In this document: piece by piece, positions 1-64,000 of the stretch | Layout of the letters: each line of letters opens with the position of its first letter | How positions within the stretch are numbered: position 1 is the first letter of the stretch | Source: an uncultured Gammaproteobacteria bacterium | GTDB lineage: Bacteria > Patescibacteriota > Patescibacteriia > UBA11705 | Direction: 5' to 3' | Assembly (NCBI GenBank): GCA_964413735.1 | Contig: CAYPSS010000003.1 | Span: forward strand, 106,626-170,625 | Length of the DNA: 64,000 bases | Notes under the pieces: generated by a model | The model's database searches: none | Seen by the model: only the letters and a program-made list of their open reading frames with translations | Told to the model about the DNA's origin: nothing | Position numbers and translations under genes: made by a program

Positions 1-2
1 TA

Positions 3-1823
3 TTATGGTCTGGGAGTTTCATTTTTTAGGCCAAAACATGGTCCATAATATTCAAAGTGCATTCCATCAGCTCTAAATGGGTCTGCCCAAGCCCAGCCAG
101 CCCAATAAAATTTGTGTTTTACCGCTAAATCAATCATTCCATCAGGGATTGACCAGGCAGCATTTTTTCCGGCTAAACACCCGGTAATTATTTGATCCAT
201 ACGTTCATATAAAACATAAGGATCTGATTTGAAATAATCTCCATAGGTACCATTTTTCATTTTTTCTAAAGTATCTTTGTATCTATTACAAACACTGGTG
301 GCATCACCGCCTTTGGATGATGGTGATTGAGAAGTTTTGTTATCATTATTGCTCAAAGTCATAATATCAATTGCTTGACCGGTTAAATGTGGGTCAGCAT
401 ACACTGTTTTTAAGGGTGCCTTGGTGCCAGAACAGGTTTTTCTTTGAACCCCAATCCCACATCCTAAATTTGATTGAGCAATATCGTTTGGTTTCCATGT
501 TCCGCTAAGTGATGGAGCTTTTCCGGCGGCTCGATCCCAAATGTATTGCATATATCCTTTTACTTCTGGATCGGTACTATTGATTAAATCATTAGTAAAA
601 GCTTGCCAAGCAGATACTGCTTGTTTATGAACTGTGACAACATAGCCTTTGCCACTGGCTTTTGCTTTGTTTACACGGTCAATGGTTTCTTGGTCATCAT
701 GTACTTGTAATTGAGGGGTAGATCTGTCCCAAAATTTATCTAATCCTAAAATACTGATTCTGGTAGTTGAAGAGCTGATTTTATCTCCCATTTTTATTCC
801 ACTTGGGAAAAAATAACCATTTAAGCAGGTTTCGTCTTTTACAATACCATAAACATAATTATTGTTTTTATAAGTTGCCGGACCAACGACTGGTTTTACT
901 GTCGAAGGTAAATCTGATGAATCAGGTAGTTCTTTCCCCGAGGGGAAATCCGGACCTTCTTCATATTCAGGGATATCTTTTAATTCAATCCCTTGAATTA
1001 TTTCAATCTGCGCTGATTTTAAACTGGTGATTTCCGGATTTACCGTATATAAGATAATATAAGAACAAATTAATAATAAAAGTCCTAAAACTGATTTGGT
1101 CATGGTCTCTTTTGCTTTATTAATATTTCCGGGATTACCGGCGGAAATAATAAATTGCACACCACCGATCACAATAAATAATATGGCGAAAATTACACCC
1201 AAGATTAACATTTTTTTGTAAATTCCGGCAATGCATTCACTAATCCAGGGAATGTTGCTTTCTTGTCCGGGGACAAAATCAACATCAGATAAATTACAGA
1301 CTGCTCCCAAGACATAAAGAGTTGGTTTGGTGAATTTAGGGGTGGTGGTTCCGCCGAGTATGGATGAACTTTCTTGTTTTTCCGTAACTGACTCCACGAT
1401 TTGTTTAACATCAAGTGGTGGAACCATGGCAAATGCAGGATTAGACACCGGGCCGGTATAATAACAATAATGTAAATCTCTTGTTGCAACTACGCCATCT
1501 TTGCATTCCCAAAGAGAGGCATATGAACCATAAGTTATTGCACATTGATTTGCATCATCACAAACACAGAAATTATCATCCTCAATATCATCCGAGCTGT
1601 CTTCACAATCAAATTCCAATACGCCGGTAGCTTGACCATTAATCACGCTTTGCCAACGACAATCATTGTTAGTCATAGTTGAACTGCATTTTTTCCCAAT
1701 CGGGGTATCGTTTATTTTGGTAAATGGAGTAGTTCGTTCGCCGGGCGTTTGGGCGTTGACAACGTCAGTAGTTATTAATAGGGCAAAAATAAATAACAAG
1801 ATTAATAAAAACCATTTTTTCAT
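3..1823 (-). CDS. Secreted/membrane protein with C-terminal M15-family (VanY-like, D-Ala-D-Ala carboxypeptidase-type) peptidase domain; C-terminus runs off the window edge
   Basis: N-terminal signal peptide MKKWFLLILLFIFALLITTDVVNA. Cys-rich extracellular segment. Two adjacent hydrophobic helices (LILGVIFAILFIVIGGVQFII / VLGLLLLICSYIILY). C-terminal motifs DPHLTGQAIDI (HxxGxAxD) and DGMHFEY typical of Zn peptidase family M15. No stop before position 3. Confidence 0.6.
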   Translation of the reverse strand: MKKWFLLILLFIFALLITTDVVNAQTPGERTTPFTKINDTPIGKKCSSTMTNNDCRWQSVINGQATGVLEFDCEDSSDDIEDDNFCVCDDANQCAITYGSYASLWECKDGVVATRDLHYCYYTGPVSNPAFAMVPPLDVKQIVESVTEKQESSSILGGTTTPKFTKPTLYVLGAVCNLSDVDFVPGQESNIPWISECIAGIYKKMLILGVIFAILFIVIGGVQFIISAGNPGNINKAKETMTKSVLGLLLLICSYIILYTVNPEITSLKSAQIEIIQGIELKDIPEYEEGPDFPSGKELPDSSDLPSTVKPVVGPATYKNNNYVYGIVKDETCLNGYFFPSGIKMGDKISSSTTRISILGLDKFWDRSTPQLQVHDDQETIDRVNKAKASGKGYVVTVHKQAVSAWQAFTNDLINSTDPEVKGYMQYIWDRAAGKAPSLSGTWKPNDIAQSNLGCGIGVQRKTCSGTKAPLKTVYADPHLTGQAIDIMTLSNNDNKTSQSPSSKGGDATSVCNRYKDTLEKMKNGTYGDYFKSDPYVLYERMDQIITGCLAGKNAAWSIPDGMIDLAVKHKFYWAGWAWADPFRADGMHFEYYGPCFGLKNETPRP

Positions 1824-1833
1824 AATATATTTT

Positions 1834-3099
1834 TTATTTTAATTTTATACTATGGAGGAATTGGCTGTATTTATCGGTAAAATATAGAGTTGATCCGTCG
1901 GCACTAACTTGAATTTGTTCAATATTATATTCATATTGCGGTTCAGCTACAAAACTGACTGAACCACTGGCCAAATCTACTCGATAAATATAATCTCCTA
2001 CATTATCGGCCAATTCTCTGACCCAGCCGGATCCGGTTGGTAATTCTTTGGGCACCGCGCAATACATGGTTGTGTTATTTTGGAAGGTGCACTTATCCGC
2101 CCAAGTATTTAAATTCAAACTAATATTGTTGTAACCGATTCGATCACCCGAGGCCTCAACAATGTGAAGTAATGGTTTATGTTCACTTTGACGATTTTGG
2201 GCACTATAAACAATGTGTGAACCACTGGGGTTATATTGATAATCAACATTGTAGCCATTAATATCAATGGCTCGAAAATTTTCTTGATTGGTACCGATTA
2301 AATAAATTTTACTGAAATCATAAGTGGAAGAATCATTAAAAGTGCCAACAATATTATTGGTGGGTGACCATTGGACCGTCACTTTGTTGGCTTGGGTTCC
2401 CAAGTGTTCCAGATATTTTTGAGCCGAACCATCGGGATTGGAAATCGCTAAAAATCTTTTTTGGGTATTGGCGTTCATGTCTTTGAAAGCAATTTGTGAT
2501 TCGGTGGAATTAAAATTAAATTCTGTCCAATCTTTGGGCAGGGTAACTTGACGATCGGTTTTAAAGTCATAAAAAATATTTGATCCATCAGGGAATTCCA
2601 AAATCGCTTTTTCTGATTTTGGCGCCCAAGCAATATCTTGCACCCCATAAAATTTGTCTGGGGTTAGGGATATTTTTTCACCATCGGATGTTAAACGATA
2701 AAACTCGCCGGTGTCAGAATTATATGACAGTAAATTATTTCCGGTTGAATCAATTGATAGGTGATTGTTTTTTTCTTGAATCAAGGTATTAACTCTGGTA
2801 ATTCCGCCATTGGCGATTTCTGATACGGTGGCGGATGGTTCAAACGGTTCCACTTGAGTGATGGGTGGGGTGATGGTGGGAATTTCCACATTGGTGGGTA
2901 GTTGTTCTTCTCCGGGTGGTCGTTCGCCCGATACCGGTAATTCGCCCGGCTTAATGCCCGTTGTTGGTTCAATCGGAGTCGGTGGCGTAGGGAGGAAGAA
3001 TAGCCAGTATATTGCCAATCCAATGGCCATACAAATCAAGAAAAACCCTACAATTAAAAGAATTTTTTTGGTGTTACTTAATTCCTGAAAATTAAACAT
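1834..3099 (-). CDS. Membrane-anchored TolB-like beta-propeller protein
   Basis: N-terminal TM anchor (ILLIVGFFLICMAIGLAIYWLFF), Pro/Thr-rich linker, then repeated PDGS/SPDGS/SADGS blade-like segments as in TolB/WD40-like periplasmic propellers. Confidence 0.5.
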   Translation of the reverse strand: MFNFQELSNTKKILLIVGFFLICMAIGLAIYWLFFLPTPPTPIEPTTGIKPGELPVSGERPPGEEQLPTNVEIPTITPPITQVEPFEPSATVSEIANGGITRVNTLIQEKNNHLSIDSTGNNLLSYNSDTGEFYRLTSDGEKISLTPDKFYGVQDIAWAPKSEKAILEFPDGSNIFYDFKTDRQVTLPKDWTEFNFNSTESQIAFKDMNANTQKRFLAISNPDGSAQKYLEHLGTQANKVTVQWSPTNNIVGTFNDSSTYDFSKIYLIGTNQENFRAIDINGYNVDYQYNPSGSHIVYSAQNRQSEHKPLLHIVEASGDRIGYNNISLNLNTWADKCTFQNNTTMYCAVPKELPTGSGWVRELADNVGDYIYRVDLASGSVSFVAEPQYEYNIEQIQVSADGSTLYFTDKYSQFLHSIKLK

Positions 3100-3112
3100 A
3101 TTTTTATTTTAT

Positions 3113-3721
3113 TTAAACAATATTAAACCAACTTAAAATTTCTAATATTGGTAACAAAACAATGATAATAATAATCACAATCAATATGCCCCAGCCCAAA
3201 ATGGTTAAACAAGTGGGGGCAACGACCATAATGATGCGTTTCATGATCATTTTTTTCACTGCTTTTTTGGCTTGTTCTTTGGCCATTTGAACGGCCATTT
3301 GCTTGGCATTTTCCATAGCATCTTCTTCATCTTCCGTTTCATCTATGACCGGCATTTCGTCTTCTTCATCATCTTCATCATCAGTATAACTTTCTTCGTC
3401 TTCAAAAGTTGGTTCACTGTCTGTTGTTTCCAATTGTTCGGCCATCATTTCGTTAAAAGTCGGAGGGGTCCCAATATTAGGTTGAGAAAATGGGGTTGGC
3501 GGTGAGCCATAGTTTGCTCCATAGGGAGTTTCCGGTTCCGGATTTGTTTGAGGGTAGTCGGCTGTTTCCGGTTCAGCAGGTTGTGGTGTTGATTGCGGTT
3601 TTTCTTGTGATTCCAAAAAATCTTCATAGTCTTGACCGTATGGAGTTTGATTGCTTTGAGGTGATACTGGTGGTGGTTGAGGATTTTGTCCGGTAGTATT
3701 GGAATTGTTATTATCCGGCAT
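3113..3721 (-). CDS. Low-complexity Pro/Gln/acidic protein with C-terminal TM helix (hypothetical)
   Basis: ORF with a Pro-rich N-terminus, a long acidic stretch (DDEDDEEDE) and a C-terminal hydrophobic helix (IIMVVAPTCLTILGWGILIVIIIIIVLLPILEIL). No recognisable family. Confidence 0.45.
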   Translation of the reverse strand: MPDNNNSNTTGQNPQPPPVSPQSNQTPYGQDYEDFLESQEKPQSTPQPAEPETADYPQTNPEPETPYGANYGSPPTPFSQPNIGTPPTFNEMMAEQLETTDSEPTFEDEESYTDDEDDEEDEMPVIDETEDEEDAMENAKQMAVQMAKEQAKKAVKKMIMKRIIMVVAPTCLTILGWGILIVIIIIIVLLPILEILSWFNIV

Positions 3722-3724
3722 AGA

Positions 3725-6115
3725 TCAAGATTTAATTTTGTTTTTTGATCTTTTATTAAGTTCAATGATTAAATTTTCCACTTCTCGATCGATTATTTGC
3801 CGAACTGTTCGGGCGCCTTGGCCAATTTTTTGCGATTCTTGTGCCAAGCGGGATAAGTTTTTACTGAGTTTGGTTATGTTTATCAAAGATTTTTTTTCTT
3901 CCAGTTGTTTTAAGTGTTTTTTGAATATTTTTTGTAGTGTAATTGCCTCTAAGTTTTCAAATACAATAATTTTATCAAGGCGATTGATAAATTCGGGGCG
4001 AAAATGTTTTTTTGCTTCCTCAACAATTTTTTCGATTAAGGCTGAATTTGTTTGTTGGTTACCAAAGCCCCAAGAAATATTTTTGTTGAATAAATCGGCG
4101 CCTAAATTGGCGGTCATAATAATAATCGTGTTTCTGAAATTAATTTTTTTGCCGGTGGCATCGGTTAAATAGCCGTCTTCTAAAATTTGCAATAATAAGT
4201 TTAAAACTTCCGGATGTGCTTTGTCGATTTCATCAAATAAAATTAAACTGTAAGGACGTTTTTTAATGGCGTCGGTCAGTTTGTTTTCTTCGCGATATCC
4301 CACATAACCGGCCGGTGCCCCAATCAGCTTTGAAGCGTTGAATTTTTCACTGAATTCCGCCATGTCAATTCGGATGAATGATTCTTGATCGCGAAATAAT
4401 TTTTCCGCTAAAATTTTTGCGGTATAAGTTTTGCCCACTCCGCTTGGTCCTAAAAATAGAAACGAGGCTTGCGGTCGATTTTCATCTTGCAGTCCGAGTT
4501 TTGATTTTTTTAATGAATTGATAATTGTGGTTAGGGCTTTATCTTGACCGAAAATTTCATTTTGTAATTTAATTTTAATTTTATCCAAGGTTTGCCAATC
4601 GTTTCCCAGTAATTCACTGATCGGAATTTGGGTTTTGGCTGAAATGATTTCCTGTATGGTTTGGGCGTCGACGATTGGTGGATTTTTTGTTAATTGAAGA
4701 TCGCGAGTTTTTTGTAATTTTGTTAACCGTTTTTTAAGAATGATTTGCTCGGCTTTTATTTTAATGGCTAGGTTGAAGTTTTCATTTAGAACAGCTTTTT
4801 CTTTCTCTGTATTCAGCTTGTTGATTTCCAATTCCAAATTATTGATATTAGTAAATAACTTATTATTATTCATCTGTATTTTTTGTTTGGCGGCGGCTTC
4901 GTCAAGCAGGTCGATGGCCTTGTCCGGAAACAATTTATCTTGTATATAGCGTTTACTTAAATTTAAGGCCGTAATAATGGCCGCGTCGTCAAATTTTACC
5001 TGGTGGTAATTTTCATAATTGCTCTTTACCCCAAATAAAATTTCTTTTGTTTCGGTGATTGTTGGTTCGGTTAAAATTATGGGTTGGAACCGTCGTTCCA
5101 GCGCCGCATCTTTTTCAATGAATTTTTTATATTCTTCCATGGTGGTGGCGCCAATACAACGCAGTTGACCACGCGCTAAGAGTGGTTTGAGCAAATTTGC
5201 CGCGTCCAAACTGCCATTACTGGAACCGGCACCGACAATATTATGTAATTCATCAATGAATAAAATTGTCTGCGGGTCATTTTTGATTTCATCAATAATT
5301 TCTTTGAGACGATTTTCAAAATCACCGCGATACATGGTTCCAGCTACCAAAGAGCCGAGGTCCAGAGAAATGATTTTTTTATTTTTCAAAATATTCGGGA
5401 CTTCGCCGTTTACGATTTTCTTGGCTAATCCTTCCACTAATGCGGTTTTCCCTACTCCCGGATCACCTAAAATCAAGGGATTATTTTTGTCTTTACGACA
5501 TAAAATTTGAATTAAACGATCAAGCTCCTGGTCGCGTTTAATAATCGGGTTGATTGATTTTTGATATTCAATATCCGTTAAATCAACGGAAAAATATTTT
5601 AATGTCCCTGAACCGGGTTTGTTCGTAAAAGGGTCTTGACCCTGTAAAATTAAATTTTCCGGGTTATTGATTTGGGTTAAATGCGTATCGCCTTTTAATA
5701 AATTATCTAAGTCATTTTTTAATTTTTCAAGATTGATTTTATAATTTTGTAAAATATATTTTATCAAATATGGCGGGTCGTCGAGTAATACGGCCAAACA
5801 ATGTTCCGTACCGACAAAAGTGTGTTTTTGACTAAACGCCAAATTAAAAGCACTGATCAGCAAGTCTTCGATGGTTTTGATTCGTGATTTCGATTCTATT
5901 GATGGTAGATTAAGAGAAAGCAAATCAGCTAATTTTTTTTCATCATTATTTTTGTCTTGAAGAAAAAATTTATTGGCCAAAGTGTTCGGTTCATGAAATA
6001 AGGCAATAATAAAATCATTCAATTCGATGACGGAACGATTTTTTTTAAGGGCGAACTTTTTCGCTTGTTCCAAACAGTGGCGCAAATTGTCGGATAGTTT
6101 TTCTAAAAAATCCAT
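3725..6115 (-). CDS. clpC: Clp-family double AAA+ ATPase/chaperone (ClpC/ClpB type) with Clp N-domain
   Basis: Two Walker A motifs (GDPGVGKT and GPSGVGKT). Clp_N-like N-terminus. Short coiled-coil middle domain between the AAA modules, closer in length to ClpC than ClpB. 796 aa. Confidence 0.85.
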   Translation of the reverse strand: MDFLEKLSDNLRHCLEQAKKFALKKNRSVIELNDFIIALFHEPNTLANKFFLQDKNNDEKKLADLLSLNLPSIESKSRIKTIEDLLISAFNLAFSQKHTFVGTEHCLAVLLDDPPYLIKYILQNYKINLEKLKNDLDNLLKGDTHLTQINNPENLILQGQDPFTNKPGSGTLKYFSVDLTDIEYQKSINPIIKRDQELDRLIQILCRKDKNNPLILGDPGVGKTALVEGLAKKIVNGEVPNILKNKKIISLDLGSLVAGTMYRGDFENRLKEIIDEIKNDPQTILFIDELHNIVGAGSSNGSLDAANLLKPLLARGQLRCIGATTMEEYKKFIEKDAALERRFQPIILTEPTITETKEILFGVKSNYENYHQVKFDDAAIITALNLSKRYIQDKLFPDKAIDLLDEAAAKQKIQMNNNKLFTNINNLELEINKLNTEKEKAVLNENFNLAIKIKAEQIILKKRLTKLQKTRDLQLTKNPPIVDAQTIQEIISAKTQIPISELLGNDWQTLDKIKIKLQNEIFGQDKALTTIINSLKKSKLGLQDENRPQASFLFLGPSGVGKTYTAKILAEKLFRDQESFIRIDMAEFSEKFNASKLIGAPAGYVGYREENKLTDAIKKRPYSLILFDEIDKAHPEVLNLLLQILEDGYLTDATGKKINFRNTIIIMTANLGADLFNKNISWGFGNQQTNSALIEKIVEEAKKHFRPEFINRLDKIIVFENLEAITLQKIFKKHLKQLEEKKSLINITKLSKNLSRLAQESQKIGQGARTVRQIIDREVENLIIELNKRSKNKIKS

Positions 6116-6120
6116 AAATA

Positions 6121-6999
6121 TTAGGCGGTCATTTGGCGTAATTTGTTAATTCGTTCATTAAGCGGAGGATGAGTGTCAAATAAGTTGGTTAAAGACTTTT
6201 TCCCGGCAAACGGACTGGCGATAAATAAATGTGCGGTAGCGGTATTGGCTCTTTGCATGGGGGCATGATACTGGGAAATTTTTTCCAGTGCATCGGCCAA
6301 AGCTTGCGGATAACGCGTGAGAAGTGCGCCATCAGCATCAGCCAAGTATTCGCGTTTACGAGAAATAGCCAGTTGGATGATTTTGGCGATAAGCGGTGAT
6401 AAAATCATGAGTACCAAACCAACAATCAAAATAATTCCATTGCCATTTTTGTTGTCGCTTTTTCGTCCAAAAAAAGTACTTCGAACAAAAATGTCACTTA
6501 ATAACGCCACAATTCCCACCAACACAATCACCACCATCATTAATCTGATATCATAGTTTTTAATGTGTGATAATTCATGAGCAATGACTCCTTCCAGTTC
6601 GGTGCGATTAAGCTTTTCCAATAAACCGGTAGTTAGCGCAATGGAAGCATGTTGTGGATCACGACCGGTGGCAAAAGCATTGGGAGCCGAGTCATTGATC
6701 AAATATATTTTTGGCATGGGTAATCCGGCGGTAATACAAAGATTTTCCACTAAGCGATAAATTTCCACATTTTCATCTCTTTTAATTTCCTTTGCTCCGG
6801 TGGTGGAAAGTGCCACTTTGTCACCTTGATAATAACTTACTAAGGCCATAATCAATGAGATAATGGTGGCAATGATTAGCGCCGAATATCCAAGTTCACT
6901 GTAAAGACTGAAAAAATATCCCAGCAATATGATAAAAGCACAAAATATAGTGATGAGGATAACGGTTCTTTTTTTGTTGGAATCAATTTGATTGTACAT
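6121..6999 (-). CDS. htpX: Zinc metalloprotease HtpX (peptidase M48)
   Basis: N-terminal TM helices, HELSHI (HExxH) motif, typical HtpX length. Adjacent to lemA, as is common. Confidence 0.85.
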   Translation of the reverse strand: MYNQIDSNKKRTVILITIFCAFIILLGYFFSLYSELGYSALIIATIISLIMALVSYYQGDKVALSTTGAKEIKRDENVEIYRLVENLCITAGLPMPKIYLINDSAPNAFATGRDPQHASIALTTGLLEKLNRTELEGVIAHELSHIKNYDIRLMMVVIVLVGIVALLSDIFVRSTFFGRKSDNKNGNGIILIVGLVLMILSPLIAKIIQLAISRKREYLADADGALLTRYPQALADALEKISQYHAPMQRANTATAHLFIASPFAGKKSLTNLFDTHPPLNERINKLRQMTA

Positions 7000-7053
7000 A
7001 ATAATATTTTTAGGACTGCAAATCCGGAAAGGATTTGCAGAGAAAAAATACTA

Positions 7054-7611
7054 TTAGAATTGAACATTAATATTTTGTTTTTCGTCTTGAGAAGCTTCGA
7101 AAAATTCATATTTCTTAAAGCCCAAGAAATTGGCGACCAAGTTGTTGGGGAAAATTTGAATTTTGGTATTAAAGTCACGAACATTGCCATTATAAAAACG
7201 ACGAGAAGCTTGGATTTTATTTTCCGTATCGGAAAGTTCGCCTTGTAATTGCAAGAAGTTTTGGTTAGCTTTGAGTTCCGGATAATTTTCCGCCAAAGCG
7301 AAAATTGATTTCAAGGTATTGCTCAAAGCGTTTTCCGCTTCGCCTTTGGCTTCAACTCCTTGAGTTTGCATGGCTTTGGTGCGTGCCTCGGTCACTTTTT
7401 CAAATGTTTCTTTTTCGTGTGAAGCATATCCTTTGACCGTGTTGACTAAATTGGGGATCAAGTCATAGCGTCGTTTGAGCTGAACATCAATATCGCTCCA
7501 TGCTTCATCGGTTCGATTTTTGAATTTGATCAAGCCGTTGTAAACGCCGATTAACCACAAAACGACGATTACCAATACGGCTAGAACAATGTAAAAAACA
7601 GTTGTTCCCAT
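7054..7611 (-). CDS. lemA: LemA family membrane protein
   Basis: N-terminal TM anchor followed by the conserved LemA core (YNGLIKFKNRTDEAWSDIDVQLKRRYDLIPNLV). Confidence 0.85.
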   Translation of the reverse strand: MGTTVFYIVLAVLVIVVLWLIGVYNGLIKFKNRTDEAWSDIDVQLKRRYDLIPNLVNTVKGYASHEKETFEKVTEARTKAMQTQGVEAKGEAENALSNTLKSIFALAENYPELKANQNFLQLQGELSDTENKIQASRRFYNGNVRDFNTKIQIFPNNLVANFLGFKKYEFFEASQDEKQNINVQF

Positions 7612-7766
7612 AAATTAAACTTATCTGCCCGCTTCAATCACTTTGAGGAGTGATTTTTTTGGTCAGATTATTATTTTTTATTTGAAACTCTTACTCATTT
7701 ATTGTATAGTATTGTAGTGATTTAGTAAAGTGAATAAATGGGTATTTTTATAAATAAATTAGCTTT

Positions 7767-8894
7767 ATGAAAACAAAAATTTTGCTTTTTTTCTTGTTTT
7801 TATGTGGTGGTATTTTCTGGGGGGCGGTGGTTGATGCCAAGTCCTCGATGGAAGATAATTACTTTGTGGCCAGTGAAAGAGTCATTGAAGAAAATTTTTT
7901 TAAAGCCGGTAATGCGATTGATATTGCCGGAACATTAAAAAAAGATGCTTATGTGATTGGTAATATTGTGACGGTTGATGGCGTTATTGAGGGTGATTTG
8001 ATTGGTGCGGGAAGTACTTTGAAAATCAATGGTGAGGTAAAGGGTAGTGTGCGTTTTATTGCGGAAAATATAATTATCAATGGTCAAGTGGGAAAAAATT
8101 TATTAGCGGCCGGGAATTTAATTAATTTGGAAAATAATGGTTCGGTTGGTTGGGAAGTTTTAAGCGCTGGTAATTTAATTGATATGAAAGGTAAGGTAGG
8201 GTCTGACTTAAAAGCAATTGGTACTATTTTAAATATTAATAATGAAATCAATGGCCGAGTTCACGCCCAAATGACGGAAATAAATTTGGGTGATCAAGCG
8301 CTGATTACAGGTGATTTTAATTATTATTCGGAAAAAGATTTAGTAAAAAAAGAACAAGCCCAAATTTTGGGTCAAATTAACAAGATTGAAAATTTTGGGT
8401 TTACCAAGTCTCAACCCGCCAAGGATTTCTCTTATTATTTGGGGAAGTTTATTTTTAGCTATTTGAGCTTTTTGCTTTTAGCGATTGTTTTGATCGTTTT
8501 GATGCGCAAAAAAATTGATTTGGTGACCATGGAAATCAAAAGTAATTTGGCAAAAAATTTAGGTTGGGGAATTTTGCTCTTGTTTGGCGTACCTTTATTG
8601 GCGGTGCTTATTTTATTAACAATTGTGGGATTGCCGATATCTTTGGTGGTGATGATGATTTATTTTGCAGTGGTTTTGGTTTCACGAATTTTTGTGTCAA
8701 TTGTGATATGGCGTTTTATTGCTCAATTGGTGAGAATCAAACAACCGCTTGATTTAATGCTTCAAGCCTTGATTGGTTTGTTTGTTTATTCTCTGTTGTG
8801 TGTAATACCGATTGTGGGGGCTTTGTTGAATTTGTTGGCAATTGCGGTTAGTTTAAGTGCGGTTTTCCTAGTTTTTCGTCAAAGTGAAAAGTAA
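7767..8894 (+). CDS. Signal-peptide protein with bactofilin-like beta-helix repeats and C-terminal polytopic membrane domain (hypothetical)
   Basis: Signal peptide. Repeated G-x-I/V-x-I/V-x-G segments (GNIVTVDGVIEGDLIGAGSTLKINGEVKGSV...). Three or four C-terminal TM helices. Confidence 0.5.
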   Translation: MKTKILLFFLFLCGGIFWGAVVDAKSSMEDNYFVASERVIEENFFKAGNAIDIAGTLKKDAYVIGNIVTVDGVIEGDLIGAGSTLKINGEVKGSVRFIAENIIINGQVGKNLLAAGNLINLENNGSVGWEVLSAGNLIDMKGKVGSDLKAIGTILNINNEINGRVHAQMTEINLGDQALITGDFNYYSEKDLVKKEQAQILGQINKIENFGFTKSQPAKDFSYYLGKFIFSYLSFLLLAIVLIVLMRKKIDLVTMEIKSNLAKNLGWGILLLFGVPLLAVLILLTIVGLPISLVVMMIYFAVVLVSRIFVSIVIWRFIAQLVRIKQPLDLMLQALIGLFVYSLLCVIPIVGALLNLLAIAVSLSAVFLVFRQSEK

Positions 8895-8905
8895 AATTTT
8901 TTAAT

Positions 8906-8940
8906 AAAAGTTCACACCTTGAGGTGAGCTTTTATTTTTA
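8906..8940 (+). terminator. Putative rho-independent terminator after 7767..8894
   Basis: Imperfect hairpin gttcacacc-ttga-ggtgagc followed by ttttattttt. Confidence 0.4.
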
Positions 8941-9031
8941 AATCAATTTATATAATTTTCATTCACAATTGTAATTTTGCCTAACCGTTAAATTAACGAT
9001 ATACTTAAAATTAATAATAACAATAATATTT

Positions 9032-10408
9032 ATGATAGAAATTAATGATAATATTTTCAAAGCTTATGATATTCGCGGGGTGTATGGTCGTGATTTTGAT
9101 GAACAATTAGCTTACCGATTGGGCCGGGCGTTTGCTGAACTGCTTAAAAGCGAAACCGGTCGAGAAACCGTTAATTTGGGTGTGTCGCAGGATATGCGCT
9201 TATCTTCCCCGATACTTTATGAAAATTTAATCAAGGGAATTTTAGAGCAAGGGGTTAATGTTATGGAGTTTGGTTTGGTTGCTACGCCGACCTTTTATTT
9301 CGGAGTGGCCAAAAATCGTTTGGATGGTGGTATTCAGGTTTCCGCTTCTCATAATCCGCCGGAATATAATGGTTTTAAATTAGTCAGAGATAGTGCCATG
9401 GCGGTAAGCAGTGAGACGGGTATTATGACTTTGAAACAAGCGGTAAAACAAAATGAATTTCCCTCTGTTTCAGTTAAGGGTCACCTGATAGGTAAAGTGG
9501 AAAATTTATTGGATGAACAAGTGGTGTTTGCCATAAGACAAGGTGATGTTACCAAGATAAAGCCTTTTAAAATTGTTGTTGATAGCGCCAATGCGGTTGG
9601 TGGTCCGATGATTAAGGCTTTATTTGATCGTTTGCCGGTAAAAGTGGAATATTTGAATTTTGAACTTGATGGTTCTTTCCCGGCGCATGAGGCTGATCCT
9701 TTGAAAGACAAAAACAACCAACAATTACAAAATAAAGTATTGGAAAGTGGCGCGGATTTGGGAGTGGCGCTTGACGGAGATGGCGATCGAATATTTTTTA
9801 TTGATAACCAAGGAAAAACAGTTGAACCGGCGATTGTGCGAGGAATTCTGGCAAAAATATTTTTACAGGAAAATCCGGGGGCCACAATTTGTTATGATAT
9901 TCGTCCGGGAAAAATTACCGAGGATATGATTGTGGAAAATGGTGGTAAGCCGGTAGTCACGCGAGTGGGACATTCGTTAATCAAAGAAAAGGCGCGTAAA
10001 GTGAATGCGATTTTTGCCGGTGAAAGTAGTGGTCATTATTTTGTTAAATTACCATTTGGTTTTTTCGAAGAACCATTGATCGTGGTATCGAAATTTTTGA
10101 TTGAATTAAGTATTGCCGAATTATCTTTGTCAGAGTATATTAAACCATTGCAACGTTATTTTCATTCCGGTGAAATTAATTTTGGGGTTAATGATAAACA
10201 AGCGGTGTTCAATGCTATAAAAGAAAAATACGGTGACCATTTGCAATATGATTTTGATGGTTTGAGTTTTGTTTGGGAGGATTGGTGGTTTAATGTTCGT
10301 GCTTCCAACACGGAAAATGTGGTACGATTAAATTTGGAAAGTGTGGCACAGTCTTTAACTCAAGAAAAGGTGGCTGAAATTACGGAATTGATCAAACAAT
10401 TTGATTAG
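9032..10408 (+). CDS. glmM: Alpha-D-phosphohexomutase (phosphoglucosamine mutase / phosphomannomutase family)
   Basis: Active-site Ser loop SASHNPPEYNGFK, Mg-binding DGDGDR, sugar-binding GESSGH. 458 aa. Confidence 0.8.
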   Translation: MIEINDNIFKAYDIRGVYGRDFDEQLAYRLGRAFAELLKSETGRETVNLGVSQDMRLSSPILYENLIKGILEQGVNVMEFGLVATPTFYFGVAKNRLDGGIQVSASHNPPEYNGFKLVRDSAMAVSSETGIMTLKQAVKQNEFPSVSVKGHLIGKVENLLDEQVVFAIRQGDVTKIKPFKIVVDSANAVGGPMIKALFDRLPVKVEYLNFELDGSFPAHEADPLKDKNNQQLQNKVLESGADLGVALDGDGDRIFFIDNQGKTVEPAIVRGILAKIFLQENPGATICYDIRPGKITEDMIVENGGKPVVTRVGHSLIKEKARKVNAIFAGESSGHYFVKLPFGFFEEPLIVVSKFLIELSIAELSLSEYIKPLQRYFHSGEINFGVNDKQAVFNAIKEKYGDHLQYDFDGLSFVWEDWWFNVRASNTENVVRLNLESVAQSLTQEKVAEITELIKQFD

Positions 10409-10418
10409 CAATTTTGGC

Positions 10419-10447
10419 TTGACTTTTTTTGGTTTTAGTGGTACAAT
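10419..10447 (+). promoter_or_regulatory. Sigma70-like promoter (TTGACT-17-TGgTACAAT) for micro-ORF
   Basis: ttgact at 10419-10424, 17-nt spacer, extended -10 tggtacaat. GGAGGTG SD then ATG at 10475. Confidence 0.45.
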
Positions 10448-10474
10448 GTTGATGCACTTTGGAGGTGTTTTCCC

Positions 10475-10573
10475 ATGGATTGGCTCTTGCGACGCGAAAA
10501 TTGGAAATGGGGTGCTTTGATTCTGGTGGTCATTCATTTGCTGGTGTTTCTGGGAGTCGGTTTCTCGGTTTAA
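10475..10573 (+). CDS. 32-aa single-TM micro-protein (MDWLLRRENWKWGALILVVIHLLVFLGVGFSV)
   Basis: Own promoter, SD GGAGGTG 7 nt upstream, hydrophobic helix, immediately followed by a terminator. Below the 60-aa ORF-track threshold. Confidence 0.4.
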   Translation: MDWLLRRENWKWGALILVVIHLLVFLGVGFSV

Positions 10574-10583
10574 TTGTTTTGAT

Positions 10584-10607
10584 AAATCTCGTAAAACGAG
10601 ATTTTTT
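10584..10607 (+). terminator. Rho-independent terminator
   Basis: aaatctcg-taaaa-cgagattt stem-loop followed by tttttt. Confidence 0.6.
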
Positions 10608-10639
10608 CGTTAAATTAGATAAATTATATTGAGATAAAC

Positions 10640-10667
10640 TTGACAAATTTAGTGGATTTGCTATAAT
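10640..10667 (+). promoter_or_regulatory. Sigma70-like promoter (TTGACA-16-TGcTATAAT) for GC-rich ORF
   Basis: Consensus -35 and extended -10. Only about 8 nt of leader before ATG 10682, with no SD. Confidence 0.45.
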
Positions 10668-10681
10668 GCGTTTGCTGCAAA

Positions 10682-10990
10682 ATGGCAGTCGTTCTTCTCT
10701 TTCAGGAGGTTTCTGTGGAAGGCGTGGCCAGTGTTCCGGTTGTTCAGGGTGAGGTTCCGGCGCCGACCGAGGCTCCTCTGCCGCAGTTGTCGGTGGATCA
10801 GGAGATTCAGATTCGGAATGTCCTACGCGACATCCTCGAGCGCTGCGAGCGCCCGAGCGACGTCAAGCGTGCGGTCATCCGGCGGCTCGGCGGGAAGTAC
10901 ACTTTCCCGGCGCCGACGGTGATCTGCCGTAAGTCACAGCGACTGGTGGCGATCAAGATCGGCGACCAGGAGATCAGCGTCGAATTGTAA
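10682..10990 (+). CDS. GC-rich 102-aa hypothetical protein with foreign-like codon usage (possible DEK-C-like helical domain)
   Basis: Very GC-rich compared with flanks. Strong GC3 periodicity (GAC ATC CTC GAG CGC TGC GAG CGC CCG AGC GAC GTC AAG). The other two frames give Arg-rich junk. Motif EIQIRNVLRDILE...SDVKRAVIRRLGGKY. Flanked by promoter and terminator. Confidence 0.5.
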   Translation: MAVVLLFQEVSVEGVASVPVVQGEVPAPTEAPLPQLSVDQEIQIRNVLRDILERCERPSDVKRAVIRRLGGKYTFPAPTVICRKSQRLVAIKIGDQEISVEL

Positions 10991-10997
10991 TCTTGAT

Positions 10998-11022
10998 AGC
11001 AGATCAAATGATCTGCTTTTTT
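10998..11022 (+). terminator. Rho-independent terminator
   Basis: agcagatca-aa-tgatctgct perfect stem followed by tttttt. Confidence 0.65.
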
Positions 11023-11057
11023 GTTTGATTGATGTTTTTCACGTTTTATTTTTTAAT

Positions 11058-11370
11058 ACTTGTCCCACTTGTTTTGCTTATTACTTTCTTGCTTACAGCT
11101 TTCTTTATTCTACAGCTCAGACTCTGAAACAAGTTCAGAGTGAGAATATGGTTTTTATTTTTATTCCCTCATTTCCTAATTCTTAATCCCTTTTAATACT
11201 CGTTTCACTCGTATTACTTGTCCCACTTGTTTTGCTTATTACTTTCTTGCTTGCCGCTTTCTTGATTCAACAGCTCAGACTCTGAAACAAGTTCAGAGTG
11301 AGAAGATAACTTGTTTTACTTGTCTTGCTTATCACTTTCTTGCTTACTACTTACTTGTTGTCTGCTTCGA
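11058..11370 (+). repeat. Direct repeat array: two approximately 88-bp copies (11058-11145, 11216-11303; about 84/88 identical) plus a degenerate third copy, each containing a hairpin
   Basis: The copies begin acttgtcccacttgttttgcttattactttcttgctt and end cagctcagactctgaaacaagttcagagtgaga. Inner inverted repeat actctgaa/ttcagagt with loop acaag. Period about 158 bp. No ORF. Confidence 0.7.
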
Positions 11371-11483
11371 CTTGCTTCGCCCGCATAGCGAGGCGAGCGC
11401 TGCTCAGCATGACAACATGATTGACGAATTGTTTTTTTTATGATAATTATTGGTTGGGAATTCTTCAAAAAAGGAGAGCGAAA

Positions 11484-11966
11484 ATGCGAGAAAATTTGAC
11501 TTTGATTATTGTAATTGTCGCAATTATTACCGCTTTCTTAACGCTGGCAGTACAGATTTTTTACGCGTGGTTACAACGAAAAGGTTTTTTACAAAAAGTT
11601 CGTTCGTTTGTTTATCAATCAAGTAATTCTTTTGCAGTTACATTGCCGGATATTTCTTGGTTGCAAATAACTTTGCGTTGGTATTTTGATGCGAAGTTTG
11701 TTTTAACGGAAACGGAAAGGGGACATTATAATAATTTGTTTTATCGGGCGATTGAAAAAGTTATTGTGCAAAATGAATGTTCAACAGATTTTTATCAATC
11801 AGAAGAATTTGTACTTTTATTGGTTAAGGCTTTGCAGGAATTGATAATTGATTCAACGAAAAAAAAATCTGTCTTTCAATTGGAAGTTACTTTGGAAAAA
11901 AACTGTCCAAGAATCCAGAGTGTAAGTTTGCGTCGAGTACTGTCCCCGGAAGATTTTGTGAATTGA
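11484..11966 (+). CDS. Hypothetical membrane-anchored protein
   Basis: SD aaggagag 6 nt before ATG 11484. N-terminal TM (LTLIIVIVAIITAFLTLAVQIFYAWL). No family recognised. Confidence 0.5.
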   Translation: MRENLTLIIVIVAIITAFLTLAVQIFYAWLQRKGFLQKVRSFVYQSSNSFAVTLPDISWLQITLRWYFDAKFVLTETERGHYNNLFYRAIEKVIVQNECSTDFYQSEEFVLLLVKALQELIIDSTKKKSVFQLEVTLEKNCPRIQSVSLRRVLSPEDFVN

Positions 11967-12035
11967 ATTTTGAGGAAGTTAATAACTTCCTTTTTTTATT
12001 TTATCTTGAATGATGATATGTTATAATATACCAAT

Positions 12036-12836
12036 ATGATTGGAGTTTTTGATTCGGGATTGGGCGGTTTAACAATTCTCAAAGAATTAAGAAAAACTTT
12101 GCCTCAATACGATTATTTATATTTAGGTGATACTTTGCATTTGCCTTATGGCAATCGTAGTCAGGAAGCGATTTATCAGTTGACGGTCAAGGCCTGTGAT
12201 TTTTTGTTTGCGCAAGGGGTGAAGTTAATTATTATTGCTTGTAACACGGCCAGTGCCAAAGCCTTGCCACGCTTGCAACAAGAATATTTATTGCAACGAA
12301 AAAGCAAAACAGAAAACATCTTGGGCGTGGTTCGACCGGTCGCCGAATATTTTGCTCAGCATTATCAAAGGATTGGGGTAATTGGAACGCGCGGGACAAT
12401 AGATTCTTTGGTTTATGAAAAGGAAATCAAACAATTGAATAAAAAAGCAAAAATTTATCAAGTGGCTACTCCTCTTTTGGTGCCGTTAATTGAAGAGGGT
12501 TGGGGGAATAGTCCGGAAATGGAAGGTGTTTTACGAAAGTATTTAAAAGTGTTAAAATCTAAAAAATTGGAAGGTTTAATTTTGGGTTGCACCCATTATC
12601 CTTTGGTTATTAGGCAAATCCAAAAACAACTCGGACAAAATTGTGTGATTCCGCATCCGGGTAAAATCGTGTCTTGGAAATTACAGGAATATTTAAAGCG
12701 TCATCTTGAATTGGAAAAAACCATTTCACGACAAGGGAAATGTCAGTATTGTGTGACTGATCTAACGGATAATTTTCGTGAAATTGCACAAAAATTTTTG
12801 AAAAATAAAATAATAATTAATCAAGTGGAATATTAA
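12036..12836 (+). CDS. murI: Glutamate racemase
   Basis: DSGLGG N-terminus, catalytic-Cys motifs ACNTAS and GCTHYP. Confidence 0.85.
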   Translation: MIGVFDSGLGGLTILKELRKTLPQYDYLYLGDTLHLPYGNRSQEAIYQLTVKACDFLFAQGVKLIIIACNTASAKALPRLQQEYLLQRKSKTENILGVVRPVAEYFAQHYQRIGVIGTRGTIDSLVYEKEIKQLNKKAKIYQVATPLLVPLIEEGWGNSPEMEGVLRKYLKVLKSKKLEGLILGCTHYPLVIRQIQKQLGQNCVIPHPGKIVSWKLQEYLKRHLELEKTISRQGKCQYCVTDLTDNFREIAQKFLKNKIIINQVEY

Positions 12837-12838
12837 AT

Positions 12839-13984
12839 ATGATTTTAACGATTGTGGTATTTGTGGCCGTGTTAGCGTTGTTGATTTTTGTTCATGAAAT
12901 CGGACATTATACAACAGCAAAAATTTTTAAAGTTAAGGCTGAAGAATTTGGCTTTGGTTTACCACCTCGACTTTTCGGTTGGACGAAAAAAAACGGCAAA
13001 AGAAAATTTTTCTGGGGTAACAAAGAAGTGGAAAAACTGGAATCTGAAGATACGGTTTGGTCAATCAATTGGTTACCACTCGGTGGTTTTGTAAAGATCA
13101 AAGGAGAGGATGGTGAAAATCGTGAAGCGGACAGTTTTGCTTTGCAAAAAGCGTGGAAACGAACCATTATTTTAGCATCCGGGGTTTTTATGAATTTGGT
13201 TTTGGCGGTGGTGTTGTTATCAGCGGTTTTGATGATCGGTGCGCCTCAGGTGATTGATAATGAAAACCAATCGGCGCAAGATGCGAAAATTCAAATTTTG
13301 CAAGTATTGCCTGATTCTCCTGCGGCCTTGGCCGGTTTGAAAACCGGTGACGTAATTTTAAAAGTTGATGATTTTAATCCAGCTGAAACTTCACAAGTAG
13401 CTGATTATGTAGCTGATAAAAGTGATCAGACAGTTAATTTGACGATTGATCGTTATGGTGAAGAGTTATCATTGTCATTAATACCGAAAATAAATGCTGA
13501 CCTCGGACAAGCGCAAATGGGGGTGTCTTTGATTAAGGCGGGAATTGTTTCTTATCCGTGGTATGAAGCGATTTGGCGTGGTTTGAAATGGACAATTTCC
13601 ATGACCGGGATGATTTTGGTGGCTTTTTATCAAGTGATTAAAAATTTGATTGTTGGTTTGCCGGCCGGAATTGAAGTGGCCGGTCCGATCGGAATTGCGG
13701 CCATTACCGGGCAAGCGGCTCGTATGGGATTGGTTTATGTAATGCAGTTTGCAGCTATGTTATCAATTAATTTGGCGATTATTAATATTTTGCCTTTTCC
13801 GGCACTTGATGGCGGGCGAATTTTGTTTATTATTATTGAGAAAATTCGTCGTCGCCCGGTTAGTCAAAAAATTGAAAGTATAATCCATGCTGTTGGTTTT
13901 ACGGTGTTGATCGGTTTAATGCTTTTTGTTACCGGACGAGATATTTTCAATGTCAGTGATTTGATGAAAAATTTATTTGGTTAA
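12839..13984 (+). CDS. rseP: RIP zinc metalloprotease (site-2 protease) RseP
   Basis: HEIGHY (HExxH) in the first TM helix, PDZ segment (LAGLKTGDVILKVDD), LDGG motif near the C-terminus. Confidence 0.85.
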   Translation: MILTIVVFVAVLALLIFVHEIGHYTTAKIFKVKAEEFGFGLPPRLFGWTKKNGKRKFFWGNKEVEKLESEDTVWSINWLPLGGFVKIKGEDGENREADSFALQKAWKRTIILASGVFMNLVLAVVLLSAVLMIGAPQVIDNENQSAQDAKIQILQVLPDSPAALAGLKTGDVILKVDDFNPAETSQVADYVADKSDQTVNLTIDRYGEELSLSLIPKINADLGQAQMGVSLIKAGIVSYPWYEAIWRGLKWTISMTGMILVAFYQVIKNLIVGLPAGIEVAGPIGIAAITGQAARMGLVYVMQFAAMLSINLAIINILPFPALDGGRILFIIIEKIRRRPVSQKIESIIHAVGFTVLIGLMLFVTGRDIFNVSDLMKNLFG

Positions 13985-13987
13985 AAT

Positions 13988-14725
13988 ATGAAAACCAAGA
14001 AACAATATAATAAAACTTTAATCGTGGGAATTTTGTTAATCGTATTTATTGCGGTTTTTTCCGCGGTAATGGTTTTTTTGTTGTTTGTGAATAACAGTTT
14101 GCAGAAAATGCAGTCTGACGTTTACAATGTGAAACAAGCGGTGGCGGTGCAACAGAAAAATAACTGGCAAGTAATGCAAGAACAGCTCCAAACCGTAATT
14201 TCCAATACCCAAGAAAAATCAGCCTCTGCCGGTTTTCATTATGTTAATGATAGTTGGGGGTTGGCGTTTGATTTTCCTTTGGAACAAGGACAAAAATTTC
14301 AATTGCGAGAAATTGATAATATGGTAATGTTTGGTGTGGCGGATAGTGTTAATGATCAAGATTTTCCGCGTTTTACCGTCCGTTACTTACCGCAAACCAC
14401 GATTGAGGATTATCAAGATCAAGTGCGTTTTCAGGGAGAGGAGTGTTTAGCCGGTGAAAAATGTTTAATGTTTGATTTTGCTTTCGAATCATTGGATAAA
14501 GATCGTAAATCGGCTTTGAATAAAATTTTTGAAAAAGATCAGGTAAATGATTTGAATTTTTGGAAGGTTTTATTGAATCAAGATTGTGTGACACCGATTC
14601 TTTTGATTTATAATGAAAATAATCAAGCGTTGATTGAGTTTCAAGAAAATTGTTTGTCCGGTAGCGAAGCGGGGTTTGAATCATTGATGGGAATAGTTCG
14701 TAGCCTTTCTTTTGTGAAAAAATAA
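13988..14725 (+). CDS. Hypothetical N-terminally anchored protein
   Basis: Single N-terminal TM helix then a soluble domain. Translationally close-packed after rseP. Confidence 0.45.
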   Translation: MKTKKQYNKTLIVGILLIVFIAVFSAVMVFLLFVNNSLQKMQSDVYNVKQAVAVQQKNNWQVMQEQLQTVISNTQEKSASAGFHYVNDSWGLAFDFPLEQGQKFQLREIDNMVMFGVADSVNDQDFPRFTVRYLPQTTIEDYQDQVRFQGEECLAGEKCLMFDFAFESLDKDRKSALNKIFEKDQVNDLNFWKVLLNQDCVTPILLIYNENNQALIEFQENCLSGSEAGFESLMGIVRSLSFVKK

Positions 14726-14774
14726 AATGTGATACAATTTAGCTGATAGGGGGATTTTTTTATTAAACAAAAAT

Positions 14775-15071
14775 ATGAATAAAAAACAAACGGACAAAGT
14801 AACGGAGAAAATGAGCATCAAAGAAAAACAATTAAAAAATGAGTTGTCGCATTTCCGTCGATTGAATATGATGATTTTCGGTTTACTTGTAATAGTGATT
14901 TTATCTTTTGGTGCTTTGTTTTCCATGATGTATCTGGAAGTAAGAATGATGTGTTTGCAACTGCAAAATGTTTATGATTCACTGATCGTGGAAATCAATC
15001 AAGTAGATGACTTCCTGGCTCCGGATTTAATTGGTCTGCCGGAAAGTTTTGAGGAAGTTTCTACCGAGTAA
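14775..15071 (+). CDS. Small hypothetical membrane protein
   Basis: 98-aa ORF with one central TM helix (MMIFGLLVIVILSFGALFSMMYL). Confidence 0.35.
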   Translation: MNKKQTDKVTEKMSIKEKQLKNELSHFRRLNMMIFGLLVIVILSFGALFSMMYLEVRMMCLQLQNVYDSLIVEINQVDDFLAPDLIGLPESFEEVSTE

Positions 15072-15121
15072 TTTGTAAAACGGTTGATAAGTTTATTTTT
15101 GCTGTTTTTTTAGTCAAAACA

Positions 15122-15143
15122 ATCCCCAGTTGCGGGGATTTTT
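15122..15143 (+). terminator. Rho-independent terminator
   Basis: atcccc-agttgc-ggggat followed by tttt. Confidence 0.55.
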
Positions 15144-15257
15144 CGTTTGGGGAAAATAGGAAAATTTGTTATAATTAAATTGAAATAATTCGAATAATAG
15201 AGCCTAAGCGATTTCTCAGATAATCGTTTGTGTGTTGATATTATTCTTTAAGTTTAT

Positions 15258-16256
15258 ATGAAAAAAGTGGCGATCAATGGTTTTGGCCGAATCGGTCGAG
15301 CCAGTTTGAAAATTATTTTGGATAAACACAAAAATTTTGAGGTGGTGGCGATTAATGATTTGGGTGATTTGAATAATTTAGCTTATTTATTGCGGTTTGA
15401 TACGGCTCAAGGTCGTTATAACAAAAAAGTAAGTGTCAGCGGATCAAATTTAATTGTCGGAACAAAAAAAATTCCTTTTTTCAGTGAAAAAGAACCGGAA
15501 AAATTACCGTGGAAAAAATTAAAAGTAGATGTGGTGTTGGAATGTACCGGTGTCTTTACCAAAAAAGAAGATGCTTCAAAGCATCTTAGAGCCGGTGCTA
15601 AACAGGTAATAATATCGGCGCCATCAAAAAGTGAAGGGGTGATTACCGTGGTACGTGGGGTTAATGAAAAATTAGCCAAAGGTCAAAAAGTGATTGCCAA
15701 TGCCAGTTGTACTACCAATTGTACCGCACCCGTCATGTCGGTCCTGGATCAAGCGTTTGGCGTGGAAAAAGCTTTGTTAACCACTATTCATGCGGTGACT
15801 GCCAGTCAAAGAACGGTTGATTTGCCGGTAGCCAAGGATTGGCGTGAAGGTCGTTCGGTGATTGGAAATATGATTCCCACTAGTACCGGGGCAGCCAAAG
15901 CCACTGCTTTGACTTTACCTCAATTGTCAGAGAAATTTGATGGTGTATCAGTGAGAGTGCCGGTGGTTTGTGGATCGTTGATTGATGTGGTGGCGTTATT
16001 GAAAAAAAATGTGACAGTTGAACAAGTTAATGAAGCATTTAAAAAATTTGCAAAAAAGCCTCAATTTAAAAATTTATTGGAGGTATCCGAACATGATGAA
16101 TTGGTTTCCAGCGATATTGTTAATACCACCGCTTCGGCAATCGTGGATTTGGCTTTTACTCGAGTGGTTGATGGTAATTTGGTTAAGGTTATGGCCTGGT
16201 ATGATAATGAATGGGGTTATTCCAATCGCTTAGTGGAAATGATTGCTTATATTTAA
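15258..16256 (+). CDS. gap: Glyceraldehyde-3-phosphate dehydrogenase
   Basis: NGFGRIGR Rossmann N-terminus, active-site ASCTTNC, WYDNEWGYS C-terminus. Confidence 0.9.
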   Translation: MKKVAINGFGRIGRASLKIILDKHKNFEVVAINDLGDLNNLAYLLRFDTAQGRYNKKVSVSGSNLIVGTKKIPFFSEKEPEKLPWKKLKVDVVLECTGVFTKKEDASKHLRAGAKQVIISAPSKSEGVITVVRGVNEKLAKGQKVIANASCTTNCTAPVMSVLDQAFGVEKALLTTIHAVTASQRTVDLPVAKDWREGRSVIGNMIPTSTGAAKATALTLPQLSEKFDGVSVRVPVVCGSLIDVVALLKKNVTVEQVNEAFKKFAKKPQFKNLLEVSEHDELVSSDIVNTTASAIVDLAFTRVVDGNLVKVMAWYDNEWGYSNRLVEMIAYI

Positions 16257-17049
16257 TATGTGGTTATTGTATTTTGGTACGGCATTTTTGGGTTTGATCA
16301 TCGGAAGTTTTTTGAATGTGTTGATTGTGCGTTTGCCGGAAAAACAAACCTGGTGGGGAAAAGCGCGTTCTATTTGTTGGCGCTGTTTGAAAGTTTTGCC
16401 TTTACCTGATTTGGTTCCTGTTTTGAGTTTCCTGCGATTAAAGGGAAAATGTCGTTTTTGTCATACTAAAATATCTTGGCAATATCCGTTGGTTGAACTG
16501 GCCACCATGATTTTGTTTGTTTTGGCTTTATGGCAAAATAATTTGATTGATTATCATGACTATTTCAAATTAGTGGCTGATTGGTTGTTTTTGTCAATTT
16601 TATTGGTGGTTTTTGTTATTGATTTAAAACATTTGCTGATTATTGATCGGATGATTTATGTGGTAATGCCAATAGTTTTTTTCTTTAATTGGTATTTATC
16701 CGGATGGAGCTGGTGGGCAGTCGGGGATATGCTTTTGGCCGGTATGATTGGCTTTTTGTTTTATTGGTTACAATATTTTATTTCAAAAGGAAGATGGGTT
16801 GGGGATGGTGATATGCGTTTGGCTGCCTTACTCGGGTTGATGCTGGGAACTTCAGGTTTGTGGATTACGCTTTTGGGCGCGTATGTTTTGGGTGGATTGA
16901 TCGCTATCATTTTATTGTTAACCGGTAAAAGCAAATGGGGAGCGCAGTTGCCTATGGGTGCGTTTCTTACTCCTCTGGCGGCTGCCATGGTACTTTATGG
17001 AAATGAAGTTTGGAATTTTTATTGGAATTTAATGTATAAATTTTTATGA
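16243..17049 (+). CDS. pilD: Type IV prepilin peptidase (A24 family)
   Basis: N-terminal CxxC...CxxC zinc motif (CWRC...CRFC), polytopic membrane topology, catalytic GDGDMRL box. Confidence 0.8.
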   Translation: MLIFNMWLLYFGTAFLGLIIGSFLNVLIVRLPEKQTWWGKARSICWRCLKVLPLPDLVPVLSFLRLKGKCRFCHTKISWQYPLVELATMILFVLALWQNNLIDYHDYFKLVADWLFLSILLVVFVIDLKHLLIIDRMIYVVMPIVFFFNWYLSGWSWWAVGDMLLAGMIGFLFYWLQYFISKGRWVGDGDMRLAALLGLMLGTSGLWITLLGAYVLGGLIAIILLLTGKSKWGAQLPMGAFLTPLAAAMVLYGNEVWNFYWNLMYKFL

Positions 17050-17570
17050 AAAAATATTTAGCCAAATATTTTAAAACCGATTATTTATTAATGGGCGTCA
17101 TTATTTTATTGATTTTATTTTTGGCAATCGGCGCTTTTAATCGTTATCAATCGCAAAATGAGTTGAAAAATTTAATTGATAAAATTAAAGCGGTTTATAT
17201 GGAAGCGCAACAATTGGCATTACGGGCGGAAAAGTTTCAAGGCCAAGATATTTATTCTTATGGGGTATATTTTGATGAAATTAAAAACTCTTTGGTTATT
17301 TGCGCGGATTTAAATGGTGATTTGGCGTGTGATTTTAATGAGCGTTATCAAGAGTCTTTGTTGATTGATCAAGATAAATTTGCCATTTCCGAAGTGGTGC
17401 CGGTTAATTATTTGCGCTTTCAGAAAATTGATGGGGTATGTTTTGCTGATATGTGTGAATTGACTGGTGATCAAGCGGTAATGAAAATTACTTTTGCCAA
17501 TCCATTCCATTACGCGGAAGTGGCCATTGATACCAAATCAGGGGAACCAAAATCATATATTTATGAATAA
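17046..17570 (+). CDS. Hypothetical protein with N-terminal hydrophobic segment (possible non-canonical pilin-like substrate)
   Basis: Basic N-terminus then a about 20-aa hydrophobic helix. Overlaps the pilD stop (ATGA). No canonical G|FTLIE cleavage motif. Confidence 0.45.
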   Translation: MKKYLAKYFKTDYLLMGVIILLILFLAIGAFNRYQSQNELKNLIDKIKAVYMEAQQLALRAEKFQGQDIYSYGVYFDEIKNSLVICADLNGDLACDFNERYQESLLIDQDKFAISEVVPVNYLRFQKIDGVCFADMCELTGDQAVMKITFANPFHYAEVAIDTKSGEPKSYIYE

Positions 17571-18090
17571 TAGAGAAATGAGAAAAATTGATTGGGTCTT
17601 AGTTCGTCGGATTGGTTTATTGTTTTTGTTGCTTGTCATGGTGATTTTAGTGTATTTTTATTATCGAGAACGATCATTGTTAAATGTGGAAATTGTGCGT
17701 TTAAATAATAAAATTAATGAATTAAAATCCATGTCTTATTTGGCAGTAGATGATTCGGGGAATGAAGCATATGGAATGAATTTGATTTCTGATGACGGGA
17801 ATTTCGGTTATCGCTCATATCAAGATCAAAATAATAATTGTGTGTTTGATGAGGTAGATATAATTTTGAATAATTATGAATTACCGGAAAATATTGAAAT
17901 ATTTCGCTCCAGTTTTGGTAATGATATTTGTTGGCGCAATTATTTGGGAATAAATGAAATTTGTACCGAGCAGTTTGGTTGTGACCCGGCTGCGTCAATT
18001 ACTTATCAAATTATTTTGATTGATAAAAAAATTAATTTGGAAAAAATTGTAAGGATTAAGCGTGATATGGGAATTTTACATTTAAAATAA
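17563..18090 (+). CDS. Hypothetical N-terminally anchored protein
   Basis: ATG 17563 overlaps the previous stop (ATGAATAA). N-terminal TM (IGLLFLLLVMVILVYFYY). Confidence 0.45.
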   Translation: MNNREMRKIDWVLVRRIGLLFLLLVMVILVYFYYRERSLLNVEIVRLNNKINELKSMSYLAVDDSGNEAYGMNLISDDGNFGYRSYQDQNNNCVFDEVDIILNNYELPENIEIFRSSFGNDICWRNYLGINEICTEQFGCDPAASITYQIILIDKKINLEKIVRIKRDMGILHLK

Positions 18091-18102
18091 AAATTAAAAA
18101 TT

Positions 18103-18981
18103 ATGACTTGGTATTTATATGTTCTTCTGGCGATTGTCGGTTGGACGCTGGCTAATGTTTTGGATAATTATGTGATTGATACGGAAGTTAAGAGTGTGCG
18201 TTTTGTTAGTGCGGTTTTTAATATTTTCATGTTTGGGATTTTCTTGATTTTAGCTCCATTGGTGGTGAATGTTTGGGTACCCTGGGAAATAATTTTGTGG
18301 TCCATGGTTGCCGGATTGGTTTATACGGCGGGGATATATTTGTATTATTTGGTGATGCAAAAGGAAGATGTGACCGCTTTTGCGCCAATCTTGGCTACCG
18401 AACCAATTTTTGTTTCCGTAATATCCTTTTTCCTGTTTCAACAAAAATTACTTTTGATTCAATATTTGGGGATTGCTGTTGTTTTGATCGGAGTGTATAT
18501 AATTTCTCATCAAAAAAATTTTTACAAAAAACTCAGCCCACGAATAGTGGCATTGTCGGTATTGTCGGTTTTTATGTTTGCTTCGCGAAATTTAATTTTT
18601 GAATATACTACGATTGATTTTCATGTTTTGGTATCCATGTTTTGGATGAGCGTGGTGGGAATGATTGTTTCATTGATCAAAATAATGTCCTTGAAAAATA
18701 ATTGGCCGAAAATTACCGGACGACCATATCGTCATTTATTTGTTAGCGCTGTCCTTTCCGGTTTAGCCTTACTCGCTTTTATTGAAGCAATTGCTATTGG
18801 GAAGGTCGCGGCGGTGTCGGCTCTTGGAGCGATTAAACCTATGGCCGTATTTTTGATTGTTTTTACTTTAAGTAAATTAAAATTCAAGTTGGTTAATGAT
18901 CGGTTTGATCGGGCCACATTACCAAAAAAAATATTTGCCACCGGATTAATTGTAATTGGGGGAGTTTTGGTGGTGATTTAA
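18103..18981 (+). CDS. Polytopic membrane protein, DMT/EamA-like transporter fold
   Basis: About 10 predicted TM helices in two similar halves. 292 aa. Confidence 0.5.
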   Translation: MTWYLYVLLAIVGWTLANVLDNYVIDTEVKSVRFVSAVFNIFMFGIFLILAPLVVNVWVPWEIILWSMVAGLVYTAGIYLYYLVMQKEDVTAFAPILATEPIFVSVISFFLFQQKLLLIQYLGIAVVLIGVYIISHQKNFYKKLSPRIVALSVLSVFMFASRNLIFEYTTIDFHVLVSMFWMSVVGMIVSLIKIMSLKNNWPKITGRPYRHLFVSAVLSGLALLAFIEAIAIGKVAAVSALGAIKPMAVFLIVFTLSKLKFKLVNDRFDRATLPKKIFATGLIVIGGVLVVI

Positions 18982-18985
18982 TCAT

Positions 18986-24790
<5,805 letters not shown>

Positions 24791-24796
24791 AAAAAT

Positions 24797-25102
24797 ATGA
24801 ATTTTAATTTTCCTTATCAAAATCATAAACCCCAAGATTTAATTCGTCTTTGCGGTTATGGTGAGATTTATAATTCCAAAACCAATGAACGGAGCTATCA
24901 ACGAGCTTTGGCGCGAGCCGGTTATCCGCGCTTCCATGTCTATCTGAAGGAATATGATAATTATTTTCAAGTTAGTTTGCATTTGGATCAAAAAAAACCT
25001 TCTTATGATGGTCATGCGCATGCTGGAGAATATGAAGGGGAATTGGTGGAAAATGAAGCCAGACGTATTACCGCTCAAATCGCGGAGATATATGGGATGT
25101 AG
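24797..25102 (+). CDS. Small hypothetical protein
   Basis: 101-aa ORF 6 nt after the upstream stop. No family recognised. Confidence 0.4.
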   Translation: MNFNFPYQNHKPQDLIRLCGYGEIYNSKTNERSYQRALARAGYPRFHVYLKEYDNYFQVSLHLDQKKPSYDGHAHAGEYEGELVENEARRITAQIAEIYGM

Positions 25103-25123
25103 TACGGATTACAGAAAGTATAA

Positions 25124-25450
25124 ATTGCAGAAGAAAAATTAATAGGTTTTTGTTTTGATATTTATGGTGCTGTCGGGGCTGGTATGATGGAAAAGTATTA
25201 TGAAAATTGTTTGGAGCTTTTGTTAAGAGAAAGTCATATTCAATATGAAAGACAAAAATCAGTACCCATGAAATTTCACAATAAAATAGTTGGTTGGTAA
25301 AAATTAGATTTTTTGATGGAGAGGCGTATTGTTGTTGAGTTAAAAATCGGGAATTATTTAAGTAAGGCGGTGTTTAATCAAGTAATGGATTATTTAAAAG
25401 AAAGTAATTTAAAGTTGGGCTTAATAATATTGTTTTCAACAAGAGGTTAG
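25124..25450 (+). pseudogene. GxxExxY-family (PD-(D/E)xK-like) gene remnant: no start codon and an in-frame TAA
   Basis: Translation IGFCFDIYGAVGAGMMEKYYENCLE...IVGW*KLDFLMERRIVVELKIGNY...KLGLIILFSTRG matches the GxxExxY family. Begins right after a TAA without ATG. In-frame TAA at 25298-25300. Confidence 0.6.
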
Positions 25451-25561
25451 ACCCAGGCGAGTAGTAAATTTATAATTTTAAATTGGTATCTGCAAATCAG
25501 CAGGATCATTAATCTGTATCACCTTTATTGCATTTACTCCAAATTATGCTAAAATTTATAT

Positions 25562-25852
25562 ATGTTAGACAACAAACAAATTGAACATTTGGCGAAATTA
25601 GCCAAGCTGGACGTGACAGAAGAAGAAAAAAGCAAATACGCTGAACAAATATCAGCGGTTTTGGATTACTTTGAACAAATCAGATCTTTAGAAGTGCAAA
25701 ATATCAATGAATTGGAACATATAACCGGAATGGCAAATGTGGTGCGTTATGATGAAGAAAGGAATGTGTCTTTAACGGAAGATATTATGGATCAAGCACC
25801 GGAAATTTCCAATCAGCAATTTCGAGTTTCTGAAGTTTTTAATCGTGAATAA
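25562..25852 (+). CDS. gatC: Asp/Glu-tRNA amidotransferase subunit C
   Basis: 96 aa, conserved LAKLAKL...EEE N-terminus, directly upstream of gatA. Promoter-like ttgcat/tgctaaaat upstream. Confidence 0.8.
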   Translation: MLDNKQIEHLAKLAKLDVTEEEKSKYAEQISAVLDYFEQIRSLEVQNINELEHITGMANVVRYDEERNVSLTEDIMDQAPEISNQQFRVSEVFNRE

Positions 25853-25854
25853 TT

Positions 25855-27288
25855 ATGAAAAATTTGCAACAGATCAAAACCATAAAACAGGTGCAACAAG
25901 GCTTATTGAAGCATGATTTTAGCGCCCAAGAATTGGTGCGTTATTATTTGAATCGAATTGAAAAACGTAATCCGGAAATAAATTCTTTTATTACCATATT
26001 TCGTGAGTCAGCATTGCAAAAAGCCAAAGATGTGGATGAAAAAATCAAGCGAAATGAAAAGTTATTACTTCTTGATGGAGTGCCGATAGCTATAAAAGAT
26101 AATTTACTATTAGCTGGTGAGTTAACTACCGCTGGATCAAAAATATTAAGCAATTATCGCGCGCCTTATACAGCCACCGCGGTTCAACGGTTGATTGGGG
26201 CCGGGGCCATTATTTTAGGTAAAACCAATATGGATGAATTCGCTATGGGTGGTTCGGGCGAAACCTCTAATTTCGGGGTGACAAAAAATCCGCTTGACTT
26301 GAATAAAGTTCCTGGTGGTTCATCATCAGGATCCGCCGCGGCAGTGGCTGATGGTCAATGTGTAGTGGCGATCGGTTCAGATACCGGTGGTTCAATTCGT
26401 CAACCGGCCGGATTTTGCGGTTTAGTTGGTTTTAAGCCAACTTACGGCACGATTTCTCGTTATGGCTTGATTGCGATGGCTTCCAGTTTTGATCAAATCG
26501 GACCATTGACCAATTCCGTGGAAGATTCCTCTTTATTGACGGAGATAATGAGTGGCCAAGATCAATATGATTCCACCGTGGCAAAAATCAATACTCGTTT
26601 TTCAGTTGTTAAAAAACAAAATATAAAAGGGAAAAAAATCGGTTTGCCCAAAGAATTTTTTTCTACCGGTGTAGATCGTCAGGTGGAATATGCGGTATTA
26701 AGTGCGGTGGATGAATTGCAGCGAGCTGGCGCGCAAATTCAGGAAGTCAGTTTACCGAATACAGCTTATGCTTTGGCGGTATATTATATTTTAATGCCGG
26801 CGGAAGTGTCATCCAATTTGGCGCGATTTGACGGGGTGCGTTATGGTTATCGAGCTTCGGCTTCAAATTTGGAGGAAATGTATCTAAAAACCAGGTCTCA
26901 AGGATTTGGTGATGAAGTGAAAAGACGTATTATGCTTGGAACTTATGTTTTGTCCTCCGGTTATAGTGATGAATATTACAAACGAGCCTTGAAGATTCGC
27001 AATTTGATTGTTAATGATTTTCGTCAAGTTTTCCAAACGGTTGATTATTTGATAACGCCCACTACGCCGGACGTGGCTTTTAATTTGAATGAAAAAACCG
27101 CTGATCCTCTTACTATGTACTTAACTGATATTTTTACCGTTTCCGCCAATGTCGCCGGATTACCGGCAATTTCCATTCCTTGCGGGAAAAAAGAAAATCT
27201 GCCTATTGGGTTGCAAATTATGGGGCCACATTTTTCTGATCATGATATTTTGCAATTGGCAGATAATCTAAATGATTTGCTAAAATAA
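25855..27288 (+). CDS. gatA: Asp/Glu-tRNA amidotransferase subunit A
   Basis: Amidase signature GGSSGGSAAAVA and Ser-cisSer-Lys triad context. Confidence 0.9.
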   Translation: MKNLQQIKTIKQVQQGLLKHDFSAQELVRYYLNRIEKRNPEINSFITIFRESALQKAKDVDEKIKRNEKLLLLDGVPIAIKDNLLLAGELTTAGSKILSNYRAPYTATAVQRLIGAGAIILGKTNMDEFAMGGSGETSNFGVTKNPLDLNKVPGGSSSGSAAAVADGQCVVAIGSDTGGSIRQPAGFCGLVGFKPTYGTISRYGLIAMASSFDQIGPLTNSVEDSSLLTEIMSGQDQYDSTVAKINTRFSVVKKQNIKGKKIGLPKEFFSTGVDRQVEYAVLSAVDELQRAGAQIQEVSLPNTAYALAVYYILMPAEVSSNLARFDGVRYGYRASASNLEEMYLKTRSQGFGDEVKRRIMLGTYVLSSGYSDEYYKRALKIRNLIVNDFRQVFQTVDYLITPTTPDVAFNLNEKTADPLTMYLTDIFTVSANVAGLPAISIPCGKKENLPIGLQIMGPHFSDHDILQLADNLNDLLK

Positions 27289-27291
27289 TTT

Positions 27292-28239
27292 ATGAAAAAA
27301 ATTCTGATTGGTGTTTTTTCCATTCTATTATTTTTACCTTTATTTTGTGTCCAGGGACAGACTTTTAATTTTGATTTGGGTTTGCAAAAAGAAGATATTT
27401 CGTTTTCTTGGCAAACTGGTGATTTGGTCAGTGGTGAAAAAGTTGAGGCGTCAATTGTTATTCATAATTATGGTAATTTTGATGTAAGTACGAGACCGGT
27501 TGTTTTATTAAATGATCAGCTTTTAATTGAAATACCTAATATTTTGGTGAAAGCGGTTGATAAAAGTCGAGGTGTTTTTTTTGATTTTATTGCTCCGGAT
27601 AATGATTTTCGTTTAACGGTTCAATTAACTGCCATGAATCCGGGTGATCAAAATTTATTAAATAATAAAGTCAGTGTTGATTATTCCGTGAAATCGCCGC
27701 CTATTGTTGATACCCGGTTGTCAGTCACGGAAAAAAGTGAATCTGAGTTATTGCCGGTGAATAATTTGACTGTTTCTAATAAAGAACAATCTATAACAAT
27801 TACCCCGCCCGATTATTTATCACTAAATGGAGAATTTGTTGATTCTTTTGATGAAGTGGTTGAGGCCACTGATGCAGATGTTGTTTTACAAGCCGGAGAG
27901 GTTCCGTCGGGATTAAAAATCGTAGCGCGAACTTTGAAGTGGGGAGTGTTTGATTTTTCATATAAATCGAATGATTTAACAATTGATGAAAAAACAGCTC
28001 AAATTAAATGGGATTTTGGTGATGGTAATACAGCCACCGCCAATGGGGTTTATGAGTATCAAGCTCCGGGTGCCTATTATGTTAAGTTAAAGGTAGTTGG
28101 TCGTGACGCCAATACTCATACGGCGGTGGAAACGGTCATTGTGCCATTTTGGTCAATTTATAATATATATTTTTGGGGGTTGGTAATTTTTGTCGTTGTT
28201 GTCTTACTGGCTTTATTTTTAATCTTAAAGAAAAAATAA
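27292..28239 (+). CDS. Secreted PKD-domain protein with C-terminal TM anchor
   Basis: Signal peptide. WDFGDGNTATANGVYEYQAPGAYYVKLKV PKD-like motif. C-terminal hydrophobic helix. Confidence 0.55.
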   Translation: MKKILIGVFSILLFLPLFCVQGQTFNFDLGLQKEDISFSWQTGDLVSGEKVEASIVIHNYGNFDVSTRPVVLLNDQLLIEIPNILVKAVDKSRGVFFDFIAPDNDFRLTVQLTAMNPGDQNLLNNKVSVDYSVKSPPIVDTRLSVTEKSESELLPVNNLTVSNKEQSITITPPDYLSLNGEFVDSFDEVVEATDADVVLQAGEVPSGLKIVARTLKWGVFDFSYKSNDLTIDEKTAQIKWDFGDGNTATANGVYEYQAPGAYYVKLKVVGRDANTHTAVETVIVPFWSIYNIYFWGLVIFVVVVLLALFLILKKK

Positions 28240-28241
28240 TT

Positions 28242-28784
28242 GTGCGATTGATAAAATTTTTTATAATTTTAATGCTCTTTGGTCTGGCTATCGGTGTTCA
28301 AGCTCAACAATCAGCTGTGGGTTTTGAACCAAGCACCCAAGCAGTTTTGCGTTATCAGAAAATTGATTGGCAAACGTATGAGTTTTTTGTTGATTTGAAT
28401 CATGATGAAATTTTGATTGATCGTTATGAGTGGCGGGTTGATCAAAAAGATGTTTATTATACTCCGACACTGCGTTATTTTTTTGAACCGGGGCAACACA
28501 AAATCGCCGTAACGGTCACCGATGAATTGGGCAATCGAAAATTTGATTCTTTGGATCTGCAGATAAGTTTTTGGACTTTGCATAATAATTATTTGTTGTG
28601 GGGATTGTATGGTTTGATTGTTTTGTTAATTCTTTATTATTGGGTGGTGAAATTGATTTATTTGTTTAATCGACGAAAAATCAGTCGTCAGGCCAATGAA
28701 TTTTTGGAAATTTTGGATACGCATGGTTTTGTGGAACAAATGGTGGAGAATATTATTAAAAAAAATAATAATAAAAAAATATGA
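28242..28784 (+). CDS. Secreted Ig/PKD-like protein with C-terminal TM anchor (GTG start)
   Basis: GTG at 28242 after the upstream TAA. Signal peptide (FIILMLFGLAIGVQAQQ). C-terminal TM. Confidence 0.5.
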   Translation: MRLIKFFIILMLFGLAIGVQAQQSAVGFEPSTQAVLRYQKIDWQTYEFFVDLNHDEILIDRYEWRVDQKDVYYTPTLRYFFEPGQHKIAVTVTDELGNRKFDSLDLQISFWTLHNNYLLWGLYGLIVLLILYYWVVKLIYLFNRRKISRQANEFLEILDTHGFVEQMVENIIKKNNNKKI

Positions 28785-29131
28785 TGTTAATTTTACGGTG
28801 GTTAATTAATGCCCTTGCGATTTATGGTATCGCGCAATATTTCCCCGGAGTGACGGTGGGAAGTTTTTACACCGCTTTAATTGTGGTGATTGTTTTTGGT
28901 TTGGTAAGTGCAATAATCGGTGGGTTTTTGAAATTGCTTACTTTGCCGATTAACTTGTTGACTTTGGGTCTTGGGTGTCTGTTTATCAATGGACTCATGT
29001 TTTGGTTGACCAGTACGATTGTCAAAGGATTTGATGTGAGTGGTTTTTGGCCGGCATTTTGGGCGGCGGTGGTTTATTCTATAATCACTACTTTTAGTGG
29101 CTGGATTTTGAAATCTAATAAAAAGAGATAA
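28781..29131 (+). CDS. DUF360 / Phage_holin_4_2 (YvlD-like) four-TM membrane protein
   Basis: 116 aa with the family-typical layout LINALAIYGIAQYFPGVTV...LPINLLTLGLGCLFINGLMFWLTS...GFWPAFWAAVV. ATGA overlap with the upstream gene. Confidence 0.6.
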   Translation: MMLILRWLINALAIYGIAQYFPGVTVGSFYTALIVVIVFGLVSAIIGGFLKLLTLPINLLTLGLGCLFINGLMFWLTSTIVKGFDVSGFWPAFWAAVVYSIITTFSGWILKSNKKR

Positions 29132-29181
29132 AATTTATAGTATTCCTTGGATGTTTTAATTGAAAATCATAATATATAAAT

Positions 29182-30075
29182 ATGAGTTTTGAACAATCCA
29201 GTGAAACACAGGATAAGAAAAATTATTTTCAAGAAATGTTGGTTCATTATTTGTCGATAATTGCGGGGTATCCAACGCGAGCGGATGAGATAATTAGAGA
29301 TGCAATGAATAAAGGGATAAACTTGAATCTCAAAAAAGCTGTTTTGGAAGCATTGGAAATTTCTGGTAAAAATGGTGATAGTGATAGTTTTTTGAGTATT
29401 TTAGAGTTTTCTGAAAATAATGGTTTAGATATTGATTTTTCAAATGAAAACATTCAGTCTATTTTTAATGATTGTGCTAAAAATATTTTGATGCATAATG
29501 ATTCATGGGAGTTTGATCAATGGATGAAGCAAATCAAGCGAAGAAATATTCAAATAGATTTACCATATGTATTCAAAATGGCAATTGTTCAGTTTGCTGA
29601 ATTAGGGAAAGGACAAAAGGCAAAAAGCATTAATCGTAAAAGAGAAAAAGAAAAGATTGATGTTGGGAAATATTTAGAAGAAATTCATCGAGCGATTATG
29701 GCGGGAGTTATAATTTCTTTTCAAAAAGGGGAAAAAGCCGGTAGTTCTTGGATGGTAAGTCTGGCCTCAGATTTTAATTTTGAAATTGATTATTCAAATC
29801 CTGAAATTCTTAAATCCATTGAGATTGGTTTACATCAATCATTAAAATCGATGAGACTTGGAATGGGTGGTGTGGATTATGCTGAACAAATGTTGAAATT
29901 TATTAAAAAAAACAAGTTAATGATTGATTTGAATAGCCCGGAAGTAGTTAATATTTGCAGATCTGTAATTTCTGAATTGGAAAAGTCTGATGTTGATTTC
30001 CCTCAAGAAATTAAACCTTTTTCGGCTTTAAGTCATGTTCTTGATTTATTGAAGCGATATAAAATTAAAATTTAG
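29182..30075 (+). CDS. Hypothetical soluble protein
   Basis: 297-aa ORF with no recognisable motif. Confidence 0.5.
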   Translation: MSFEQSSETQDKKNYFQEMLVHYLSIIAGYPTRADEIIRDAMNKGINLNLKKAVLEALEISGKNGDSDSFLSILEFSENNGLDIDFSNENIQSIFNDCAKNILMHNDSWEFDQWMKQIKRRNIQIDLPYVFKMAIVQFAELGKGQKAKSINRKREKEKIDVGKYLEEIHRAIMAGVIISFQKGEKAGSSWMVSLASDFNFEIDYSNPEILKSIEIGLHQSLKSMRLGMGGVDYAEQMLKFIKKNKLMIDLNSPEVVNICRSVISELEKSDVDFPQEIKPFSALSHVLDLLKRYKIKI

Positions 30076-30083
30076 TTTAATTT

Positions 30084-30776
30084 ATGTTGCGAAAATACCT
30101 TATTATATCAGTCGGTGGCTCAATTATTATTCCCAAAACCGGTTTTGATATTAATTTTTTGAAAAAATTTAAGCAATTGATTATTGATGGCACTAAGCAA
30201 GGTTATAAGTTTATTTTGGTGGTTGGTGGTGGGTCCACTTGTCGTCAGTATAATGAAGCATTAAAGCAAGTAGTGCCGGTAGCTACTTCAATTTTAGATT
30301 GGCAAGGTATCAAAATAACCAGAATAAACGCTGAACTGGTAAGAAATTTTTTTGGTAAATTGGCTTATCCGCAAATAATTGAAAATCCGCAAAAAAAAAT
30401 TAAAACTAATAGCAAAATTTTGCTTTCCGGAGGTTGGAAACCAGGTCGTTCTACTGATGATGTGGCGGTGCGTTTAGCAATTACTTATGGTGCAGATACG
30501 GTGATTAATTTGTCCAATATTGATTATGTATATGACAGTGATCCGCGTCAAAATCCTCAAGCCAAACCAATAAAAAACATTTCGTGGAACAATTTTCGCC
30601 AAAATATTTTGAAGTCTGATAAATGGATCCCCGGTGCAAATTTGCCTTTTGATCCCACGGCCAGTAAGAATGCGCAAAAAGCCGGTTTGCAAGTGATTTG
30701 TATGAATGGTAGAAAAATAGCTTATTTGAAACAATATTTGGAAAAAGGTAAAATTTGCGGAACATTGATATCATGA
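30084..30776 (+). CDS. pyrH: Amino-acid-kinase-family protein, likely archaeal-type UMP kinase
   Basis: ISVGGS N-terminal P-loop-like motif and LVVGGGS motif. About 230 aa, as for archaeal-type UMP kinases. Assignment tentative. Confidence 0.5.
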   Translation: MLRKYLIISVGGSIIIPKTGFDINFLKKFKQLIIDGTKQGYKFILVVGGGSTCRQYNEALKQVVPVATSILDWQGIKITRINAELVRNFFGKLAYPQIIENPQKKIKTNSKILLSGGWKPGRSTDDVAVRLAITYGADTVINLSNIDYVYDSDPRQNPQAKPIKNISWNNFRQNILKSDKWIPGANLPFDPTASKNAQKAGLQVICMNGRKIAYLKQYLEKGKICGTLIS

Positions 30777-31321
30777 ATTTTATGAAAGTATTATTACATA
30801 TTTGTTGTGCGCCTTGTGGTGCTTATATTATTCAAGAATTGAAAAAACAATTTGAAGAAGTGATAGCTTATTTTTATAATCCTAATATTTTTCCTGAAGA
30901 AGAATATGAACATCGATACGGAGAAGTGAAACGCTATTGTGATTTGCAAAAAGTTGAATTAATCAAAGGGGTTTATGAACATGACCATTGGCAAGAACAT
31001 ATTAAAGGTTTGGAATTGGAACCGGAAAAAGGCAAGCGTTGTGAAAAGTGCTTTACCTTGCGATTATCAGAAGTAGCGCAAAAAGCTTTTGAAGTAGGTT
31101 GTTCACATTTTGCCACAACTTTGACTATGGGCCGACAAAAACCGGCATCAATGATCAATGAAATCGGGCATGAAGTTGGGCAAGTTTATGGAGTAGAATT
31201 TATTGATCGAGTGTGGCGTCAAGGTGGTGGGCAGGAACTTGGCAAACAAATTTCCGATGAATGTCAATTTCATCGTCAAGATTATTGTGGTTGTGAGTAT
31301 TCAATACGATCCGAAAAATAA
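30773..31321 (+). CDS. queH: Epoxyqueuosine reductase QueH (DUF208)
   Basis: Hallmark LLHICCAPC motif and further conserved Cys. ATG overlaps the upstream TGA. Confidence 0.7.
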   Translation: MNFMKVLLHICCAPCGAYIIQELKKQFEEVIAYFYNPNIFPEEEYEHRYGEVKRYCDLQKVELIKGVYEHDHWQEHIKGLELEPEKGKRCEKCFTLRLSEVAQKAFEVGCSHFATTLTMGRQKPASMINEIGHEVGQVYGVEFIDRVWRQGGGQELGKQISDECQFHRQDYCGCEYSIRSEK

Positions 31322-31420
31322 AAAGACTCTCGTGTGACGCGGGTTTTTTTGTTTGAAATAAGTATTTCTTGCGGGGATAAATAATTTCATTTTTATGGTA
31401 AATTATGGTAAAATGTTTTT

Positions 31421-33394
31421 ATGAAAATTGATTATCAGGCTGAATTAAATCAAGAACAGTATCAAGTGGTCACTCAGGCGGAGGGGCCATGTTTGGTCTT
31501 GGCCGGGGCCGGATCAGGGAAAACCCGAACTTTGGTGTATCGAGTGGCTTATTTATTGGAACGGGGAATAAAGCCGGAAAATATTTTACTGGTTACTTTT
31601 ACCAACAAAGCAGCTAAGGAAATGATCGGACGAGTTCGTAGTTTGCTTGGTTTTGAACCGCAGGGGTTAAATGCGGGTACTTTTCATCATATTGCCAATT
31701 TATTATTGCGTCATTATGCTGATCGATTGGGTTATAATCGTAACTTCACCATTATTGATCAAGATGACAGTATTGATATTATCAAAGCGGTCATGCAAAA
31801 TCTGAATTTAAATGTTAAGGGACAAAATTTCCCCAAACCCAATGTGGTTCAGTCGGTAATTTCTTTTGCGCGAAATTCCAATGAGCCGATAAGTGAAGTG
31901 GCCGGCTTAATTTACGGATATCCTGATTTTATCGCCGAATCCATGGAACGAATCGCTTTTGATTATCAAGAAAAAAAACTCAAGGCTAATGCCATGGATT
32001 TTGATGATTTGCTCGTTAATTGGTTGCGTTTGTTGCGAGAGCATTTGGATGTAGCTGATCATCTGTCAGATAAGTTTAAATATATTTTAGTTGATGAATA
32101 TCAGGATACCAACTACATTCAAGCGGCGGTAATCAATGCGTTGGCCAAGGTGCACCAAAATGTTTTGGTGGTTGGTGATGATGCTCAGAGTATTTATAGT
32201 TTTCGCGCTGCGGATATTAATAATATATTGAATTTCCCGAAAAATTTTCCCAATACCAAAACTTTTCATATAGAAACCAATTATCGTTCCACTCCGCAAA
32301 TTTTGGCTTTGGCCAATGACAGTATTAGTCATAATTTGGATAAATATGAAAAATCTTTGCGTCCTTATCGACGTGAAGGGGTAATGCCGATATTAATTCC
32401 GGCGCGTGATGTTTATCAACAAGCCGGCTTGATTGCCAATAAAATCATTGAATTAATGGACAAAAATGTTGCTTTGAAAAATATTGCGGTCTTGTTTCGG
32501 GCGGTTTATCATTCCGCGGAATTACAATTGGAGTTGGCGCGACGTAATATCCCGTTTATTGTGCGTGGGGGAATGCGCTACTTTGAACAAGCGCATATTA
32601 AGGACATTGTTTCATATTTGAAAATCGTGCAAAATATCAAGGATGAAATTGCCTGGAAAAGGGTTTTGCGATTGTATGATGGGATTGGTCCGGCTGGCGC
32701 CGAAAAAATTTGGCAACAAGTTTCTATTTGTGATAATTTTTCTGATTTATTTAATCAACCAATTAAATTATCCAGGGCGCGATTAATTAACAGCTGGAAC
32801 AAAATTTTGTTCACTTTTCAATTGTTGAATCAAATTGCTTGGGAGAAAAAAGGATCATTGGCTGAGGCGGTTTTGGTTGTTTTAGAACATGGTTATCGCG
32901 ATTATTTGAAAAATACATTTGATAATCACAAGGAGAGATTTGATGATGTTCAACAGTTTATTGATTTTGTGATGACTTATGAAAGTTTGGAAAAACTTTT
33001 ATCTGATGTGTTGTTGTCCGAACAGTTTGCTCACGATGCGGAAAAGGAAGTTAACTCCCTTGTTCTGTCTACTATTCATCAGGCTAAGGGGTTGGAATGG
33101 AATTATGTAATGCTCCTGAATTTGCGTGATGGGGATTTCCCCCATTACAAATCCTTAGAAAATAAAAAGGAAGTAGAGGAAGAACGCCGATTGTTCTATG
33201 TGGCGATTACCAGAGCTAAGGATGAACTTTATTTGTTTTATCCGATACGAAAAAACACTTTTCAATATGGCGAAATGACGGGCGGGCCCAGTTTGTTTAT
33301 AAAAGAGGTAAATGAAAAGTATTTGGCTATTAAAAGACAGCATAATTTCCTTGATTTTGGCAATGAAGAAGATCAAGTGATATACTATGATTAG
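31421..33394 (+). CDS. pcrA: UvrD/PcrA/Rep-family ATP-dependent DNA helicase
   Basis: Walker A AGAGSGKT, DEYQDTN (motif II), conserved C-terminal helicase motifs (VLSTIHQAKGLEW, YVAITRAK). Confidence 0.9.
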   Translation: MKIDYQAELNQEQYQVVTQAEGPCLVLAGAGSGKTRTLVYRVAYLLERGIKPENILLVTFTNKAAKEMIGRVRSLLGFEPQGLNAGTFHHIANLLLRHYADRLGYNRNFTIIDQDDSIDIIKAVMQNLNLNVKGQNFPKPNVVQSVISFARNSNEPISEVAGLIYGYPDFIAESMERIAFDYQEKKLKANAMDFDDLLVNWLRLLREHLDVADHLSDKFKYILVDEYQDTNYIQAAVINALAKVHQNVLVVGDDAQSIYSFRAADINNILNFPKNFPNTKTFHIETNYRSTPQILALANDSISHNLDKYEKSLRPYRREGVMPILIPARDVYQQAGLIANKIIELMDKNVALKNIAVLFRAVYHSAELQLELARRNIPFIVRGGMRYFEQAHIKDIVSYLKIVQNIKDEIAWKRVLRLYDGIGPAGAEKIWQQVSICDNFSDLFNQPIKLSRARLINSWNKILFTFQLLNQIAWEKKGSLAEAVLVVLEHGYRDYLKNTFDNHKERFDDVQQFIDFVMTYESLEKLLSDVLLSEQFAHDAEKEVNSLVLSTIHQAKGLEWNYVMLLNLRDGDFPHYKSLENKKEVEEERRLFYVAITRAKDELYLFYPIRKNTFQYGEMTGGPSLFIKEVNEKYLAIKRQHNFLDFGNEEDQVIYYD

Positions 33395-33412
33395 AAAAAT
33401 ATAAAGAATAAT

Positions 33413-34387
33413 ATGCCCGAACTATTTTCCCAAAAATTAAGAGCCAATTTCACCCCTGAACAGCAGGATTATTATTTGCTATTGGTAAATGAATTAAAAG
33501 AACTTTTGAATGGTCAAACGCAAGAGGAAGTACTTGCCAGTGGCGATCCGGAAATTATCCAACAAATTTTGAAGATCAAGCAAGAAATGCTTAATTTTGT
33601 GTTAACCAAGAAAACTAGGGAAATGACTAGGCAAGAGGAGAAAGCAAAATTAGAGCAAGAAAAACGATCAATTAGTTTAGATGAAATTGAAAGAAAACAA
33701 AAGGCGGGTGAAGAATTAACTGATAATGAATTGAAGTTTTTGTATCGGATTGATGGACTTGGTTTGTCTTTTTCATCTAGTAATGAAGATAAAAAACGAG
33801 TAGAAGATATTATAAATCAACGAAATATTAAGGAAGATGTTTCTTATGTTTTAGGTTGTTCAGAAGATCAAGTGAGTTTAACAACACAAGAGTTTTTAGC
33901 TGGGACAGACATTGTTTATCATTTTGGATTTCTTGATTTAGAAAGGATAACAAGCACTAAAGGATTACAATTACCGCAAAGTATTGGTGGAGGTCTTAAT
34001 TTAAGCCGTCTAACGAGCGCTGAAGGTTTACAATTACCGCAAAGTATTGGTGGAGGTCTTTATTTAGGCAGTTTAACGAGCGCTGAAGGATTACAATTAC
34101 CACAAAGTATTGATGGGGGTCTTTATTTAGGCAGTCTAACAAGCGCTGAAGGTTTACAATTACCGCAAAGTATTGGAGGAGATCTTGATTTAGAAAGGAT
34201 AACAAGCGCTAAAGGATTACAATTACCTCAAAGTATTGGAGGAAGTCTTTATTTAATGAATCTAAGGAGCGCTGAAGGATTAGAAATTCCCCTGGGTGTT
34301 AAATCGATTTATTTTGAAAAAATGTCAGATTATGAAATTGAAAAATTAAAGAAAAAATTTCCGCATATAAAGGTGAATAAAATATAA
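33413..34387 (+). CDS. Paralog 1 of a tandem family: conserved N-terminus, coiled coil, LRR-like 21-aa repeat core (5.5 tandem copies), conserved C-terminus
   Basis: MPELFSQKLRANFTPEQQDYYL...LTDNELKFLYRIDG, then repeats TSAEGLQLPQSIGGGLYLGSL, C-terminus KKFPHIKVNK. Confidence 0.6.
   Translation: MPELFSQKLRANFTPEQQDYYLLLVNELKELLNGQTQEEVLASGDPEIIQQILKIKQEMLNFVLTKKTREMTRQEEKAKLEQEKRSISLDEIERKQKAGEELTDNELKFLYRIDGLGLSFSSSNEDKKRVEDIINQRNIKEDVSYVLGCSEDQVSLTTQEFLAGTDIVYHFGFLDLERITSTKGLQLPQSIGGGLNLSRLTSAEGLQLPQSIGGGLYLGSLTSAEGLQLPQSIDGGLYLGSLTSAEGLQLPQSIGGDLDLERITSAKGLQLPQSIGGSLYLMNLRSAEGLEIPLGVKSIYFEKMSDYEIEKLKKKFPHIKVNKI
33928..34292 (+). repeat. In-frame 63-bp tandem repeat (about 5.5 copies) inside paralog 1
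   Basis: Near-identical units with single-nucleotide variants (e.g. aagcgctgaaggtttacaattaccgcaaagtattggaggagatcttgatttagaaaggataac). Confidence 0.8.
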
Positions 34388-34388
34388 T

Positions 34389-35336
34389 ATGCCCGAACTA
34401 TTTTCTCAAAAATTAAAAGCCAACTTCACCCCTGAACAGCAGGATTATTACTTGCAATTGGAAAATGAATTAAAAGAACTTTTAGGCGGTCAAACGCAGG
34501 AGGAAGTACTGGCTGGTGGTGATCCGGAAATTATCCAAAAAATTTTGGAGATAAAGCAGGAAATGCTTAATTTTGTGTTAACCAAGAAGACCAGGGAAAT
34601 GGTGAAACAAGAAGAAAAAGAACAAGAAGAAAGAATATTGAGACAAAGAGAAAAAGAATTAGAAAAAGAAAGACAAGCAGTAAGTTTAGATGAAATAGAA
34701 AGAAAGCAAAAGGCGGGAGTAAGATTGACTGATAATGAACTAAAGTTTTTATATCGGATTGATGGATTTGGATTATCTTCTATTTCTTCTGCTCATGAGC
34801 GTGCTTTGGCAACTCGAATAATTGAAAATAGAGATATAAAACAAGATATAATTCAAGTTTTAAATTGTAAAGATTATCAAGTTAGATCTTCGGTATTGAA
34901 TTATGCAAGAGATGAAGATATTGAATATTGTTTTGAAAGTTTGTATTTAGCGCATATAGGTTCCGGGCAAGGTTTGTATTTGCCAAAAAGAATCAAGGGA
35001 AATTTGGATTTAGGTGGGATTATAAATCCTCAAGGTTTAAAATTACCGGAAAGTGTTGGCGGTGTTCTTGACCTTAGGAAATTAAATACTGTTGAAAACT
35101 TAAAATTACCCAAGTATATTAACTATGATTTACTTTTGGATGGAATTATCACTACTAAAGGATTGAAATTACCCATTTTTATTGGAGGAAAATTGTATTT
35201 ACGACGATTAAGAAAGGTTGATGAATTGGAAATTCCATTAGGAGTAAAAACTGTCGTATTTTCGCTAGGTGTTTCTGACGCTCAAGTGGAAAAAATTTCT
35301 AAAAAGTTTCCTCATGTTACTTTTGAACGAGAGTAA
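34389..35336 (+). CDS. Paralog 2 of the tandem family (divergent repeat core)
   Basis: Same N-terminus (MPELFSQKLKANFTPEQQDYYLQLENELKELLGG...) and the same C-terminal KKFPH motif. Middle has degenerate about 21-aa LKLP-type repeats. Confidence 0.6.
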   Translation: MPELFSQKLKANFTPEQQDYYLQLENELKELLGGQTQEEVLAGGDPEIIQKILEIKQEMLNFVLTKKTREMVKQEEKEQEERILRQREKELEKERQAVSLDEIERKQKAGVRLTDNELKFLYRIDGFGLSSISSAHERALATRIIENRDIKQDIIQVLNCKDYQVRSSVLNYARDEDIEYCFESLYLAHIGSGQGLYLPKRIKGNLDLGGIINPQGLKLPESVGGVLDLRKLNTVENLKLPKYINYDLLLDGIITTKGLKLPIFIGGKLYLRRLRKVDELEIPLGVKTVVFSLGVSDAQVEKISKKFPHVTFERE

Positions 35337-35340
35337 TCTT

Positions 35341-36417
35341 ATGTTTGAAACACTTTCTCAAAAATTAAAAGCCAATTTCACTCCCGAACAGCAGGATTAT
35401 TACTTGCAATTGGAAAATGAATTAAAAGAACTTTTGGGCGGTCAAACGCAGGAGGAAGTACTTGCCAGTGGCGATCCGGAAATTATCCAACAAATTTTGA
35501 AGATCAAGCAAGAAATGCTTAATTTTGTGTTAACCAAGAAGACCAGGGAAATGGTGAAACAAGAAGAAAAAGAACAAGAAGAAAGAATATTGAGACAAAG
35601 AGAAAAAGAATTAGAAAAAGAAAGACAAGCAGTAAGTTTAGATGAAATAGAAAGAAAGCAAAAGGCGGGAGTAAGATTGACTGATAATGAACTAAAGTTT
35701 TTATATCGGATTGATGGATTTGGTTTGCCTTCTTTATCTAGTTATGAGAATAAAAAACGAGTAGAAAAGATTATAAATCAACGAAATGTTAAGGAAGATG
35801 TTTCTTATGTTTTAGGTTGTTTTGAAGATCAAGTAAGTTTAACGCAAGATCAGTTTTTAGACGGTGTAGATATCGAATATCATTATGGTAATTTAGATTT
35901 TCGAAATTTAAATATTTTATCTGATTGGCAATTACCCAAATATATTCATGGAACTCTTGATTTGGGTGGGTTAACTGAAGGATCAAATATAATTAATAGT
36001 CAATTACCTCAAGGCATAGGTTATACTTTGAATATGGAGAGATTGTGGTCAGCTGTTGATTTGGTTTTTCCTAAATATGTGGGCGATTTCAATATTATGA
36101 ACCTAACCAGAATTGAAAATGTTAAATTCCCTTATCGAGTTGCCGGTGATTTTCATGTTAGTTGTTTGTTAATGAAAAAAGGAGTTGAATTACCAAAGAT
36201 TATTTTAGGTAGCATTTATTTGTATGGTACAAGATTGCCGAGTGATTTTGAAATACCGAAAAATTTTGAGGGAAGATTGGTGTTTGATGCTTTGACCAGT
36301 TCAGAAGGTCTAGAAATACCATTCGGCGTTAAATCAGTTATTTTTTACATGATGCCAATTGATGAAATTGAAAAATTAAGAAAAAAATTCCCACATTCAA
36401 ATTTTGAAAAAAATTAA
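35341..36417 (+). CDS. Paralog 3 of the tandem family (mosaic of paralog 1- and 2-like segments)
   Basis: ATG at 35341. N-terminal about 400 nt nearly identical to paralog 2, with short blocks identical to paralog 1. C-terminal KKFPHSNFEKN. Confidence 0.6.
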   Translation: MFETLSQKLKANFTPEQQDYYLQLENELKELLGGQTQEEVLASGDPEIIQQILKIKQEMLNFVLTKKTREMVKQEEKEQEERILRQREKELEKERQAVSLDEIERKQKAGVRLTDNELKFLYRIDGFGLPSLSSYENKKRVEKIINQRNVKEDVSYVLGCFEDQVSLTQDQFLDGVDIEYHYGNLDFRNLNILSDWQLPKYIHGTLDLGGLTEGSNIINSQLPQGIGYTLNMERLWSAVDLVFPKYVGDFNIMNLTRIENVKFPYRVAGDFHVSCLLMKKGVELPKIILGSIYLYGTRLPSDFEIPKNFEGRLVFDALTSSEGLEIPFGVKSVIFYMMPIDEIEKLRKKFPHSNFEKN

Positions 36418-36434
36418 TTAGCTAATTATATTTT

Positions 36435-37175
36435 ATGAGTAGTGAATTTCCACCCGTATCAACTCCATTATCTGATGATGAAAATTATCAAGGAACGGGA
36501 ATGAGTAAAACGAAATTTTTTCGTGATGCTCATAAGCATGGTTGGGGACATCATCGACATGAGCATGTGGTTGATACCGGTGATTTGGAAACCCGTCGTC
36601 AAATAGAGCGAGATGTGAGAATAGAAAAAACCGGTGAAACAACGCCAAACATTAAATTAATCAAACAAATCAGGCAACAGGTACAATCAATTGAATTGGA
36701 TCCACAGGTTAAAGGCCAGGATCTTGAAATTCAGTCAGCCGAATTGGAAAAAAGGAAAAAAACCGCCTTGAAAATGATTGAAGAAGCTTTGAGCAATGCC
36801 AAAGATTATGTAGTGATTATTCAAGCTTTGTCTTCATACAAAAATGCTAACCGTGATACCGCTGATCGCGCGCAATGGCAAGCGGAAGTGGAGCGTCAAG
36901 ATTTGGCGCGTCGTTTGAAACATAACGCCTTGATTGACTCTTTGCGAATCGTGGCGCGTTATATTCGCAATAATTTCGGGATATTAAGTGAAAAACAATT
37001 GGAAAAGTTTATTGATGAGCAGGAAGAACGAGGTTTCGAAATTTTAGAAGTCAAACGAGTGGCTTTCCCGGAAAAAATGTTGTGTCCCGATTGGGTGAAT
37101 TATGACCAGCGAGAATCAATTACCGAATGGGCGATACAGTTAACCGAAGAACTGGGCGCTATGGATTCAAAATAA
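36435..37175 (+). CDS. Hypothetical protein with His-rich N-terminal patch
   Basis: 246-aa ORF (HKHGWGHHRHEH). Downstream neighbour of the paralog array. Followed by a terminator. Confidence 0.5.
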   Translation: MSSEFPPVSTPLSDDENYQGTGMSKTKFFRDAHKHGWGHHRHEHVVDTGDLETRRQIERDVRIEKTGETTPNIKLIKQIRQQVQSIELDPQVKGQDLEIQSAELEKRKKTALKMIEEALSNAKDYVVIIQALSSYKNANRDTADRAQWQAEVERQDLARRLKHNALIDSLRIVARYIRNNFGILSEKQLEKFIDEQEERGFEILEVKRVAFPEKMLCPDWVNYDQRESITEWAIQLTEELGAMDSK

Positions 37176-37183
37176 ACAAAATA

Positions 37184-37206
37184 AGAGAGCGTTGCTCTCT
37201 TTTTTA
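37184..37206. terminator. Bidirectional rho-independent terminator between convergent genes
   Basis: agagagc-gtt-gctctct perfect 7-bp stem, flanked by an A-run upstream and tttttt downstream. Confidence 0.65.
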
Positions 37207-37458
37207 TTATTGACCACGACGAGTCATATCAAGACAATGTGTCCAAACCATTTTTCGCAGTTCCGGCAGAGAAATTGGAATGGTGCAAAATTCACGAAGT
37301 TGCTCAATTTTTTCATTGATTCTTCGGTTACTCATAGCCAGATCTTTATCGCAACCAGTCATATTTCGGATACCGTTTGCCAAAAGTTCATCGAAAATGT
37401 CTGAAACCAACTTACGCGCATGCGGATGATCCTTGGTAATTTGTTCCAATCTTTGCAT
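37207..37458 (-). CDS. Small hypothetical soluble protein (83 aa)
   Basis: Strong SD ggaggg 7 nt upstream of ATG 37458. No family recognised. Confidence 0.5.
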   Translation of the reverse strand: MQRLEQITKDHPHARKLVSDIFDELLANGIRNMTGCDKDLAMSNRRINEKIEQLREFCTIPISLPELRKMVWTHCLDMTRRGQ

Positions 37459-37622
37459 TTTCCCTCCTTTTGGGAAAAGATTGGGAAACAGGTTATATTA
37501 GCTGGTTTTTTATTATTTGTCAATAGTTGATTGAAAAACTCAATTTGAGGTGGAAAATTATAATAAATTATTTTACCCGGTCAAAGAAAAATGATATAAT
37601 ATATTTGGTATAAATATAATTT

Positions 37623-37826
37623 ATGAATTTTTTTATTTTGGGACATACTTTACAAACAATCGGAGCTATTGCCATTGCTTTTACTGTCCTGCGCGTGCAT
37701 CAGCGCATGAAATTGGAAAGGAAAATTGATGCTAAAGTTTTTAAGGAAATAAAACTGGAACAATCAGTGGTGACTTTTAGCATTATTTTTATTTTTGTTG
37801 GATATTTACTGCTTATTATATCATGA
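37623..37826 (+). CDS. Small hypothetical two-TM membrane protein
   Basis: 67-aa ORF with two hydrophobic helices. Weak support. Confidence 0.3.
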   Translation: MNFFILGHTLQTIGAIAIAFTVLRVHQRMKLERKIDAKVFKEIKLEQSVVTFSIIFIFVGYLLLIIS

Positions 37827-37830
37827 GGGG

Positions 37831-38673
37831 ATGAATAACAACTACGAAAAATTAAAGGATTTGGCGCGCCAAATCAGACAAGAAATTATTGTTATGATTA
37901 ACAATGCTGGTTCGGGCCATCCGGCATCGGCTTTGGGTTTGACGGAAATTTTTTGTGCTTTGTATTTCCAAATTATGCGTCATCAGTCGAAAAATCCCGA
38001 TTGGCCACAGCGTGATCGGTTGGTTTTATCGGCCGGCCATATTTGCGCGGTTCAATATGTGACAATGGCTTATGCCGGTTATTTTCCTCTGACGGAATTA
38101 AAAACTTTTCGAAAAATTAGTTCTCGTTTGCAGGGTCATCCGCATAATTTATCTTTGCCGGGAATAGAAAATTCTTCCGGTCCTTTGGGGCAAGGAATTT
38201 CGCAAGCGGTTGGTATGGCATTAAGTGATAAATTGGAAAAAAACAATCGATTTGTTTATTGCCTTTGCAGTGATGGAGAAATGAATGAAGGACAATTTTG
38301 GGAAGCGTTAATGAGTGCTAATAAATATCAGTTAAATAATTTGATTATTATTATTGATCGTAACCATATCCAAATTGATGGTCGAACGGAAGATATTATG
38401 CCTCTTGAACCGGTGGACAAGAAACTACGTTCTTTTGTTGATTTGGTGATCGAAATAAATGGCCATGATTTTGCGGAAATTTTCAATGCCGTGAAAATTG
38501 CCCAAAAAAATTCTCACGGACCGACAGTGATTTTAGCTCGGACTGTGCCGGGAAAAGGCGTTTCTTTTATGGAGAATGATCCTGTGTGGCATGGAAAAGC
38601 ACCCAGTATTAAACAAGCAAAAAGAGCTTTGAAGCAATTAAAAACCAAACGAGTGGTTGGTTTACCTTTTTAG
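37831..38673 (+). CDS. Transketolase, N-terminal (TPP-binding) subunit
   Basis: SGHPASALGLTEIF motif, TPP-binding GDG...N segment. 280 aa. SD gagggg upstream of ATG 37831. Confidence 0.85.
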   Translation: MNNNYEKLKDLARQIRQEIIVMINNAGSGHPASALGLTEIFCALYFQIMRHQSKNPDWPQRDRLVLSAGHICAVQYVTMAYAGYFPLTELKTFRKISSRLQGHPHNLSLPGIENSSGPLGQGISQAVGMALSDKLEKNNRFVYCLCSDGEMNEGQFWEALMSANKYQLNNLIIIIDRNHIQIDGRTEDIMPLEPVDKKLRSFVDLVIEINGHDFAEIFNAVKIAQKNSHGPTVILARTVPGKGVSFMENDPVWHGKAPSIKQAKRALKQLKTKRVVGLPF

Positions 38674-38674
38674 T

Positions 38675-39622
38675 ATGATTAATTTTTCCAAAAATAAAAT
38701 GTTAGCTATGCGTGATGCTTTTGGTGAAGCATTGGTTGAGGCCGGGAGAAAAAATAACAATATTGTAGCGTTAACCGCTAATTTGGAGGAGTCAACACGT
38801 TTATCGGCTTTTCATCAAGAGTTTCCTGATCGGTTTTTTGATTTGGGTGTGGCGGAACAAAATTTGATTGGCGTTGCTGCCGGTTTGGCTTTGTCTGATA
38901 AAATTCCTTTTATTACCAGTTTTGGCGTATTTTCTCCGGGGAGAAATTGGGATCAGCTTCGAATTAGCGTGTGTTATAGTCGAGCGAATGTGAAAATCGT
39001 TGCCACTCATTGTGGTTTGTCGGTGGGACAAGATGGGGCTTCACATCAAGCGTTGGAAGATTTGGCCATTACTCGTTGTTTACCGAATTTGATTGTTTTG
39101 GCGCCGGCAGATTATTATGAAACCAAGCAGGTTATTCAGCAAGCGATTATTCATCAAGGACCGGTTTATATTCGTTTACCGCGCAGTGAAACGCCAATAA
39201 TTTTTGATTCCACCGTTGATTTTAAAATCGGTCAAGCGCAAATTTTGCAATCAGGAACAGATTTGACTATTTTTGCTTACGGACCAATGCTGGCTATCGC
39301 CTTACAAACAGCGCAAATATTAAAATCGTTTGGTTTAATGACTGAAGTGATTAATATTTCCAGTATTAAACCTTTGCCGGAAAAAATAGTTATTAATTCG
39401 GCAAAAAAAACAAAATTTGTTGTATCAATCGAAGACCATCAAATTTTCGGAGGATTGGGAAGTGCGGTGGCGGAGTTATTATCAGAAAAGCAACCGACAA
39501 AAATGATGATTTTCGGTGTGCCGGATAAATTCGGTGAATCCGGTCAACTGGCGGAATTGTATGAAAAATTCGGATTAACTCCAACCTTGATCGCCGGGAA
39601 ACTCAAAAAAGTTTTACTGTAA
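38675..39622 (+). CDS. Transketolase, C-terminal (pyrimidine-binding) subunit
   Basis: Typical C-terminal subunit layout (FDLGVAEQN...). ATG 2 nt after the N-subunit stop. Confidence 0.85.
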   Translation: MINFSKNKMLAMRDAFGEALVEAGRKNNNIVALTANLEESTRLSAFHQEFPDRFFDLGVAEQNLIGVAAGLALSDKIPFITSFGVFSPGRNWDQLRISVCYSRANVKIVATHCGLSVGQDGASHQALEDLAITRCLPNLIVLAPADYYETKQVIQQAIIHQGPVYIRLPRSETPIIFDSTVDFKIGQAQILQSGTDLTIFAYGPMLAIALQTAQILKSFGLMTEVINISSIKPLPEKIVINSAKKTKFVVSIEDHQIFGGLGSAVAELLSEKQPTKMMIFGVPDKFGESGQLAELYEKFGLTPTLIAGKLKKVLL

Positions 39623-39669
39623 TTATTTTTGAGTGTTAAAGAAAATTATGGTATAATTATTTAAGATTT

Positions 39670-40053
39670 ATGGTAACTCAAAATATTTTTTTCAAAACAG
39701 CGAAATTTATTGCCAAAGATTTGATTTTGGATGTTTTGTATTGGCCGATTTGGTGGTATTCCGGTGGGATGGTTCGAGCTTGGCAAAGAATGATTGATAC
39801 CATCAAACAGGGAAACGATGAATTGGCGTTGTTGGTGTGGATGAAAAATATATTTCGCCCAATGTTCGGAGATTATTCTTTTCAAGGAAGGCTGATCAGT
39901 TTTTTTATGCGAGTGATTCAGATTATCGGTCGAGGAATTTTCTTTTTGTTTTGGGTAGCATTTGCCTTTTTATGGTTTTTGGTATGGCTTGCTTTGCCTT
40001 TATTTATTTTAGCCCAACTTTTAATCAGTTTAGGATTGGTTAAATTATTATGA
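39670..40053 (+). CDS. Small polytopic membrane protein (hypothetical), translationally coupled to the downstream Clp ATPase
   Basis: 127 aa, three or four TM helices. Extended -10 tggtataat upstream. Stop overlaps the next start (ATGA). Confidence 0.5.
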   Translation: MVTQNIFFKTAKFIAKDLILDVLYWPIWWYSGGMVRAWQRMIDTIKQGNDELALLVWMKNIFRPMFGDYSFQGRLISFFMRVIQIIGRGIFFLFWVAFAFLWFLVWLALPLFILAQLLISLGLVKLL

Positions 40054-42821
40054 CGGAAAATTATAATCAAGAAAAAAATCTAATTGAATTTATTGTTTGC
40101 TCTAATTGTGACGGGCGAGGTTTTATTCAAAATGCCAAATGTCCGGTTTGTGGCGGTTTGGCAACGGTTGCTCATTTGAATGGGAAATATTTGTATTGGG
40201 GAAAAAAGATAGATCGTTTTAATATCATGACCGATCGAACAATCAATGTTATTAATAAAGTCATTAATTTGTTGTTAATGCTCTTTGGTTTGTTTGGTGT
40301 TTTTACGGTGGCTTATGTGGCTTTTCAAAATCAATTCATGGAAATACTCAGGCTGGATTATTGGCGTACTCCTTCATGGGAAAAGGCGATTTTTTGGACC
40401 GCGGTTTTGCTTAGTTTGTATTTGTATTATCGCTTGGCCATGGAAAGCTCTCCTCGGAAAAGTGTGCTTTTAAAACTGACGAAAAAAAACATTATTAATC
40501 AGTCGCAAGATTGGCAAGCTATCAAGCGACAGCCAAAGCGAAATTTAATTGATGTTTCTTTGGCGTTTGATCAATCGGCGCTCAGATTGGTGGAAGAGGC
40601 TTGGTTTTTGGCGCGGAGTTTTAATCAAGCAAAATTGGAGCGAGTGCATTTTTTTGCCACTTTACCGGCATTTGATTCGGGTGCGTTGATTTTCGGGCGA
40701 TTGGGAATTCGTTTTGATGTTTTCAAAGAAAAAATCGGTCGATTAATGAGTTGGCATTTGCAACAAAAAGGTTCAACTACCGATTTGGCGCCGGAAATTT
40801 ATCGTTTGTTGATTGGGGCATATTTTTTGGCTTATCGGGAGAACAAAAGCAAGGTGGAAATTGAGGAAATAATATTAAGTTTGGTAACCAAAGAAAATTA
40901 TCCACCGGAAGTTTTATCCCAAGATTATGTAGAGAAAATTTTAATTGATTTGGAGTTAAATTATCAAAAGGTTATCAATGTGGTGGAGTGGAGCCGTTTG
41001 CAACAAAAAATGCGGACCAATTTATCGCGTTTTCGTTCTCGGGCACGATATAAACCGAAATCCGGCCTGGATCGAGCAATGACCGGAATCGCCACCCCAT
41101 ATTTGGATCAATTCAGTGAAGATTTAACCAAGTTGGCACGCGCCGGTTACCTGTTCCCGTGTATTGGGCGTGAAGCGGAATTTGAACAAATATTTCGAGT
41201 GTTTGAAGGGAGTCGCGATGGAGTTTTACTTCTTGGTAATCCGGGGGTGGGACGTACCACCATTATTGAAGGTTTAGCGCAACGTATGGTGGAAGAATCT
41301 GTGCCTGAAGCATTGCAAGATAAGAGGTTGGTGAGAATCAGTTTGTCTCAATTGATTAGTGGTGTGACACCGGCCATGGCACAAGAGCGCTTTTTGTTGA
41401 TTATCAACGAAGTGGCACAATCGCAAAATATTGTGGTTGTGGTGGAAGATTTGCATAACGCGGTGGGAATTAGTGGCGAGGGAAGTAATTTGGATTTGTC
41501 GGAAGTTTTTGCTGAAGTATTAAAGAAAAACTTATTTTTAGTGGTGGCCACCAGTACGCCCGGTGATTATACTTCTTACATTGAACGACGCTCCTTAGGT
41601 GAGGTTTTTCAGCCAATTAAAGTAAAGGAATTGGAGTTAAATGATGCGATTCAAGTATTGGAAGCTAAAAGCGGACCGATTGAATACAAAAACAATGTAT
41701 ATTTTTCTTATGATAGTATTGAAAAAGCGGCGGTCTTATCCGATAAATATTTACATGATCAATATTTGCCGGAAAAAGCTTTAACTATTTTGGAAAATGT
41801 GGCGGTTAAGGTCAGTAAAGAAAAAGGCCCTCGTTCAGTGATTACCGCCGAAGATGTGGCGGTACTAATTGCAGAACAAACGGGTATTCAGGTTAGAAAA
41901 GTAACTGAATCCGAAGCGGATAAATTATTGAATTTGGAGCAAAATATTCATGCCCGTGTGATTGGTCAGGATGAAGCGGTGAAAATGGTGTCTGCCAGCT
42001 TGCGTCGTTCACGCGCGGAATTGCGTGATGAAAAACGACCGATTTCCAGTATGTTATTTTTAGGTCCGACCGGTGTGGGTAAAACCGAATTGGCGAAAAC
42101 CGTGGCTGAAGTTTACTTCGGTGCCGAGGATACCATGTTGCGATTTGATATGAGTGAATATCAAGAGCAGAGTAGTATCGGTCGTTTAATTGGAACTCCG
42201 GAAACCAATGGTATTTTGACCGAAGCAGTCAGACAAAAGCCTTTTTCTCTTGTTTTATTCGATGAGGTGGAAAAAGCTCATCGCGATATTTTAAATTTAT
42301 TTTTGCAAGTCATGGATGATGGTCGTTTAACTGACGGAAGAGGTAATACCATTGATTTTACCAATACTATTATTATTATGACCAGTAATGCGGGTGCGCA
42401 AATCATTCAGGATGATATTCGTGCCGGCGTGGAAATGGAAACTATTAAACAAAAATTAATCAACGAACAATTGAAAGCTTATTTTCGTCCGGAATTACTT
42501 AATCGATTTGATGGTATTATTGTTTTCACCCCATTAACCATGAATGAAATAATTGCCATTGCCAGATTATTGGCGAAAAAAATAATCAAAAAATTGGAAG
42601 ACAAAGAAATATATTTAACGATTTCCGATGCCGCGATCGCTGAGCTTGCGGAAATGGGTTATGACCCGCAATTTGGGGCGCGTCCGCTTCGTCGGGTGAT
42701 TCAAGAAAGGGTGGATGATTTACTGGCCAATGCTTTGCTAACCGGCAAGGTGACTCGACGCGATAAAATCACATTGGAACCAGGTGGTGAATTAAAAATA
42801 GAAAAGGCGGAAAGTATTTAA
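40050..42821 (+). CDS. Membrane-anchored Clp-family double AAA+ ATPase with N-terminal zinc ribbon
   Basis: CSNCDGRG...CPVCGG zinc ribbon, two TM helices, Clp_N-like repeats, Walker A GNPGVGRT and GPTGVGKT, very short linker between the AAA modules. 923 aa. Confidence 0.85.
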   Translation: MTENYNQEKNLIEFIVCSNCDGRGFIQNAKCPVCGGLATVAHLNGKYLYWGKKIDRFNIMTDRTINVINKVINLLLMLFGLFGVFTVAYVAFQNQFMEILRLDYWRTPSWEKAIFWTAVLLSLYLYYRLAMESSPRKSVLLKLTKKNIINQSQDWQAIKRQPKRNLIDVSLAFDQSALRLVEEAWFLARSFNQAKLERVHFFATLPAFDSGALIFGRLGIRFDVFKEKIGRLMSWHLQQKGSTTDLAPEIYRLLIGAYFLAYRENKSKVEIEEIILSLVTKENYPPEVLSQDYVEKILIDLELNYQKVINVVEWSRLQQKMRTNLSRFRSRARYKPKSGLDRAMTGIATPYLDQFSEDLTKLARAGYLFPCIGREAEFEQIFRVFEGSRDGVLLLGNPGVGRTTIIEGLAQRMVEESVPEALQDKRLVRISLSQLISGVTPAMAQERFLLIINEVAQSQNIVVVVEDLHNAVGISGEGSNLDLSEVFAEVLKKNLFLVVATSTPGDYTSYIERRSLGEVFQPIKVKELELNDAIQVLEAKSGPIEYKNNVYFSYDSIEKAAVLSDKYLHDQYLPEKALTILENVAVKVSKEKGPRSVITAEDVAVLIAEQTGIQVRKVTESEADKLLNLEQNIHARVIGQDEAVKMVSASLRRSRAELRDEKRPISSMLFLGPTGVGKTELAKTVAEVYFGAEDTMLRFDMSEYQEQSSIGRLIGTPETNGILTEAVRQKPFSLVLFDEVEKAHRDILNLFLQVMDDGRLTDGRGNTIDFTNTIIIMTSNAGAQIIQDDIRAGVEMETIKQKLINEQLKAYFRPELLNRFDGIIVFTPLTMNEIIAIARLLAKKIIKKLEDKEIYLTISDAAIAELAEMGYDPQFGARPLRRVIQERVDDLLANALLTGKVTRRDKITLEPGGELKIEKAESI

Positions 42822-42835
42822 ATTTTAAAATATGA

Positions 42836-42866
42836 AAAAGCTTCGCGTGGCGAAGCTTTTGATTTT
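42836..42866. terminator. Bidirectional terminator
   Basis: aagcttcgc-gtg-gcgaagctt perfect 9-bp stem with T-rich tail, between convergent genes. Confidence 0.6.
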
Positions 42867-42869
42867 GGT

Positions 42870-43097
42870 TTAACAAGAAAGATCATAAATTTTCTTAATG
42901 GCGCCGGTTCGAATTCTGACAGTTCCATGTTCAACATTTTCATTAATAATTTCAATGGAGTTATCCGGGAAAATGCGAGTTAAGGTACCGCGAAAAATCG
43001 GGAATTCGCTGTAGGAAGTGTGAATTTCAATGTATTTGCCGATAAGATCTTGATAATTTGGTCTTTTACCGGTACTTGGTGAAGTTCGTGAAAGCAT
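42870..43097 (-). CDS. Small protein (75 aa), possible Sm-like/Hfq-like fold
   Basis: Internal ATG at 43097 preceded by GGAG (ggagatcATG). The IEIHT...FRGTLTRIFPDNSIEIIN pattern is reminiscent of Sm motifs. Weak. Confidence 0.4.
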   Translation of the reverse strand: MLSRTSPSTGKRPNYQDLIGKYIEIHTSYSEFPIFRGTLTRIFPDNSIEIINENVEHGTVRIRTGAIKKIYDLSC

Positions 43098-43198
43098 GAT
43101 CTCCTCATGTTTGATTTTTTTATGATATAACAAATCAGGTAATTAGTCAATTGTAAATTATTGAAAAAATAATTGAATTCAGTTAAAATGCCAGTATT

Positions 43199-44299
43199 AT
43201 GACCATAATTGATTATTTATTTCCATTTTTTCTGAGCTTTATTTTTGGGTTGTTGATAACGCCATTCGTTATTTGGTTAGCGAGAAAATATAATGTTATT
43301 GATCATCCGAACAATGAAAGGAAAATTCATCGGAAAAATATTCCACTCATGGGTGGTTTGGCGATATTTTTAGCGGTCAATGGCGCGTTAGCGGTTTATT
43401 ATTATTTTAGCAATCAATTGTTTGATGGTTCATTTAAACCGAAAAATTTAATTGGTATATTAATTGCCGGGATGATTTTAATGATAGGTGGAATTCTAGA
43501 TGACAAATTTAATCTTAAACCAAAATTGCAATTACTGTTTCCTTTATTGGCAATTATGAGCATTATTGTTAGCGGTATTGGCATTGATTGGGTGGCCAAT
43601 CCTTTTAATAGTCAAGAATTGTGGCGACTGGATGAGTCGGTGACTATTTTGTTCTGGTTTCAAGGATTGCCATATAAATTAACCTTATTTGCCGATATTT
43701 TTACTTTAATTTGGCTGATGGCCATGATGTATACTACCAAGTTACTTGATGGCTTGGATGGTTTGGTCAGTGGTTTGGCGGTCATTGGATCATTGTTTAT
43801 ATTTTTAGCTTCGTTAGTGGTGGAAAATCCTCAATATAATGTGGCTTTGCTGGCCTTGATTTTTGCCGGAGCGGTTTTGGCTTTTTGGCTGTTTAATTTT
43901 AATCCGGCCAAAGTATTTTTGGGTGAAGGAGGTAGTTTGTATATTGGTTTTATGCTTGGGGTGTTATCTATCATTAGTGGTAGCAAGGTGGCGATAACCC
44001 TGATTATTATGGGGATTCCTTTGCTTGATATGCTTTGGACTATTGTTCGGCGTTTAATGGAACACAAAAATCCTTTGACTTCAGCGGACAAAAAGCATTT
44101 GCACCATCGATTTTTAGCCGCCGGTTTTTCAGTTAAGCAAACCAGTTTAATTTTGTATATTATTTCGCTAATTTTAGGCGTTTCTGCCTTGCTATTACAA
44201 CAATATAATTACGGATATTTAGTGGTGGGCTTGGCCGTTTTGTTATTTTTCATGTTAATTACCGGATATTTGTATAAAATTACCAAAGAAAAGTCATGA
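43199..44299 (+). CDS. Glycosyltransferase family 4 polyprenyl-phosphate sugar-1-phosphate transferase (MraY/WecA-like)
   Basis: About 10 TM helices, DDKFNL motif in a cytoplasmic loop. 366 aa. Confidence 0.75.
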   Translation: MTIIDYLFPFFLSFIFGLLITPFVIWLARKYNVIDHPNNERKIHRKNIPLMGGLAIFLAVNGALAVYYYFSNQLFDGSFKPKNLIGILIAGMILMIGGILDDKFNLKPKLQLLFPLLAIMSIIVSGIGIDWVANPFNSQELWRLDESVTILFWFQGLPYKLTLFADIFTLIWLMAMMYTTKLLDGLDGLVSGLAVIGSLFIFLASLVVENPQYNVALLALIFAGAVLAFWLFNFNPAKVFLGEGGSLYIGFMLGVLSIISGSKVAITLIIMGIPLLDMLWTIVRRLMEHKNPLTSADKKHLHHRFLAAGFSVKQTSLILYIISLILGVSALLLQQYNYGYLVVGLAVLLFFMLITGYLYKITKEKS

Positions 44300-44306
44300 A
44301 CAAGAC

Positions 44307-44335
44307 TTGACTTAATGAAAATTATTGTGTATTAT
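44307..44335 (+). promoter_or_regulatory. Sigma70-like promoter for rplU (TTGACT-17-TATTAT)
   Basis: ttgact at 44307-44312, 17-nt spacer, tattat at 44330-44335. Confidence 0.45.
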
Positions 44336-44364
44336 ATACGCAGACTATTTATTAACTACAAAAT

Positions 44365-44751
44365 ATGAATTTAGCAGTAATCAAAACAGGTGGCAAGCAA
44401 TATAAAGTCACACAAGGACAAGTATTAAAAGTGGAAAAACTCGTCGGTGAAAAAGGTGATAAAATAAATTTTGATCAGGTTTTATTAATGGCCAAGGCTG
44501 ATGGCAGTGAAGTGGTGGTTGGTCAACCAACGGTGGAAGGTAAAACCATTGAAGCGGAAATTTTGGAACAAGGCCGTGATCGAAAAGTCCGAGTGGTAAA
44601 ATACAAAGCTAAAGTTCGTTATCACAAAGTTTATGGTCATCGTCAACATTTTACCAAGGTAAAAATCAGTGGTTTGGAACAAGCCGTCACTTCAGCGCCG
44701 AAAAAAGCTACGGTTAAAAAAACAACGACCAAAAAAACAGCAACAAAATAA
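44365..44751 (+). CDS. rplU: 50S ribosomal protein L21 with Lys/Thr-rich C-terminal extension
   Basis: MNLAVIKTGGKQYKVTQGQVLKVEKL. Basic C-terminal tail (KKATVKKTTTKKTATK). Confidence 0.85.
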   Translation: MNLAVIKTGGKQYKVTQGQVLKVEKLVGEKGDKINFDQVLLMAKADGSEVVVGQPTVEGKTIEAEILEQGRDRKVRVVKYKAKVRYHKVYGHRQHFTKVKISGLEQAVTSAPKKATVKKTTTKKTATK

Positions 44752-44761
44752 ATTCTTATAT

Positions 44762-44797
44762 AAAAAAAACAGCGCTTTCCAAGCGTTGTTTTTTTAT
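44762..44797. terminator. Bidirectional terminator between rplU and recR
   Basis: cagcgctt-tcca-aagcgttg stem with an A-run upstream and a T-run downstream. Confidence 0.5.
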
Positions 44798-45396
44798 ATT
44801 TCGCGTCGGCCTTTTAAAGCACTGGCTAAAGTCACTTCATCGGCATATTCAATGTCTGATCCCATTGGTAAGCCTCGCGCCAGACGAGTGATTTTTAGAT
44901 TGTATTTGCTTAATAATTTTCTCAGAAAAATAATGGTGGCTTCACCTTGCATATCAGGATTAAAAGCTAAAATGATTTCCTTAATTCCATTGGTTTCAAT
45001 CCGTTCAAGTAATTTCTTGATATTTAATTGATCTTCGGTGATTCCTTCAATCGGATTAATCACACCACCCAAAACATGATATAAACCATGGTATTCTCTA
45101 GTTTCTTCAATAACATTTAGGTCGTGTATTTGTTCCACGACACATAAAATTTGGTGGTCACGATTTTGATTGGAGCAAATCGGACATAGATTTTCTTTTT
45201 CCGATAAATTGCCACATTCGTAACATTGATGCAAATTGTTTTGTAAATCAAGTAGTGCTTGACGTAACTGTTCAATGTCGCTTTTTGGTTTTTTCATTAA
45301 AAAAAACACAAATCGTTCGGCGGTTTTACGACCGATTCCCGGAAGTTTGGAAAATTCATTGATTAAATTTTGAATGGCACGAGGGAAAGATGACAT
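44794..45396 (-). CDS. recR: Recombination protein RecR
   Basis: HhH LPGIGRKTAERF, C4 zinc finger (CYECGN...CPICS), Toprim domain. Confidence 0.85.
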   Translation of the reverse strand: MSSFPRAIQNLINEFSKLPGIGRKTAERFVFFLMKKPKSDIEQLRQALLDLQNNLHQCYECGNLSEKENLCPICSNQNRDHQILCVVEQIHDLNVIEETREYHGLYHVLGGVINPIEGITEDQLNIKKLLERIETNGIKEIILAFNPDMQGEATIIFLRKLLSKYNLKITRLARGLPMGSDIEYADEVTLASALKGRREI

Positions 45397-45400
45397 AAAG

Positions 45401-45694
45401 TTACATGCCGGGGAAATTTAAACCAAAGCCACCTTGTTGCATTTTCAGCGCCATGGTTTTTTGAATTTTTTTAATGGCATCATTGAACGCTTCCTTGACC
45501 GCGTCCTGAGTTTTTTCTTTATTGTTAAGTAATTCTTGGTCAATATCAATGGACAGTACTTCCTGATTACCGTTCATTATTACCTTGACTTTTCCCCAGG
45601 CGCCGGTTCCTTCAGCCGTTTCTTGCGCTAACATGCTTTGCATTTGTTTGGCTTGGTCACGTAATTGTTTGAAGTTTTTCAGTTTGTTAAACAT
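45401..45694 (-). CDS. ybaB: Nucleoid-associated protein YbaB/EbfC
   Basis: 97-aa product starting MFNKLKNFKQLRDQAKQMQ from the internal Met. The longer upstream ORF extension has no support. Classic recR-ybaB linkage. Confidence 0.8.
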   Translation of the reverse strand: MFNKLKNFKQLRDQAKQMQSMLAQETAEGTGAWGKVKVIMNGNQEVLSIDIDQELLNNKEKTQDAVKEAFNDAIKKIQKTMALKMQQGGFGLNFPGM

Positions 45695-45707
45695 AATTTT
45701 TTGTTTA

Positions 45708-47102
45708 TTAATATTCGGAAAAAGAGGGAAGATTACCACCATGATTTTTGTCCAAGGTTTTGAAACTGGCTTGGGCGGAATCAAAGAAAAAGCGAATAAT
45801 GCCGGTGGGACCATTACGATGCTTGGCAATGTGTAATTCGGCAATTGATTTTTCTTCGGGGGTTAAATCTTCTATATTGTAATTACGATCGGCGGATTTT
45901 CGATAAATAAACAGCACAATGTCCGCGTCTTGTTCAATTGAGCCTGATTCGCGCAAATGAGCTAATTTCGGGATAGCCGGTTTACTCATTTCCACGGCGC
46001 GCGATAACTGTGATAAGGCTAGAACCGGGACATCGAGCTCACGAGCGATTTGTTTGAGTGACCGGGTTATTTCCGCCACTGCCTGTACTCGATTTTCCGC
46101 GCCGGTACGAGCTTCCATTAATTGTAAATAATCAATGACAATTAAGCCAAGTCCATGTTCCATTTTTAATCGTCTGGCTTTGGTGCGAACATCAATCACA
46201 TTGATAGCAGCGGAATCATCAATAAATATCGGAGCTTCTGATAAGATGCCCATGGCATGGCCCAAACGAGGGAAATCATCGGAGTCTTCACGTGTCGAAA
46301 GTTTACCGGTTCGAATTTTCCATAAATCAATGTTGCTTTCGGCGCATAGCATACGATCAACCAATTGTTCCTTTGACATTTCCAAGCTGAAATAGCCGAC
46401 CGGAATTTTTGATTTCACGGCTACTTGACGAGCAATATCAAGGGCGAGAGATGTTTTACCAACCGAGGGGCGGGCGGCTAAAATAATTAAGTCTGATTTT
46501 TGTAATCCGGCTAAATGAGTATCCAGATCAGGATAACCGGTTGGTACGCCACGCATTTGCCCGGCATTTTTATGTAAATCATCTATTCGATCAAAAGCAT
46601 CATTCAAAACATTTTTAATGGGAATAAAAGACTTTTTTTGGTTTTTTTGTGAAACGGAAAAAAGTTCTTGTTCAGCATCATCAATGATTTTGTCTACTTC
46701 ATCATCTTCTTTGTAGCCAAGTTCATTGATTTTATTAGCGGCATTAAGTAGACGACGCAGAGTGGCTTTTTTGGTAATAATTTTCGCGTAATTGGTGGCA
46801 TTACTGGACGTGACAACCGTATTGGTTAATGCCACTAAATAAGTTTTTCCACCCACTTGGTCCAATAGTTTTCGCTCTTCTAATAAATTGGCCAAAGTTA
46901 AAATATCAATCGGTTCATGAGCAGAGTATAGGTCCAGCATGGCGGAATAAATTTTGTTGTGATTATCCTTGTAAAAATCGTCAGCCGTAATTATGTCAGC
47001 AATCCGATAAAATGCTTCGTTATCAATTAAAATAGAGCCGAGTAATGATTGTTCGGCTTCTACATTTTGGGGTGGAATCTTGTTTAAGAGATTGTCTGAC
47101 AT
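45708..47102 (-). CDS. dnaB: Replicative DNA helicase DnaB
   Basis: N-terminal DnaB domain, Walker A ARPSVGKTSLAL, RecA-like core. 464 aa, no intein. Confidence 0.9.
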   Translation of the reverse strand: MSDNLLNKIPPQNVEAEQSLLGSILIDNEAFYRIADIITADDFYKDNHNKIYSAMLDLYSAHEPIDILTLANLLEERKLLDQVGGKTYLVALTNTVVTSSNATNYAKIITKKATLRRLLNAANKINELGYKEDDEVDKIIDDAEQELFSVSQKNQKKSFIPIKNVLNDAFDRIDDLHKNAGQMRGVPTGYPDLDTHLAGLQKSDLIILAARPSVGKTSLALDIARQVAVKSKIPVGYFSLEMSKEQLVDRMLCAESNIDLWKIRTGKLSTREDSDDFPRLGHAMGILSEAPIFIDDSAAINVIDVRTKARRLKMEHGLGLIVIDYLQLMEARTGAENRVQAVAEITRSLKQIARELDVPVLALSQLSRAVEMSKPAIPKLAHLRESGSIEQDADIVLFIYRKSADRNYNIEDLTPEEKSIAELHIAKHRNGPTGIIRFFFDSAQASFKTLDKNHGGNLPSFSEY

Positions 47103-47186
47103 AATATTTCATAGATATTTTATCGTGAATTGAATATCGGGGCAAGTTAATAAAATGTGAATAGAAAAAACGTAAGAACCTTACTA

Positions 47187-47215
47187 TTGACAAAATATTG
47201 TTAATATGTTATAAT
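47187..47215 (+). promoter_or_regulatory. Consensus sigma70 promoter (TTGACA-17-TATAAT) driving the GC-rich RNA element
   Basis: ttgaca at 47187-47192, 17-nt spacer, tataat at 47210-47215. Confidence 0.5.
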
Positions 47216-47221
47216 GTTCGC

Positions 47222-47597
47222 GCAGTATCCACATGGAAGTGGAATGTGTGTGTTTTCCTCGAACGTCGCTGGAGGGAGGCCGTGATCAGAGGTCCGCCGT
47301 AACCAAGCAATTGGTTACAGCCCAAAAGCAGTCTGGGCTTGATAATGCGACTGTTAGTTTTCGAGGCGCGGGGTCAGTTGGCCGAATTGGCGCCGGATTT
47401 AACTCGAGAACGACTGTTTATAACAATTTGGCAAGGAGGAAGGGTGACAACGTTGCTGGAACCGTGCTAAAAAGAAGGGTTAGCGACGGACCTGAGCCAA
47501 GTCGTCGTCGTAAATCAGGCCGCATTCGGGGGAGGAACGGTGAGAACGTGGCTGATGACGTATTAATTTGAACCAATGTCTGAGACATTGGTTTTTT
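47222..47597 (+). ncRNA. Candidate structured ncRNA (about 375 nt, GC-rich; class unresolved, RNase P RNA is one possibility)
   Basis: GC-rich block in an AT-rich genome between a consensus promoter and the terminator aaccaatgtctgagacattgg+tttttt. The embedded 112-aa ORF has no GC3 bias, rare AGG/AGA/CGA codons and a low-complexity basic product. Perfect 8-bp stem with GNRA loop (guaaccaa-GCAA-uugguuac). Nested helices ucgag[ggcgc..gcgcc]cucga. Hairpin agccca..ugggcu. Long-range complements cgucgcu/agcgacg and aggucccg-like agguccg/cggaccu. Confidence 0.5.
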
Positions 47598-47624
47598 CGT
47601 TTTAAAATTATTATTTTCAATAAC

Positions 47625-48488
47625 TTAATTTTTGTTTTGTTGGTGATATAAGTCAATGGTGTTTTTCAATAAAAAAGCTATGGTCATTGGGCCAACGCCT
47701 CCCGGAACCGGTGAAATAAAAGAAGTTTTGAGCATGACATTATCAAAATCAACATCACCAACGGTTTTGTCGCCCAGTTTATTGATTCCAATATCAATTA
47801 CCACTGCGCCTTGTTTAACAAATTCATTGGTCACATATTGTGGTCGTCCGATAGCCACAATTAAAATATCTGCGTCGTGACATTTATTTTGAGCGTTTAG
47901 ATCATCGGGGTGAACATATTCAACAATATTTTTTTGTCCATATAAATAATTAAATGGTATGGCGATTAAATCATGGTTGGCCAGCACGACAATTTTTTTG
48001 TTTTCCAGGTTAATTTTGGTTTCTTGAATCATGGCATCAACGCCCAGGGTCAAAGGAGATAAAATACTTGGCTTTCCTATTTTGATTTTGGCTAAGTTTT
48101 CCGGATGAAAGCCATCAACATCTTTGTTGGGAGCAATGGCATTGATAATTTTAGATTCATCTAATTTTTCCGGTAAAGGCAATTGGACTAAAATGGCGTT
48201 GATTTCCGGGTCTTGATTTAGATATTGAATCACTTCGATAATTTGTTCATCCGAATAATTATCATGGAATTCATACAAATGAAAATCAATTCGCACTTTA
48301 TCGCAAGCCTTTTTTTTCAGGTTAACATAAAGTTTGGACGATGGATTGTCACCAACTAAAATTACGGCTACGCCGGGGGCGATTTTTTCTTGGAAAATTT
48401 GCGCGCAAGTTTGAGTATTGATGATTTCCGCCAGCAATGCCCCGTTAATTATTTGAGCGCCCAGTTTATCTTTGGGAATTTTCAGCAT
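47625..48488 (-). CDS. folD: Bifunctional methylenetetrahydrofolate dehydrogenase/cyclohydrolase
   Basis: Typical FolD length and motifs (GxGxxVG-type NAD(P) loop PGGVGPMT). Confidence 0.9.
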   Translation of the reverse strand: MLKIPKDKLGAQIINGALLAEIINTQTCAQIFQEKIAPGVAVILVGDNPSSKLYVNLKKKACDKVRIDFHLYEFHDNYSDEQIIEVIQYLNQDPEINAILVQLPLPEKLDESKIINAIAPNKDVDGFHPENLAKIKIGKPSILSPLTLGVDAMIQETKINLENKKIVVLANHDLIAIPFNYLYGQKNIVEYVHPDDLNAQNKCHDADILIVAIGRPQYVTNEFVKQGAVVIDIGINKLGDKTVGDVDFDNVMLKTSFISPVPGGVGPMTIAFLLKNTIDLYHQQNKN

Positions 48489-48489
48489 A

Positions 48490-49731
48490 TTAATTGAGCT
48501 CCGGATAAAGAGGAAATTTATTTGTTAGTTCAATTACTTGATTTTTGATTTGCGATAATTTTTCCGTATTTTCATAATTGGTAATTACTTGATCAATCAA
48601 TTCAGCGATTTGGTGCATTTCATTTTCCTTCATGCCTCGAGTGGTTAGGGCTGGTGTCCCCAATCTGATTCCTGAGGGATCCATAGGCCCGCGCGGATCG
48701 TCGGGGATAGCGTTTTTATTCACCGTAATTCCGGCTAGATCCAAAGCTTCTTGGGCTTGTTTGCCGGTAATGTTTTTATTGGTTAAATCAAGTAAGAGTA
48801 AATGATTGTCCGTCCCGCCAAAGCAAATGATGTAGTTTTTTTGTTTAAATTCATGTTCTAAAGTTTTGGCATTTTTTATAATTTGCTCACAATATTGTTG
48901 AAATTCCGGTTGTAGGGCCTCTTTGAAAGCAATAGCTTTGGCCGCAATATTATTTTCGTGTGGACCACCTTGCAAACCGGGGAAAACCGCTTTGTCAATT
49001 TTCTTGGCTATAGCAGATTTACACATAATCATGGCGCCACGCGGACCACGTAAAGTTTTGTGGGTCGTGGTGGTGACCACATCAAATATTGGGACCGGAT
49101 TTTCAAGTTGTTTGCCGGCAATTAACCCAGCAATATGGGCAATGTCGGCCATGGTATAGGCGCTCACTTCATCAGCAACAGCTTTAAATTTTTGATAATC
49201 CAAATGTCGGGAGTAAGCGGAAAAACCGGCTAAAATTAATTTTGGTCGATGTTCTAAAGCCATATTTCGTAAATTATCAAAATCAATTGAGCCATCGGCC
49301 GTTGTTTTGTATCTGACAAAATTAAAAACTTTTGACATGTGGGTTACCGGATGACCATGGGTTAAATGACCACCATGACCAAGGTCCATTCCAAGAATGG
49401 TGTCACCTGGTTCTAGTAGCGCAAAATAAACCGCAATATTGGCCGGGGCGCCGGATAATGGTTGGACATTAACATGTTCAGCCCCAAATAATTGCTTGGC
49501 ACGATCAATTGCCAGTTGCTCAATTTTATCAATGTTTTCATTACCACCATAATAACGATTGCCCGGATAACCTTCCGAATATTTATTGGTAAGAACACTG
49601 CCAAGCGCTTCCAGCACAGCCATGGAAACAAAATTTTCCGAAGGGATCATTTCCAATCCTTGGCGTTGTCGTTGAATTTCCAAATCAATATATTGTTTAA
49701 CCTCGGGATCAAATTGAGCGATATTTTTCAT
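48490..49731 (-). CDS. glyA: Serine hydroxymethyltransferase
   Basis: PLP-lysine region TTTTHKTLRGPRG, conserved SHMT N-terminus. 413 aa. Confidence 0.9.
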   Translation of the reverse strand: MKNIAQFDPEVKQYIDLEIQRQRQGLEMIPSENFVSMAVLEALGSVLTNKYSEGYPGNRYYGGNENIDKIEQLAIDRAKQLFGAEHVNVQPLSGAPANIAVYFALLEPGDTILGMDLGHGGHLTHGHPVTHMSKVFNFVRYKTTADGSIDFDNLRNMALEHRPKLILAGFSAYSRHLDYQKFKAVADEVSAYTMADIAHIAGLIAGKQLENPVPIFDVVTTTTHKTLRGPRGAMIMCKSAIAKKIDKAVFPGLQGGPHENNIAAKAIAFKEALQPEFQQYCEQIIKNAKTLEHEFKQKNYIICFGGTDNHLLLLDLTNKNITGKQAQEALDLAGITVNKNAIPDDPRGPMDPSGIRLGTPALTTRGMKENEMHQIAELIDQVITNYENTEKLSQIKNQVIELTNKFPLYPELN

Positions 49732-49878
49732 AAAATTTTATCATCAAATAATTAGATTTAGAATGCCTTTATTATAGCAAAAAAAAGTAATAATTCAATA
49801 TAACAATGTTGTTGACAAAAGATATGGGTTGTGATAAGTCTAAGATACTGTTCTTTGACTCTCCCACAAGGAGGATCT

Positions 49879-50577
49879 ATGATTTCGGATAAACAAGGTG
49901 AGAAATGGGTAAGAGATGTTTTGAAGAGAATGTCTATTGTTCGTCAAGATATTCATGATCAAGAAAAAACTTTAATCAGCAAAGTTGATGAAGCAAAAAT
50001 CAAATTTGAGAAAGCTTACCTTGCATTAGCAACGTTTATGGATAATATGACGGAAGAGCGTTGTTTGCAAGATGGTCAAAATATGACTGAGTTTATCGAT
50101 TTGTCTCAGGAAGCAACTTCGGCCGGTCAAGAATATGTGCAGGTAGTGGAAGAACTCGGTAAATCTTCCGGTCAGGTTGTGAAAGTAACTGAGGCAATGG
50201 AACATTTGGAAGGGGTGCGTGATTTTCTGGCTCAAGGTTTTCCTGAATATATGGCTGGAGTGCCGAAAACTGAAGAATTTGATTTTTCCAAATTTCGATT
50301 GATTGATTTTGTGATTTGTGCGGTAAAGGAAGGAAGTGATTGGCATACTCATTTTTATCTGCATGATATTTTGCCTGTTTTGCAAAGCTGGGGCATTCAT
50401 ACTTGGACAATTCATAAAGTTAGGGGAGTTTTGCGCCGTGAATGCAATCGACAATCTGATGCTTTTTGTTATTATGTATTGGACAGAGGAGAAGCTTGGG
50501 GATTAACTGAACATGGACGAAAACAATATAAGGTTAACTTGCAAGAATTGCATAGTCATTTGAAAAGCCAGGTTTAA
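49879..50577 (+). CDS. Hypothetical protein, paralog A (N-terminal coiled coil, C-terminal HSWG-containing domain)
   Basis: ATG 49879 preceded by aaggagg. Paralogous to 50688..51392 (shared QGEKW/QGKQW and LQSWGIHTWT/LHSWGLTHWT motifs). Confidence 0.55.
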   Translation: MISDKQGEKWVRDVLKRMSIVRQDIHDQEKTLISKVDEAKIKFEKAYLALATFMDNMTEERCLQDGQNMTEFIDLSQEATSAGQEYVQVVEELGKSSGQVVKVTEAMEHLEGVRDFLAQGFPEYMAGVPKTEEFDFSKFRLIDFVICAVKEGSDWHTHFYLHDILPVLQSWGIHTWTIHKVRGVLRRECNRQSDAFCYYVLDRGEAWGLTEHGRKQYKVNLQELHSHLKSQV

Positions 50578-50687
50578 TTGTAAGTGATCAAAATGATCAC
50601 TTTTTTTTATATTTAAAAATAGTTGACAAAAGATATTGTTTATGATAATTATAAGGGGATGTTCCTTAACTCCCACCAGGAGAGAGT

Positions 50688-51392
50688 ATGACAGAAGTTA
50701 TTTCCAATCAGCAAGGTAAGCAATGGTTAACGCAATTGCTCAAACGACTGGAATTGCGACGTGAACAATTGGATCGGAAAATCCAAGAATTGGTTAAGCA
50801 GTTGGAAGTTGCCGAAGAACATTATGAAAAAGACATTGCTGCTTTTTCGATTTTGAGTAATTCCCGTATGCGGATTGCCTCAGGTGAATTGAATCTGGAT
50901 GTAGTGCAAAATTGTATTACAGTTTCCGAGAACATTGTGAAAAACGGCCAGGCTTGTTTATCCATGCGTGAATCATATCGCACATTGATGAATGATTTCC
51001 AGCAGGTTGATGCGCAAATGGCCATGGCTCGGCAGTTGATGGAACAAGAATTTGATGCTCTGCCGGAGTTGCCACCAGAAGATAGTGCGCCAAAGAAGCA
51101 TCGATTGATTGATGAAGTATTGTGCGCTTTGGTGGCATTTCCTAAAAGTAAAGTTTCTATTGGTGGTGATCTATCTCAAATTCTTAAGGTTTTGCATAGT
51201 TGGGGGTTGACTCATTGGACACCGGAAAAGCTGGCCAAGGCCTTGGACAATCAGTTTAATCGAAAAACTGAAAAACTTCTTTATAAGGTTTATCGTGAAA
51301 ATAGAAATTATTGGAGTTTATCTGTACAAGGGATTCAATATTATCAAAGGAACTTGTGTGAGCTTCACCAGAAACTGCTTAATCAGCAATAA
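50688..51392 (+). CDS. Hypothetical protein, paralog B
   Basis: Same architecture and the same upstream promoter/leader motif as paralog A. Confidence 0.55.
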   Translation: MTEVISNQQGKQWLTQLLKRLELRREQLDRKIQELVKQLEVAEEHYEKDIAAFSILSNSRMRIASGELNLDVVQNCITVSENIVKNGQACLSMRESYRTLMNDFQQVDAQMAMARQLMEQEFDALPELPPEDSAPKKHRLIDEVLCALVAFPKSKVSIGGDLSQILKVLHSWGLTHWTPEKLAKALDNQFNRKTEKLLYKVYRENRNYWSLSVQGIQYYQRNLCELHQKLLNQQ

Positions 51393-51442
51393 TTAATACA
51401 AAACAGTGACCAACGGCCACTGTTTTTTGATATCATTAGACT

Positions 51443-53323
51443 TTATTCAAAATAAAAGAATTTTTCATTACTGTAGATACCGCATTCATCACCATGATTC
51501 AGACAAACGCGGAAATAATAAGTTTGTCCGGGTGTTAAATCTGTCCACAAATAAGAAGTATCAGTTTCTGTAGTTAGCAATCGAAATTCAGCGGTCGGGA
51601 AGGTTGGCTTGGGATCAGTGGACATTAATAATTTATAGCCTTTGGGTGCGGTGGTATTGGCAATCGACCAATTAAGATTAATAGCCTCGCCATTAATTTG
51701 TCCGTTCAAAGTAATTATGCCGGTTTGTTGTTCTTCCGTGGGAATGGTAATTGATAAATTATTACTGTAAAGCAAACATTCGTTATTTTGATAGGCACAA
51801 ACTCGGAAATGATAAGTCCCGGGATCTAATTCTTTCCACAAATGATTAAATTGATTTTTGGCCACCGTGTGGGCTGAGCTTTGCGGGAAGGTGGGATTGG
51901 GCGATTCGTTGATTACTATTTTGAATTCATTTATTTCATTATTGGTATATTGCCAATCAAGATTGACTTCACCGGCCACAACTTTACCGGTTAATACCAT
52001 TTTGTCGTCTTTGGGGTTGCCGATAATAATGGATTTTTCTTCACTGGTATATAGACATTTGCTTTCTCCTAAAATACAAACTTTTATATAATATTTTTTG
52101 TTATTTTCCACTTCAATGGAGGTGGCGGTATCGGTGGTCAGAGCATCAACCGATGAGGTGCCGGTCAGAGAAGTAAGTGGTGTGGTGGCATAATAAATTC
52201 GGAAGCCTTTGACATTTTCCATTTCGGTATTACTTTTCCAAGTAACGGAAATTTTATTTTCCTGTGAAGTGAGATTTACATCAAGGGGTGATTGAGCTTG
52301 ATCAAATTTCACATAAATGATTTGCTTGTTTAATTTGCTACCCAGTTTAACGGTAATTTCAATTTGATTATCGCCGGTAGTGAGTAAATAAGGATATTCA
52401 AATTGTCCGGCGTTGTTTTTTACTTCCTTTCCGCTAATATATATTTCCGCTTGGGGATCAGTTGTGCCTTTGATGATTAAATTTTCCAAATTAGTGGTAA
52501 AATCGTTTTTTTGCGGTTCTAAAATTTTCAGTTCAACATTGGCCTCATATAATCCCATGATCAAACCAGCGGTTTCGTCTTGTTCTTTGTTCCAAACCAA
52601 CCACGAATTTGCCAGAAAATCCGTAATTTGTTTTTTTTCTGAGGTGATCATTTCAGTTGTGGGTTTACTCAAATCAATTGTGGCGATTTCACTTTGTTCA
52701 ATGGTGCGCATATTGATAATGTTGTCACTTCCGGGGGCGTCAAAAATTTTAACTTTAATTCGGCTTTCAATTACCGCCAAAGAAATTTGGTTATTTTGTA
52801 TGCCGGTATTAAATCCGGTTCCCAGGGCGGTGAATTCCACTTGGTTGATTTTGACACGATAAATAGCCGGACTGGAGTCATTGATGCGATGATAAATATT
52901 GCCTGATTTTTGTTCAATAATTATTTCACCGGGAGAAAATTTTTCAAAGTAGACTTCGGTGTTTTGATCCATACGCAGTAAGCTGTTATCCGGTAATTGG
53001 ACTATTGCCTTGCTATCCTTTTCGGTTTTAATGGTATCACCGGTAGTGATTTTTTGATTGGATTCCAGTAATGCCCATTCATCTTTTTTTATCCATAATG
53101 AACCTTTGACAAAAGTAATGGTGCCGGCCTCAAAAGTATTTTTTTGTTCCAGGTCTTGTAATGATTCGGTTGGTTTTTCCGGGGCGGTGACAATTGCCCA
53201 AATCACAAAGCCGATTAAACCGATCAAGATGGCTGACAAAAACAAAAAACCCGATGATTTGTAGAATGGTTGTTTGTAAAAATTTTTGTTTTGTCGGGAA
53301 TTAAATGACGAGTATACTTGCAT
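51443..53323 (-). CDS. Membrane-anchored FecR-like domain protein with three fibronectin-III-like repeats
   Basis: N-terminal TM. FecR-like segment (GDTIKTEKDSKAIVQLPDNSLLRMDQNTEV). Three repeats each ending in a (Y/F)xFRVC...EC-type pattern. Confidence 0.55.
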   Translation of the reverse strand: MQVYSSFNSRQNKNFYKQPFYKSSGFLFLSAILIGLIGFVIWAIVTAPEKPTESLQDLEQKNTFEAGTITFVKGSLWIKKDEWALLESNQKITTGDTIKTEKDSKAIVQLPDNSLLRMDQNTEVYFEKFSPGEIIIEQKSGNIYHRINDSSPAIYRVKINQVEFTALGTGFNTGIQNNQISLAVIESRIKVKIFDAPGSDNIINMRTIEQSEIATIDLSKPTTEMITSEKKQITDFLANSWLVWNKEQDETAGLIMGLYEANVELKILEPQKNDFTTNLENLIIKGTTDPQAEIYISGKEVKNNAGQFEYPYLLTTGDNQIEITVKLGSKLNKQIIYVKFDQAQSPLDVNLTSQENKISVTWKSNTEMENVKGFRIYYATTPLTSLTGTSSVDALTTDTATSIEVENNKKYYIKVCILGESKCLYTSEEKSIIIGNPKDDKMVLTGKVVAGEVNLDWQYTNNEINEFKIVINESPNPTFPQSSAHTVAKNQFNHLWKELDPGTYHFRVCAYQNNECLLYSNNLSITIPTEEQQTGIITLNGQINGEAINLNWSIANTTAPKGYKLLMSTDPKPTFPTAEFRLLTTETDTSYLWTDLTPGQTYYFRVCLNHGDECGIYSNEKFFYFE

Positions 53324-53378
53324 AAAATTTTATTTTCAAGCTATTTTATTTTAGAATAATAAAAAAATAAGCGCAAAC

Positions 53379-54959
53379 TTATTTCTCTTGAGAAAGTTTT
53401 TTCACCATATAAGTGCCAACCAAGCGATAACCCAGTTTGCGATAATAAGCGCGGACTCCGATACCGGAAATTACCGCTATTTTCTCCAGTCCGTGTTGTC
53501 GGGCTAACTCTTCGGCCTTGGCTACTAATTTTTTGCCAAACCCCAAGTGTTGAATGGCTTGATTGTTTGATTGATCAATCCCAACCATTTGACCGTAAGT
53601 GTGGACTTCGCGAATAATGGCGCAATTTTTTAATTCGGGAATATAAACATTGGCCGGATCATTGATTCTTAAGCGCAAAAAAGCGTAAAGAATTTTTTTG
53701 TTGGACGAGCGATAACTTAAGAAATATTCCAAGCCGTCAGAAGCCGGATACTTTTCCAAATAAAAACGTGCTTTGTCAGCTCCGGAAATATTGCCCCGTG
53801 CTTCACGACAGCGAATGCATTTACACCATTGATTTTGCTCGGATAATTTTTGTTGTAAAACTTGTCGTAAATTGGTCATCTGATTGCCGGCTTGAATACT
53901 TTCTTTGGGAATATCACGAATCAAGCGAATGATTCTCACATAATCGGGGATTTGTAATTTCATTTTCAATAATAAATCAATCAATTGTTTATCAGAATAC
54001 GGTCGATATTTGTTTTGTTTCCACCAACTATAAAGTTTGGAATCTTTGGTGACCACGGTCGGATAAATTTTCAGCATGTCTGGCTGGTAGTCACTTAAGT
54101 TAAATAAATCGTGAAACATTTTCAAATCCTTGGTCGGAGTGGCGCCGGGTAAATTAGGCATCATGTGATAAGTGACTTTGAAACCGGCTTGTTTCATTAA
54201 TTTGGTGGCTTTGATGGTTTGTTCATTGGTGCTACCGCGGTGATTGAGCGTTAATATCTTGTTGTCAATGGCTTGAACACCGATTTCGATTCTGGTACAG
54301 CCTAAGCGACGAAAATTAAGCAATTCTTTTTCATTGATATAATCAGGACGAGTTTCCAGTGTTAGCCCGATAATTCGATGTTTAGCGGTTTCATTCCATT
54401 TCTGTGCTTGTTCAAGATCTTTGGCGATTCGTATATTGCAAGCGTCAAAACAGCGTTTAATAAACCAAGTTTGATATTGACGCGGGAAATAATTAAAAGT
54501 CCCACCCATGACAATCAGTTCAATTTTGTCGGTGGCGTGGCCGTTTTTGGTTAGAGCAAATATTCTAGTTTTAACTTGGGCAAAAGGATCAAACTTCAAA
54601 CGAATGGCACGCATGACTGCCGGTTCGTTAGACAAATAGCTTTTGGGCATTTGTTTTTCCGTAGGACAAAAAGCACATTTGCCGGGACAGGGATAATGTT
54701 TGGTCAAAACCGCAATCGGCGCAACGCCCGACATGGTACGAATGGCGCGTTTACGAAGTAATCGTGCAATTTCCGGTCGGGGGGTAATTTTTTTCTTTTT
54801 TACTTGTTCTAGATAATATGCCAAAAGAGACGCATTGGTGATGTTGGGTTTTTTATATTTATCAGCTAAGCGATTTTTGATTTTTTTTAAGCGGTTTTGA
54901 TTGGGAACCTTGGCTGATAAAAGAGCGTGTAAAATTGAATCTAAATATTCGTTTTTCAT
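53379..54959 (-). CDS. elp3: Elp3-like radical SAM + GNAT acetyltransferase (tRNA uridine-34 modification homolog)
   Basis: Radical-SAM CxxxCxxC (CPGKCAFCP), TIM-barrel-like core, C-terminal GNAT domain (GQMVGIDQSNNQAIQHLGFGKKLVAKAEELARQHG). 526 aa. Confidence 0.7.
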   Translation of the reverse strand: MKNEYLDSILHALLSAKVPNQNRLKKIKNRLADKYKKPNITNASLLAYYLEQVKKKKITPRPEIARLLRKRAIRTMSGVAPIAVLTKHYPCPGKCAFCPTEKQMPKSYLSNEPAVMRAIRLKFDPFAQVKTRIFALTKNGHATDKIELIVMGGTFNYFPRQYQTWFIKRCFDACNIRIAKDLEQAQKWNETAKHRIIGLTLETRPDYINEKELLNFRRLGCTRIEIGVQAIDNKILTLNHRGSTNEQTIKATKLMKQAGFKVTYHMMPNLPGATPTKDLKMFHDLFNLSDYQPDMLKIYPTVVTKDSKLYSWWKQNKYRPYSDKQLIDLLLKMKLQIPDYVRIIRLIRDIPKESIQAGNQMTNLRQVLQQKLSEQNQWCKCIRCREARGNISGADKARFYLEKYPASDGLEYFLSYRSSNKKILYAFLRLRINDPANVYIPELKNCAIIREVHTYGQMVGIDQSNNQAIQHLGFGKKLVAKAEELARQHGLEKIAVISGIGVRAYYRKLGYRLVGTYMVKKLSQEK

Positions 54960-54961
54960 GT

Positions 54962-55570
54962 TTATTGACCGATTTGGAGGTTGCTTAAATCATTGTTGGT
55001 AATTCCCAGACCGAGATTGCGCATAATTTCAAAGGCATGAATCGGTCGTCCGAGAAAATATCGTTGACCATTATCCGGATTAATATACCACGCTTCACCG
55101 CGACTTTCAACTTGAAGCAAAATTCGGCCTTTCAGGCGCTCGATTAATTGGTAATCAATTTTATCGGGAAATTTGCCCGGACCGTTGGGATTATAACCGT
55201 TAATAAGCTCTTGTTTATCATTAAAAGAATCATCATCGGTGTCTTTGTTATATTTATTGGTACCAATGGCATCTTCCAAAAGATCAACCAATCCATCATT
55301 ATCACTGTCGGTTCCGGATTGGGCGATTAGACCGATCGGGATTTTATTAAGATTTTCCGTGGTGATTCCCAGACCGAATCGGCGCATTAAATTAAAGGCA
55401 TCATCGGGTCGGCCCAAATAATAGCGTAAATTATTTAATGGATTAACATACCAAGCTTCGCCGTTTTCCTCTACTTGCAACAAAATTTTACCCGATAAAT
55501 TAGTAGCACCTATTGTCATGAATGGAATACCTAAAAATAATATAAACAAAACAAAAATTTTTTTTCGCAT
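54962..55570 (-). CDS. Secreted protein with an internal about 55-aa duplication flanking thrombospondin-type-3-like Asp-rich Ca-binding repeats
   Basis: Signal peptide. Duplicated module GKILLQVEENGEAWYVNPLNNLRYYLGRP... / GRILLQVESRGEAWYINPDNGQRYFLGRP.... Central TDSDNDGLVD and DTDDDSFND motifs. Confidence 0.55.
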   Translation of the reverse strand: MRKKIFVLFILFLGIPFMTIGATNLSGKILLQVEENGEAWYVNPLNNLRYYLGRPDDAFNLMRRFGLGITTENLNKIPIGLIAQSGTDSDNDGLVDLLEDAIGTNKYNKDTDDDSFNDKQELINGYNPNGPGKFPDKIDYQLIERLKGRILLQVESRGEAWYINPDNGQRYFLGRPIHAFEIMRNLGLGITNNDLSNLQIGQ

Positions 55571-55625
55571 ATTTTGCTTTTGAATAATGTTTATGTTTTA
55601 ATATAATTGAATTATAACAAAAAAT

Positions 55626-56369
55626 ATGACAATAGACAAAAATCATGGCTGGCTTCGAAAAATCAAGGATGGTTATGATAAAATCGCCGGGCAATTTGCT
55701 CAATCACGTAATTATGTGTGGCGCGATAGTGTGGTTTTCTTGGATTATATCAAAGACAATGATCGGGTTTTGGATTTGGGTTGTGGTAATGGACGTTTGG
55801 TCCCATTATTAAGAAAAAAAAACATTGATTATGTTGGGGTTGATGCCAGTCAGGAATTGATTAAAATTGCGGGGCAAAATTTTCCGGAACTTGATTTTCA
55901 AACATTGAACGCCGTTGATTTGGATGATTTTCTGGGTGAGTTTAATGCAATTGTTAGTGTTTCCATGCTTAATCATTTAACTTCTGAATATCATGGGTTA
56001 GTATTTAAAAAAGTTTTTGATCGTTTAGTGCCCGGTGGTTATTTCTTGCTTTCCAATTGGAATATGTGGAATGAGAATAACAAAAAAGGTGTTAAATATT
56101 TTCAAAAAATCAAACAACAATTAACCGATGAGAATTTTCAAGAAAAATATGGGGTGACGAAAAATGAATTACAGGACAATGAAGTTTTGACTTTATGGGG
56201 AGATGAGCAGGTTCCTTTGTATTATTATGCCTTTACTATTGAAGAATTGAAAGATTTGGCGGAAAAAAACAATTTTGAAATTATCAAGTTATATTATTCT
56301 CAAAATGGTCAGTCGGTTGATCAAAGGCAGGCGGAAAATATAGTGGGAATTTTTCGGAAAATTGTGTAG
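55626..56369 (+). CDS. Class I SAM-dependent methyltransferase
   Basis: Motif I VLDLGCGNGR, acidic motif II, about 250 aa. Confidence 0.7.
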   Translation: MTIDKNHGWLRKIKDGYDKIAGQFAQSRNYVWRDSVVFLDYIKDNDRVLDLGCGNGRLVPLLRKKNIDYVGVDASQELIKIAGQNFPELDFQTLNAVDLDDFLGEFNAIVSVSMLNHLTSEYHGLVFKKVFDRLVPGGYFLLSNWNMWNENNKKGVKYFQKIKQQLTDENFQEKYGVTKNELQDNEVLTLWGDEQVPLYYYAFTIEELKDLAEKNNFEIIKLYYSQNGQSVDQRQAENIVGIFRKIV

Positions 56370-56438
56370 TTGATAAAAAATGGTAGATGTGTTAATTTTT
56401 GATGTCTGGTTCTTTGACTCCCCAATAAGGAGGGTAGT

Positions 56439-57470
56439 ATGGGTTGGTGGATTTTTGGCAAAAAGGAATCTGAGGCTTTACCGGTTCGCGAAAAAATGAG
56501 TGCGGAAGAAAGAAAATTTCGTGAATTTGGTCAATGGCAAAGACTTTTGAAGGCGACTATTGGAAATTGTTTTAATTTTGAAAGTCCAAAAATTAATCAA
56601 TATTCATTAGAAGCAAAATATCTGAATAATTTGTTCCAAGAGGGACAGTTGCCAATGAGTTTTCCGGAGTTAGTTTTGCAGGAATTTAAGATCAGGATGC
56701 GTTATATTAACTTGAATCAAGTAAGATCTGAGAGAATTGATTTTGCTCAAGAAATTCAACTTTGTCGGGAAAATCTGAAAACTCTCTTGGGTTTTAATGA
56801 TGATCAAGTGAATGAAGTTATCCGGGAAATAATGCAAGACTATTTCAATAAACAAGAATTTGTGTTTGTTTATTACTTGCATTTTGATCATCGGGTATCT
56901 TTGGATGAACAATCAATGTCTTTAATGTATTGCCGAGTTTATGAACATTTTGTGATGCGTGGTGATTTAGCGCAAGTTGAAAAAATGAGAGAATCCGGCA
57001 TGGTTGATCAGGTGATTCAAAACAATAATCGTGCTACTTTGATTCTGCAAATTTTTCGACAGTTACACAGAATGCAATTACAATATGAGTCGCCGACCAT
57101 CTTTCAAAAGCATGAATTTTTCCGTAGTTCGATGGTTCAGTTAAAGGAATTGTTTGTTGAAGCAACTAAAGAGGGTTATTTGGATTTACGAGGCTTACTT
57201 TTGGCTTTGATGGCAGGTCAAGTGGATTGTTTGCCGGTGGTCGAGAATTTGGATGCTGGGTATCAAGAAAAAATTCCCAAGGAAATGTGGCCTCAATTGG
57301 CGCTGCTTCATTGTCAGGTTTTGGCTTGGTCAAAATTTGCTGAAAGGGCTGATTATATTCGTGAAATTGAACGAACAATCAAGCAATATGAAATTAAAGA
57401 AGCGTTTCGTTCTTGGTATCGTCAAGGGCCGGAAATTTATTTGAACCCGGTATTATTATACCGTTTATAA
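56439..57470 (+). CDS. Hypothetical soluble protein carrying the same leader motif as 49879/50688
   Basis: 343-aa ORF preceded by ttctttgactccccaataaggagg. Confidence 0.5.
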   Translation: MGWWIFGKKESEALPVREKMSAEERKFREFGQWQRLLKATIGNCFNFESPKINQYSLEAKYLNNLFQEGQLPMSFPELVLQEFKIRMRYINLNQVRSERIDFAQEIQLCRENLKTLLGFNDDQVNEVIREIMQDYFNKQEFVFVYYLHFDHRVSLDEQSMSLMYCRVYEHFVMRGDLAQVEKMRESGMVDQVIQNNNRATLILQIFRQLHRMQLQYESPTIFQKHEFFRSSMVQLKELFVEATKEGYLDLRGLLLALMAGQVDCLPVVENLDAGYQEKIPKEMWPQLALLHCQVLAWSKFAERADYIREIERTIKQYEIKEAFRSWYRQGPEIYLNPVLLYRL

Positions 57471-57478
57471 TTAATTAG

Positions 57479-57505
57479 ATTCACTCAAAAGAGTGGATTT
57501 TTTTT
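57479..57505 (+). terminator. Rho-independent terminator
   Basis: attcactc-aaaa-gagtggat followed by a T7 run. Confidence 0.45.
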
Positions 57506-57572
57506 GTAATAATAGAAAAATAGGGAATAAAATACAATTTGAAAAAAATCTTGATTGTGTTATTATAAATAT

Positions 57573-58952
57573 ATGGAAAACACTTATAAAAAAATTTATA
57601 TTTCCGGCATTGGTGGCATTGGGGTGTCAGCTATTGCAAAACTTTACTTGAAACTGGGGGCCCAAGTATTGGGTTCGGATATCGCACCATCAGAAATTAC
57701 CAAGGATTTGGAAAAGCGTGGCGTGAAAATATTTTATTCTCAAACAGCGGAAAATATTCCCGCTGATTTAAATATCCTAATTTATTCCCCGGCGGTACCG
57801 GAAAACAATCCCGAACGACATCGAGCGCGTGAACTTGGTATTGAACAACGCAGTTATCCGCAAGTTTTGGGTGATTTGAGTTGGCAATATCACACCATTG
57901 CCATTTCCGGCACCAATGGTAAATCCACCACTACGGCGATGATCGGTTCGATTATGACTGATGCGAAAAAAGATCCGCTCGTGATTGTGGGTTCAAAAAC
58001 AAAAAAATTTGATGCAAATTTTCGTTTTGGACAAGGGGGCGATTTTGTGGTGGAAGCGTGTGAATATCGCGGCCATATGCTCAATATTCATCCCAGTGCC
58101 ATAATTTTAACCAACATTGAAAAGGATCATTTGGATTATTTTACCAACATTGAACATATTTTGGAGACTTTCCAGAATTATTGCAATAAATTAACTCACC
58201 CTGATGATGTGATTGTTTATAATCGAGATGATTATTTTACGTCGCAGATTGTTTTGCCCAAGTGTCGTCGGATCAGTTATTCGTTAAACAGTAGCGCTGA
58301 TTATGTGGCGAAAAATATAAAAGTGATTGATCATTATCAGGAGTTTTCGGTTTATCATGATGAAAAATGTTTGGGGGTCTTCCAGATTACCATGCCCGGA
58401 GTTTTTAATGTGTATAACGCACTTTCTGCCATTGCTTTTTGTCATTACAGTCAAATTCCGGTGGAAATAATCAAAAAATCATTGAAAACTTTTACCGGTT
58501 TGTGGCGACGGTTTGAAATAATTGAAAATCGATCAATTGTGGTGGTCTCGGATTATGCGCATCATCCAACGGCGGTGCATAATACCATTCGAGCGGCTAA
58601 GGATTTTTATCCCGGACAACGGATTGTCGCGGTTTTCCAACCGCATCAACACAATCGCACGATTAAACTTTTTGATGATTTTGTGAAATCATTTAATGAT
58701 GCTGATGTGATAGTTTTACCGGAAATATTTGATGTGGTTGGTCGAGAAAAAGAGCAAGATCAAATGATTTCATCGCAGGATTTGGTTAATGAAATCAAGA
58801 AAAACTGGCCGGATAAACTGATTTATTATACCGGCAATTTGGATGAGACGGTTAAAAAAGTGAATTCTCTTATTCGCGCTAAAGATGTGGTTTTATTGAT
58901 GGGCGCCGGAGATATAAATAAAATTAATAAACAAATAAAATATGAAGCATGA
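57573..58952 (+). CDS. murC: UDP-N-acetylmuramate--L-alanine ligase
   Basis: N-terminal ISGIGGIGVSAIA Rossmann motif, P-loop GTNGKSTT, Mur ligase middle and C-terminal domains. Start at ATG 57573. Confidence 0.85.
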   Translation: MENTYKKIYISGIGGIGVSAIAKLYLKLGAQVLGSDIAPSEITKDLEKRGVKIFYSQTAENIPADLNILIYSPAVPENNPERHRARELGIEQRSYPQVLGDLSWQYHTIAISGTNGKSTTTAMIGSIMTDAKKDPLVIVGSKTKKFDANFRFGQGGDFVVEACEYRGHMLNIHPSAIILTNIEKDHLDYFTNIEHILETFQNYCNKLTHPDDVIVYNRDDYFTSQIVLPKCRRISYSLNSSADYVAKNIKVIDHYQEFSVYHDEKCLGVFQITMPGVFNVYNALSAIAFCHYSQIPVEIIKKSLKTFTGLWRRFEIIENRSIVVVSDYAHHPTAVHNTIRAAKDFYPGQRIVAVFQPHQHNRTIKLFDDFVKSFNDADVIVLPEIFDVVGREKEQDQMISSQDLVNEIKKNWPDKLIYYTGNLDETVKKVNSLIRAKDVVLLMGAGDINKINKQIKYEA

Positions 58953-59787
58953 AATGCCAATGGCGGTGGATAGTTTATTAACCGGTAAATTGGAAATTTT
59001 GGACGGACAGTTTGATTTTTATTATGGGACAAAAAAAGATGGTGATTTTAAACCAACTTCTGAAGGTTTTTTTGAGCGATTGGAACAAGTACGTAAACGA
59101 TTAGGTATTACATATATTTTTGCTCCCAGTTTGGCTTTTACCAAAAGAACCGGCTCCTTGACCGGTGAACAAGAGGTCGGTTATGTCGTAGGACCGAAAA
59201 ACCAAAAACTAAAGTATGCTGATGAAGGAATTTTACGTACCGAAGCTAAAGCTGACGGGGGTGTTTTGTTTTATCAAGATTTGAGAGAATTGGGAGTGTC
59301 TCCCGATGAAGTTGCTTTGGCGGGATTTAATGCTGATTGCCCCTTTATTATTGGTTATGATGAAGAACGCCAAGCTTTATTTATGCTTCATGCTGGATTG
59401 GGTTGTATTCATAAGCCAAATGATGATAAAAAGGAAACGATTTTTGAGAACTTAGTAAGAGATTATGGTTTGAATCCAAAAAAAATAAAAATTTTTGTGA
59501 CGGCCGGAATTCAAAAATGTTGTTATGGTCGAAATGATGATGCTTTCCAAAAAGTTTTTGATGAATGGGGTGGTGATTTACAGTCGGTGGCGACTATCGG
59601 GGATCGTGAAGGGCAAACATCTTTGGATTTGAGCGGTTTAATTGAAAAAGATTTGCTTCGCGTCGGTGTTGCTCCGGAAAATATTACTGTTGATAAACAT
59701 TGTACATGCCATGATGGAGAGCATTGGAGCAATGTTAATGGTGAGGATGAACGAAATTTGCTTTTGGTTAAAATGAGAAAAATATGA
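58942..59787 (+). CDS. pgeF: YfiH/PgeF-like (DUF152, laccase-domain) protein
   Basis: HAGLGC His-Cys region and C-terminal CTCHDGEHWSN resembling the PgeF metal site. Overlaps the murC end. Moderate support. Confidence 0.5.
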   Translation: MKHEMPMAVDSLLTGKLEILDGQFDFYYGTKKDGDFKPTSEGFFERLEQVRKRLGITYIFAPSLAFTKRTGSLTGEQEVGYVVGPKNQKLKYADEGILRTEAKADGGVLFYQDLRELGVSPDEVALAGFNADCPFIIGYDEERQALFMLHAGLGCIHKPNDDKKETIFENLVRDYGLNPKKIKIFVTAGIQKCCYGRNDDAFQKVFDEWGGDLQSVATIGDREGQTSLDLSGLIEKDLLRVGVAPENITVDKHCTCHDGEHWSNVNGEDERNLLLVKMRKI

Positions 59788-59954
59788 CTTTTGAAGAAGA
59801 GGCGAGTCAAAAAATAAAAAACAAAGCGCGTTGTCGTCAGCAAAGTAAAAGACGAGTTTCATTATCCAGCGGAACTTTTAGTCAACAAGTTCAAGGTGGA
59901 AAAGTTAGAACGCGAAAATCAAAAAATAAAGTAAAAATTAATATTAATTTATAA
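59784..59954 (+). CDS. Possible 56-aa basic micro-protein (MTFEEEASQKIKNKARCRQQSKRRV...)
   Basis: ATG overlaps the upstream TGA (ATGA). Lys/Arg-rich. Below the ORF-track threshold. Could be non-coding spacer. Confidence 0.3.
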   Translation: MTFEEEASQKIKNKARCRQQSKRRVSLSSGTFSQQVQGGKVRTRKSKNKVKININL

Positions 59955-59960
59955 TAATAT

Positions 59961-60917
59961 ATGATTGAACAATGGAAGGAAAAATATAATTTGGAGGTGA
60001 AAGAAAATGAACCACTATCCAACCATACAACTTTCAAAATCGGTGGGCCGGCTAAATACTTTGTGCAAGTTAATAACAAGGTTGATTTGCGACGCGCATT
60101 ACAATTGGCTATTGATAATAAATTAAAATATTTAATTTTAGGCGGTGGAAGCAATGTATTGGTGTCAGATTCGGGTTTTGATGGTTTGATAATCAATGTT
60201 AATGAAGGAGATTACGAGGTTAAGGGTGACAAGGTGTTGGTATTTGCCGGAAATTATTGGCCCAAGTTTGTTAATCAAGTAATTCAAAATGGATTGGAAG
60301 GCTTGGAGTTTAGCGGAAATATTCCCGGATCAGTGGGCGGGTGTGTCCGAGGTAATGCCGGCGCTTATGGCCAAGGAGTTGGTGATTTTGTTTTTGAAGT
60401 AGAAGTTTTGGTAGTGGGTGATAATGAAGTATCTTTGAAAAAATTAACTCAAGCGGAATGTGAATTTGAATATCGGGAAAGTATTTTTAAAAAACAAAGT
60501 AATTTGATAATCAGTGAGGTTGTTTTTCATCTTAAACCGGAAACAAAATCAATCGAAGAAAGGTTAAAACAAGTAGCGGCTGAAGGAGCAACTCGTTGCG
60601 CGAAACAACCGCTTAGATATCCCAGTGCCGGTTGTTCCTTTGTCAATGTTGTCTATGATGATTCTTTGGCGCAGTACAAAGATTGGGAAAGTAATGGAAA
60701 AATTGCGGCGGCGCGGTTTATTGATGCGGCCGGATTAAAGGGTACGCAAATCGGTCAAGCGAAAATCAGTGAAGAGCACGCAAATTTTATTATTAATTTA
60801 GGTGGGGCCACAGCCAATGATGTTATTCAATTATACAGTTTGGTGAAAATGAAAGTCAGAGATCAGTTTGGCGTTCAATTGCAAGAAGAAGTGCAATATG
60901 TGGGCTTTGATTTTTAA
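59961..60917 (+). CDS. murB: UDP-N-acetylenolpyruvoylglucosamine reductase
   Basis: FAD-binding N-terminus (SNHTTFKIGGPAKYF, LILGGGSNVLVSD), conserved Ser/Glu C-terminal region. Confidence 0.85.
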   Translation: MIEQWKEKYNLEVKENEPLSNHTTFKIGGPAKYFVQVNNKVDLRRALQLAIDNKLKYLILGGGSNVLVSDSGFDGLIINVNEGDYEVKGDKVLVFAGNYWPKFVNQVIQNGLEGLEFSGNIPGSVGGCVRGNAGAYGQGVGDFVFEVEVLVVGDNEVSLKKLTQAECEFEYRESIFKKQSNLIISEVVFHLKPETKSIEERLKQVAAEGATRCAKQPLRYPSAGCSFVNVVYDDSLAQYKDWESNGKIAAARFIDAAGLKGTQIGQAKISEEHANFIINLGGATANDVIQLYSLVKMKVRDQFGVQLQEEVQYVGFDF

Positions 60918-60948
60918 TGACAAAAAATAATAAATAAAAAAATAAGTT

Positions 60949-61251
60949 ATGAACATCAACATCAAAAGTGCGAATATGGATTTGACGGAGGCGATTAAAA
61001 ATTATGTCATGGAAAAGCTGGGTTCAATCGATCGTTATTTTGATAATATTCAAAACATTGATGTGGAAGTGGGGAAAACCACTCGCGGACAACAAAAGGG
61101 CGATGTTTTCTTTTGTGAAATAAATGTGGCTGTGCCGCGAACATTACTACGTTATCGTGAGGAAACCGATGATTTGTATAAGGCGATTAATAATGTGAAA
61201 AAAGGGATTCAATTGGAATTAAATAAATACAAAGAAAAATTAAGAGCTTAA
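60949..61251 (+). CDS. hpf: Ribosome hibernation promoting factor (S30AE/RaiA family)
   Basis: MNINIKSANMDLTEAIKNYVMEKLG. 100 aa. Confidence 0.8.
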   Translation: MNINIKSANMDLTEAIKNYVMEKLGSIDRYFDNIQNIDVEVGKTTRGQQKGDVFFCEINVAVPRTLLRYREETDDLYKAINNVKKGIQLELNKYKEKLRA

Positions 61252-61254
61252 ATT

Positions 61255-61869
61255 ATGTATTATCGCACTATTGCTCGTTCCATTTTGAATTTCAAAATCA
61301 ATCCCATCATTAAGATTCTAATTCTTTCAGACTTTGTAGTTTTGAGTGCTTCGAATTTATGTGGTCCGATTTTTGCTCTGTTTATAGTTGAGAGGATTTC
61401 GGGGGCTGGCTTAGAAGTGGTGGGCATTGCTTCGATGATTTATTTTATTTTTAAAGCTTTGTTTGAAGTGCCGGTTGGAATTTTTATCGATCGGACAAAA
61501 GCAGAAAAAGACGATCTCTATACAGCGTTATTTGGTACTATTTTAACAGCGGGGGTTTATTTTTTATTTTCTTACATAAACACAGTTTGGGAATTGTATT
61601 TATTACATGCTTTGCTCGGAATTGGTGCTGCGGTGGCATTTCCTGGTTGGTATTCAATATTTACGCACCATATTGATAAAGAAAAAGAAGCTTTTGAATG
61701 GAGTGTATATGATGTGATGATTGGAATTGGAGCTGCCGGTGCCTCGGCCATTGGTGCCTTGATAGCTGATTTATATGGTTATAATGCACTTTTTTTCATT
61801 GTATCTGGATTTACAGGTTTTGGTGCCTTATTGCTGTTTATTATTAGGAAAAAGGTTCATCAATCTTAA
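61255..61869 (+). CDS. Hypothetical six-TM membrane protein
   Basis: 204 aa, hydrophobic helices throughout. No family recognised. Confidence 0.5.
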   Translation: MYYRTIARSILNFKINPIIKILILSDFVVLSASNLCGPIFALFIVERISGAGLEVVGIASMIYFIFKALFEVPVGIFIDRTKAEKDDLYTALFGTILTAGVYFLFSYINTVWELYLLHALLGIGAAVAFPGWYSIFTHHIDKEKEAFEWSVYDVMIGIGAAGASAIGALIADLYGYNALFFIVSGFTGFGALLLFIIRKKVHQS

Positions 61870-61993
61870 AAAATTAACTTAAAAATACACAAAAAAATCA
61901 TTAATATGATTTTTTTGTTTTACCAAGTTTAATCGCTTGTTTTTTGTCCTAAATAATGGTAGAATTTATCTGTTAATCATTTAAAATCATTTT

Positions 61994-64000
61994 ATGTCAT
62001 TGTTAAGTTTAATTTTCGGCGATCAAAACGAAAAATATATTAAAACTTTGTCCCCGCTCGTGGAGAAAATTAATGAATATGAAAAACAAATATCAACCTT
62101 AACTGATGAACAGTTGAAAAGTAAAACTATTGAATTTAAAAATCGTTTAACGCAAAATGAAACGCTGGACGATATTTTGCCCGAAGCGTTTGCGGTAGTC
62201 CGGGAAGCATCGAAGAGAACTACGGGTATGCGTCATTTTGATGTGCAGTTAATTGGTGGAATAGTTTTGCATCGTGGTGAAATCGCGGAAATGAAAACCG
62301 GAGAAGGTAAAACCTTGGTAGCAACCACGGCGGTTTATTTAAACGCTTTGGCGGGCAAAGGTGTGCATGTAGTAACGGTTAATGATTATTTGGCGCGTCG
62401 TGATGCCGTATGGATGAGTCAAGTTTATAATTTTTTGGGTTTGAGTATCGGGGTGATTCAGCACGAAAAATCTTTTTTGTACGATGAATCTTTTAAAGGT
62501 TCTGATGTGGTGGATGCCGGTCGCGACGAACAAGCCAGTTACAAGGTGGAGGATGCGTATTTGCGTCCATGTACTCGTCAGGAAGCTTATGGTGCGGATA
62601 TTACCTATGGAACCAATAATGAATTTGGATTTGATTATTTGCGTGATAACATGGCGCCCACCTTGTCTCAAAAAGTGCAACGCGGTTGGAGTTATGCCAT
62701 TGTGGATGAGGTTGATTCAATTTTAATTGATGAAGCGCGGACGCCACTGATTATTTCCGCACCGGCGGAAGAATCGGCCAATTTGTATGGAAAGTTTGCG
62801 GGGCTGGTCCCACAATTGGAGGTCAATCGAGATTTTAATATTGATGAAAAAATGAAAGCTACCACTTTGACGGAAGCGGGAATTAATCGAATTGAGAATA
62901 TGCTTGGGATGGGAAATATTTATACTCAAGGTGGTATGCAAATGGTGCATCATTTGGAACAAGCTTTGCGCGCGCATGCATTATTCAAAAAAGATGTGGA
63001 TTATGTGGTGAAGGATGGTGAAGTGATTATTATTGATGAATTTACCGGACGCTTGATGCCCGGTCGTCGCTATTCCGAAGGATTACATCAAGCCATTGAA
63101 GCAAAAGAAGGCGTGGAAGTGAAAAAAGAAAGTCGAACTTTAGCAACCGTTAGTTTCCAAAATTATTTCCGATTGTATGATAAATTAGCCGGTATGACCG
63201 GTACGGCGGTGACGGAAGCGGAAGAGTTTAACAGTATTTATAAATTGGATGTGACGGTCATTCCGACCAATAAACCGATTGAACGAAAAGATTTGTCTGA
63301 TCGGATTTATGCTACGGAAATGGGGAAATTCAAGGCGGTGATTGAACAAATAAAACAAATTCACGCTACCGGGCAACCGGTATTGGTGGGTACGATTTCG
63401 ATTGAAAAAAATGAATTTTTATCTTCTTTGTTAAAACAAGCCGGGATTACTCATAATCTGTTAAACGCCAAACATCATGAGCGAGAAGCGGAAATTATTG
63501 CGCAAGCCGGACGCGTCGGGGCGGTGACGATTGCTACGAACATGGCCGGTCGTGGTGTGGATATTATTTTGGGTGGAGCGCCTTTTAACAAGGAAGAATA
63601 TGACAAAGTGGTGAAATTGGGTGGGTTGTATATTTTGGGTACCGAACGCCATGAATCGCGACGAATTGATAATCAGCTTCGTGGACGAGCCGGTCGGCAG
63701 GGCGATCCGGGTGTTTCCCAATTTTCCGTTTCCATGGAAGATGATTTGATGCGAATATTTGGTTCTGATCGGGTGAAAGGTTTGATGCAACGCTTGGGTT
63801 TGCCCGAAGATATGCCGATTGAAAATCGAATGATTTCCAATTCCATTGAGTCGGCGCAAAAAAGAGTGGAAGGCAATAACTTTGATATTCGAAAACACTT
63901 GGTGCAATATGATGATGTGATCAATAAACAACGCGAGGCGATTTACAAAAAGCGTGATGAAATTTTGGATTTATTCGAAAATCAGCCGGAGAAATTATCT
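61994..64000 (+). CDS. secA: Preprotein translocase ATPase SecA (3'-truncated at window end)
   Basis: Not in the supplied ORF track but open from ATG 61994 to the window edge. Motifs [13 protein letters not shown] (Walker A), [32 protein letters not shown]. Confidence 0.9.

Follow-up and report, generated by a model that had tools for sequence, protein, structure and literature searches.

A putative lineage-restricted gene for a 32-residue membrane peptide between a phosphomannomutase gene and its terminator

The stretch of DNA analyzed here (the window, 64,000 nt, 36.8% GC) is AT-rich and densely coded, and just downstream of a gene for phosphomannomutase/phosphoglucomutase (PMM) it contains a complete small cassette consisting of a promoter, a Shine-Dalgarno (SD) sequence, a 32-codon open reading frame (ORF) and an intrinsic terminator. 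This cassette is real and non-random, and its combination of signals is far beyond chance. Our preferred reading, which we hold with middling confidence, is that the cassette is a young, lineage-restricted gene for a single-pass small membrane protein, which is probably translated and has a function that is perhaps weakly selected. The micro-gene is an ordinary orphan small gene of a well-known kind, the bacterial small membrane proteins, and the GC-rich gene that follows it looks more remarkable than the micro-gene itself. If the peptide is made, it is one more unannotated small membrane protein in a phylum with an essentially unexplored small proteome, and the locus provides a clean presence/absence case, namely a complete gene placed between a housekeeping gene and the terminator of that gene, which is useful for studying the origin of new bacterial micro-genes. 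The present evidence changes no picture, because no family, partner or conserved function was found, and the locus should be annotated neither as a type I toxin nor as a regulator of the GC-rich gene.

Architecture of the cassette

The promoter P1 (10419-10447, forward strand) starts 10 nt past the PMM stop codon (TAG, 10406-10408). It is composed of a -35 hexamer TTGACT (10419-10424), a 17-nt spacer that includes TG at 10439-10440, and an extended -10 element TGgTACAAT with the hexamer TACAAT at 10442-10447, and it scored 10/12 with the extended -10 in the promoter scan. Transcription would start near 10454-10456, leaving a 5' UTR of only about 20 nt. The SD sequence GGAGGTG (10461-10467, forward strand), which would pair over all 7 nt with the canonical 3' end of 16S rRNA, is located 7 nt before the ATG at 10475, and this ATG is the first start codon past an in-frame stop at 10436-10438. 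The 32-codon ORF (MDWLLRRENWKWGALILVVIHLLVFLGVGFSV; 10475-10573, forward strand) ends with TAA at 10571-10573.

The intrinsic terminator detected by the terminator scan (AAATCTCGT-AAA-ACGAGATTT followed by a T run, 10584-10607, forward strand) begins its stem 10 nt past the stop codon of the micro-ORF. Its hairpin (10584-10604) has nine pairs, three of them G-C, with a loop of 3, and its T run (T6) extends to 10607; the terminator is modest because the stem is AT-rich, and the hairpin is present in the minimum-free-energy fold of the unit. It is the sole terminator for the upstream PMM gene as well, and in the interval 10409-10583 the terminator scan called nothing besides a weak candidate inside the ORF (10550-10568). 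Because no terminator is found between the PMM stop codon and P1, the PMM transcript should run through the micro-ORF. The micro-ORF would thus be transcribed twice, as an own transcript of about 155 nt from P1 and as the 3' end of the PMM mRNA, and both transcripts would end at the hairpin at 10584-10604. The roughly 165-170 nt that comprise P1, the SD sequence and the ORF appear to sit in an insertion-like manner between the stop codon of PMM and the terminator of this gene.

Comparison with chance expectation

Counted over both strands (128 kb), the window has 13 promoter sites that score at least 10/12 with TG, where 2.1 would be expected. Just 0.4% of the start triplets in the window have an SD core of at least 6 nt ahead of them, and an SD sequence as strong as that of the micro-ORF is possessed by 11 of the 58 long genes. 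When small intergenic ORFs were counted over the whole window (18-90 aa, with an SD core of at least 5 nt at a spacing of 4-12 nt), the micro-ORF was one of two with a strong SD sequence. In Markov simulations of the 306-nt spacer, 4% of trials produced an SD sequence and a start codon with an ORF of 30 or more codons, and this decreased to 0.2% when a membrane-grade hydrophobic stretch was added, the promoter and the terminator not being counted in these frequencies. The G+T-rich composition of the region makes chance hydrophobic ORFs easy, and this counts against the reading as a gene.

The peptide and its RNA

Residues 1-12 of the peptide (MDWLLRRENWKW) are polar and Trp-rich, with a net charge of +1, and residues 13-32 make up a hydrophobic helix at the C-terminal side, so that the polar Trp-rich cluster is N-terminal and the C-terminus (...LGVGFSV) lies inside the hydrophobic helix. 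AlphaFold2 predicted a single helix over residues 3-31 with a pLDDT of 89.7, and in the best 15-residue window (ALILVVIHLLVFLGV) 13 residues are hydrophobic. The original prediction had described a complete promoter-SD-ORF-terminator unit of this kind for a single-helix membrane peptide, and this description is borne out, both in the position of each element, i.e., promoter, SD sequence, ATG at 10475, 32-codon ORF and terminator, and in the strength and non-randomness of the signals, the one helix and the hydrophobicity.

The codon log-likelihood of the micro-ORF is 6.5, which is above 99.6% of off-frame windows of 32 codons and, among true in-frame windows, ranks at the 17th percentile, and the ORF has a strong 3-nt hydrophobic periodicity. 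The +2 frame, which contains a 57-aa ORF with a TTG start (10459-10632), equals the micro-ORF in codon-usage score, and both substitutions found within the micro-ORF in another strain (described below) are synonymous in this frame as well. The 57-aa ORF was considered as the product and rejected, because its TTG is about 3-5 nt from the presumed transcript start, it has no SD sequence and it runs through the terminator.

The fold of the unit RNA was no better than that of shuffled sequences (z = -0.37), and searches of Rfam with the unit, both at gathering thresholds and by E-value, gave nothing meaningful. Because of this ordinary fold and the lack of an Rfam match, the transcript resembles an mRNA more than it does a structured RNA. 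The peptide was used as a query against Pfam, NCBIfam, PADLOC and PHROGs, and no family was found, the single UL42 match being at noise level (E = 0.53). Its exact-product look-up returned no record, tblastn against phage records gave no match, and tblastn against the window and all 17 loci collected for comparison gave only the peptide itself and same-species matches, with no paralog. The ORF was not called by gene callers on either of the two Logan contigs that contain it (L001 and L013).

Genomic setting and distribution

The PMM gene (9032-10408, forward strand) encodes four PGM_PMM Pfam domains, and its best named matches, at 62-63% identity, are from Falkowbacteria and Magasanikbacteria, which are uncultivated Patescibacteria. 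The local gene order is ClpB, M48 peptidase, LemA, DUF8173, PMM, the micro-gene and the GC-rich gene, and past the latter a repeat region, a 160-aa membrane-anchored ORF, MurI and M50 peptidase follow. Protein searches with PMM and MurI, combined with contig look-ups, provided the loci L001, L013, L014, L016, L017 and L010, while scanning GTDB genomes and JGI metagenomes with PMM as the anchor yielded only relatives at no more than 58% identity and without synteny.

Over about 8 kb, the Logan contigs L001 and L013, which derive from other samples, share 98.0% and 99.0% identity with the window, respectively, and on this sequence identity they are the same species as the window. The original prediction had suggested that homologous contigs be searched for conservation of the peptide and of its syntenic position: the micro-gene was found in these three strains only, with flanks about 99% identical, and it is absent at the syntenic site of L014/L016. 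L001 is identical to the window across the unit. L013 has five substitutions in the 155 nt of the unit (3.2%), of which one is in the promoter spacer (10431), two are in the spacer between the SD sequence and the ATG, one is a synonymous change from GAT to GAC (D2) and one is a conservative change in the helix from GTC to GCC (V19A). The promoter hexamers, the TG, the SD sequence, the ATG, the stop codon and the terminator stem are unchanged in all three strains. Since the neighboring genes of L013 differ mostly by 0.2-0.8%, with one at 1.6%, constraint is not visibly stronger on the unit than around it; the substitution pattern is compatible with constraint but carries no statistical power.

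The nearest non-conspecific relative is represented by L014 and L016 (SRR31940688), which overlap by about 22 nt and were read as one genome; amino-acid identity to the window is 79% for the C-terminus of PMM and 71% for MurI. The gene order there is as in the window (PMM, terminator, a homolog of the GC-rich gene, repeat region, 161-aa ORF, MurI and M50 peptidase), and the terminator follows the PMM stop codon after only about 22 nt. This slot in L014 contains no promoter, SD sequence or ORF, and tblastn detected no trace of the peptide in it. In L017 (PMM identity about 60%), an unrelated 73-aa soluble ORF (3328-3549) is translationally coupled to PMM and then followed by a terminator, past which there is a promoter with a distant homolog of the GC-rich gene, itself GC-rich and 86 aa long. 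The slot after PMM is occupied by a GH1 gene in L010 (5369-6406) and by a terminator only in L009, and the terminator lies at the equivalent position, after PMM or the coupled ORF, in L014, L009 and L017. The spacers of these relatives are not alignable. When 175-230 nt of the unit were compared by blastn and Smith-Waterman with the window, the flanking cassettes and the 160-aa gene, scores were at chance level, with no sign of duplication or of a repeat.

A further lineage, L012/L015 (ERR1193289, ERZ27298648; PMM identity 82%), has a P1-like TTGACT-17-TATACT that starts 5 nt past the PMM stop codon, and both contigs end 37-38 nt past this stop codon (slot at 2158-2195 in L012 and 1497-1533 in L015). 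That two independent assemblies break right after the P1-like promoter suggests strain heterogeneity at this place.

The adjacent GC-rich gene

The GC-rich gene forms a cassette of its own (10640-11017, forward strand) with a promoter, an SD sequence, a GTG start and a terminator. Its promoter, TTGACA-16-TGcTATAAT (10640-10667), is a perfect 12/12, its coding sequence (10715-10990, forward strand) starts with GTG and encodes 91 aa of a predicted soluble protein, and its terminator is at 10998-11017. The gene is 63% GC with a GC3 of 77%, compared with a GC3 of 33% for the genes of this genome. The L001 allele shows 34% nucleotide divergence, compared with flanks that differ by no more than 0.5%, and between the alleles dN/dS is 0.27 with synonymous sites saturated. 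High GC is also found in the homologs: 48% in L014 against 35% for the adjacent PMM segment, and 55% in L017 against 37.5% for the locus overall, where amino-acid identity is 29%. The L014 homolog has its own TTGACA-17-TATAAT promoter, and its terminator sequence is the same as that in the window. The GC-rich gene is possibly a hot-spot of recombination or allele swapping, perhaps with GC-biased gene conversion.

An exhaustive HMMER search with this gene found one homolog, no family matched it, and an IMG/VR scan, a profile search of PDB and a Foldseek search against PDB gave nothing significant; RNAalifold detected no conserved RNA structure. Almost no homologs are found by searches of protein databases because automatic gene calling mis-called the gene. 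On the Logan contigs, the call is in the wrong frame in L001 (7635-7865, 76 aa) and on the wrong strand in L013 (7630-8037, 135 aa).

The peptide had also been proposed as a regulatory partner of this gene, and this proposal found no support, as L014 and L017 have homologs of the GC-rich gene in the same position after PMM without the micro-gene, each equipped with a promoter and a terminator of its own. Because the GC-rich gene is kept without the peptide in these two other lineages, the peptide is not its obligate partner. The PMM protein, which is cytoplasmic, is also conserved without the peptide, and no recognizable partner membrane protein was found in the neighborhood.

Interpretation of the micro-gene

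In the preferred reading, the product would be a single alpha-helix with residues 1-12 at the cytoplasmic interface and residues 13-32 across the membrane, oriented N-in and C-out like a tail-anchored protein. The positive-inside rule puts the N-terminus of the peptide in the cytoplasm. With about 35 residues shielded by the ribosome tunnel, a chain must reach 45-50 residues before SRP can target it (PMC12648545); since the membrane span of a 32-residue peptide is still in the tunnel at termination, insertion must be post-translational, and it would proceed by a YidC/SecYEG-type route or spontaneously. Because a strong constitutive promoter and SD sequence go with no detectable antisense control, a tolerated product is suggested rather than a toxin. 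The likeliest role would be that of a non-toxic, abundant accessory membrane peptide that modulates a larger membrane protein by binding to it, with selection on it presumably weak or only recent.

The alternative that deserves the most serious attention, though we consider it doubtful, is that the cassette is expressed and the peptide has no selected function, being a neutral proto-gene that arose de novo from the G+T-rich spacer or else a gene stub, i.e., the surviving 5' end, with promoter, SD sequence and N-terminal signal-anchor, of a longer membrane-anchored gene that deletion has mostly removed. The peptide resembles an N-terminal signal-anchor and stops right past the helix, and neighboring genes start alike, e.g., MRENLTLIIVIVAIITAFLTLAV at 11484. 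No longer homolog was found, however, by tblastn of the fetched loci or by comparison with the 160-aa anchor, where scores were at chance level, and no similarity to flanking DNA indicates a duplication. Restriction of the unit to one species-level cluster, the variable content of the slot after PMM (nothing in L014, the 73-aa soluble ORF in L017 and the GH1 gene in L010), the raised substitution density of the unit in L013 and the ease with which T-rich non-genic sequence gives membrane-span ORFs (PMC7005711) are all in keeping with neutrality, whereas the expression signals are intact in 3/3 strains, and an SD sequence and promoter of the top tier are unexpected in a raw spacer. At the opposite end, it is conceivable but unlikely that a newborn membrane micro-protein, formed de novo or by a recent insertion of about 170 nt in a recombination hot-spot, makes up a strain-specific envelope or interaction module together with the GC-rich gene; the host may then be a reduced bacterium of the episymbiotic type (CPR), with the birth caught at the strain level.

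The original prediction had called the peptide type I toxin-like, which would mean a membrane-damaging peptide whose synthesis is normally restrained by a small RNA encoded antisense or nearby, and we regard this as quite unlikely. According to Fozo et al. (2010; PMC2887945), such toxins have fewer than 70 aa and a predicted transmembrane stretch in which I, V, L, F, C, M and A make up 10 or more of 15 residues, and they are isolated by at least 400 nt upstream and at least 250 nt downstream and/or occur as tandem repeats. The peptide has 32 aa and a membrane span with 13 such residues in 15, and its compact stand-alone cassette and strain-variable distribution are like those of some chromosomal type I loci (PMC2887945), but the likeness ends with size and membrane span. 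The ORF is only 66 nt from PMM and 141 nt from the downstream gene start, where 400 and 250 nt would be needed, it is present in a single copy with no tandem or second copy in the window or the fetched loci, and the peptide has neither a polar or aromatic C-terminal tail nor a match in PADLOC, Pfam or NCBIfam. An antisense RNA promoter on the minus strand over the ORF, which had been suggested as a check, was not found: no minus-strand promoter of at least 9/12 occurs in 10400-10720, the lone minus-strand TATAAT (10628-10623) has a -35 match of 2/6, and the antisense strand is unstructured, folding no better than shuffles (z = -0.91); an RNA encoded in trans elsewhere is conceivable. In addition, the 5' UTR of about 20 nt would expose a strong SD sequence and is not a long folded leader.

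Two further alternatives place the function in the RNA or in the act of translation. A promoter right after a coding sequence together with a shared terminator is how small RNAs derived from 3' UTRs are arranged when they have a promoter of their own, and P1 just past the PMM stop codon and the terminator common with PMM are the two best-supported elements here. A small RNA of about 155 nt as the functional product, with the ORF incidental or the RNA dual-function, is nevertheless improbable in view of the 7-nt SD sequence ideally spaced ahead of the ATG, the codon-plausible ORF with its hydrophobic periodicity, the folding no better than shuffles, the lack of an Rfam match and the lack of conservation of the unit in relatives. 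The other alternative is a leader peptide or attenuator, in which translation of the micro-ORF would control read-through of the hairpin and hence expression of the GC-rich gene; the stop codon is 10 nt before the stem, and a terminating ribosome would overlap the 5' arm. We consider this role highly improbable because a perfect 12/12 promoter for the GC-rich gene lies between the terminator and the start of that gene; besides, no alternative antiterminator pairing of the terminator arms appears in the fold, and the homologs in L014 and L017 lack a leader ORF.

Comparison with known small proteins

The peptide resembles YohP, MgtS, AcrZ, MgrB and KdpF of E. coli (PMC12648545) in its size class (27-50 aa) and single helix, and like small membrane proteins in general it has its own promoter, SD sequence and terminator or operon-end position and is too short for co-translational targeting by SRP (PMC12648545). 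It differs from these five proteins in having no sequence similarity to them and no family match. These proteins are conserved across genera, whereas the micro-gene is confined to strains about 99% identical, and in contrast to the pairs MgrB-PhoQ, AcrZ-AcrB and KdpF-KdpABC, no co-conserved partner gene is present among its neighbors.

A short hydrophobic single helix encoded in a compact cassette is shared with the type I toxins Hok, Ldr/Fst, TisB, Ibs, ShoB and ZorO (PMC2887945, PMC8309996), of which IbsC and ShoB are likewise little more than a helix. Unlike in these systems, a small-RNA gene, whether antisense or adjacent, was not detected, the 5' UTR is neither long nor structured, and the peptide has no homology to known toxins. 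As with the de novo membrane micro-proteins that arise from T-rich non-genic sequence in yeast (PMC7005711), the coding segment of the micro-gene is G+T-rich and gives a membrane helix, and the unit is lineage-restricted, without homologs, and located in former spacer DNA that separates a gene from its terminator, but the micro-gene differs from them in being bacterial and in having promoter and SD signals of the top tier.

Other features of the window

The other small intergenic ORF with a strong SD sequence (AGGAGG, 4 nt spacing) encodes 83 aa (MQRLEQITKDHPHARKLVSD...) on the minus strand (37207-37458), and promoter-like sites are present near it on both strands at 37557-37600.

Downstream of the GC-rich gene, the repeat region (11054-11357) contains two direct repeats of 96 nt (11054-11149 and 11212-11307, 94% identical) and a partial third copy. 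Each 96-nt repeat has an 8-bp hairpin, ACTCTGAA-ACAAG-TTCAGAGT, and runs of ACTTGT/CTTGCTT motifs. Both Logan contigs of the sister strains end in this region, in which the strains differ by indels, and a homologous motif-rich stretch is located ahead of the 161-aa gene in L016. The interval from the GC-rich gene to the 160-aa gene also holds a short palindromic element of high GC (window 11370-11420, minus strand, gtcatgctgagcagcgctcgcctcgc...); it is also present in L014 (1081-1120) and L016 (1-110) as gtcattgcgaggagttccgcgaagcggaacgacgtggcaatc, where the break between the L014 and L016 assemblies falls inside it, and it is probably a dispersed repeat.

Next to dnaB lies a unit (47187-47600, forward strand) whose promoter, TTGACA-17-TGtTATAAT (47187-47215), is perfect and whose terminator (47572-47597) is strong; the two enclose about 375 nt at 50-55% GC with a 112-aa Arg-rich ORF that has no SD sequence. 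With a fold z-score of -2.27 and no Rfam match even at E <= 1, this unit may be an undescribed structured non-coding RNA.

Follow-up and report, generated by a model that had tools for sequence, protein, structure and literature searches.

In AT-rich genomes, a GC-rich island preceded by a strong promoter is classically a stable RNA. Deeply diverged alleles set between near-identical flanks are seen in the comC and agrD pherotypes and in other strain-specificity cassettes. GC-biased gene conversion is said to change GC3 in bacteria by a few points genome-wide. Phage morons are defined as single accessory genes of prophages that carry their own promoter and terminator and whose GC content is unlike that of their neighbours (Cumby et al. 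2012, PMC3594210).

The locus described here is located in a 64-kb stretch of DNA (referred to as the window), the PMM gene of which places the genome in the Patescibacteria, the nearest named relatives being Falkowbacteria (63% identity). Its architecture is closest to that of a phage moron: a single small gene (the mini-gene), equipped with a promoter and a terminator of its own, has a GC content of 0.63 versus 0.37 and is missing from the corresponding interval of L041, a relative that is more distant. Yet the mini-gene lies outside any prophage, amid housekeeping neighbours (ClpB, M48 peptidase, LemA, DUF8173, PMM, MurI, RseP and GAPDH), gives no significant PHROG, phage-record or viral-contig match, and is passed on at the same chromosomal position in different species. 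Like comC/agrD-type loci, it undergoes allele replacement by recombination, possibly under balancing or frequency-dependent selection, but it has no partner genes, its dN/dS of 0.2–0.3 gives no sign of positive selection, and its compositional anomaly has no counterpart in these loci. Like segments subject to GC-biased gene conversion, it is recombination-prone and has an elevated GC3 within a genome whose mutations lean toward AT, but the excess amounts to 40 GC3 points and the polarised changes run from GC to AT. With GC-rich structured non-coding RNA genes it shares the GC island, a very strong promoter, an intrinsic terminator and alternative frames rich in Arg and Ser, and it differs from them by frame-specific purifying selection, a conserved Shine-Dalgarno sequence (SD) and start codon, and the lack of an Rfam family. 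An integron-type gene cassette was rejected: there is no integrase within ~4 kb on either side and, unlike typical cassettes, the unit has its own promoter.

Five other assemblies containing the locus were compared with the window. Two are Logan assemblies reached via an exact match to the adjacent PMM protein: L043 (SRR29243433), which differs from the window by 7 nt within the gene and has the same junctions, and L003 (SRR19732722), in which the promoter, hairpin and terminator known from the window enclose another GC-rich allele. A second species provides the others, three short contigs (L001, L002 and L042) that display the same architecture at the syntenic locus.

Composition and expression signals

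In 100-nt windows, GC lies between 0.62 and 0.68 across ~10700–10990 versus 0.28–0.40 on either side. The first-pass annotation, which had pointed to a 102-aa ORF at 10682..10990 (present as described) that is visibly richer in GC than its surroundings, was thus right on the reality of the shift. The island is the strongest compositional outlier of the window, the overall GC content of which is 37%: the top 276-nt segment of the whole 64 kb starts at 10703 and has a GC content of 0.634, ~5.7 sd away from the background for segments of this size (mean 0.368, sd 0.047). Read from the GTG at 10715, the ORF has GC1/2/3 values of 0.70/0.41/0.77, compared to an average GC of 0.378 and an average GC3 of 0.34 (sd 0.08) for the 57 ORFs of at least 100 aa; both GC3 and GC1 are 5 sd from the values of the other window genes, and the amino acid content is likewise shifted, with R preferred over K. 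The 3' edge of the high-GC segment is exactly the stop codon, and its 5' edge falls near the SD, ~10–15 nt upstream of the GTG. The promoter and the terminator, along with most of the leader, look native in their AT-rich composition. As also claimed earlier, the other frames are junk, the +2 frame and the antisense strand both yielding Arg/Ser-rich products. Translational codon bias was rejected as the cause of the high GC: GC3 does not exceed ~0.43 in the other window genes, barring two doubtful minus-strand ORFs, and, judged by eye, the mini-gene has G or C at four-fold sites too, beyond two-fold pyrimidine sites.

The features of the locus are listed in Table 1.

Table 1. Coordinates of the features of the mini-gene locus, numbered from the first nucleotide of the window
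Feature	Position	Strand	Description
Consensus sigma-70 promoter	10640..10667	+	score 12/12
-35 box	10640-10645	+	TTGACA, then 16-nt spacer
Extended -10 element	10659-10660	+	TG (TTGACA-16-TGcTATAAT)
-10 box	10662-10667	+	TATAAT
5'-terminal stem-loop	10674..10689	+	GCUGC-AAAAUG-GCAGU, 5-pair stem
Remainder of the leader	10690..10714	+	pyrimidine tract 10690-10703, then SD AGGAGG 10704-10709
CDS	10715..10990	+	GTG start, 91 codons + TAA, GC 0.627, GC3 0.772
Intrinsic terminator	10998..11023	+	8-bp stem AGCAGATC/GATCTGCT (10998-11017), loop AAAT, then TTTTTT
Downstream intergenic repeat region	11054..11357	+	two 96-nt direct repeats (11054-11149, 11212-11307) and a partial third copy

The near-consensus promoter reported in the first reading is one of two perfect matches in the 64 kb, where 0.06 would be expected by chance, and both its hexamers are kept in L001, L002, L042, L003 and L043. 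Transcription would start at ~10674, 7 nt past the -10 box, so that the transcript would open with a stem-loop; this stem-loop (helix 1 in RNAalifold) keeps 100% of its pairs in the six sequences, where a single G-U pair has changed to G-C, and it may protect the 5' end of the mRNA. The SD lies 5 nt before GTG 10715, and its GGAGG core is invariant at the six loci. In the predicted helix 2, the pyrimidine tract may pair weakly with the SD. All homologues start with MEGVA(S/T), which corresponds to GTG 10715. The description of the gene as leaderless, with an 8-nt leader and no SD, is true only for the ATG at 10682, which lies inside the loop of the 5' hairpin and is replaced by ATC in L001, L002 and L042; because the SD and the GTG start are conserved, and this GTG is preceded by a leader of ~41 nt, the mini-gene is not leaderless. 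The announced terminator does exist, but its stem comprises 8 bp closed by a 4-nt loop instead of 9 bp; a 30-nt block at this place, TAGCAGATCAAATGATCTGCTTTTTTGTTT, is identical at the six loci, hence in two species. The earlier view of a mini-gene that forms a unit of its own, complete with promoter and terminator, is therefore supported, and these signals suggest that the gene is probably strongly expressed. Note that 36 loci match the invariant 23-nt terminator, which is a common terminator sequence (e.g. in Acinetobacter); none of these 36 loci encodes a relative of the mini-gene.

Coding capacity and product

The product of the 102-aa ORF has two homologues in the databases (P0001 and P0002, 87 and 88 aa, 53–54% identity), both starting with MEGVAS. 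The six sequences at hand represent four divergent alleles, so that the evolutionary estimates are noisy and dS is near saturation; with this limit, dN/dS ranges from 0.13 to 0.34 in 15 of 15 allele pairs. In frame 0, pN/pS is 0.43–0.47 for the three most divergent pairs (Fisher p values of 6e-7, 2e-6 and 2e-7) and 0.39 for the L001/L002 pair (p = 7e-3), while frames 1 and 2 of the same alignments contain stops and display pN/pS values of 1.0–1.9. Moreover, the indels that distinguish the alleles measure 3, 9 or 12 nt, which are all multiples of three. The island is a protein gene under purifying selection.

This result has to be weighed against the other way to read the island, namely as a GC-rich structured non-coding RNA, or as a dual-function RNA whose structure is the selected feature. 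A GC-rich island behind a strong promoter in an AT-rich genome is the classic setting of a stable RNA, and the other perfect promoter of the window also precedes a GC-rich unit of non-coding appearance, at ~47.2 kb. The folding data go in the same direction: the minimum free energy reaches -146 kcal/mol, with a z of -2.4, compensatory changes are seen in 14 of the 75 pairs called by RNAalifold, the observed values being above those of 500 out of 500 shuffles, and the z values obtained by shuffling synonymous codons within each of the four alleles are all negative (-1.2, -4.2, -1.5 and -1.9). However, covariation contributes only -2.05 of the -58 kcal/mol computed by RNAalifold, the column-shuffle z is -1.9 for the coding part, the whole-transcript value of -3.9 being due to the invariant 5' hairpin and the terminator, and the test is circular since the structure was taken from the same four-lineage alignment. 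Control gene segments (n = 12) give a synonymous-shuffle z of -0.49 ± 1.08, a range beyond which only the L003 allele falls, so that the mRNA-structure signal is marginal; we regard it as suggestive, not decisive, of some selection for mRNA folding. At E<=1, Rfam yields nothing in the region 9800–12200 except an unrelated chance match to frnS (9997–10098), there is no match at the gathering score in the whole window, and ARAGORN detects zero tRNA or tmRNA in it. Above all, constraint on an RNA cannot by itself give purifying selection specific to one frame, a conserved SD and GTG, and in-frame indels. The proposal that a GC-rich structured RNA had been misread as an ORF is refuted on these grounds (no Rfam match, pN below pS in frame 0 only, in-frame indels), and an RNA whose structure is what selection sees, with or without a coding function, appears quite improbable.

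Regarding the protein encoded by the mini-gene, its ~25-residue N-terminal tail is acidic and variable (pI ~4 in all alleles) and the C-terminal ~62 residues are basic and conserved (pI ~10 in all alleles). An AF2/AlphaFold model built from three sequences has a pLDDT of 71.7, with residues 5–17 below 50 and no secondary structure before residue 27; the predicted elements (H27-43, H47-58, E68-72, E77-82 and E85-90) would make the C-terminal domain two helices on a three-stranded sheet. Foldseek relates this moderate-pLDDT model to the two-layer alpha/beta folds of dynein light chain LC8/Tctex and of IraD/gp25-like proteins, with non-significant E values of 0.035–0.2, which amounts to a resemblance in shape only. 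At the sequence level, the LC8/Tctex family gives no Pfam match and no relevant PDB sequence profile match. The DEK-C-like helical motif noted in the first reading is unsupported: a Pfam search at E<=0.1 came out empty, DEK_C included. Only chance-level matches were found in Pfam, NCBIfam, PHROGs and PADLOC, and a profile search of PDB sequences gave zero relevant matches. We also rejected a type II toxin-antitoxin assignment (RelE/ParE-like toxin), having found no combination of a profile or fold match with an adjacent co-transcribed antitoxin. The product contains no signal peptide and no processing motif, and no receptor, kinase or immunity gene is adjacent to the mini-gene. From these features we infer that the product might be an abundant cytoplasmic binding module for a nucleic acid or a partner protein.

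Allele exchange, age and GC level

L003 and the window are 99.5% identical over a 4.6-kb flank. In this pair, dS is 0.007 for PMM and 0 for DUF8173, versus 1.17 for the mini-gene; between the window and L043, the values are 0.003 for PMM and 0.074 for the mini-gene. Upstream, there are 15 L003-specific differences in 4,636 nt, 13 of which are grouped in one tract (6385–6522), and their number rises to 12 per 47 nt in the leader segment and 94 per 276 nt in the ORF before returning to 1 per 39 nt in the terminator segment; the promoter, the 5' hairpin and the terminator are almost unchanged from the window. The L003 allele is as far from that of the window as the alleles of the second species are, and this distance, together with the conserved flanks, indicates that the cassette was imported by homologous recombination. 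Exchange also occurs at a finer scale: five of the seven differences between the window and L043 correspond to the L003 state, three of them within 12 nt, and in the downstream repeat L003 groups with L043, apart from the window. This mosaic points to short conversion tracts in addition to whole-allele exchange. Whole alleles and short patches are exchanged between lineages via the near-invariant promoter/hairpin and terminator flanks.

Three other accounts of the island have to be confronted with these comparisons. If a GC-rich fragment of some other organism had been joined into an AT-rich contig, as the first-pass annotation envisaged, one would understand both the abrupt composition steps at ~10700 and ~10990 and the mishandling of the segment by gene callers. 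However, three independent assemblies (the source of the window, SRR29243433 and SRR19732722) agree at both junctions, three further assemblies from another species have the same architecture, and the steps coincide with the SD/start region and the stop codon rather than with arbitrary points; furthermore, the places where the short-read assemblies break lie in the repeats past the terminator, away from the island, and the MurI-bearing contig begins within these repeats. The chimera is thereby refuted and retains a negligible probability. Recent horizontal acquisition from a high-GC donor, another early candidate, would make the composition an unameliorated signature of the source, in agreement with the outlying GC3 and GC1, the preference for R over K, a net recent change from GC to AT such as a foreign gene decaying in place would undergo, and the variability of the PMM–MurI interval, where L041 has a different GC-rich unit. 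It is nonetheless unlikely and not supported: the second species has orthologues at the same locus, all of them GC-elevated, and between the window and L001 the divergence of the mini-gene (dS 1.43) is about that of the neighbouring PMM (dS 1.20), as expected for a resident gene; in addition, the high GC is bounded on both sides by AT-rich signals, themselves conserved from one species to the other. A profile search of 1.84e9 protein representatives retrieved nothing beyond the mini-gene family, hence no donor, and tblastn against phages and plasmids and scans of viral contigs gave zero homologues. Scans of genome and metagenome contigs with back-translated peptides, whose patterns would miss L003-like alleles, found no relatives, and a search for hidden alleles via mis-framed products or the upstream 32–54-aa membrane ORF gave singletons only. 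Targeted hypermutation by a diversity-generating retroelement (DGR) or another locus-specific mutator could be held responsible for both variability and composition, given that nothing varies but the transcribed segment enclosed by two invariant hairpins and that its divergence reaches ~170 times the flank dS for L003 and ~25 times for L043. But no template copy of the segment is present on either strand of the window (blastn with a word size of 7, tblastn), the differences hit all four bases, instead of adenine positions only, and come with the 3-, 9- and 12-nt in-frame indels, and synonymous sites are saturated while dN/dS is still 0.27, which denotes an old allele rather than fresh mutagenesis. 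Both the distance of the L003 allele, equal to that of another species' alleles, and the patches shared by L043 and L003 indicate recombination. We thus rejected the locus as a DGR target and consider any such mutator highly improbable; note that no reverse transcriptase is found among the immediate neighbours of the mini-gene. The mini-gene has long resided in a genus-level clade of Patescibacteria and is GC-elevated in every carrier.

The alleles of the window, L043 and L003 have GC3 values of 0.72–0.79, and those of L001, L002 and L042 have a GC content of 0.49–0.51 and a GC3 of 0.58–0.65, to be compared with 0.35–0.42 GC in the flanks of the latter. A rough F81 estimate (equilibrium GC3 of 0.3, PMM pS of 0.60, saturation at ~0.71, starting GC3 of up to 1.0) would put the neutral GC3 reached since the species split at ~0.58 at most, a ceiling exceeded by the three alleles at 0.72–0.79, which argues against recent transfer and calls for a force that sustains GC or for a pool of GC-rich alleles. 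The polarised changes run from GC to AT by 4:1 in the window lineage and by 9:0 in L001/L002; although few changes are polarisable, their direction indicates that decay is under way, and slow decay of an anciently GC-rich gene fits as well as a GC-maintaining force. Candidates for the cause of the persistent high GC are selection favouring an mRNA that is rich in GC and folds stably, or GC-biased gene conversion at a recombination-prone locus. A bolder version, possible but rather doubtful, is that of a dedicated swap cassette with near-invariant non-coding handles (the promoter and 5' hairpin at one end, the terminator at the other), the GC3 of which would be held ~40 points above the mutational equilibrium by a local force (strong GC-biased conversion, or selection for an mRNA that is GC-rich, heavily folded and nuclease-resistant) and the protein of which would be a strain-specificity determinant (toward phage, host or kin), the unit at 47.2 kb belonging to the same class of hyper-expressed GC-rich units misread by gene callers. 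If this were the case, alleles with species-level divergence would recombine into otherwise identical Patescibacteria genomes.

Proposed model and surroundings of the locus

Taken as a whole, the island is likely to be a real autonomous transcription unit for a small protein restricted to one lineage, which is old, under purifying selection and subject to allele exchange. According to the model that we favour, the perfect extended -10 promoter would fire at ~10674, a stem-loop made by the 16 leading nt of the mRNA would protect its 5' end, AGGAGG would drive the translation of 91 residues from GTG 10715, and the 8-bp hairpin followed by the U tract would terminate an mRNA of ~345 nt.

The mini-gene family is unrecorded and its protein matches no known family. 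Gene callers tuned to the AT-rich genome misread the gene, taking a wrong frame in the case of L003 and the antisense strand in that of L043, and for the source of the window the 91-aa product has no gene on record; such misreading explains that protein databases contain almost no members of the family. Other genes of outlying composition are probably under-counted in the genomes of candidate phyla. Since its GC content has remained far from that of the genome over a divergence exceeding one synonymous substitution per site, the mini-gene constitutes a test case that could show what, besides recent transfer, keeps bacterial GC high. As for the allele replacement observed between 99.5%-identical strains, it means that these uncultured symbionts recombine across species-level divergence at specific loci.

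Downstream of the terminator, each full copy of the 96-nt repeat contains the hairpin CAGACTCTGAAACAAGTTCAGAGTG (11118–11142 and 11276–11300). Within the window, these repeats are unique to the mini-gene locus. The other species (L042) has near-identical versions of a 32-nt hairpin block and of a ~50-nt CTTG-rich block, the latter placed at 11306–11380 in the window, and the length of the region differs between strains; a tie between the repeats and the mini-gene would be conjectural. A look-up of the 160-aa downstream neighbour found no record. Finally, the second perfect promoter of the window precedes its second most GC-rich spot, at ~47.2 kb, where the unit looks non-coding.

Surroundings of the mini-gene

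Besides the features collected in the table, the DNA around the GC-rich mini-gene differs between strains and species in several respects. The tiny transcription unit on its upstream side combines a TTGACT-17-TACAAT promoter followed by GGAGG with a terminator of its own, and encodes a hydrophobic 32-aa ORF (10475–10573, MDWLLRRENWKWGALILVVIHLLVFLGVGFSV), whose counterpart is kept as a 54-aa ORF in two contigs of the second species, L002 and L042, and is absent from the third, L001. The downstream direct repeats, which within the window are confined to the mini-gene locus, vary in length from strain to strain, and short-read assemblies end within them. Two blocks of this repeat region, a hairpin block of 32 nt (CAGACTCTGAAACAAGTTCAGAGTGAGAATAT) and a CTTG-rich one of roughly 50 nt, have near-identical counterparts in L042, despite synonymous sites that are saturated between that species and the window; both are therefore either constrained elements or recently exchanged ones. 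Related to the nested palindromes of the second species, but inverted in orientation, is a short element at 11362–11390 of the window, and all of these elements look like MITE-like repeats.

In the more distant relative L041, whose PMM is 65% identical to that of the window, the interval between the PMM and MurI genes holds a GH1 glycosidase gene in addition to a GC-rich unit that is not homologous to the mini-gene and apparently carries a frameshift. The PMM–MurI interval looks like a variable islet.

Positions of the features described
Feature	Sequence	Position	Strand	Remarks
Tiny transcription unit	window	10419–10604		directly upstream of mini-gene
Direct repeats	window	11054–11357		two of 96 nt, third copy partial; between mini-gene terminator and next gene
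Second GC-rich unit	window	47187–47600	+	perfect consensus promoter, GC-rich segment, terminator
Nested palindromic elements (GTCATTGCGAGGAGTTCCGCGAAGCGGAACGACGTGGCAATC ... CTCGCAATGAC)	L001	1075–1120		downstream of mini-gene
	L002	634–770		downstream of mini-gene
	L042	676–730		downstream of mini-gene
Different GC-rich unit	L041	6590–7100	-	GC 0.61; own promoter and SD; in PMM–MurI interval

Mini-gene alleles and gene calling

Automatic calling went wrong on the mini-gene alleles of both near-identical strains: the call in L003 (4635–4865) is a 76-aa product read in the +2 frame, and that in L043 (4630–5037) a 135-aa product from the antisense strand. The product of the window's allele has no gene recorded in the searched collection. 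As a result, protein databases largely miss this family.

L003 also carries 13 specific substitutions inside 140 nt (window 6385–6522), within a Peptidase_M48 gene (6121–6999, minus strand), the surrounding DNA being otherwise identical. The stretch is a second short tract of recombination between L003 and the window.

A second GC-rich unit and window-wide features

The promoter of the 47.2-kb unit (TTGACA-17-TGTTATAAT, 47187–47215) is, besides that of the mini-gene, the sole perfect consensus promoter in the window; the segment behind it ranks second in the window for GC (0.54) and closes with the terminator AACCAATGTCTGAGACATTGGTTTTTT. Its 112-aa ORF is probably non-coding, because codon-position GC is flat. 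The unit as a whole, which has no Rfam match at E<=1 and a fold z of only -1.6, also holds two mini-ORFs of 8 codons, both of which have an SD and begin with GTG, and may represent an undescribed ncRNA or a leader-peptide unit.

Over the whole window (1–64000), neither tRNA or tmRNA genes nor Rfam families at gathering score were found. Gene orientation changes from minus to plus at about 7.6–7.8 kb and GC skew is positive from about 2 kb onward, which together hint at a nearby replication origin.

Follow-up and report, generated by a model that had tools for sequence, protein, structure and literature searches.

A strain-variable repeat array, possibly a local duplication, upstream of a promoter in an uncultured lineage of Patescibacteria

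What are the long direct repeats, some of them ending in a hairpin, that lie between two small genes in this uncultured bacterium, and did they arise within the locus or come into it from elsewhere? The DNA analysed here (the window, the whole stretch of 64,000 nucleotides) has a G+C content of 36% and carries genes mostly on the + strand, with LigA, PcrA, GatA, DnaB, RecR, MurB, MurC and SHMT among the housekeeping genes recognised by Pfam scans. From the phosphomannomutase gene to the glutamate racemase gene the order is a 32-aa peptide ORF, a promoter, a GC-rich ORF, a terminator, the repeats, a promoter region and a 160-aa ORF (ORF160), and the immediate neighbours of the locus are housekeeping genes (Table 1). 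The array thus has a canonical terminator on one side and a promoter region on the other, with no + strand promoter-like site within it. When ~45 of the 64-kb window's ORFs, each 150 aa or longer, were scanned with Pfam, none matched an integrase, recombinase, transposase, reverse transcriptase or Cas protein. The existence of repeats with hairpins, as described in an earlier note made from the letters of the window, is confirmed.

Table 1. Features of the repeat-bearing interval and its flanks, in window positions unless a contig is named
Feature	Position	Strand	Description
Phosphomannomutase gene	9032-10408		Left flank of the interval with the repeats
Promoter of GC-rich gene	10640-10667		Perfect TTGACA-16-TATAAT
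GC-rich gene	10715-10990	+	91 aa, GTG start at 10715
Alleles/orthologs of GC-rich gene	L001 about 7687-7953; L010; sister species L007 682-945
Intrinsic terminator of the upstream GC-rich gene	10998-11017	+	Left edge of the repeat-bearing intergenic region
Repeat region	11054-11371		Between terminator of GC-rich gene and ORF160 promoter
Repeat unit 1	11054-11149	+	Two ACTTGTNNN 9-mers (11058-11075), GCTTATTACTTTCTTGCTTAC core, 17-nt linker, hairpin module
Hairpin 1	11116-11144	+	Stem ACTCTGAA (11121-28) / TTCAGAGT (11134-41), loop ACAAG
Inter-unit spacer	11150-11197	+	T-rich, C-rich (TTTTTATTTTTATTCCCTCATTTCCTAATTCTTAATCCC)
Repeat unit 2	11198-11307	+	Four tandem ACTYGTNNN 9-mers (11198-11233), core of unit 1, linker, hairpin module
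Hairpin 2	11274-11302	+	Sequence as hairpin 1
Unit 3	11306-11371	+	Pyrimidine-rich (73% C+T), no hairpin
Imperfect inverted repeat, 11-bp	11356-11417		TGTTGTCTGCT (11356-66) / AGCATGACAACA (11406-17); abuts TTGACG
GC-rich hairpin, 32-nt	11372-11403		Inside loop of the inverted repeat; one occurrence in window
ORF160 promoter region	11421-11468		+ strand site TTGACG...AATTAT or GATAAT
Weak minus-strand promoter-like site	11468 to 11440	-	TTGAAG-17-TATCAT; overlaps ORF160 promoter; shared with L008 and L002
ORF160	11484-11966	+	160-aa protein, N-terminal membrane anchor, no family match
Glutamate racemase gene	12036-12836		Right flank of the interval with the repeats

The closest named relatives of the window's phosphomannomutase belong to Candidatus Falkowbacteria, Magasanikbacteria and other Patescibacteria, and in the nearest GTDB species genomes this protein is 51% identical and the gene order is not shared. 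The neighbourhood of the phosphomannomutase gene differs among relatives: in one (L012, 65% identity) the interval from the phosphomannomutase gene to the glutamate racemase gene is filled differently, with a glycoside hydrolase and one further gene (5369-7340) standing where the window has small genes and repeats, and another (L011), whose phosphomannomutase is 82% identical, has an IS200-type Y1 transposase gene (209-640) just 5' of it. The free-standing 32-aa hydrophobic ORF of the window (MDWLLRRENWKWGALILVVIHLLVFLGVGFSV, 10475-10573, in a unit at 10419-10604) is served by a promoter (TTGACT-17-TACAAT) and a terminator of its own, and its ribosome-binding site is GGAGG; this membrane-peptide ORF is identical in the same-species contig L001 and absent from the sister-species contig L007. 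Two further regions of the window were noted. Internal repeats occupy 33400-36420, with 63-nt tandem units at 33868-34353 and ~300-nt repeats spaced ~950-1000 nt, and cover three adjacent ORFs of 315-382 aa that have no Pfam match and probably encode paralogous repeat proteins. A 1074-aa ORF directly 3' of the DNA ligase gene (21566-24790) has no Pfam match at E 1e-5 or better.

A repeat search returned two 96-nt copies, 11054-11149 and 11212-11307, with 94% identity and starts 158 nt apart, and a third partial copy at 11306-11357 that is 81% identical across 52 nt and belongs to the full unit 3. Two near-identical 88-bp copies had been reported in the earlier note, and over those 88-nt coordinates there are exactly four differences (11095, 11097, 11106 and 11111), all of them in the 17-nt linker that joins the tract to the hairpin; they are A>G, A>C, T>G and T>A, in non-coding sequence. 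The same note described three copies with a hairpin in each: the third copy exists and the hairpin is present in units 1 and 2, but unit 3 has none. The copies lie 158 and 93 nt apart and are not arranged head to tail, and the sole call made by Tandem Repeats Finder was a sub-repeat of 15 nt (11318-11357). Every unit opens with tandem ACTYGTNNN periods of 9 nt, two of them in units 1 and 3 and four in unit 2 (from 11198), and passes from these into GCTTATYACTTTCTTGCTTRC. The string ACTYGTNNNACTYGT has five mismatch-free occurrences, all within the array, against a chance expectation of 0.45 for the whole window, and ACTTGT, for which chance predicts 0.04 occurrences in the 361-nt array, is there seven times. 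The spacer between units 1 and 2 does not significantly resemble either the promoter region or what lies 5' of unit 1.

The repeats contain no ORF in any meaningful sense, as had been claimed, every frame having at least four stops over 11025-11420. Coding readings on both strands were ruled out by these stops, by missing starts and ribosome-binding sites and by composition. The judgement that the array is too long and irregular for CRISPR also held, the repeats being 96 nt long and spaced by 158 and 93 nt and cas genes being absent from the window; the one CRISPR-DR match in Rfam (E 6.1) was under threshold. The minus strand (GTTTCAGAGTCTGAGCTGTTGAAT) bears what we take to be a loose resemblance to type II CRISPR repeats, a likeness that was dropped for want of cas genes and array geometry. 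A diversity-generating retroelement was likewise rejected: the window has no reverse transcriptase, and the differences are not confined to template adenines and lie in non-coding sequence.

Exact-protein look-ups led to contigs from three other samples. Two samples represent the same species, with flanks 99.5% identical to the window (SRR19732722, contigs L001 and L009; SRR29243433, contigs L010 and L002), and the third a sister species (SRR31940688, contigs L007 and L008) whose flanking coding sequences are 73-79% identical. The end of L007 equals the start of L008 over 22 nt, so these contigs are probably adjacent. The same-species contigs hold the units and stop within or beside them, which is how k=31 assemblies should behave where sequence is repeated. 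The concern that the repeats are an assembly artefact can be set aside because the copies differ from one another and because independent short-k assemblies of two other samples also hold the units, ending inside them. Further copies of the unit elsewhere, which the earlier note had thought worth seeking, were found by neither nhmmer nor pattern searches in the 64 kb (the extent of this genome that was covered) or in 13 fetched loci. Besides the window, nhmmer matched the tract at the orthologous position in the sister species only, and BLAST of 11040-11420 against phages and plasmids gave only chance 35-nt matches, or none. In the DNA examined the repeats are thus restricted to one locus.

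The array varies between strains. L001 and L010 are short of one 15-nt sub-unit in unit 1, and from L002 exactly 93 nt are missing, the offset between units 2 and 3, which leaves a hybrid with the start of unit 2 and the end of unit 3. Both indels are in repeat register, between strains whose flanks are 99.5% identical. In the sister species (L008), which has the gene order of the window, there is a single tract of five 9-nt periods; it lacks the hairpin module and lies as far from TTGACG as unit 3 of the window does. Unit 3 and this tract (about 153-222 of L008) share 87.7% identity over 65 aligned columns. Tract and promoter are 87.7% identical between the species, compared with 73-79% for the coding flanks and 72-84% for three other intergenic regions, a margin that is modest (88% against up to 84%), comes from one sister species and may be inflated by the ease with which a low-complexity tract aligns. 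Because the sister tract is single, hairpin-less and conserved, unit 3 is best regarded as ancestral and units 1 and 2 as additions specific to the window's species. In the sister species a large, unrelated GC-rich palindrome in the style of REP/MITE elements (GTCATTGCGAGGAG...CGACGTGGCAATCT...AGATTGCCACG...CTCGCAATGA) lies 5' of the tract (L007 1081-1120, L008 1-112) and is absent from the window.

Unit 3 ends ~50 nt 5' of the TTGACG at 11421. The imperfect inverted repeat that follows is kept in all four orthologous sequences and has a fold z of -2.39, with no compensatory changes across the four. The GC-rich hairpin in its loop was seen in the window alone, being absent from L002, L009 and L008, and its pattern had no match in IMG/VR. 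The promoter block 11421-11468 is ~88% conserved with the sister species; its conserved pattern gave 0 matches in JGI metagenomes, a collection from which the lineage appears to be absent. ORF160 is lineage-specific, with 65% identity in the sister species and only two protein clusters found, and an exact-protein look-up of the window's own form returned no record. An A9 run in ORF160 (11859-11867) is A8 in L002, where the protein ends after 147 aa, a difference that may come from phase variation or from an error in sequencing. Around the ribosome-binding site and start codon the window (11470-11486, GGAGAGCGAAAATG) is unlike that region of all other strains and the sister species (GGATGGGTGATGGAG).

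In the window the 33-nt hairpin string CAGCTCAGACTCTGAAACAAGTTCAGAGTGAGA has exactly two occurrences (11113-11145 and 11271-11303), against none in 100 shuffles. The stem can indeed be extended across a 2-nt bulge as the earlier note proposed, CTC (11116-18) pairing with GAG (11142-44) with AG bulged, and in each hairpin amounts to 8+3 bp. The description of the hairpin as strong does not survive: its folding energy is -11.3 kcal/mol (z -1.76), a value that 10 of 200 shuffles also attain. Whole units do not fold better than shuffles (z +0.45 and +1.08), and the whole array gave z -1.38 and -0.46 on the two strands. Neither hairpin was called by terminator prediction. Being invariant in all copies and strains, the hairpin carries no covariation information. 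Units 1 and 2 agree completely (100% identity) in the hairpin and in the core of the tract, the confinement of differences to the linker having p ~0.025 (author's range calculation); this clustering could reflect selection on the hairpin itself or recent gene conversion. The hairpin pattern had 0 matches in GTDB (185,579 species genomes) and in IMG/VR.

The reading preferred here, which we give about an even chance of being right, is that the array is a local segmental duplication of a conserved, probably regulatory tract upstream of the ORF160 promoter. The ancestral state would have been one copy of a non-coding tract just 5' of that promoter, made up of 9-nt periods (ACTYGTNNN) and then GCTTATYACTTTCTTGCTTAC, and ending at the 11-bp inverted repeat beside the -35 box. 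The position, periodic motif and conservation of the tract suggest a regulatory role, in which unit 3 would act at the DNA level on the ORF160 promoter as a putative array of binding sites for some regulator; counting against such an array, the 9-nt period is unlike the helical repeat usual for response-regulator sites. In the window's species the tract would have been duplicated twice farther upstream, each copy becoming fused to a 29-nt hairpin module, after which unequal recombination or slippage among copies could have produced the strain differences in copy number and the small indels. The extra copies would require no function of their own and may be neutral; were they functional, they would most likely act in cis, as additional or decoy binding sites or by setting the spacing or insulation between terminator and promoter. 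Two further observations count against the duplication reading. It does not require differences to be limited to the linker, or selection on the hairpin, and by local alignment the hairpin module shows no significant similarity to ancestral sequence. The idea that hairpin and spacer are a decayed copy of the promoter region was tried and rejected, local alignment scores being not above those of shuffles.

The main rival, which we consider unlikely, is a purine-rich non-coding RNA transcribed from the minus-strand site at 11468 to 11440 through the inverted repeat, tracts and hairpins, and possibly extending antisense to the GC-rich gene. The window shares the promoter-like site with L002 and L008, and the tract is conserved across two species. 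On its + strand the array is rich in pyrimidines, C exceeding G and T exceeding A with a GC skew down to -0.48, whereas the surrounding + strand genes have G over C and positive skew, so that it is the minus strand that here has the composition of a sense strand. Against this, the site fits only 9 of 12 positions, with ~0.6-0.7 chance sites expected per region, and no minus-strand terminator-like site was seen. The minus-strand folds do not improve on those of shuffles (z -0.40, +0.04 and -0.46), and there are neither compensatory changes nor an Rfam match.

Small-RNA genes on the + strand are a quite unlikely reading. Here each unit would be a tandem small-RNA gene or structured RNA, giving a ~90-nt pyrimidine-rich RNA with UCCC-type motifs and a hairpin end. 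Tandemly duplicated small-RNA genes are known, as in PrrF1/PrrF2 of Pseudomonas aeruginosa and OmrA/OmrB of E. coli, and the array resembles them in having two near-identical, hairpin-ended units of ~90-100 nt in one intergenic region. Its core and hairpin are identical in units 1 and 2 with differences only in the linker, a U-rich run lies 3' of hairpin 1, and the UGUCCCAC and UUCCCUC motifs resemble what we take to be the anti-Shine-Dalgarno seeds of some Gram-positive small RNAs. The PrrF and Omr units, however, have their own promoters and a stem followed directly by a U-run, neither of which was found in the array. No + strand sigma-70-like site was found at 11025-11420, nor any promoter-like site on that strand ahead of either unit, and the TTTAAT 5' of each unit is without the essential A at position 2 of a -10 hexamer. 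The U-rich run comes only 8 nt past stem 1 and is absent after stem 2, and the tract of the sister species lacks the hairpin. Rfam gave nothing relevant, either at the gathering threshold (whole window) or at E up to 10 (10400-11500), and a tRNA/tmRNA scan gave no match. With no Rfam family, promoter, U-run right after the stem or fold-energy signal, the earlier suggestion of a small-RNA family found no support. A broader version, also quite improbable in our estimate, would see in the tract-plus-hairpin units functional modules specific to this lineage, working as RNA or by binding protein, for example a multi-copy pyrimidine-rich regulatory RNA from either strand.

Insertion of a mobile element is very unlikely. 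In this case the hairpin module would be a REP/MITE-like palindromic element inserted twice beside the tract. The region does take palindromic insertions, as the GC-rich hairpin of the window (11372-11403) and the large palindrome of the sister species attest, and the relative L011 has a Y1 transposase gene by its phosphomannomutase gene. The array hairpin, like REP/BIME elements and MITEs, is a short imperfect intergenic palindrome, and neighbouring strains carry palindromic insertions in the same region. Such families consist of many dispersed copies, whereas this hairpin is at a single locus in all DNA searched: it occurs only twice in 64 kb, both times within the array, and is absent from the 185,579 species genomes and from IMG/VR. 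The window has no transposase, and a reading of the sequence revealed no target-site duplication and no terminal inverted repeats. The REP/MITE identity put forward earlier found no support in the searches, which gave no extra copy in the 64 kb or the 13 loci and no match in GTDB, IMG/VR, phages or plasmids. Both hairpins are moreover in identical register within a 96-nt duplication, which argues for duplication rather than independent insertion.

Extremely unlikely are genes for hydrophobic small peptides in the style of type I toxins (Ibs/Sib, Ldr), in which one + frame would read LVPLVLLITFLLTAFFILQLRL with its stop within the hairpin. This frame is open in all three units with a hydrophobic product, and the 15-nt strain indel preserves it; all three + frames are open across the tract, however, because of its pyrimidine-rich composition. 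No Shine-Dalgarno sequence is present, against clear GGAGG-type sites at the neighbouring genes, unit 2 has neither ATG nor GTG, and all four inter-copy differences hit codons and alter the amino acid.

Hardly credible, and already contradicted by what was observed, is the proposal of the earlier note that the repeats are attC-like or other site-specific recombination sites at the edge of an inserted GC-rich cassette: the array does resemble an integron attC as an imperfect inverted repeat 3' of a small strain-variable gene, and it adjoins a GC-rich gene that differs sharply between strains, but the window has no integrase, cassette boundaries are lacking, the stem is short (8+3 bp), the GTTRRRY core is missing (the only GTT heptamer, GTTCAGA, has C for R), the gene is flanked by repeats on just one side, and the borders of allelic divergence fall inside the transcription unit, away from the repeats.

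The supposed cassette is itself a protein gene, with a sister-species ortholog at the same place that has the same promoter, 5'UTR hairpin and terminator, from which it follows that the GC-rich segment is no insertion. The hairpin and T-run of the terminator (AGCAGATCAAATGATCTGCTTTTTTGTT) are unchanged in the sister species. The gene has 63% G+C, and 77% at third codon positions, against 36% for the genome; the sister-species ortholog has 48%. Four alleles or orthologs (the window and three others) keep its frame open, with dN/dS of ~0.28, and gene callers miscalled the gene in two assemblies, choosing the wrong frame or strand. Between two strains with flanks 99.5% identical the alleles are only 66% identical in DNA (dN 0.32, dS 1.13), sharing the promoter, the first five codons, the last six codons and the terminator. 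A search of 1.84 billion representative proteins found one homolog of the product; there was no Pfam or PHROGs match above noise, an exact-protein look-up of the 102-aa form gave no record, and a protein-based search of JGI metagenomes gave 0 matches. The predicted structure (pLDDT 71) has two helices and then three strands, and a PDB fold search found nothing significant (best E 0.17). These data suggest that the polymorphism is old or that alleles were replaced repeatedly, under an unexplained pull to high G+C. This gene, hyper-divergent between strains, is a more curious feature than the repeats.

Contingency loci, in which variable-number repeats lie upstream of promoters, such as the TAAA tract upstream of nadA in Neisseria meningitidis, offer a further comparison for the duplicated tract. 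The array resembles them in being just 5' of the promoter of a surface or membrane protein gene, in differing in copy number between close strains via slippage or unequal recombination, and in having a downstream gene (ORF160) with an A9/A8 homopolymer difference. It differs in its long composite units (9-nt periods within 93-158-nt blocks) in place of short simple repeats, and its variation is known from three strains.

The feature is an ordinary one, a strain-variable intergenic duplication in uncultured Patescibacteria, and alone it is of small importance, being another intergenic region that grows by local duplication and varies between strains in a little-studied uncultured lineage. The repeats do break short-read assemblies at the locus. 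Were the tract-plus-hairpin units functional modules, their copy number would be tuned by strain, and together with the fast-diverging GC-rich gene and the variable gene for the membrane protein they would make up a single variable locus. With the cassette idea removed, the adjacent GC-rich gene becomes a resident gene with deeply diverged alleles and the better target for follow-up. The conserved tract 5' of ORF160 is a candidate regulatory element in a group with almost no known regulation.

Follow-up and report, generated by a model that had tools for sequence, protein, structure and literature searches.

Three tandem genes for predicted LRR-type repeat proteins, with exchange of segments between the copies, in a probable Patescibacterium

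The window analyzed here, a stretch of 64,000 nt taken at its full length, carries three adjacent genes whose products are alike at both ends and differ in a repetitive core, which raises the question of what kind of proteins these are and how their differences arose. The ORF list showed three complete ORFs on the plus strand, termed p1, p2 and p3 (Table 1), with gaps of 1 nt between p1 and p2 and 4 nt between p2 and p3. The true start of p3 was placed at the ATG at 35341 by alignment to the paralogs; the GTG at 35269 given by the ORF lister would overlap p2. In the protein alignment, p2 and p3 are 59% and 63% identical to p1, with near-invariant residues at the N-terminus, in the motif LTDNELKFLYRIDG and along the tail EIPxGVK...KKFPH. 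The first-pass annotation had described three tandem paralogs with conserved termini and divergent 21-residue repeat cores, and the ORFs and alignments bear this out. Duplication by assembly was rejected because the copies differ at 37–41% of residues.

Table 1. Features of the three-gene array and its flanks (window positions; aa, amino acids)
Feature	Positions	Strand	Description	Basis
Promoter-like site	33357..33386	+	Directly 5' of p1, within 3' end of UvrD-like gene; TTGGCA-18-TATACT with TG	Consensus match only
p1	33413..34387	+	324 aa; N-module, short coil, mid domain, five homogenized 21-aa repeats, tail	ORF, alignments; exact protein in database, P0005
p2	34389..35336	+	315 aa; N-module, long E/K coil, mid domain, four diverged repeats, tail	ORF; P0001
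p3	35341..36417	+	358 aa; mosaic copy	Alignment to paralogs, sequence; P0004 (358 aa)
N-module	p1 33413..33643; p2 34389-34619; p3 35341-35571	+	77 aa, helical	
E/K-rich coil	p2 34620..34685; p3 35572-35637	+	Identical in p2 and p3 (100%); p1 29%	Alignment, segment identities
Mid domain	p1 33677..33964 (aa 89-184); p2 34686-34973; p3 35638-35925	+	Helical; homology to the broad ~610-aa family starts here	
p1 63-bp array	33931..34290	+	In frame; five full units from 33965, preceded by a degenerate one	TRF, unit-by-unit codon table
p2 repeat core	34974..35225	+	Four diverged 21-aa units	
p3 repeat core	35926..36309	+	About six irregular units (one of 24 aa, some degenerate)	
C-terminal cap/tail	p1 34280..34387; p2 35226-35336; p3 36310-36417	+	LEIPLGVK...KKFPH in p1	Alignments
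Recombination tract	p2 34560..34771; p3 35512-35723	+	212 nt exact, longest exact match; holds the 62-site run	
Downstream gene	36435..37175	+	246 aa; 17 nt 3' of p3; then hairpin	Weak DUF3232 match (PF11554, E 2.3e-7)
Terminator-like hairpin	37183..37201	.	8 bp, T-run on both strands; first such site 3' of the array	

The three genes are presumably co-transcribed, and the downstream gene possibly belongs to the same transcription unit. The promoter-like site upstream of p1 is weak evidence because such sites are no commoner than in shuffled sequence. No tRNA or Rfam element was found within the window.

Each protein is composed of four parts, namely a 77-aa helical N-module with an E/K-rich long helix, a small helical mid domain, a predicted solenoid of four to six repeats and a conserved cap. 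An AlphaFold2 model of p2 (pLDDT 81 overall, 88–95 across the repeat region) places the E/K coil within a long helix at residues 46–97 and the mid domain helices at 100–173, and the tail as a helix at 297–306 plus a strand. p1 has a shorter coil of another type, which leaves a gap of 11 codons in the alignment with p2 and p3. The repeat unit has the form L-x-L-P-x-x-I-G-G-x-L-x-L-x-x-L-x-S-A-E-G, and its 21-residue period is exact in p1 (five units) and p2 (four units) and partial in p3. The core has tandem repeats in the 20–30-residue range and is predicted to form a curved solenoid with a parallel β-sheet, as in the LRR superfamily fold. The repeat, LxLPxxIGGxLxLxxLxSAEG, lacks the canonical Asn/Cys of LxxLxLxxN, and none of the Pfam LRR models (LRR_1, LRR_4, LRR_8 and others) matched p1–p3 at E ≤ 1; LRR_1 was touched only by two distant proteins that carry repeats, P0012 (E 9e-4) and P0017 (E 1.6e-6). 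Among known systems, the closest include short bacterial LRR domains such as the "LPX" repeats of IpaH/SspH/YopM (20–22 residues), Leptospira LRR proteins and SDS22. The BspA-type (LRR_5) and pentapeptide models, to which the earlier annotation had pointed, were rejected, as neither gave a Pfam match; the period here is 21 residues, and a pentapeptide structure appeared only at Foldseek E 5.4.

Searches of p1–p3 against the curated libraries Pfam, NCBIfam, PHROGs and PADLOC returned nothing meaningful. The sole PADLOC match was to p2 at E 0.022, with none for p1, p3, the neighboring gene or P0020, and the suggestion of immunity proteins is not supported, as no defense or immunity model matches. 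Sequence searches of the PDB with the N-module, the broad ~610-aa family described below and the downstream neighbor gave nothing beyond weak LRR or chance matches. A signal peptide had been thought absent, and in p1–p3 we likewise found no hydrophobic N-terminus or transmembrane segment (maximum Kyte-Doolittle 19-residue mean 1.28). Membrane-bound or classically secreted proteins were rejected on this ground, and export by a non-classical route is conceivable.

The first-pass annotation did not recognize the family, which holds for the curated libraries. Outside them, p1–p3 share homology, from residue ~89 through to the C-terminus, with the C-terminal half of an uncharacterized family of ~610-aa proteins with more than 3,371 members in 321 species genomes, mostly of Patescibacteria and also of Bdellovibrionota, a Nanoarchaeota MAG and Mycoplasma-like gut Bacilli. 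Its members are 45–70% identical across CPR classes and Bdellovibrionota, yet Pfam, NCBIfam, PHROGs and PADLOC have no entry for it, and our literature search found no description of it. By tblastn, residues 353–562 of P0020 align to p1 33677-34300 (E 1e-46), with E 2e-33 for p3 and 5e-26 for p2, and P0010 aligns across the same region. Shared features are the mid domain (LTxxELKFLYxIDGFG...), 21-aa repeats of the form SAEGLxLPxxVGGxLxL and a KKYP tail (counterpart ELRKKYPxL), as in TSC56745.1 from Parcubacteria bacterium Gr01-1014_18 and the L074 gene of Bdellovibrio sp. HCB185ZH. Repeat number varies in the broad family as it does in the window genes (0–14 among the 120 proteins listed), and the same positions are variable. 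However, P0020 and P0115 align to the window only from residues 352–353 onward, and p1–p3 lack the conserved N-terminal ~350 aa with its invariant ...TGWC... and GDxYxYYS motifs, a domain for which Foldseek detected no PDB neighbor. In its place the window genes have the unrelated 77-aa N-module. Moreover, the broad family is single-copy at 80 of 81 loci examined, whereas this contig has three tandem copies plus a fourth. The mid domain, repeats and cap would be inherited from the C-terminal half of the broad family, its large N-terminal domain having been replaced by the N-module. The only tandem LRR genes that our literature search brought up for Bdellovibrionota, in Peredibacter, are BspA-type and unrelated by Pfam (PMC13147790).

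The N-module is the most constant part of the proteins, with 85–97% identity among all nine family members. Its dN/dS of 0.14–0.25 shows that it is under purifying selection, and its dS of 0.29–0.44, lower than that of the repeats and tail (0.9 or more), is consistent with homogenization at the 5' end. When its profile was compared to 1.84 billion proteins, the only matches were this family and two further proteins. One is P0138 (E 4e-7), which carries another β-repeat and is encoded on the same 174,676-nt contig, and the other is P0140, a WD40 protein with a borderline match (E 8.6e-4). By these matches, the N-module is nearly restricted to one lineage. By analogy with LRR and WD40 proteins, it may act as a common handle for docking or oligomerization, through which exchangeable ligand-binding domains would be connected to a single shared partner or process, with p1–p3 supplying differing binding specificities.

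The missing N-terminal 350 aa could also mean that p1–p3 are non-functional relics, duplicates of the ~610-aa family gene that have lost their N-terminus, are decaying and persist as passengers of an operon. Truncated or interrupted copies do occur elsewhere (L023 5125-6399; an in-frame TAG in L001/L002), and the second half of the mid domain has a high dN/dS (0.5–0.95). Nevertheless, we regard relics as very improbable given nine intact ORFs of the same architecture on three contigs that differ in length, the strong constraint on the N-module, the conserved tail, the maintained repeat scaffold residues and the gain of a new N-terminal domain in place of a plain truncation. It is unlikely, too, that p1–p3 compete with, or regulate, a full-length ~610-aa protein encoded elsewhere in the genome, presenting the same LRR-type surface without its N-terminal domain. 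Such a role would suit the homology to the C-terminal half of the broad family, and in at least one other genome (L023) short derivatives adjoin full-length genes, but no full-length member is encoded within the 64-kb window, and a dedicated, conserved N-module common to non-LRR proteins argues for an independent role.

Within the repeats of p1, every change at codons 10, 12, 14 and 15 is non-synonymous, whereas changes at the 17 scaffold codons are mostly synonymous, and the same positions show the highest entropy across 322 units of the broad family. Variation thus concentrates at alternating positions that are presumably exposed, which fits the recognition module proposed in the first-pass annotation. 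Because the dN/dS of the repeats (0.36–0.78) stays below 1, positive selection is not demonstrated gene-wide.

The 63-bp repeat of p1 is, as had been noted, an in-frame tandem array, although not a near-perfect one of about 5.5 copies. Tandem Repeats Finder gave a period of 63 and 5.3 copies at 33948-34282 with 85% matches and no indels, and the units share 50–58 of 63 bases (79–92%), with a longest exact in-register stretch of 35 nt. The array remains in frame at any copy number. Antisense ORFs within it, such as 33996-34205, are a side effect of the repetitive sequence. The predicted change in copy number is seen in orthologues, which have 5, 5 and 8 units, but the repeats are probably too diverged for a classic slippage tract.

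These features bear on the idea of a programmed phase- or antigenic-variation locus, at which one expressed surface protein would be varied by conversion from neighboring cassettes and by slippage of the 63-bp repeat. Antigenic variation by gene conversion is known from Neisseria pilE/pilS, Borrelia vlsE and Treponema tprK, where one expression site and silent partial cassettes diversify surface proteins. The window genes share with these systems the conversion footprints between adjacent related sequences, and the in-frame repeat, the differing repeat numbers of orthologues and the signal-peptide-like N-termini of Bdellovibrionota homologues, which imply that the wider family can be extracytoplasmic, would also be expected of such a locus. 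Unlike those systems, however, all copies are complete, each a full-length ORF with its own start, the copies lying 1–4 nt apart, and p1–p3 have no export signal. Neither promoterless fragments nor extra cassettes are present in the 64-kb window, where tblastn with family members and repeat-only proteins found no further copy. An invertible switch was rejected, as 33000-37500 holds no inverted repeats of 25 nt or more, and no template-like extra repeat of the diversity-generating retroelement type was found in the same interval. The diverged units also appear unlike contingency-locus repeats. We found no evidence of programmed phase or antigenic variation at the array, and such a locus is decidedly unlikely.

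Segments have nonetheless been exchanged between the paralogs, and the exchange read as gene conversion in the first-pass annotation is supported. Over the first 540 columns of the alignment there are 145 sites at which p3 agrees with only one of p1 and p2, and these are grouped in 15 runs, so few that none of 100,000 permutations gave the like. The longest comprises 62 consecutive sites at which p3 equals p2 (p2 34589-34767 / p3 35541-35719), and a second tract with a different donor comprises 46 consecutive informative sites at which p3 equals p1 (p1 33775-33881 / p3 35736-35842). An exact match of 89 nt joins p1 33524-33612 to p3 35452-35540. The block of about 400 nt said to be nearly identical between p2 and p3 is exact over 212 nt only, the wider block of ~390 nt being ~95% identical and broken by a p1-like patch. 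Comparison with other proteins points to reshuffling of modules between genomes, as the mid domain of p1 is 100% identical to that of P0003 while their coils are only 25% identical, and the p1 coil is 82% identical to that of P0009. At the DNA level, scans of genome and metagenome contigs with the family alignment brought up no relative.

As the assembly is of metagenome type, a 212-nt identical block could have mis-threaded paralogs under short-read assembly, and the mosaic and repeat array might in principle be artefacts of chimeric threading of similar paralogs or strains. The exact blocks of 212 and 89 nt match or exceed typical k-mers or reads, and only one contig is on record as a source of the exact proteins. 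Against this, the three contiguous copies each have a unique repeat core and tail, similar reshuffling is seen in proteins of two other contigs (32,270 and 115,554 nt) from presumably independent assemblies, and every 63-bp unit has at least 5 differing positions, by which 150-nt reads can place it. An artefact is therefore most improbable.

Our best reading is that p1–p3 are interchangeable proteins for binding or adaptor roles, whose diversity comes from recombination between the paralogs and from turnover of their repeats. Three sources of diversity may have contributed: homologous recombination or gene conversion among adjacent copies, which would account for the p2-like and p1-like patchwork of p3; unequal exchange inside the repeat array, which would lead to 5 versus 8 units in orthologues; and amino acid replacement focused on the x positions of GG-x-L-x-L-x-x-L, with scaffold codons homogenized. 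Tandem exchange of LRR tracts, variation at strand-motif x positions and change in repeat number are likewise features of plant NLR (R-gene) clusters and lamprey VLR genes. The likeness is an analogy only, as the window genes encode bacterial proteins of ~320 aa without NB-ARC or another signaling domain, without somatic cassette assembly and with no dN/dS above 1 among the values obtained. In architecture, the family also resembles eukaryotic F-box proteins, in which one small N-terminal helical module is joined to alternative repeat scaffolds (LRR, WD40 or Kelch), the scaffolds on the N-module being LRR-like here, WD40 in P0140 and another β-repeat in P0138. This resemblance has no counterpart in sequence or profile similarity and includes no known Skp1-like partner.

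On balance, we lean toward a tandem expansion, specific to this lineage, that gave rise to p1–p3 as soluble LRR-type binding proteins of the cytoplasm in a low-GC, probable Patescibacterium (CPR) host. A broader and rather unlikely reading is that the ~610-aa family and its short derivatives form a so far unrecognized host- or prey-interaction toolkit of bacteria living on other cells, in which the hypervariable LRR-type array would set target specificity. Here the array would have been uncoupled from the family's N-terminal domain and joined to a small adaptor, one that brings in WD40 and other repeat domains as well, giving a bacterial counterpart of the F-box logic of "one handle, many receptors." The carriers in question are CPR episymbionts, predatory Bdellovibrionota, a Nanoarchaeota MAG and Mycoplasma-like gut Bacilli.

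To our knowledge, host recognition and exploitation by CPR/Patescibacteria are largely unknown, and no function has been assigned to the majority of their conserved proteins. If p1–p3 are ordinary cytoplasmic scaffolds, the value of the finding would be limited to annotation of a large "hypothetical" family. The finding points to a very widespread, highly conserved and unstudied family missing from curated libraries, with an LRR-type array that varies in length and exposed residues and with predicted export in predatory bacteria. The window holds a derived form of this family, with three recombining copies and a new N-terminal module. The N-module, the mid domain with its array and the three natural specificity variants offer constructs for binding-partner screens, and the array is a compact natural experiment in how a repertoire of binding domains is diversified in a minimal genome.

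The three tandem paralogs p1, p2 and p3, separated by gaps of 1 nt (p1/p2) and 4 nt (p2/p3), are best explained as a tandem family, specific to this lineage, of soluble putative binding proteins of LRR type. Housekeeping genes surround the array (LigA, GatA, QueH, a split transketolase and ClpB), and its immediate neighbors are a UvrD-like helicase gene and a gene with a weak DUF3232 match. A start for p3 at GTG 35269, inside p2, was proposed by the automatic ORF list and was rejected on the basis of the paralog alignment, which supports the ATG. The window has a GC content of 36.8% and contains neither tRNA genes nor Rfam matches. Its gene order from LigA to the GatA-PKD pair is partly common to a Parcubacteria MAG (~45% identity), and the GatA-PKD adjacency is kept in the Parcubacteria locus L001. 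Division of transketolase into two genes is usual in CPR and archaea. The partial synteny and the split transketolase, along with the Patescibacteria affiliation of the closest relatives of the paralog family, suggest that the organism is probably a Patescibacterium (CPR). A sigma-70-like site and a terminator-like hairpin bracket the array together with the DUF3232-like gene, giving a putative expression context; as neither site type exceeds shuffle expectation, this promoter and terminator evidence is weak.

Coordinates of the paralog array, its surroundings and related genes at other loci (window coordinates unless a locus is named)
Feature	Coordinates	Strand	Description
Peptidase_C39-like protein	18986-19546	+	Small protein (E 5e-5), immediately 5' of LigA
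1,074-aa ORF	21566-24790	+	Between LigA and GatA region; no Pfam or PADLOC match
PKD-domain protein	27292-28239	+	Directly after GatA
UvrD-like helicase	31421-33394		Flanks array on p1 side
Sigma-70-like site	33357-33386		Consensus match immediately 5' of p1
p1	33413-34387	+	324 aa
p1 DNA tandem repeat	33948-34282		Period 63, 5.3 copies, 85% matches, no indels
p2	34389-35336	+	315 aa
p3	35341-36417	+	358 aa, ATG start
246-aa protein	36435-37175	+	17 nt downstream of p3; weak DUF3232 match (PF11554, E 2.3e-7); weak match to uncharacterised PDB entry 2rdc (E 0.024)
Terminator-like hairpin	37183-37201		First 3' of array, beyond DUF3232-like gene; only strong hairpin in region
Transketolase	37795-39622	+	Two overlapping genes: N-terminal part; pyrimidine-binding and C-terminal parts
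Broad-family gene, L001	7134-8954		Cut by one in-frame TAG (7965-7967); also in L002
424-aa ORF, L023	5125-6399		N-domain-less broad-family derivative

Overall protein identity among p1-p3 is 59-63%, with conservation distributed very unevenly along the length. The first 72 residues, within the 77-aa helical N-module, are 85-97% identical across all nine known family members, and p1-p3 also retain the motif LTDNELKFLYRIDG and the tail EIPxGVK...KKFPH, while identity decreases to 30-50% across the latter half of the mid domain, the repeats and some of the tail. An exact 21-residue register is kept over five units in p1 and four in p2; p3 has about six, less regular. No model from Pfam, NCBIfam, PHROGs or PADLOC matched p1-p3, and the core sequence is without the canonical Asn/Cys ladder and matches no Pfam LRR model. 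An AlphaFold2 model of p2 from a 10-sequence alignment (mean pLDDT 81) showed N-terminal helices, one of them long (residues 46-97), then a small domain of helices spanning residues 100-173, and a short-stranded solenoid over residues 180-295 (pLDDT 88-95) followed by a helix-strand cap. On the basis of this solenoid, the core is LRR-like by predicted fold.

The first-pass annotation had described the three genes as mosaics, and this proved real and statistically significant. The 145 sites that distinguish p3=p1 from p3=p2 fall into only 15 runs, a number so small that it was reached in 0 of 100,000 permutations; p3 matches p2 at 62 consecutive discriminating sites, a stretch that includes a 33-nt indel, and then p1 at 46 consecutive sites. 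The longest exactly identical stretch measures 212 nt between p2 and p3 and 89 nt between p1 and p3, against only 29 nt between p1 and p2. Comparison across genomes shows modular exchange of the same kind: p1 and the database protein P0003 have 100% identical mid domains, coil segments of 25% identity and arrays of five versus eight units, the p1 coil type is found again in P0009 (82%), and P0002 has an array of the p1 type together with a coil of the p2 type. A mosaic created by misassembly is unlikely, since proteins encoded on two further contigs, which differ in length, show the same reshuffling.

Within p1, the 17 scaffold codons of the five units are identical or differ mostly synonymously, and codons 10, 12, 14 and 15 (GG-x-L-x-L-x-x-L) vary in almost every unit, always non-synonymously. 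The same four positions, plus 2 and 6, are those of highest entropy across 322 repeat units of the broad family, an uncharacterised family of ~610-aa proteins whose C-terminal half is homologous to p1-p3. These variable positions alternate with invariant Leu/Ile and are probably the solvent-facing residues of a strand. Between paralogs, the N-module showed dS of 0.29-0.44 and dN/dS of 0.14-0.25, so the 5' ends are both constrained and kept similar, which is consistent with gene conversion. Repeats and tail have a dS of at least 0.9 or saturated, and dN/dS is 0.36-0.78 in the repeats and 0.48-0.95 in the latter half of the mid domain; the core thus evolves fast, with dN/dS below 1. Decay into relic pseudogenes is unlikely given the nine intact ORFs and the strong constraint on the N-module.

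The architecture had also been read as that of phase or antigenic variation. Programmed variation of this type is not supported: the window contains no silent cassettes, no switch element and no inverted repeats were found around the array, and p1-p3 have no export signal. The absence of a signal peptide had itself been noted from the sequence and was borne out, with neither a hydrophobic N-terminus nor a TM segment in any of the three proteins. In addition, the 63-bp repeat of p1, previously called near-perfect, is less regular than that term implies, as its units have 50-58 of 63 bases in common and a longest exact in-register stretch of 35 nt, probably too diverged for slippage.

Queried with p2, a set of 5.8 billion proteins gave only 12 matches, three of them p1-p3 themselves. 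One more is a fourth LRR-like paralog (P0007, 338 aa) with the N-module, located outside the window on the same 174,676-nt contig, and five are encoded on two other contigs, of 32,270 and 115,554 nt. The Parcubacteria protein P0010 resembles p1-p3 only in its mid domain, repeats and tail, and two matches carry the same repeat behind unrelated N-termini. Four small metagenome proteins of 134-221 aa (P0011, P0012, P0015 and P0017) place the 21-aa repeat (SAEGLKLPESVGGxLDLxGLT) on an unrelated ~90-aa N-terminal domain starting MCRF...; the repeat module is promiscuous. An N-module profile (first 77 residues), scored against 1.84 billion representative proteins, matched only three outside the p1-p3 family, one of which was discounted as a low-complexity protein. 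The others are P0138 (674 aa, E 4e-7), encoded apparently on the window's own 174,676-nt contig outside the window, and the WD40 propeller protein P0140 (387 aa, E 8.6e-4); both can be aligned with the family over ~70 residues without large gaps. After the N-module, P0138 has ~40-aa beta-rich repeats with no Pfam hit, resembling the WG/KWG type. With P0007 and P0138, at least two N-module proteins beyond p1-p3 are encoded in the genome. Overall, the N-module occurs with three or more types of repeat scaffold.

Upstream of the P0010 gene is an ORF in the same frame, with one TAG between the two. When these were joined, the N-terminal 440 residues, which end before the repeats, retrieved more than 3,371 proteins of ~610 aa at 56-71% identity, which are named 'hypothetical' and lack Pfam domains. 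This broad family has a conserved N-terminal domain of ~350 aa with invariant motifs TGWC, GDxYxYYS and PRxxIRM, followed by the mid domain, from 0 to 14 of the 21-aa repeats, and a KKYP tail. The domain model is confident (pLDDT 85.7), and Foldseek found no significant neighbor for it in the PDB. About half of 120 listed members, and P0115, have no 21-aa repeats and carry a different ~190-aa C-terminal domain after the mid domain, so the family consists of a constant N-terminal part with alternative C-terminal modules. The array proteins align to it only from its residue ~353 on (p1 residue ~89). No full-length member is encoded in the window. A role of p1-p3 as competitors of such a protein is a possibility. 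A broad-family gene occupies, in the partly syntenic locus L001, the position of the 1,074-aa ORF, which has no similarity to the family by tblastn. The TAG in the L001 and L002 copies (Parcubacteria bacterium Gr01-1014_18 / Greene0416_36) separates a 277-aa ORF from a 317-aa ORF annotated TSC56745.1, the latter recorded from three assemblies; it may reflect a pseudogene, a sequencing variant or stop-codon read-through. In L023, a 424-aa ORF joins the first ~20 residues of the broad-family N-terminus to the mid-domain end and 16 repeats, just upstream of a full-length gene. It looks like an internal deletion and is an independent case of a derivative lacking the N-terminal domain.

A scan of species-representative genomes placed the broad family in 321 genomes, mostly Patescibacteria of many classes, which also contain the nearest relatives of the p1-p3 family. 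It is present in Bdellovibrionota, including the isolate Bdellovibrio sp. HCB185ZH, whose copy lies near 249,200-251,040 of NZ_CP178624.1, in low-GC gut MAGs labelled 'Bacilli', Erysipelotrichaceae or Mycoplasma, and in one Nanoarchaeota MAG; several labels, e.g. 'Gammaproteobacteria', may be mis-assignments. All eight Bdellovibrionota copies whose 5' end is complete (L033, L034, L039-L042, L049 and L074) have an N-terminal extension of 41-57 aa, with a hydrophobic, signal-peptide-like segment and then a conserved Cys. No CPR copy has it, the CPR homologs beginning directly at the conserved domain, which suggests that the family may be exported in predators and, as far as the classical route is concerned, not in CPR.

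In the proposed history, p1-p3 would have inherited their ligand-binding half from this widespread family and would share their N-terminal handle with other repeat proteins. The copies would then have diversified by recombination between paralogs, unequal exchange inside the repeat array and replacement focused on exposed repeat positions. The LRR fold and the evolution of tandem paralogs with sequence exchange are of known kinds. New are the repeat class, which no curated model recognises, the N-module with its pairing to alternative scaffolds, and the connection to an uncharacterised, very large family, whose distribution among episymbionts and predators is suggestive; we found no published description of the repeat class, the N-module or this connection. 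The findings on the array are solid and informative for the biology of CPR bacteria.

Follow-up and report, generated by a model that had tools for sequence, protein, structure and literature searches.

The locus described here raises the question of whether a Clp-type ATPase that carries its own membrane anchor, and whose gene is joined to that of a small membrane protein, still works as an unfoldase. The initial annotation of the 64,000-nucleotide stretch of DNA analysed (hereafter the window) had suggested a specialised unfoldase within a membrane quality-control or substrate-delivery module. Our own reading, to which we give roughly an even chance, is that the pair (Table 1) encodes a membrane-bound remodeller that has a single motor, acts independently of ClpP together with a small membrane partner, and probably serves envelope biogenesis.

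Table 1. Features of the gene pair and of other genes in the window
Feature	Coordinates	Strand	Evidence
Canonical ClpC-like paralogue	3725..6115	-	profile and sequence comparison
Promoter-like site TTGAGT-17 nt-TATAAT, TG extension	39629..39657	+	consensus scan, 10/12 matches, pattern match only
Gene of the 127-aa partner protein	39670..40053	+	ORF; AF2; hydropathy; family alignment
ATGA start/stop overlap (127-aa stop, 923-aa ATG)	40050..40053	+	direct sequence reading
Gene of the 923-aa membrane-anchored Clp/Hsp100-type double-ring AAA+ protein	40050..42821	+	ORF; Pfam; PDB matches
Putative zinc knuckle, residues 14-49, C17/C20/C31/C34	40089..40196	+	sequence; Cys conservation; AF2; sub-threshold Pfam
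Predicted membrane hairpin, helices at residues 56-93 and 110-132	40215..40445	+	hydropathy; AF2; flanking charges
Clp_N-like helical N-domain, residues 169-300	40554..40949	+	TIGR02639; PF02861 in homologues; AF2
D1 AAA+ module, residues 345-590, degenerate	41082..41819	+	alignments to ClpC and to the window's ClpC-like protein; family statistics
D2 AAA+ module, residues 600-825	41847..42524	+	alignments; family statistics, catalytic residues 175/175
C-terminal D2-small domain, residues 829-908, sensor-2 GARPLRR	42534..42773	+	Pfam PF10431, E 6.9e-22
Terminator-like hairpin, 11-bp stem, 5 G-C pairs	42836..42860	both strands readable	pattern match only
WecA/TagO-like GT4 polyprenyl-phosphate sugar-1-phosphate transferase	43199..44299	+	Pfam Glycos_transf_4; NCBIfam

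The two-gene unit

The two open reading frames encode proteins of 127 and 923 amino acids (aa), and their coordinates agree with those given previously. At the junction the letters ...AAA TTA TTA TGA close the small gene and read ATG ACG GAA in the other frame, i.e. the overlap of the ATPase start with the preceding stop, as first described, is borne out. The promoter-like site lies 12 nt 5' of the ATG of the small gene, a strong terminator-like hairpin begins 15 nt past the stop codon of the ATPase gene, and these two pattern matches enclose only the two genes. We note that promoter-like sites in the AT-rich region around the pair are not enriched over shuffles.

When loci were collected with the small protein as bait, 77 of the 79 that could be evaluated had the ATPase gene immediately 3' of it; in the reverse search, with the ATPase as bait, the small-protein gene came immediately before it in 4 of 4. 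The pair is retained despite differing upstream contexts; two bait loci (L028 and L034) have the small gene with no adjoining ATPase gene. Among the 68 complete pairs 54 are spaced by -11 to +12 nt, and 21 overlap. In other words, the proposal of a conserved module holds: the two genes form a genuine two-gene unit, conserved across many Patescibacteria with tiny genomes. This linkage suggests that they encode a Patescibacteria-specific membrane complex, in which the ATPase would be co-produced with the 127-aa protein and most likely binds it.

The N-terminal region of the ATPase and the small partner

The 923-aa protein belongs to an unnamed Patescibacteria family, and the analysis drew on at least 175 distinct members of it. 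Pfam recognizes AAA_2, ClpB_D2-small and AAA_lid_9 in the protein, its scores lie under every NCBIfam equivalog cut-off, and its best PDB matches by sequence and fold are ClpC and ClpB. The parts follow each other in the order zinc knuckle, two predicted membrane helices, Clp_N-like domain, D1, linker, D2 and D2-small domain.

The cysteine motif claimed for the N-terminus is present as C17-x2-C20-x-G-x-G ... C31-x2-C34-x-G (CxxCxGxG...CxxCxG), and the four cysteines are kept in 151-154 of the 175 family members. The AF2 model of this region is beta-rich and confident. The motif resembles the CxxCxGxG zinc fingers of DnaJ, anti-TRAP and BSD2; its best Pfam matches (BSD2_CRD, DnaJ_CXXCXGXG and Anti-TRAP) all remain under the gathering thresholds and the zinc site is putative.

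As for the two transmembrane helices of the initial annotation, the first is robust family-wide (hydrophobic core at residues 64-94, Kyte-Doolittle 19-aa mean 2.39). The second, which carries an FW...YLxYR motif, stays under the 1.6 hydropathy threshold in the 923-aa protein itself, but a second peak (1.64) is present in the family-averaged hydropathy and both helices are modelled by AF2 with block pLDDT values of ~86-95, joined by a short external loop. The family-average flanking charges are +1.2 before the first helix, -0.6 in the loop and +0.5 after the second, and the segment behind the second helix is strongly basic in the 923-aa protein. The charges and the two hydropathy peaks are compatible with an N-in/C-in topology and, as judged from hydropathy, charge and AF2, the ATPase is very probably membrane-tethered. 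The hairpin follows the zinc knuckle and precedes the Clp_N-like domain; this would place both AAA+ modules in the cytoplasm near the membrane surface, together with the knuckle and the N-domain.

If the true start were past the zinc ribbon and the membrane helices, the protein would be an ordinary cytosolic Clp and the anchor an annotation artefact. It is true that 21 of the 175 members have no N-terminal cysteines and that some of the called proteins are 50-60 aa shorter. However, the extension (four cysteines, LYWG, FW...YLxYR) is conserved in relatives at 40-86% identity and ~99% coverage, the ATG overlaps the preceding stop codon in many relatives as well, and members without the cysteines, e.g. 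that of locus L026, still have the membrane helices. An extension that is conserved at the protein level and confidently modelled argues against a mis-called start, and we regard the artefact as exceedingly improbable.

The next region had been described as Clp_N-like repeats. Pfam does not detect a Clp_N domain in the 923-aa protein itself; the Clp_N-like character is upheld by the alignment to TIGR02639 (ClpA), which begins at residue 179, by PF02861 matches in most homologues and by the helical AF2 model. The domain is followed by a long linker helix (residues 305-334).

The 127-aa protein is modelled by AF2 (pLDDT 92) as a hairpin of two 50-residue helices, residues 3-52 and 71-120. Strong hydrophobicity is confined to the C-terminal ~40 residues (hydrophobic helix at residues ~86-124), so the polytopic membrane protein of the initial annotation is not established. 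It matches no family in Pfam, NCBIfam or PADLOC. Its own family comprises 91 clusters and 695 representatives, all unnamed, and has the conserved motifs PxWWYxxG and, in the loop, KNxFxPM(F/Y)G...GRxISFxMR. Through its conserved, presumably cytoplasmic helical hairpin and loop, the protein would be an adaptor, a regulator or a client-presenting subunit.

The two AAA+ rings and ClpP docking

The first ring is degenerate across the whole family. Its Walker A reads GNPGVGRTT with Arg in place of Lys, as in 55 of the 175 members (116 have Lys), and its Walker B reads VVVVEDLH with DE changed to ED. Across the family the Walker B Asp position is variable and the catalytic position holds the canonical Glu in only 3 of 175 sequences. 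The Arg-finger positions are GEV in the 923-aa protein, and the family has no Arg there. The pore loop SGVTPAMAQER is devoid of aromatic residues and an aromatic pore residue is seen in 0/175. Here the glycine-rich P-loop is kept and the hydrolytic machinery lost, and D1 would most likely be a nucleotide-stabilised assembly ring only.

D2 retains its full catalytic set (Walker A K678, Walker B D738/E739, sensor-1 N780, Arg finger R819), which is invariant in 175/175, as are R878 and R882 of sensor-2. D2 would then be the sole motor. Pore loop 1 of D2 is cut to GTPETNG (residues 715-721), i.e. GYVG is deleted, and the loop is 6-7 residues shorter than in ClpC and has no Tyr. Such GTPETNG-like loops are common to the whole clade of the 923-aa ATPase. 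About 35 of the 175 relatives retain GAPPGY or GAPPGF. These members are interspersed with clades whose loops measure 7, 8 or 9 residues. On a quick NJ distance tree, which has a single outgroup and lacks support values, this pattern would mean that the Tyr was lost several times within the family. The loss of the Tyr is not strict proof of lost translocation.

The search for a ClpP-binding loop in the second ring was negative. The hGF/IGF/LGF tripeptide is absent from D2 residues 781-812, the segment from sensor-1 to FRPE is invariably short (32 aa in 175/175), and an hG[FLIM] tripeptide occurs in this segment in only 6/175. The 923-aa protein would thus be unable to dock ClpP and would not be the ATPase of a Clp protease; non-canonical binding may occur. 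A six-frame regex scan of the window, a limited test, found no ClpP signature motif, in agreement with the earlier remark that no ClpP gene was seen.

The window does contain a second, canonical ClpC-like protein with GDPGVGKT, ILFIDELH and ALERRF motifs, MYRG and GYVGY pore loops, a WGF loop and a linker of M-domain length. It is 29% identical to the 923-aa ATPase, and the latter is indeed an additional Clp protein. The alignment of the 923-aa ATPase with B. subtilis ClpC skips from residue 403 to 463 and the inter-AAA linker is 56 aa in 170 of 175 relatives, i.e. an M-domain is missing and the very short linker without a coiled coil is corroborated.

Could the protein nevertheless be a membrane-tethered but otherwise conventional ClpC/ClpE-like unfoldase that extracts and unfolds membrane proteins, alone or by feeding ClpP, with the small protein as its delivery adaptor? 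ClpC is the best match by sequence and fold, the Clp_N-like domain and the zinc module (as in ClpE/ClpX) are typical substrate or adaptor docking modules, the D2 ATPase residues are invariant and a part of the family keeps the canonical pore loop, so the family ancestor may have been of this kind. We nonetheless find this reading unlikely: the Tyr is missing from D2 in the whole clade, D1 has no catalytic Glu, Arg fingers or aromatic pore residue, and both the docking tripeptide and the room for its loop are absent; the negative, though limited, ClpP scan of the window points the same way. The reading as a specialised unfoldase is thus only partly supported: the probable membrane tether, the gene pairing and the coexistence with a ClpC-like protein speak for it, whereas neither the term unfoldase nor a partner delivering substrates to a protease is supported. 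A membrane quality-control role is possible; the canonical threading apparatus that it needs is missing here. As most of the substrate-gripping and protease-docking features are lost, the working mode is probably an unfamiliar one.

Related systems, working model and genomic neighbourhood

The closest known protein is ClpC (B. subtilis, S. aureus; M. tuberculosis ClpC1), both by sequence (phmmer 456 bits, ~32-42% identity) and by fold (Foldseek E 1e-59; target-normalised TM-score 0.88 and 3.4 A for the D1-D2 core). The order of Clp_N-like domain, D1, D2 and D2-small domain is the same. The 923-aa ATPase differs from ClpC in several ways: the M-domain and the VGF ClpP-docking loop are missing, its D1 is without the catalytic Glu, Arg fingers and pore Tyr, GYVG is deleted from its D2, a zinc knuckle and a two-helix anchor are added at the N-terminus, and a dedicated small membrane partner takes the place of MecA- or McsB-type adaptors. 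ClpA is similar in having two AAA+ rings with a short linker and no coiled-coil M-domain, and the alignment to its model TIGR02639 runs from end to end, pairing residues 179-907 with model positions 7-730, at 475 bits, under the cut-off of 993. In ClpA hydrolysis takes place mostly in D2, and D1 chiefly supports assembly of the hexamer. The IGL ClpP-docking loop, the active Walker B in both rings, the pore-loop tyrosines and the solubility of ClpA are missing from the 923-aa ATPase.

FtsH and Msp1/ATAD1 are anchored in the membrane through the N-terminus, in FtsH by two helices, so that the AAA+ ring sits at the cytoplasmic membrane face; the anchor of the 923-aa ATPase is analogous in this respect. 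They belong to another AAA+ clade and have a single ring with essential aromatic pore loops and, in FtsH, a protease domain, whereas the 923-aa ATPase is a Clp/Hsp100 double ring without protease domain, docking loop or aromatic pore loop. Among Clp ATPases, ClpE and ClpX likewise begin with a four-Cys module. The cysteines of ClpE are C3, C6, C29 and C32, and the domain binds zinc and aids substrate targeting (PMC13125188). The Cys pairs are separated by 22 residues in ClpE and by 10 in the 923-aa ATPase, where the membrane hairpin parts the zinc module from the rest of the protein. ClpE differs further in its M-domain, its VGF loop and the functional Tyr of its AAA2 pore, a residue that has been called crucial for threading (PMC13125188).

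Torsins belong to the HCLR (Clp-like) clade, are membrane-associated and have a membrane-spanning partner, LAP1/LULL1; because they have no pore-loop consensus, they are judged unlikely to thread substrates (PMC4999309). The 923-aa ATPase is of the same clade, likewise has no pore-loop consensus, and would also be membrane-associated and work with a membrane partner. Torsins are, on the other hand, single-ring proteins of the eukaryotic ER lumen that have no Arg finger of their own and take that of the cofactor, whereas D2 of the 923-aa ATPase keeps its own R819 and sensor-2, and the helical 127-aa partner is unrelated to LAP1. The resemblance lies in the possible mode of working rather than in family membership.

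In the model that we favour, i.e. the membrane-bound remodeller, the order of the domains, the state of the motifs and the conservation of the pair with its neighbourhood are observed, whereas the assembly into hexamers, the membrane topology, the contact between the two proteins, the client and the way in which it is acted upon are deduced. The large subunit would be a class-I Clp/Hsp100 paralogue held in the cytoplasmic membrane by its two-helix hairpin. In the GTPETNG lineage the ATP cycle of D2 would probably drive clamping, release or remodelling of a membrane-proximal client with no processive unfolding, a Torsin-like proposal, and relatives with a GAPPGY loop could still thread substrates.

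The neighbourhood offers a hint at the client process. The GT4 transferase scores higher with the NCBIfam model for WecA (113.6 bits) than with that for MraY (68.7), both under cut-off. Its gene is downstream of the ATPase in 48 of the 68 complete loci, with a gap of at most 30 nt in 23 of these, and mraZ/rsmH/ftsL-like genes stand upstream of the pair in 25-26 of 84 loci, in one large clade. This recurrent operon link, with mraZ-rsmH-ftsL in that clade, would point to cell-envelope or division-site biogenesis. In the window the GT4 gene has its own promoter-like site and is separated from the ATPase by the terminator-like hairpin and 377 nt, so here the envelope link is indirect. L21, RecR, YbaB and DnaB also recur near the pair, and the adjacency of its two genes could thus partly reflect the generally conserved synteny of these small genomes.

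The same observations can be read in terms of an ATP-regulated scaffold or assembly factor of envelope machinery, i.e. a ring that does no mechanical work on polypeptide and whose D2 nucleotide state would be an on/off switch for the membrane partner, for the neighbouring WecA/TagO-like transferase or divisome proteins, or for both. Such a factor would suit a family that has lost the pore-loop Tyr repeatedly and independently but strictly kept its ATPase residues. The tight GT4 linkage, the position directly after the mraZ-rsmH-ftsL-like genes and locus L026, where ATPase and GT4 form one ORF, would suit it as well. The L026 fusion was seen in one metagenome bin and might stem from misassembly, the GT4 linkage is not universal and a hairpin separates the genes in the window. 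This reading, which we hold to be rather improbable, overlaps with the remodeller model and differs from it mainly in denying client remodelling.

Finally, the pair might be an anti-phage defence or conflict module in which a ClpB-like ATPase acts with a small membrane effector, along the lines of the Dodola DolB-type systems. The PADLOC models DolB and PDC-M37B match residues ~607-790 (E 3.7e-37 and 3.5e-34), and abortive-infection systems often consist of two genes, one of them for a small membrane protein. However, the PADLOC match spans only the generic D2 AAA+ domain and the small protein has no counterpart among these models. Moreover, the pair holds a conserved position amid housekeeping genes (transketolase, GT4, L21, RecR, DnaB, mraZ/rsmH) in many lineages, it appears to have diverged vertically, and 564 species genomes contain relatives of the partner. 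Such a position, together with vertical divergence and wide spread, is atypical of mobile defence islands, and makes a defence function very improbable.

Organization and conservation of the gene pair

The initial annotation described a gene for a small membrane protein whose stop codon overlaps the start of a Clp-type ATPase gene, and both the coordinates (listed in the table of features) and the junction DNA bear this out: the upstream frame ends with AAA TTA TTA TGA, the downstream frame begins with ATG ACG GAA, and the overlap is ATGA. The two products are referred to here as the small partner and the membrane ATPase, respectively. Since the two genes are flanked by a promoter-like site and a terminator-like hairpin, they look, judging from the DNA sequence, like a self-contained bicistronic unit in this genome. 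The hairpin is strong and bidirectional; next to it, on the side away from the ATPase gene, lies an antisense ORF of 87 aa for which no Pfam, NCBIfam or PADLOC match was found; in a Falkowbacteria relative (locus L001) the equivalent gap is filled by a 190-aa minus-strand ORF. The genes around the pair encode a split transketolase, a GT4 glycosyltransferase (377 nt downstream of the pair, past the hairpin), L21, RecR and DnaB. Ahead of the split transketolase genes there is a 67-aa hydrophobic ORF which may be a conserved small membrane protein; an unannotated 67-aa gene likewise precedes the transketolase genes in L001 (298-501).

Using the ATPase as bait, a homologous gene of 122-128 aa was found directly upstream in all four loci retrieved (Falkowbacteria, an unnamed group, Komeilibacteria and Magasanikbacteria); the contexts further upstream differ among these four, i.e. 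transketolase, dNK, TGT and mraZ-rsmH-ftsL. With the small partner as bait, and one genome per GTDB species, relatives were found in 564 genomes, and the best 80 loci were assessed for an ATPase gene downstream. The pair is complete in 68 of them, with a spacing of -11 to +12 nt in 54 of the 68 and an overlap in 21. In nine further loci a contig end cuts the pair and the start of the ATPase gene is visible, one locus has not enough downstream sequence to judge, and in L028 and L034 the ATPase is replaced by a Sua5/YrdC-like gene. In other words, the ATPase follows in 77 of 79 evaluable loci (68 complete plus nine at contig ends), which shows that the two genes are tightly and widely linked and that the two-gene module proposed in the initial annotation is conserved. 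The partner genes that lack an adjoining ATPase come from two MAGs (L028:2866-3171 and L034:4983-5342), so the partner can exist uncoupled, or the ATPase is located elsewhere in these genomes.

A WecA/TagO-like GT4 gene comes next after the ATPase gene in 48 of the 68 complete pairs, with a gap of at most 30 nt in 23 of them. Given the dcw-like context of some loci MraY was considered as its identity and was rejected, since the NCBIfam score is 113.6 bits for WecA vs 68.7 for MraY; we also take its HLHHR motif to be closer to the HIHH of WecA than to the HHH motif of MraY. In one MAG (L026:4231-7935) a single 1234-aa ORF joins ATPase residues 2-903 in frame with GT4 residues 904-1231. The first transmembrane helix of GT4 is missing from it and the ATPase N terminus is devoid of Cys; this ORF could be a genuine fusion, which would make sense topologically, or an artefact of the assembly or of an indel. 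Another apparent fusion, the 414-aa relative P0279 that joins the partner to the ATPase N terminus, was discarded as Rosetta-stone evidence because it is an artefact of a frameshift-ridden contig: at L085:4001-8230 the ATPase is split into about 7 short ORFs and the partner gene reads through into the ATPase N terminus.

In 25-26 loci (e.g. L004:1754-3451) the pair lies directly after mraZ, rsmH and an ftsL-like gene, a slot of the dcw cluster that is usually held by ftsI. These loci belong to one large, Magasanikbacteria-like clade. The neighbourhood suggests, circumstantially, that the pair serves division or the initiation of envelope glycopolymers. A rival reading, in which the ATPase is purely a regulatory, ATP-driven switch of the envelope machinery, we regard as rather unlikely.

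We note that the Patescibacteria-type locus is carried, among loci L006-L083, by many MAGs from binchicken and SRP co-assemblies whose title reads 'uncultured Gammaproteobacteria bacterium', and also by one under an 'Acutalibacteraceae' and one under a 'Udaeobacter' title. Such names seem to be placeholders or mistaken taxonomic assignments.

Features of the window, and of the membrane ATPase by residue number
Feature	Position	Strand	Source or remark
T4SS-pilin-like domain protein	3-1823	-	
ClpC-like paralogue	3725..6115	-	
HtpX-like M48 membrane peptidase	6121..6999	-	
LemA-family gene	7054..7611	-	
RseP-like M50 site-2 protease with PDZ domain	12839-13984		
Prepilin peptidase (A24)	16243-17049		
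Hydrophobic ORF, 67 aa	37623-37826		
Promoter-like site, TG-extended TTGAGT-17-TATAAT	12 nt upstream of small partner ATG		pattern match only
Small partner ORF, 127 aa	39670..40053	+	ORF list
Membrane ATPase ORF, 923 aa	40050..42821	+	ORF list
Terminator-like hairpin, 11-bp stem	42836-42860, 15 nt past ATPase stop		pattern match only
Antisense ORF, 87 aa	42870-43133	-	
ATPase: zinc ribbon, beta-rich	residues 14-49		AlphaFold2 model
ATPase: 38-residue helix, then short loop helix	residues 56-93 (first helix)		AlphaFold2 model
ATPase: second helix	residues 110-132		AlphaFold2 model
ATPase: all-helical domain	residues 169-300		AlphaFold2 model
ATPase: long linker helix	residues 305-334		AlphaFold2 model
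ATPase: D1, D2, D2-small domain	in this order after linker helix		AlphaFold2 model

Architecture of the membrane ATPase and the small partner

Clp/Hsp100 proteins are soluble threading machines, and to our knowledge no characterised member is an integral membrane protein. The membrane ATPase belongs to the class-I Clp/Hsp100 superfamily: it has tandem Clp-type AAA+ modules (D1 and D2) followed by a D2-small domain, it aligns to ClpC, ClpB and ClpA, and Pfam reports AAA_2 (1.6e-54), AAA_lid_9 and ClpB_D2-small (6.9e-22). Among solved structures its best matches are B. subtilis and S. aureus ClpC, followed by ClpB. An AlphaFold2 model was built with 94 family sequences (mean pLDDT 88); Foldseek superposes its D1-D2 core on subunits of the ClpC and ClpB hexamers with a target-normalised TM-score of 0.88 at 3.4 A.

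The putative zinc ribbon and the two hydrophobic helices noticed at the N terminus in the initial annotation are present and conserved in the family, as seen from motif, hydropathy and model. The zinc motif, C17xxC20xGxG...C31xxC34xG, is conserved in relatives; its best Pfam matches are families of the DnaJ-type CxxCxGxG kind (BSD2_CRD, DnaJ_CXXCXGXG, PF00684, and Anti-TRAP), all sub-threshold (20.4, 19.9 and 16.2 bits vs cut-offs of 27, 32.7 and 32), so that we speak of a putative zinc module. Hydropathy leaves no doubt about the first hydrophobic helix (Kyte-Doolittle 2.39); for the second it is weaker in the window protein, but a distinct second peak stands out once the profile is averaged over the family. 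The flanking charges are positive before the first helix, neutral in the loop and basic after the second helix, which fits a hairpin with both ends cytoplasmic. Taken together, hydropathy, flanking charge and modelled helices are consistent with an ATPase that has two transmembrane helices and a partner that has one or more. A mis-called start, which would place the true N terminus further downstream, is most improbable, as the N-terminal region is conserved in relatives and appears in the AlphaFold2 model. When the N-terminal 175 residues alone were used as query, the word-indexed protein search gave no significant match. As this region is plainly present in full-length relatives, the search method itself seems to be the limiting factor. 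A Clp_N double-repeat domain is a candidate assignment with indirect support: Pfam (PF02861) does not detect it in the window protein itself and matches it in most homologues, the TIGR02639 alignment begins at residue 179, and the corresponding region of the model is helical.

The small partner matches no Pfam, NCBIfam or PADLOC model. The word-indexed search returned 91 unnamed relatives, and an exhaustive profile search of 1.84 billion representatives gave 695 matches at E <= 1e-3, of which 348 reach E <= 1e-10; the matches listed are almost without exception stand-alone proteins of about 90-170 aa. The conserved residues fall in two motifs, PxWWYxxG and KNxFxPM(F/Y)G...GRxISFxMRxxQ. AlphaFold2 (pLDDT 92) predicts two 50-residue helices with a conserved loop between them, for which Foldseek found only generic helical hairpins in the PDB (best E = 3). 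Strong hydrophobicity is confined to the C-terminal ~40 residues; the partner is therefore probably a membrane protein, as first proposed, whereas its description as polytopic is weakened, a C-terminal anchor with a cytoplasmic helical hairpin being at least as likely.

Motif states and variability of the two rings

The motif states were read from residue-level alignments to ClpC and to the window's own ClpC-like protein, and are compared in the table of motifs. Walker A, Walker B, sensor-1, Arg finger and sensor-2 of D2 are all canonical; the alignments thus show, at the level of sequence, a degenerate D1 and a catalytically intact D2, and the pore-loop tyrosine is missing from both rings in the window clade.

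Motifs of the membrane ATPase compared with ClpC
Motif	ClpC	Membrane ATPase
D1 Walker A	GEPGVGKT	GNPGVGRT (Arg at Lys position)
D1 Walker B	IDELH	VEDLH (ED for DE)
D1 Arg fingers	ERRF	GEVF
D1 pore loop	KYRGEFE	TPAMAQE
M-domain	residues 403-463	none (alignment jumps across)
D2 pore loop	GSPPGYVGYDEGG	GTPETNG (aligned as GTP------ETNG)
ClpP-docking tripeptide	VGF	RAG-V (gapped alignment, 'RAG--V')

The second, canonical ClpC-like gene mentioned in the initial annotation is indeed there, only 29% identical to the membrane ATPase, and it has all the features that the latter lacks (MYRG, GYVGY, IDELH, ERRF, a long linker and a WGF loop).

A protein search with the membrane ATPase gave 120 clusters at 40-86% identity and 88-100% query coverage, nearly all of 857-944 aa. 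Every named relative belongs to the Patescibacteria, the closest ones being from Falkowbacteria and Kuenenbacteria (~60% identity). The search clusters and the ATPases from the fetched loci were combined into a non-redundant family set (n=175). It is conspicuous that D2 residues K678, T679, D738, E739, N780, R819, R878 and R882 are invariant in 175/175, from which we predict an active ATPase, whereas D1 is degenerate throughout: its catalytic position is N in 110 members, D in 51 and E in only 3, the Walker B Asp position is unconserved, no member has Arg at the Arg-finger positions, none of the 175 has an aromatic residue in the pore loop, and Walker A carries Lys in 116 and Arg in 55. The inter-AAA linker was correctly described at the outset as short and free of a coiled coil; it is 56 aa long in 170/175. 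The ClpP-binding loop, which the initial annotation had left to be checked for, is absent: the segment that would bear it is 32 aa in all 175 members, and an hG[FLIM] tripeptide occurs in only six. All four zinc-motif Cys are kept in about 150 of the 175 and 21 have none; the loss is real in some lineages, since at least the L026 protein retains the N-terminal region without Cys.

The D2 pore loop is the variable feature. Full-length GAPPGY or GAPPGF is found in about 35 of the 175, none of them in the window clade, some members have GAPPGT, GAPPGL or GAPPGM, and in about 125 the loop is 7-9 residues long, rich in Gly, Ser and Pro, and without tyrosine. The window clade has a 7-residue loop together with the Walker A Arg of D1, and the clade with the mraZ-rsmH-ftsL-like context has a 9-residue loop. 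A quick neighbour-joining tree was rooted on the window ClpC-like protein with the loop columns excluded; in this distance tree, which is without support values, canonical D2 loops are scattered among clades with 7-, 8- and 9-residue loops. The scatter implies several independent losses of the pore-loop tyrosine, as far as such a tree can tell, and their number is provisional. The same family thus combines a perfectly conserved second-ring ATPase site with repeated loss of the substrate-gripping tyrosine.

Relation to known systems and possible function

Comparison with characterised families sets the membrane ATPase apart. The ClpP-docking tripeptide of ClpA, ClpC, ClpE and ClpX (IGF, VGF, IGL), the M-domain of ClpB/Hsp104 and ClpC/ClpE, the aromatic pore-loop-1 residue of threading Hsp100s (KYR in D1, GYVG in D2) and the residues of an active D1 (Walker A Lys, Walker B Asp-Glu, Arg fingers) are all absent from the window protein. 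Its scores stay below the NCBIfam equivalog cut-offs for ClpB (TIGR03346; 554 vs 1232 bits), ClpV (429 vs 885), ClpK (460 vs 1900), ClpG (449 vs 1900) and ClpA (475 vs 993). Likenesses that imply no membership are the N-terminal four-Cys module shared with ClpE and ClpX, the missing M-domain (as in ClpA), the membrane anchor (as in FtsH and Msp1), and the lack of pore loops together with a membrane partner (as in Torsin). The databases name the relatives 'AAA family ATPase' or 'ATP-dependent Clp protease ATP-binding subunit ClpC', and neither name conveys these features; the latter is probably misleading for these genes. No published description of the family was found in the full-text literature searched. 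That the pair is an anti-phage defence system is very improbable: PADLOC gave no full-length two-component match, D2 alone matches DolB and PDC-M37B, and the partner matches nothing.

The initial proposal of a membrane-tethered, specialised Clp unfoldase holds in that the finding is real, and the protein is more unusual than was thought, in a different way: the 'unfoldase' label is poorly supported for a window protein with a degenerate D1 and no pore-loop aromatic in either D1 or D2. A conventional membrane-tethered unfoldase is rather unlikely. The striking point, beyond the membrane tether, is a widespread family with a perfect ATPase site and yet without pore loops, a second active ring or a protease dock. 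The reading that we propose, with confidence and doubt in equal measure, is a ClpP-independent, D2-driven remodeller or clamp at the membrane that works with its partner and does not thread, serving envelope glycopolymer initiation or division. The ATPase would assemble into a ring on the cytoplasmic side of the membrane and bind the small partner, D1 would be the assembly tier and D2 the sole motor, ClpP would not be needed, and in the window lineage a membrane-proximal client would be remodelled or clamped rather than threaded. We suggest the absence of threading because Torsins also lack pore loops and the case against threading by them has been argued on that ground (PMC4999309); it is consistent with the AAA2 pore-loop Tyr of ClpE being treated as crucial for threading (PMC13125188).

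A bolder and unlikely possibility is that the family is an undescribed class of Hsp100 machine: a membrane-integrated ring, one of its tiers live and the other dead, which has shed its substrate-gripping pore loops more than once and which, together with its small partner, would use ATP to control a step in the assembly of the envelope or the division site of Patescibacteria without threading polypeptides. Such a ring might, for example, gate or activate the WecA/TagO-like initiating transferase, or handle FtsL-type divisome proteins.

The family is lineage-specific and combines a membrane anchor, a dedicated membrane partner and a permanently degenerate first ring; it amounts to a natural experiment that can tell what remains possible for an Hsp100 ring once threading is given up. 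It may also show how bacteria that are ultra-small and for the most part uncultivated manage envelope synthesis or membrane proteostasis with a minimal set of genes.

Some other features of the window deserve mention. The ClpC-like gene stands in a row with the HtpX-like and LemA-family genes (3725-7611, minus strand), an arrangement that resembles a small proteostasis cluster and is distinct from the gene pair. The window also encodes a protein with a T4SS-pilin-like domain, an A24 prepilin peptidase and an RseP-like site-2 protease. Over positions 1-64000 nearly all 2-kb bins have a positive GC skew, the cumulative skew climbs steadily and the plus strand holds most genes, which fits a single replichore with neither origin nor terminus in the window.
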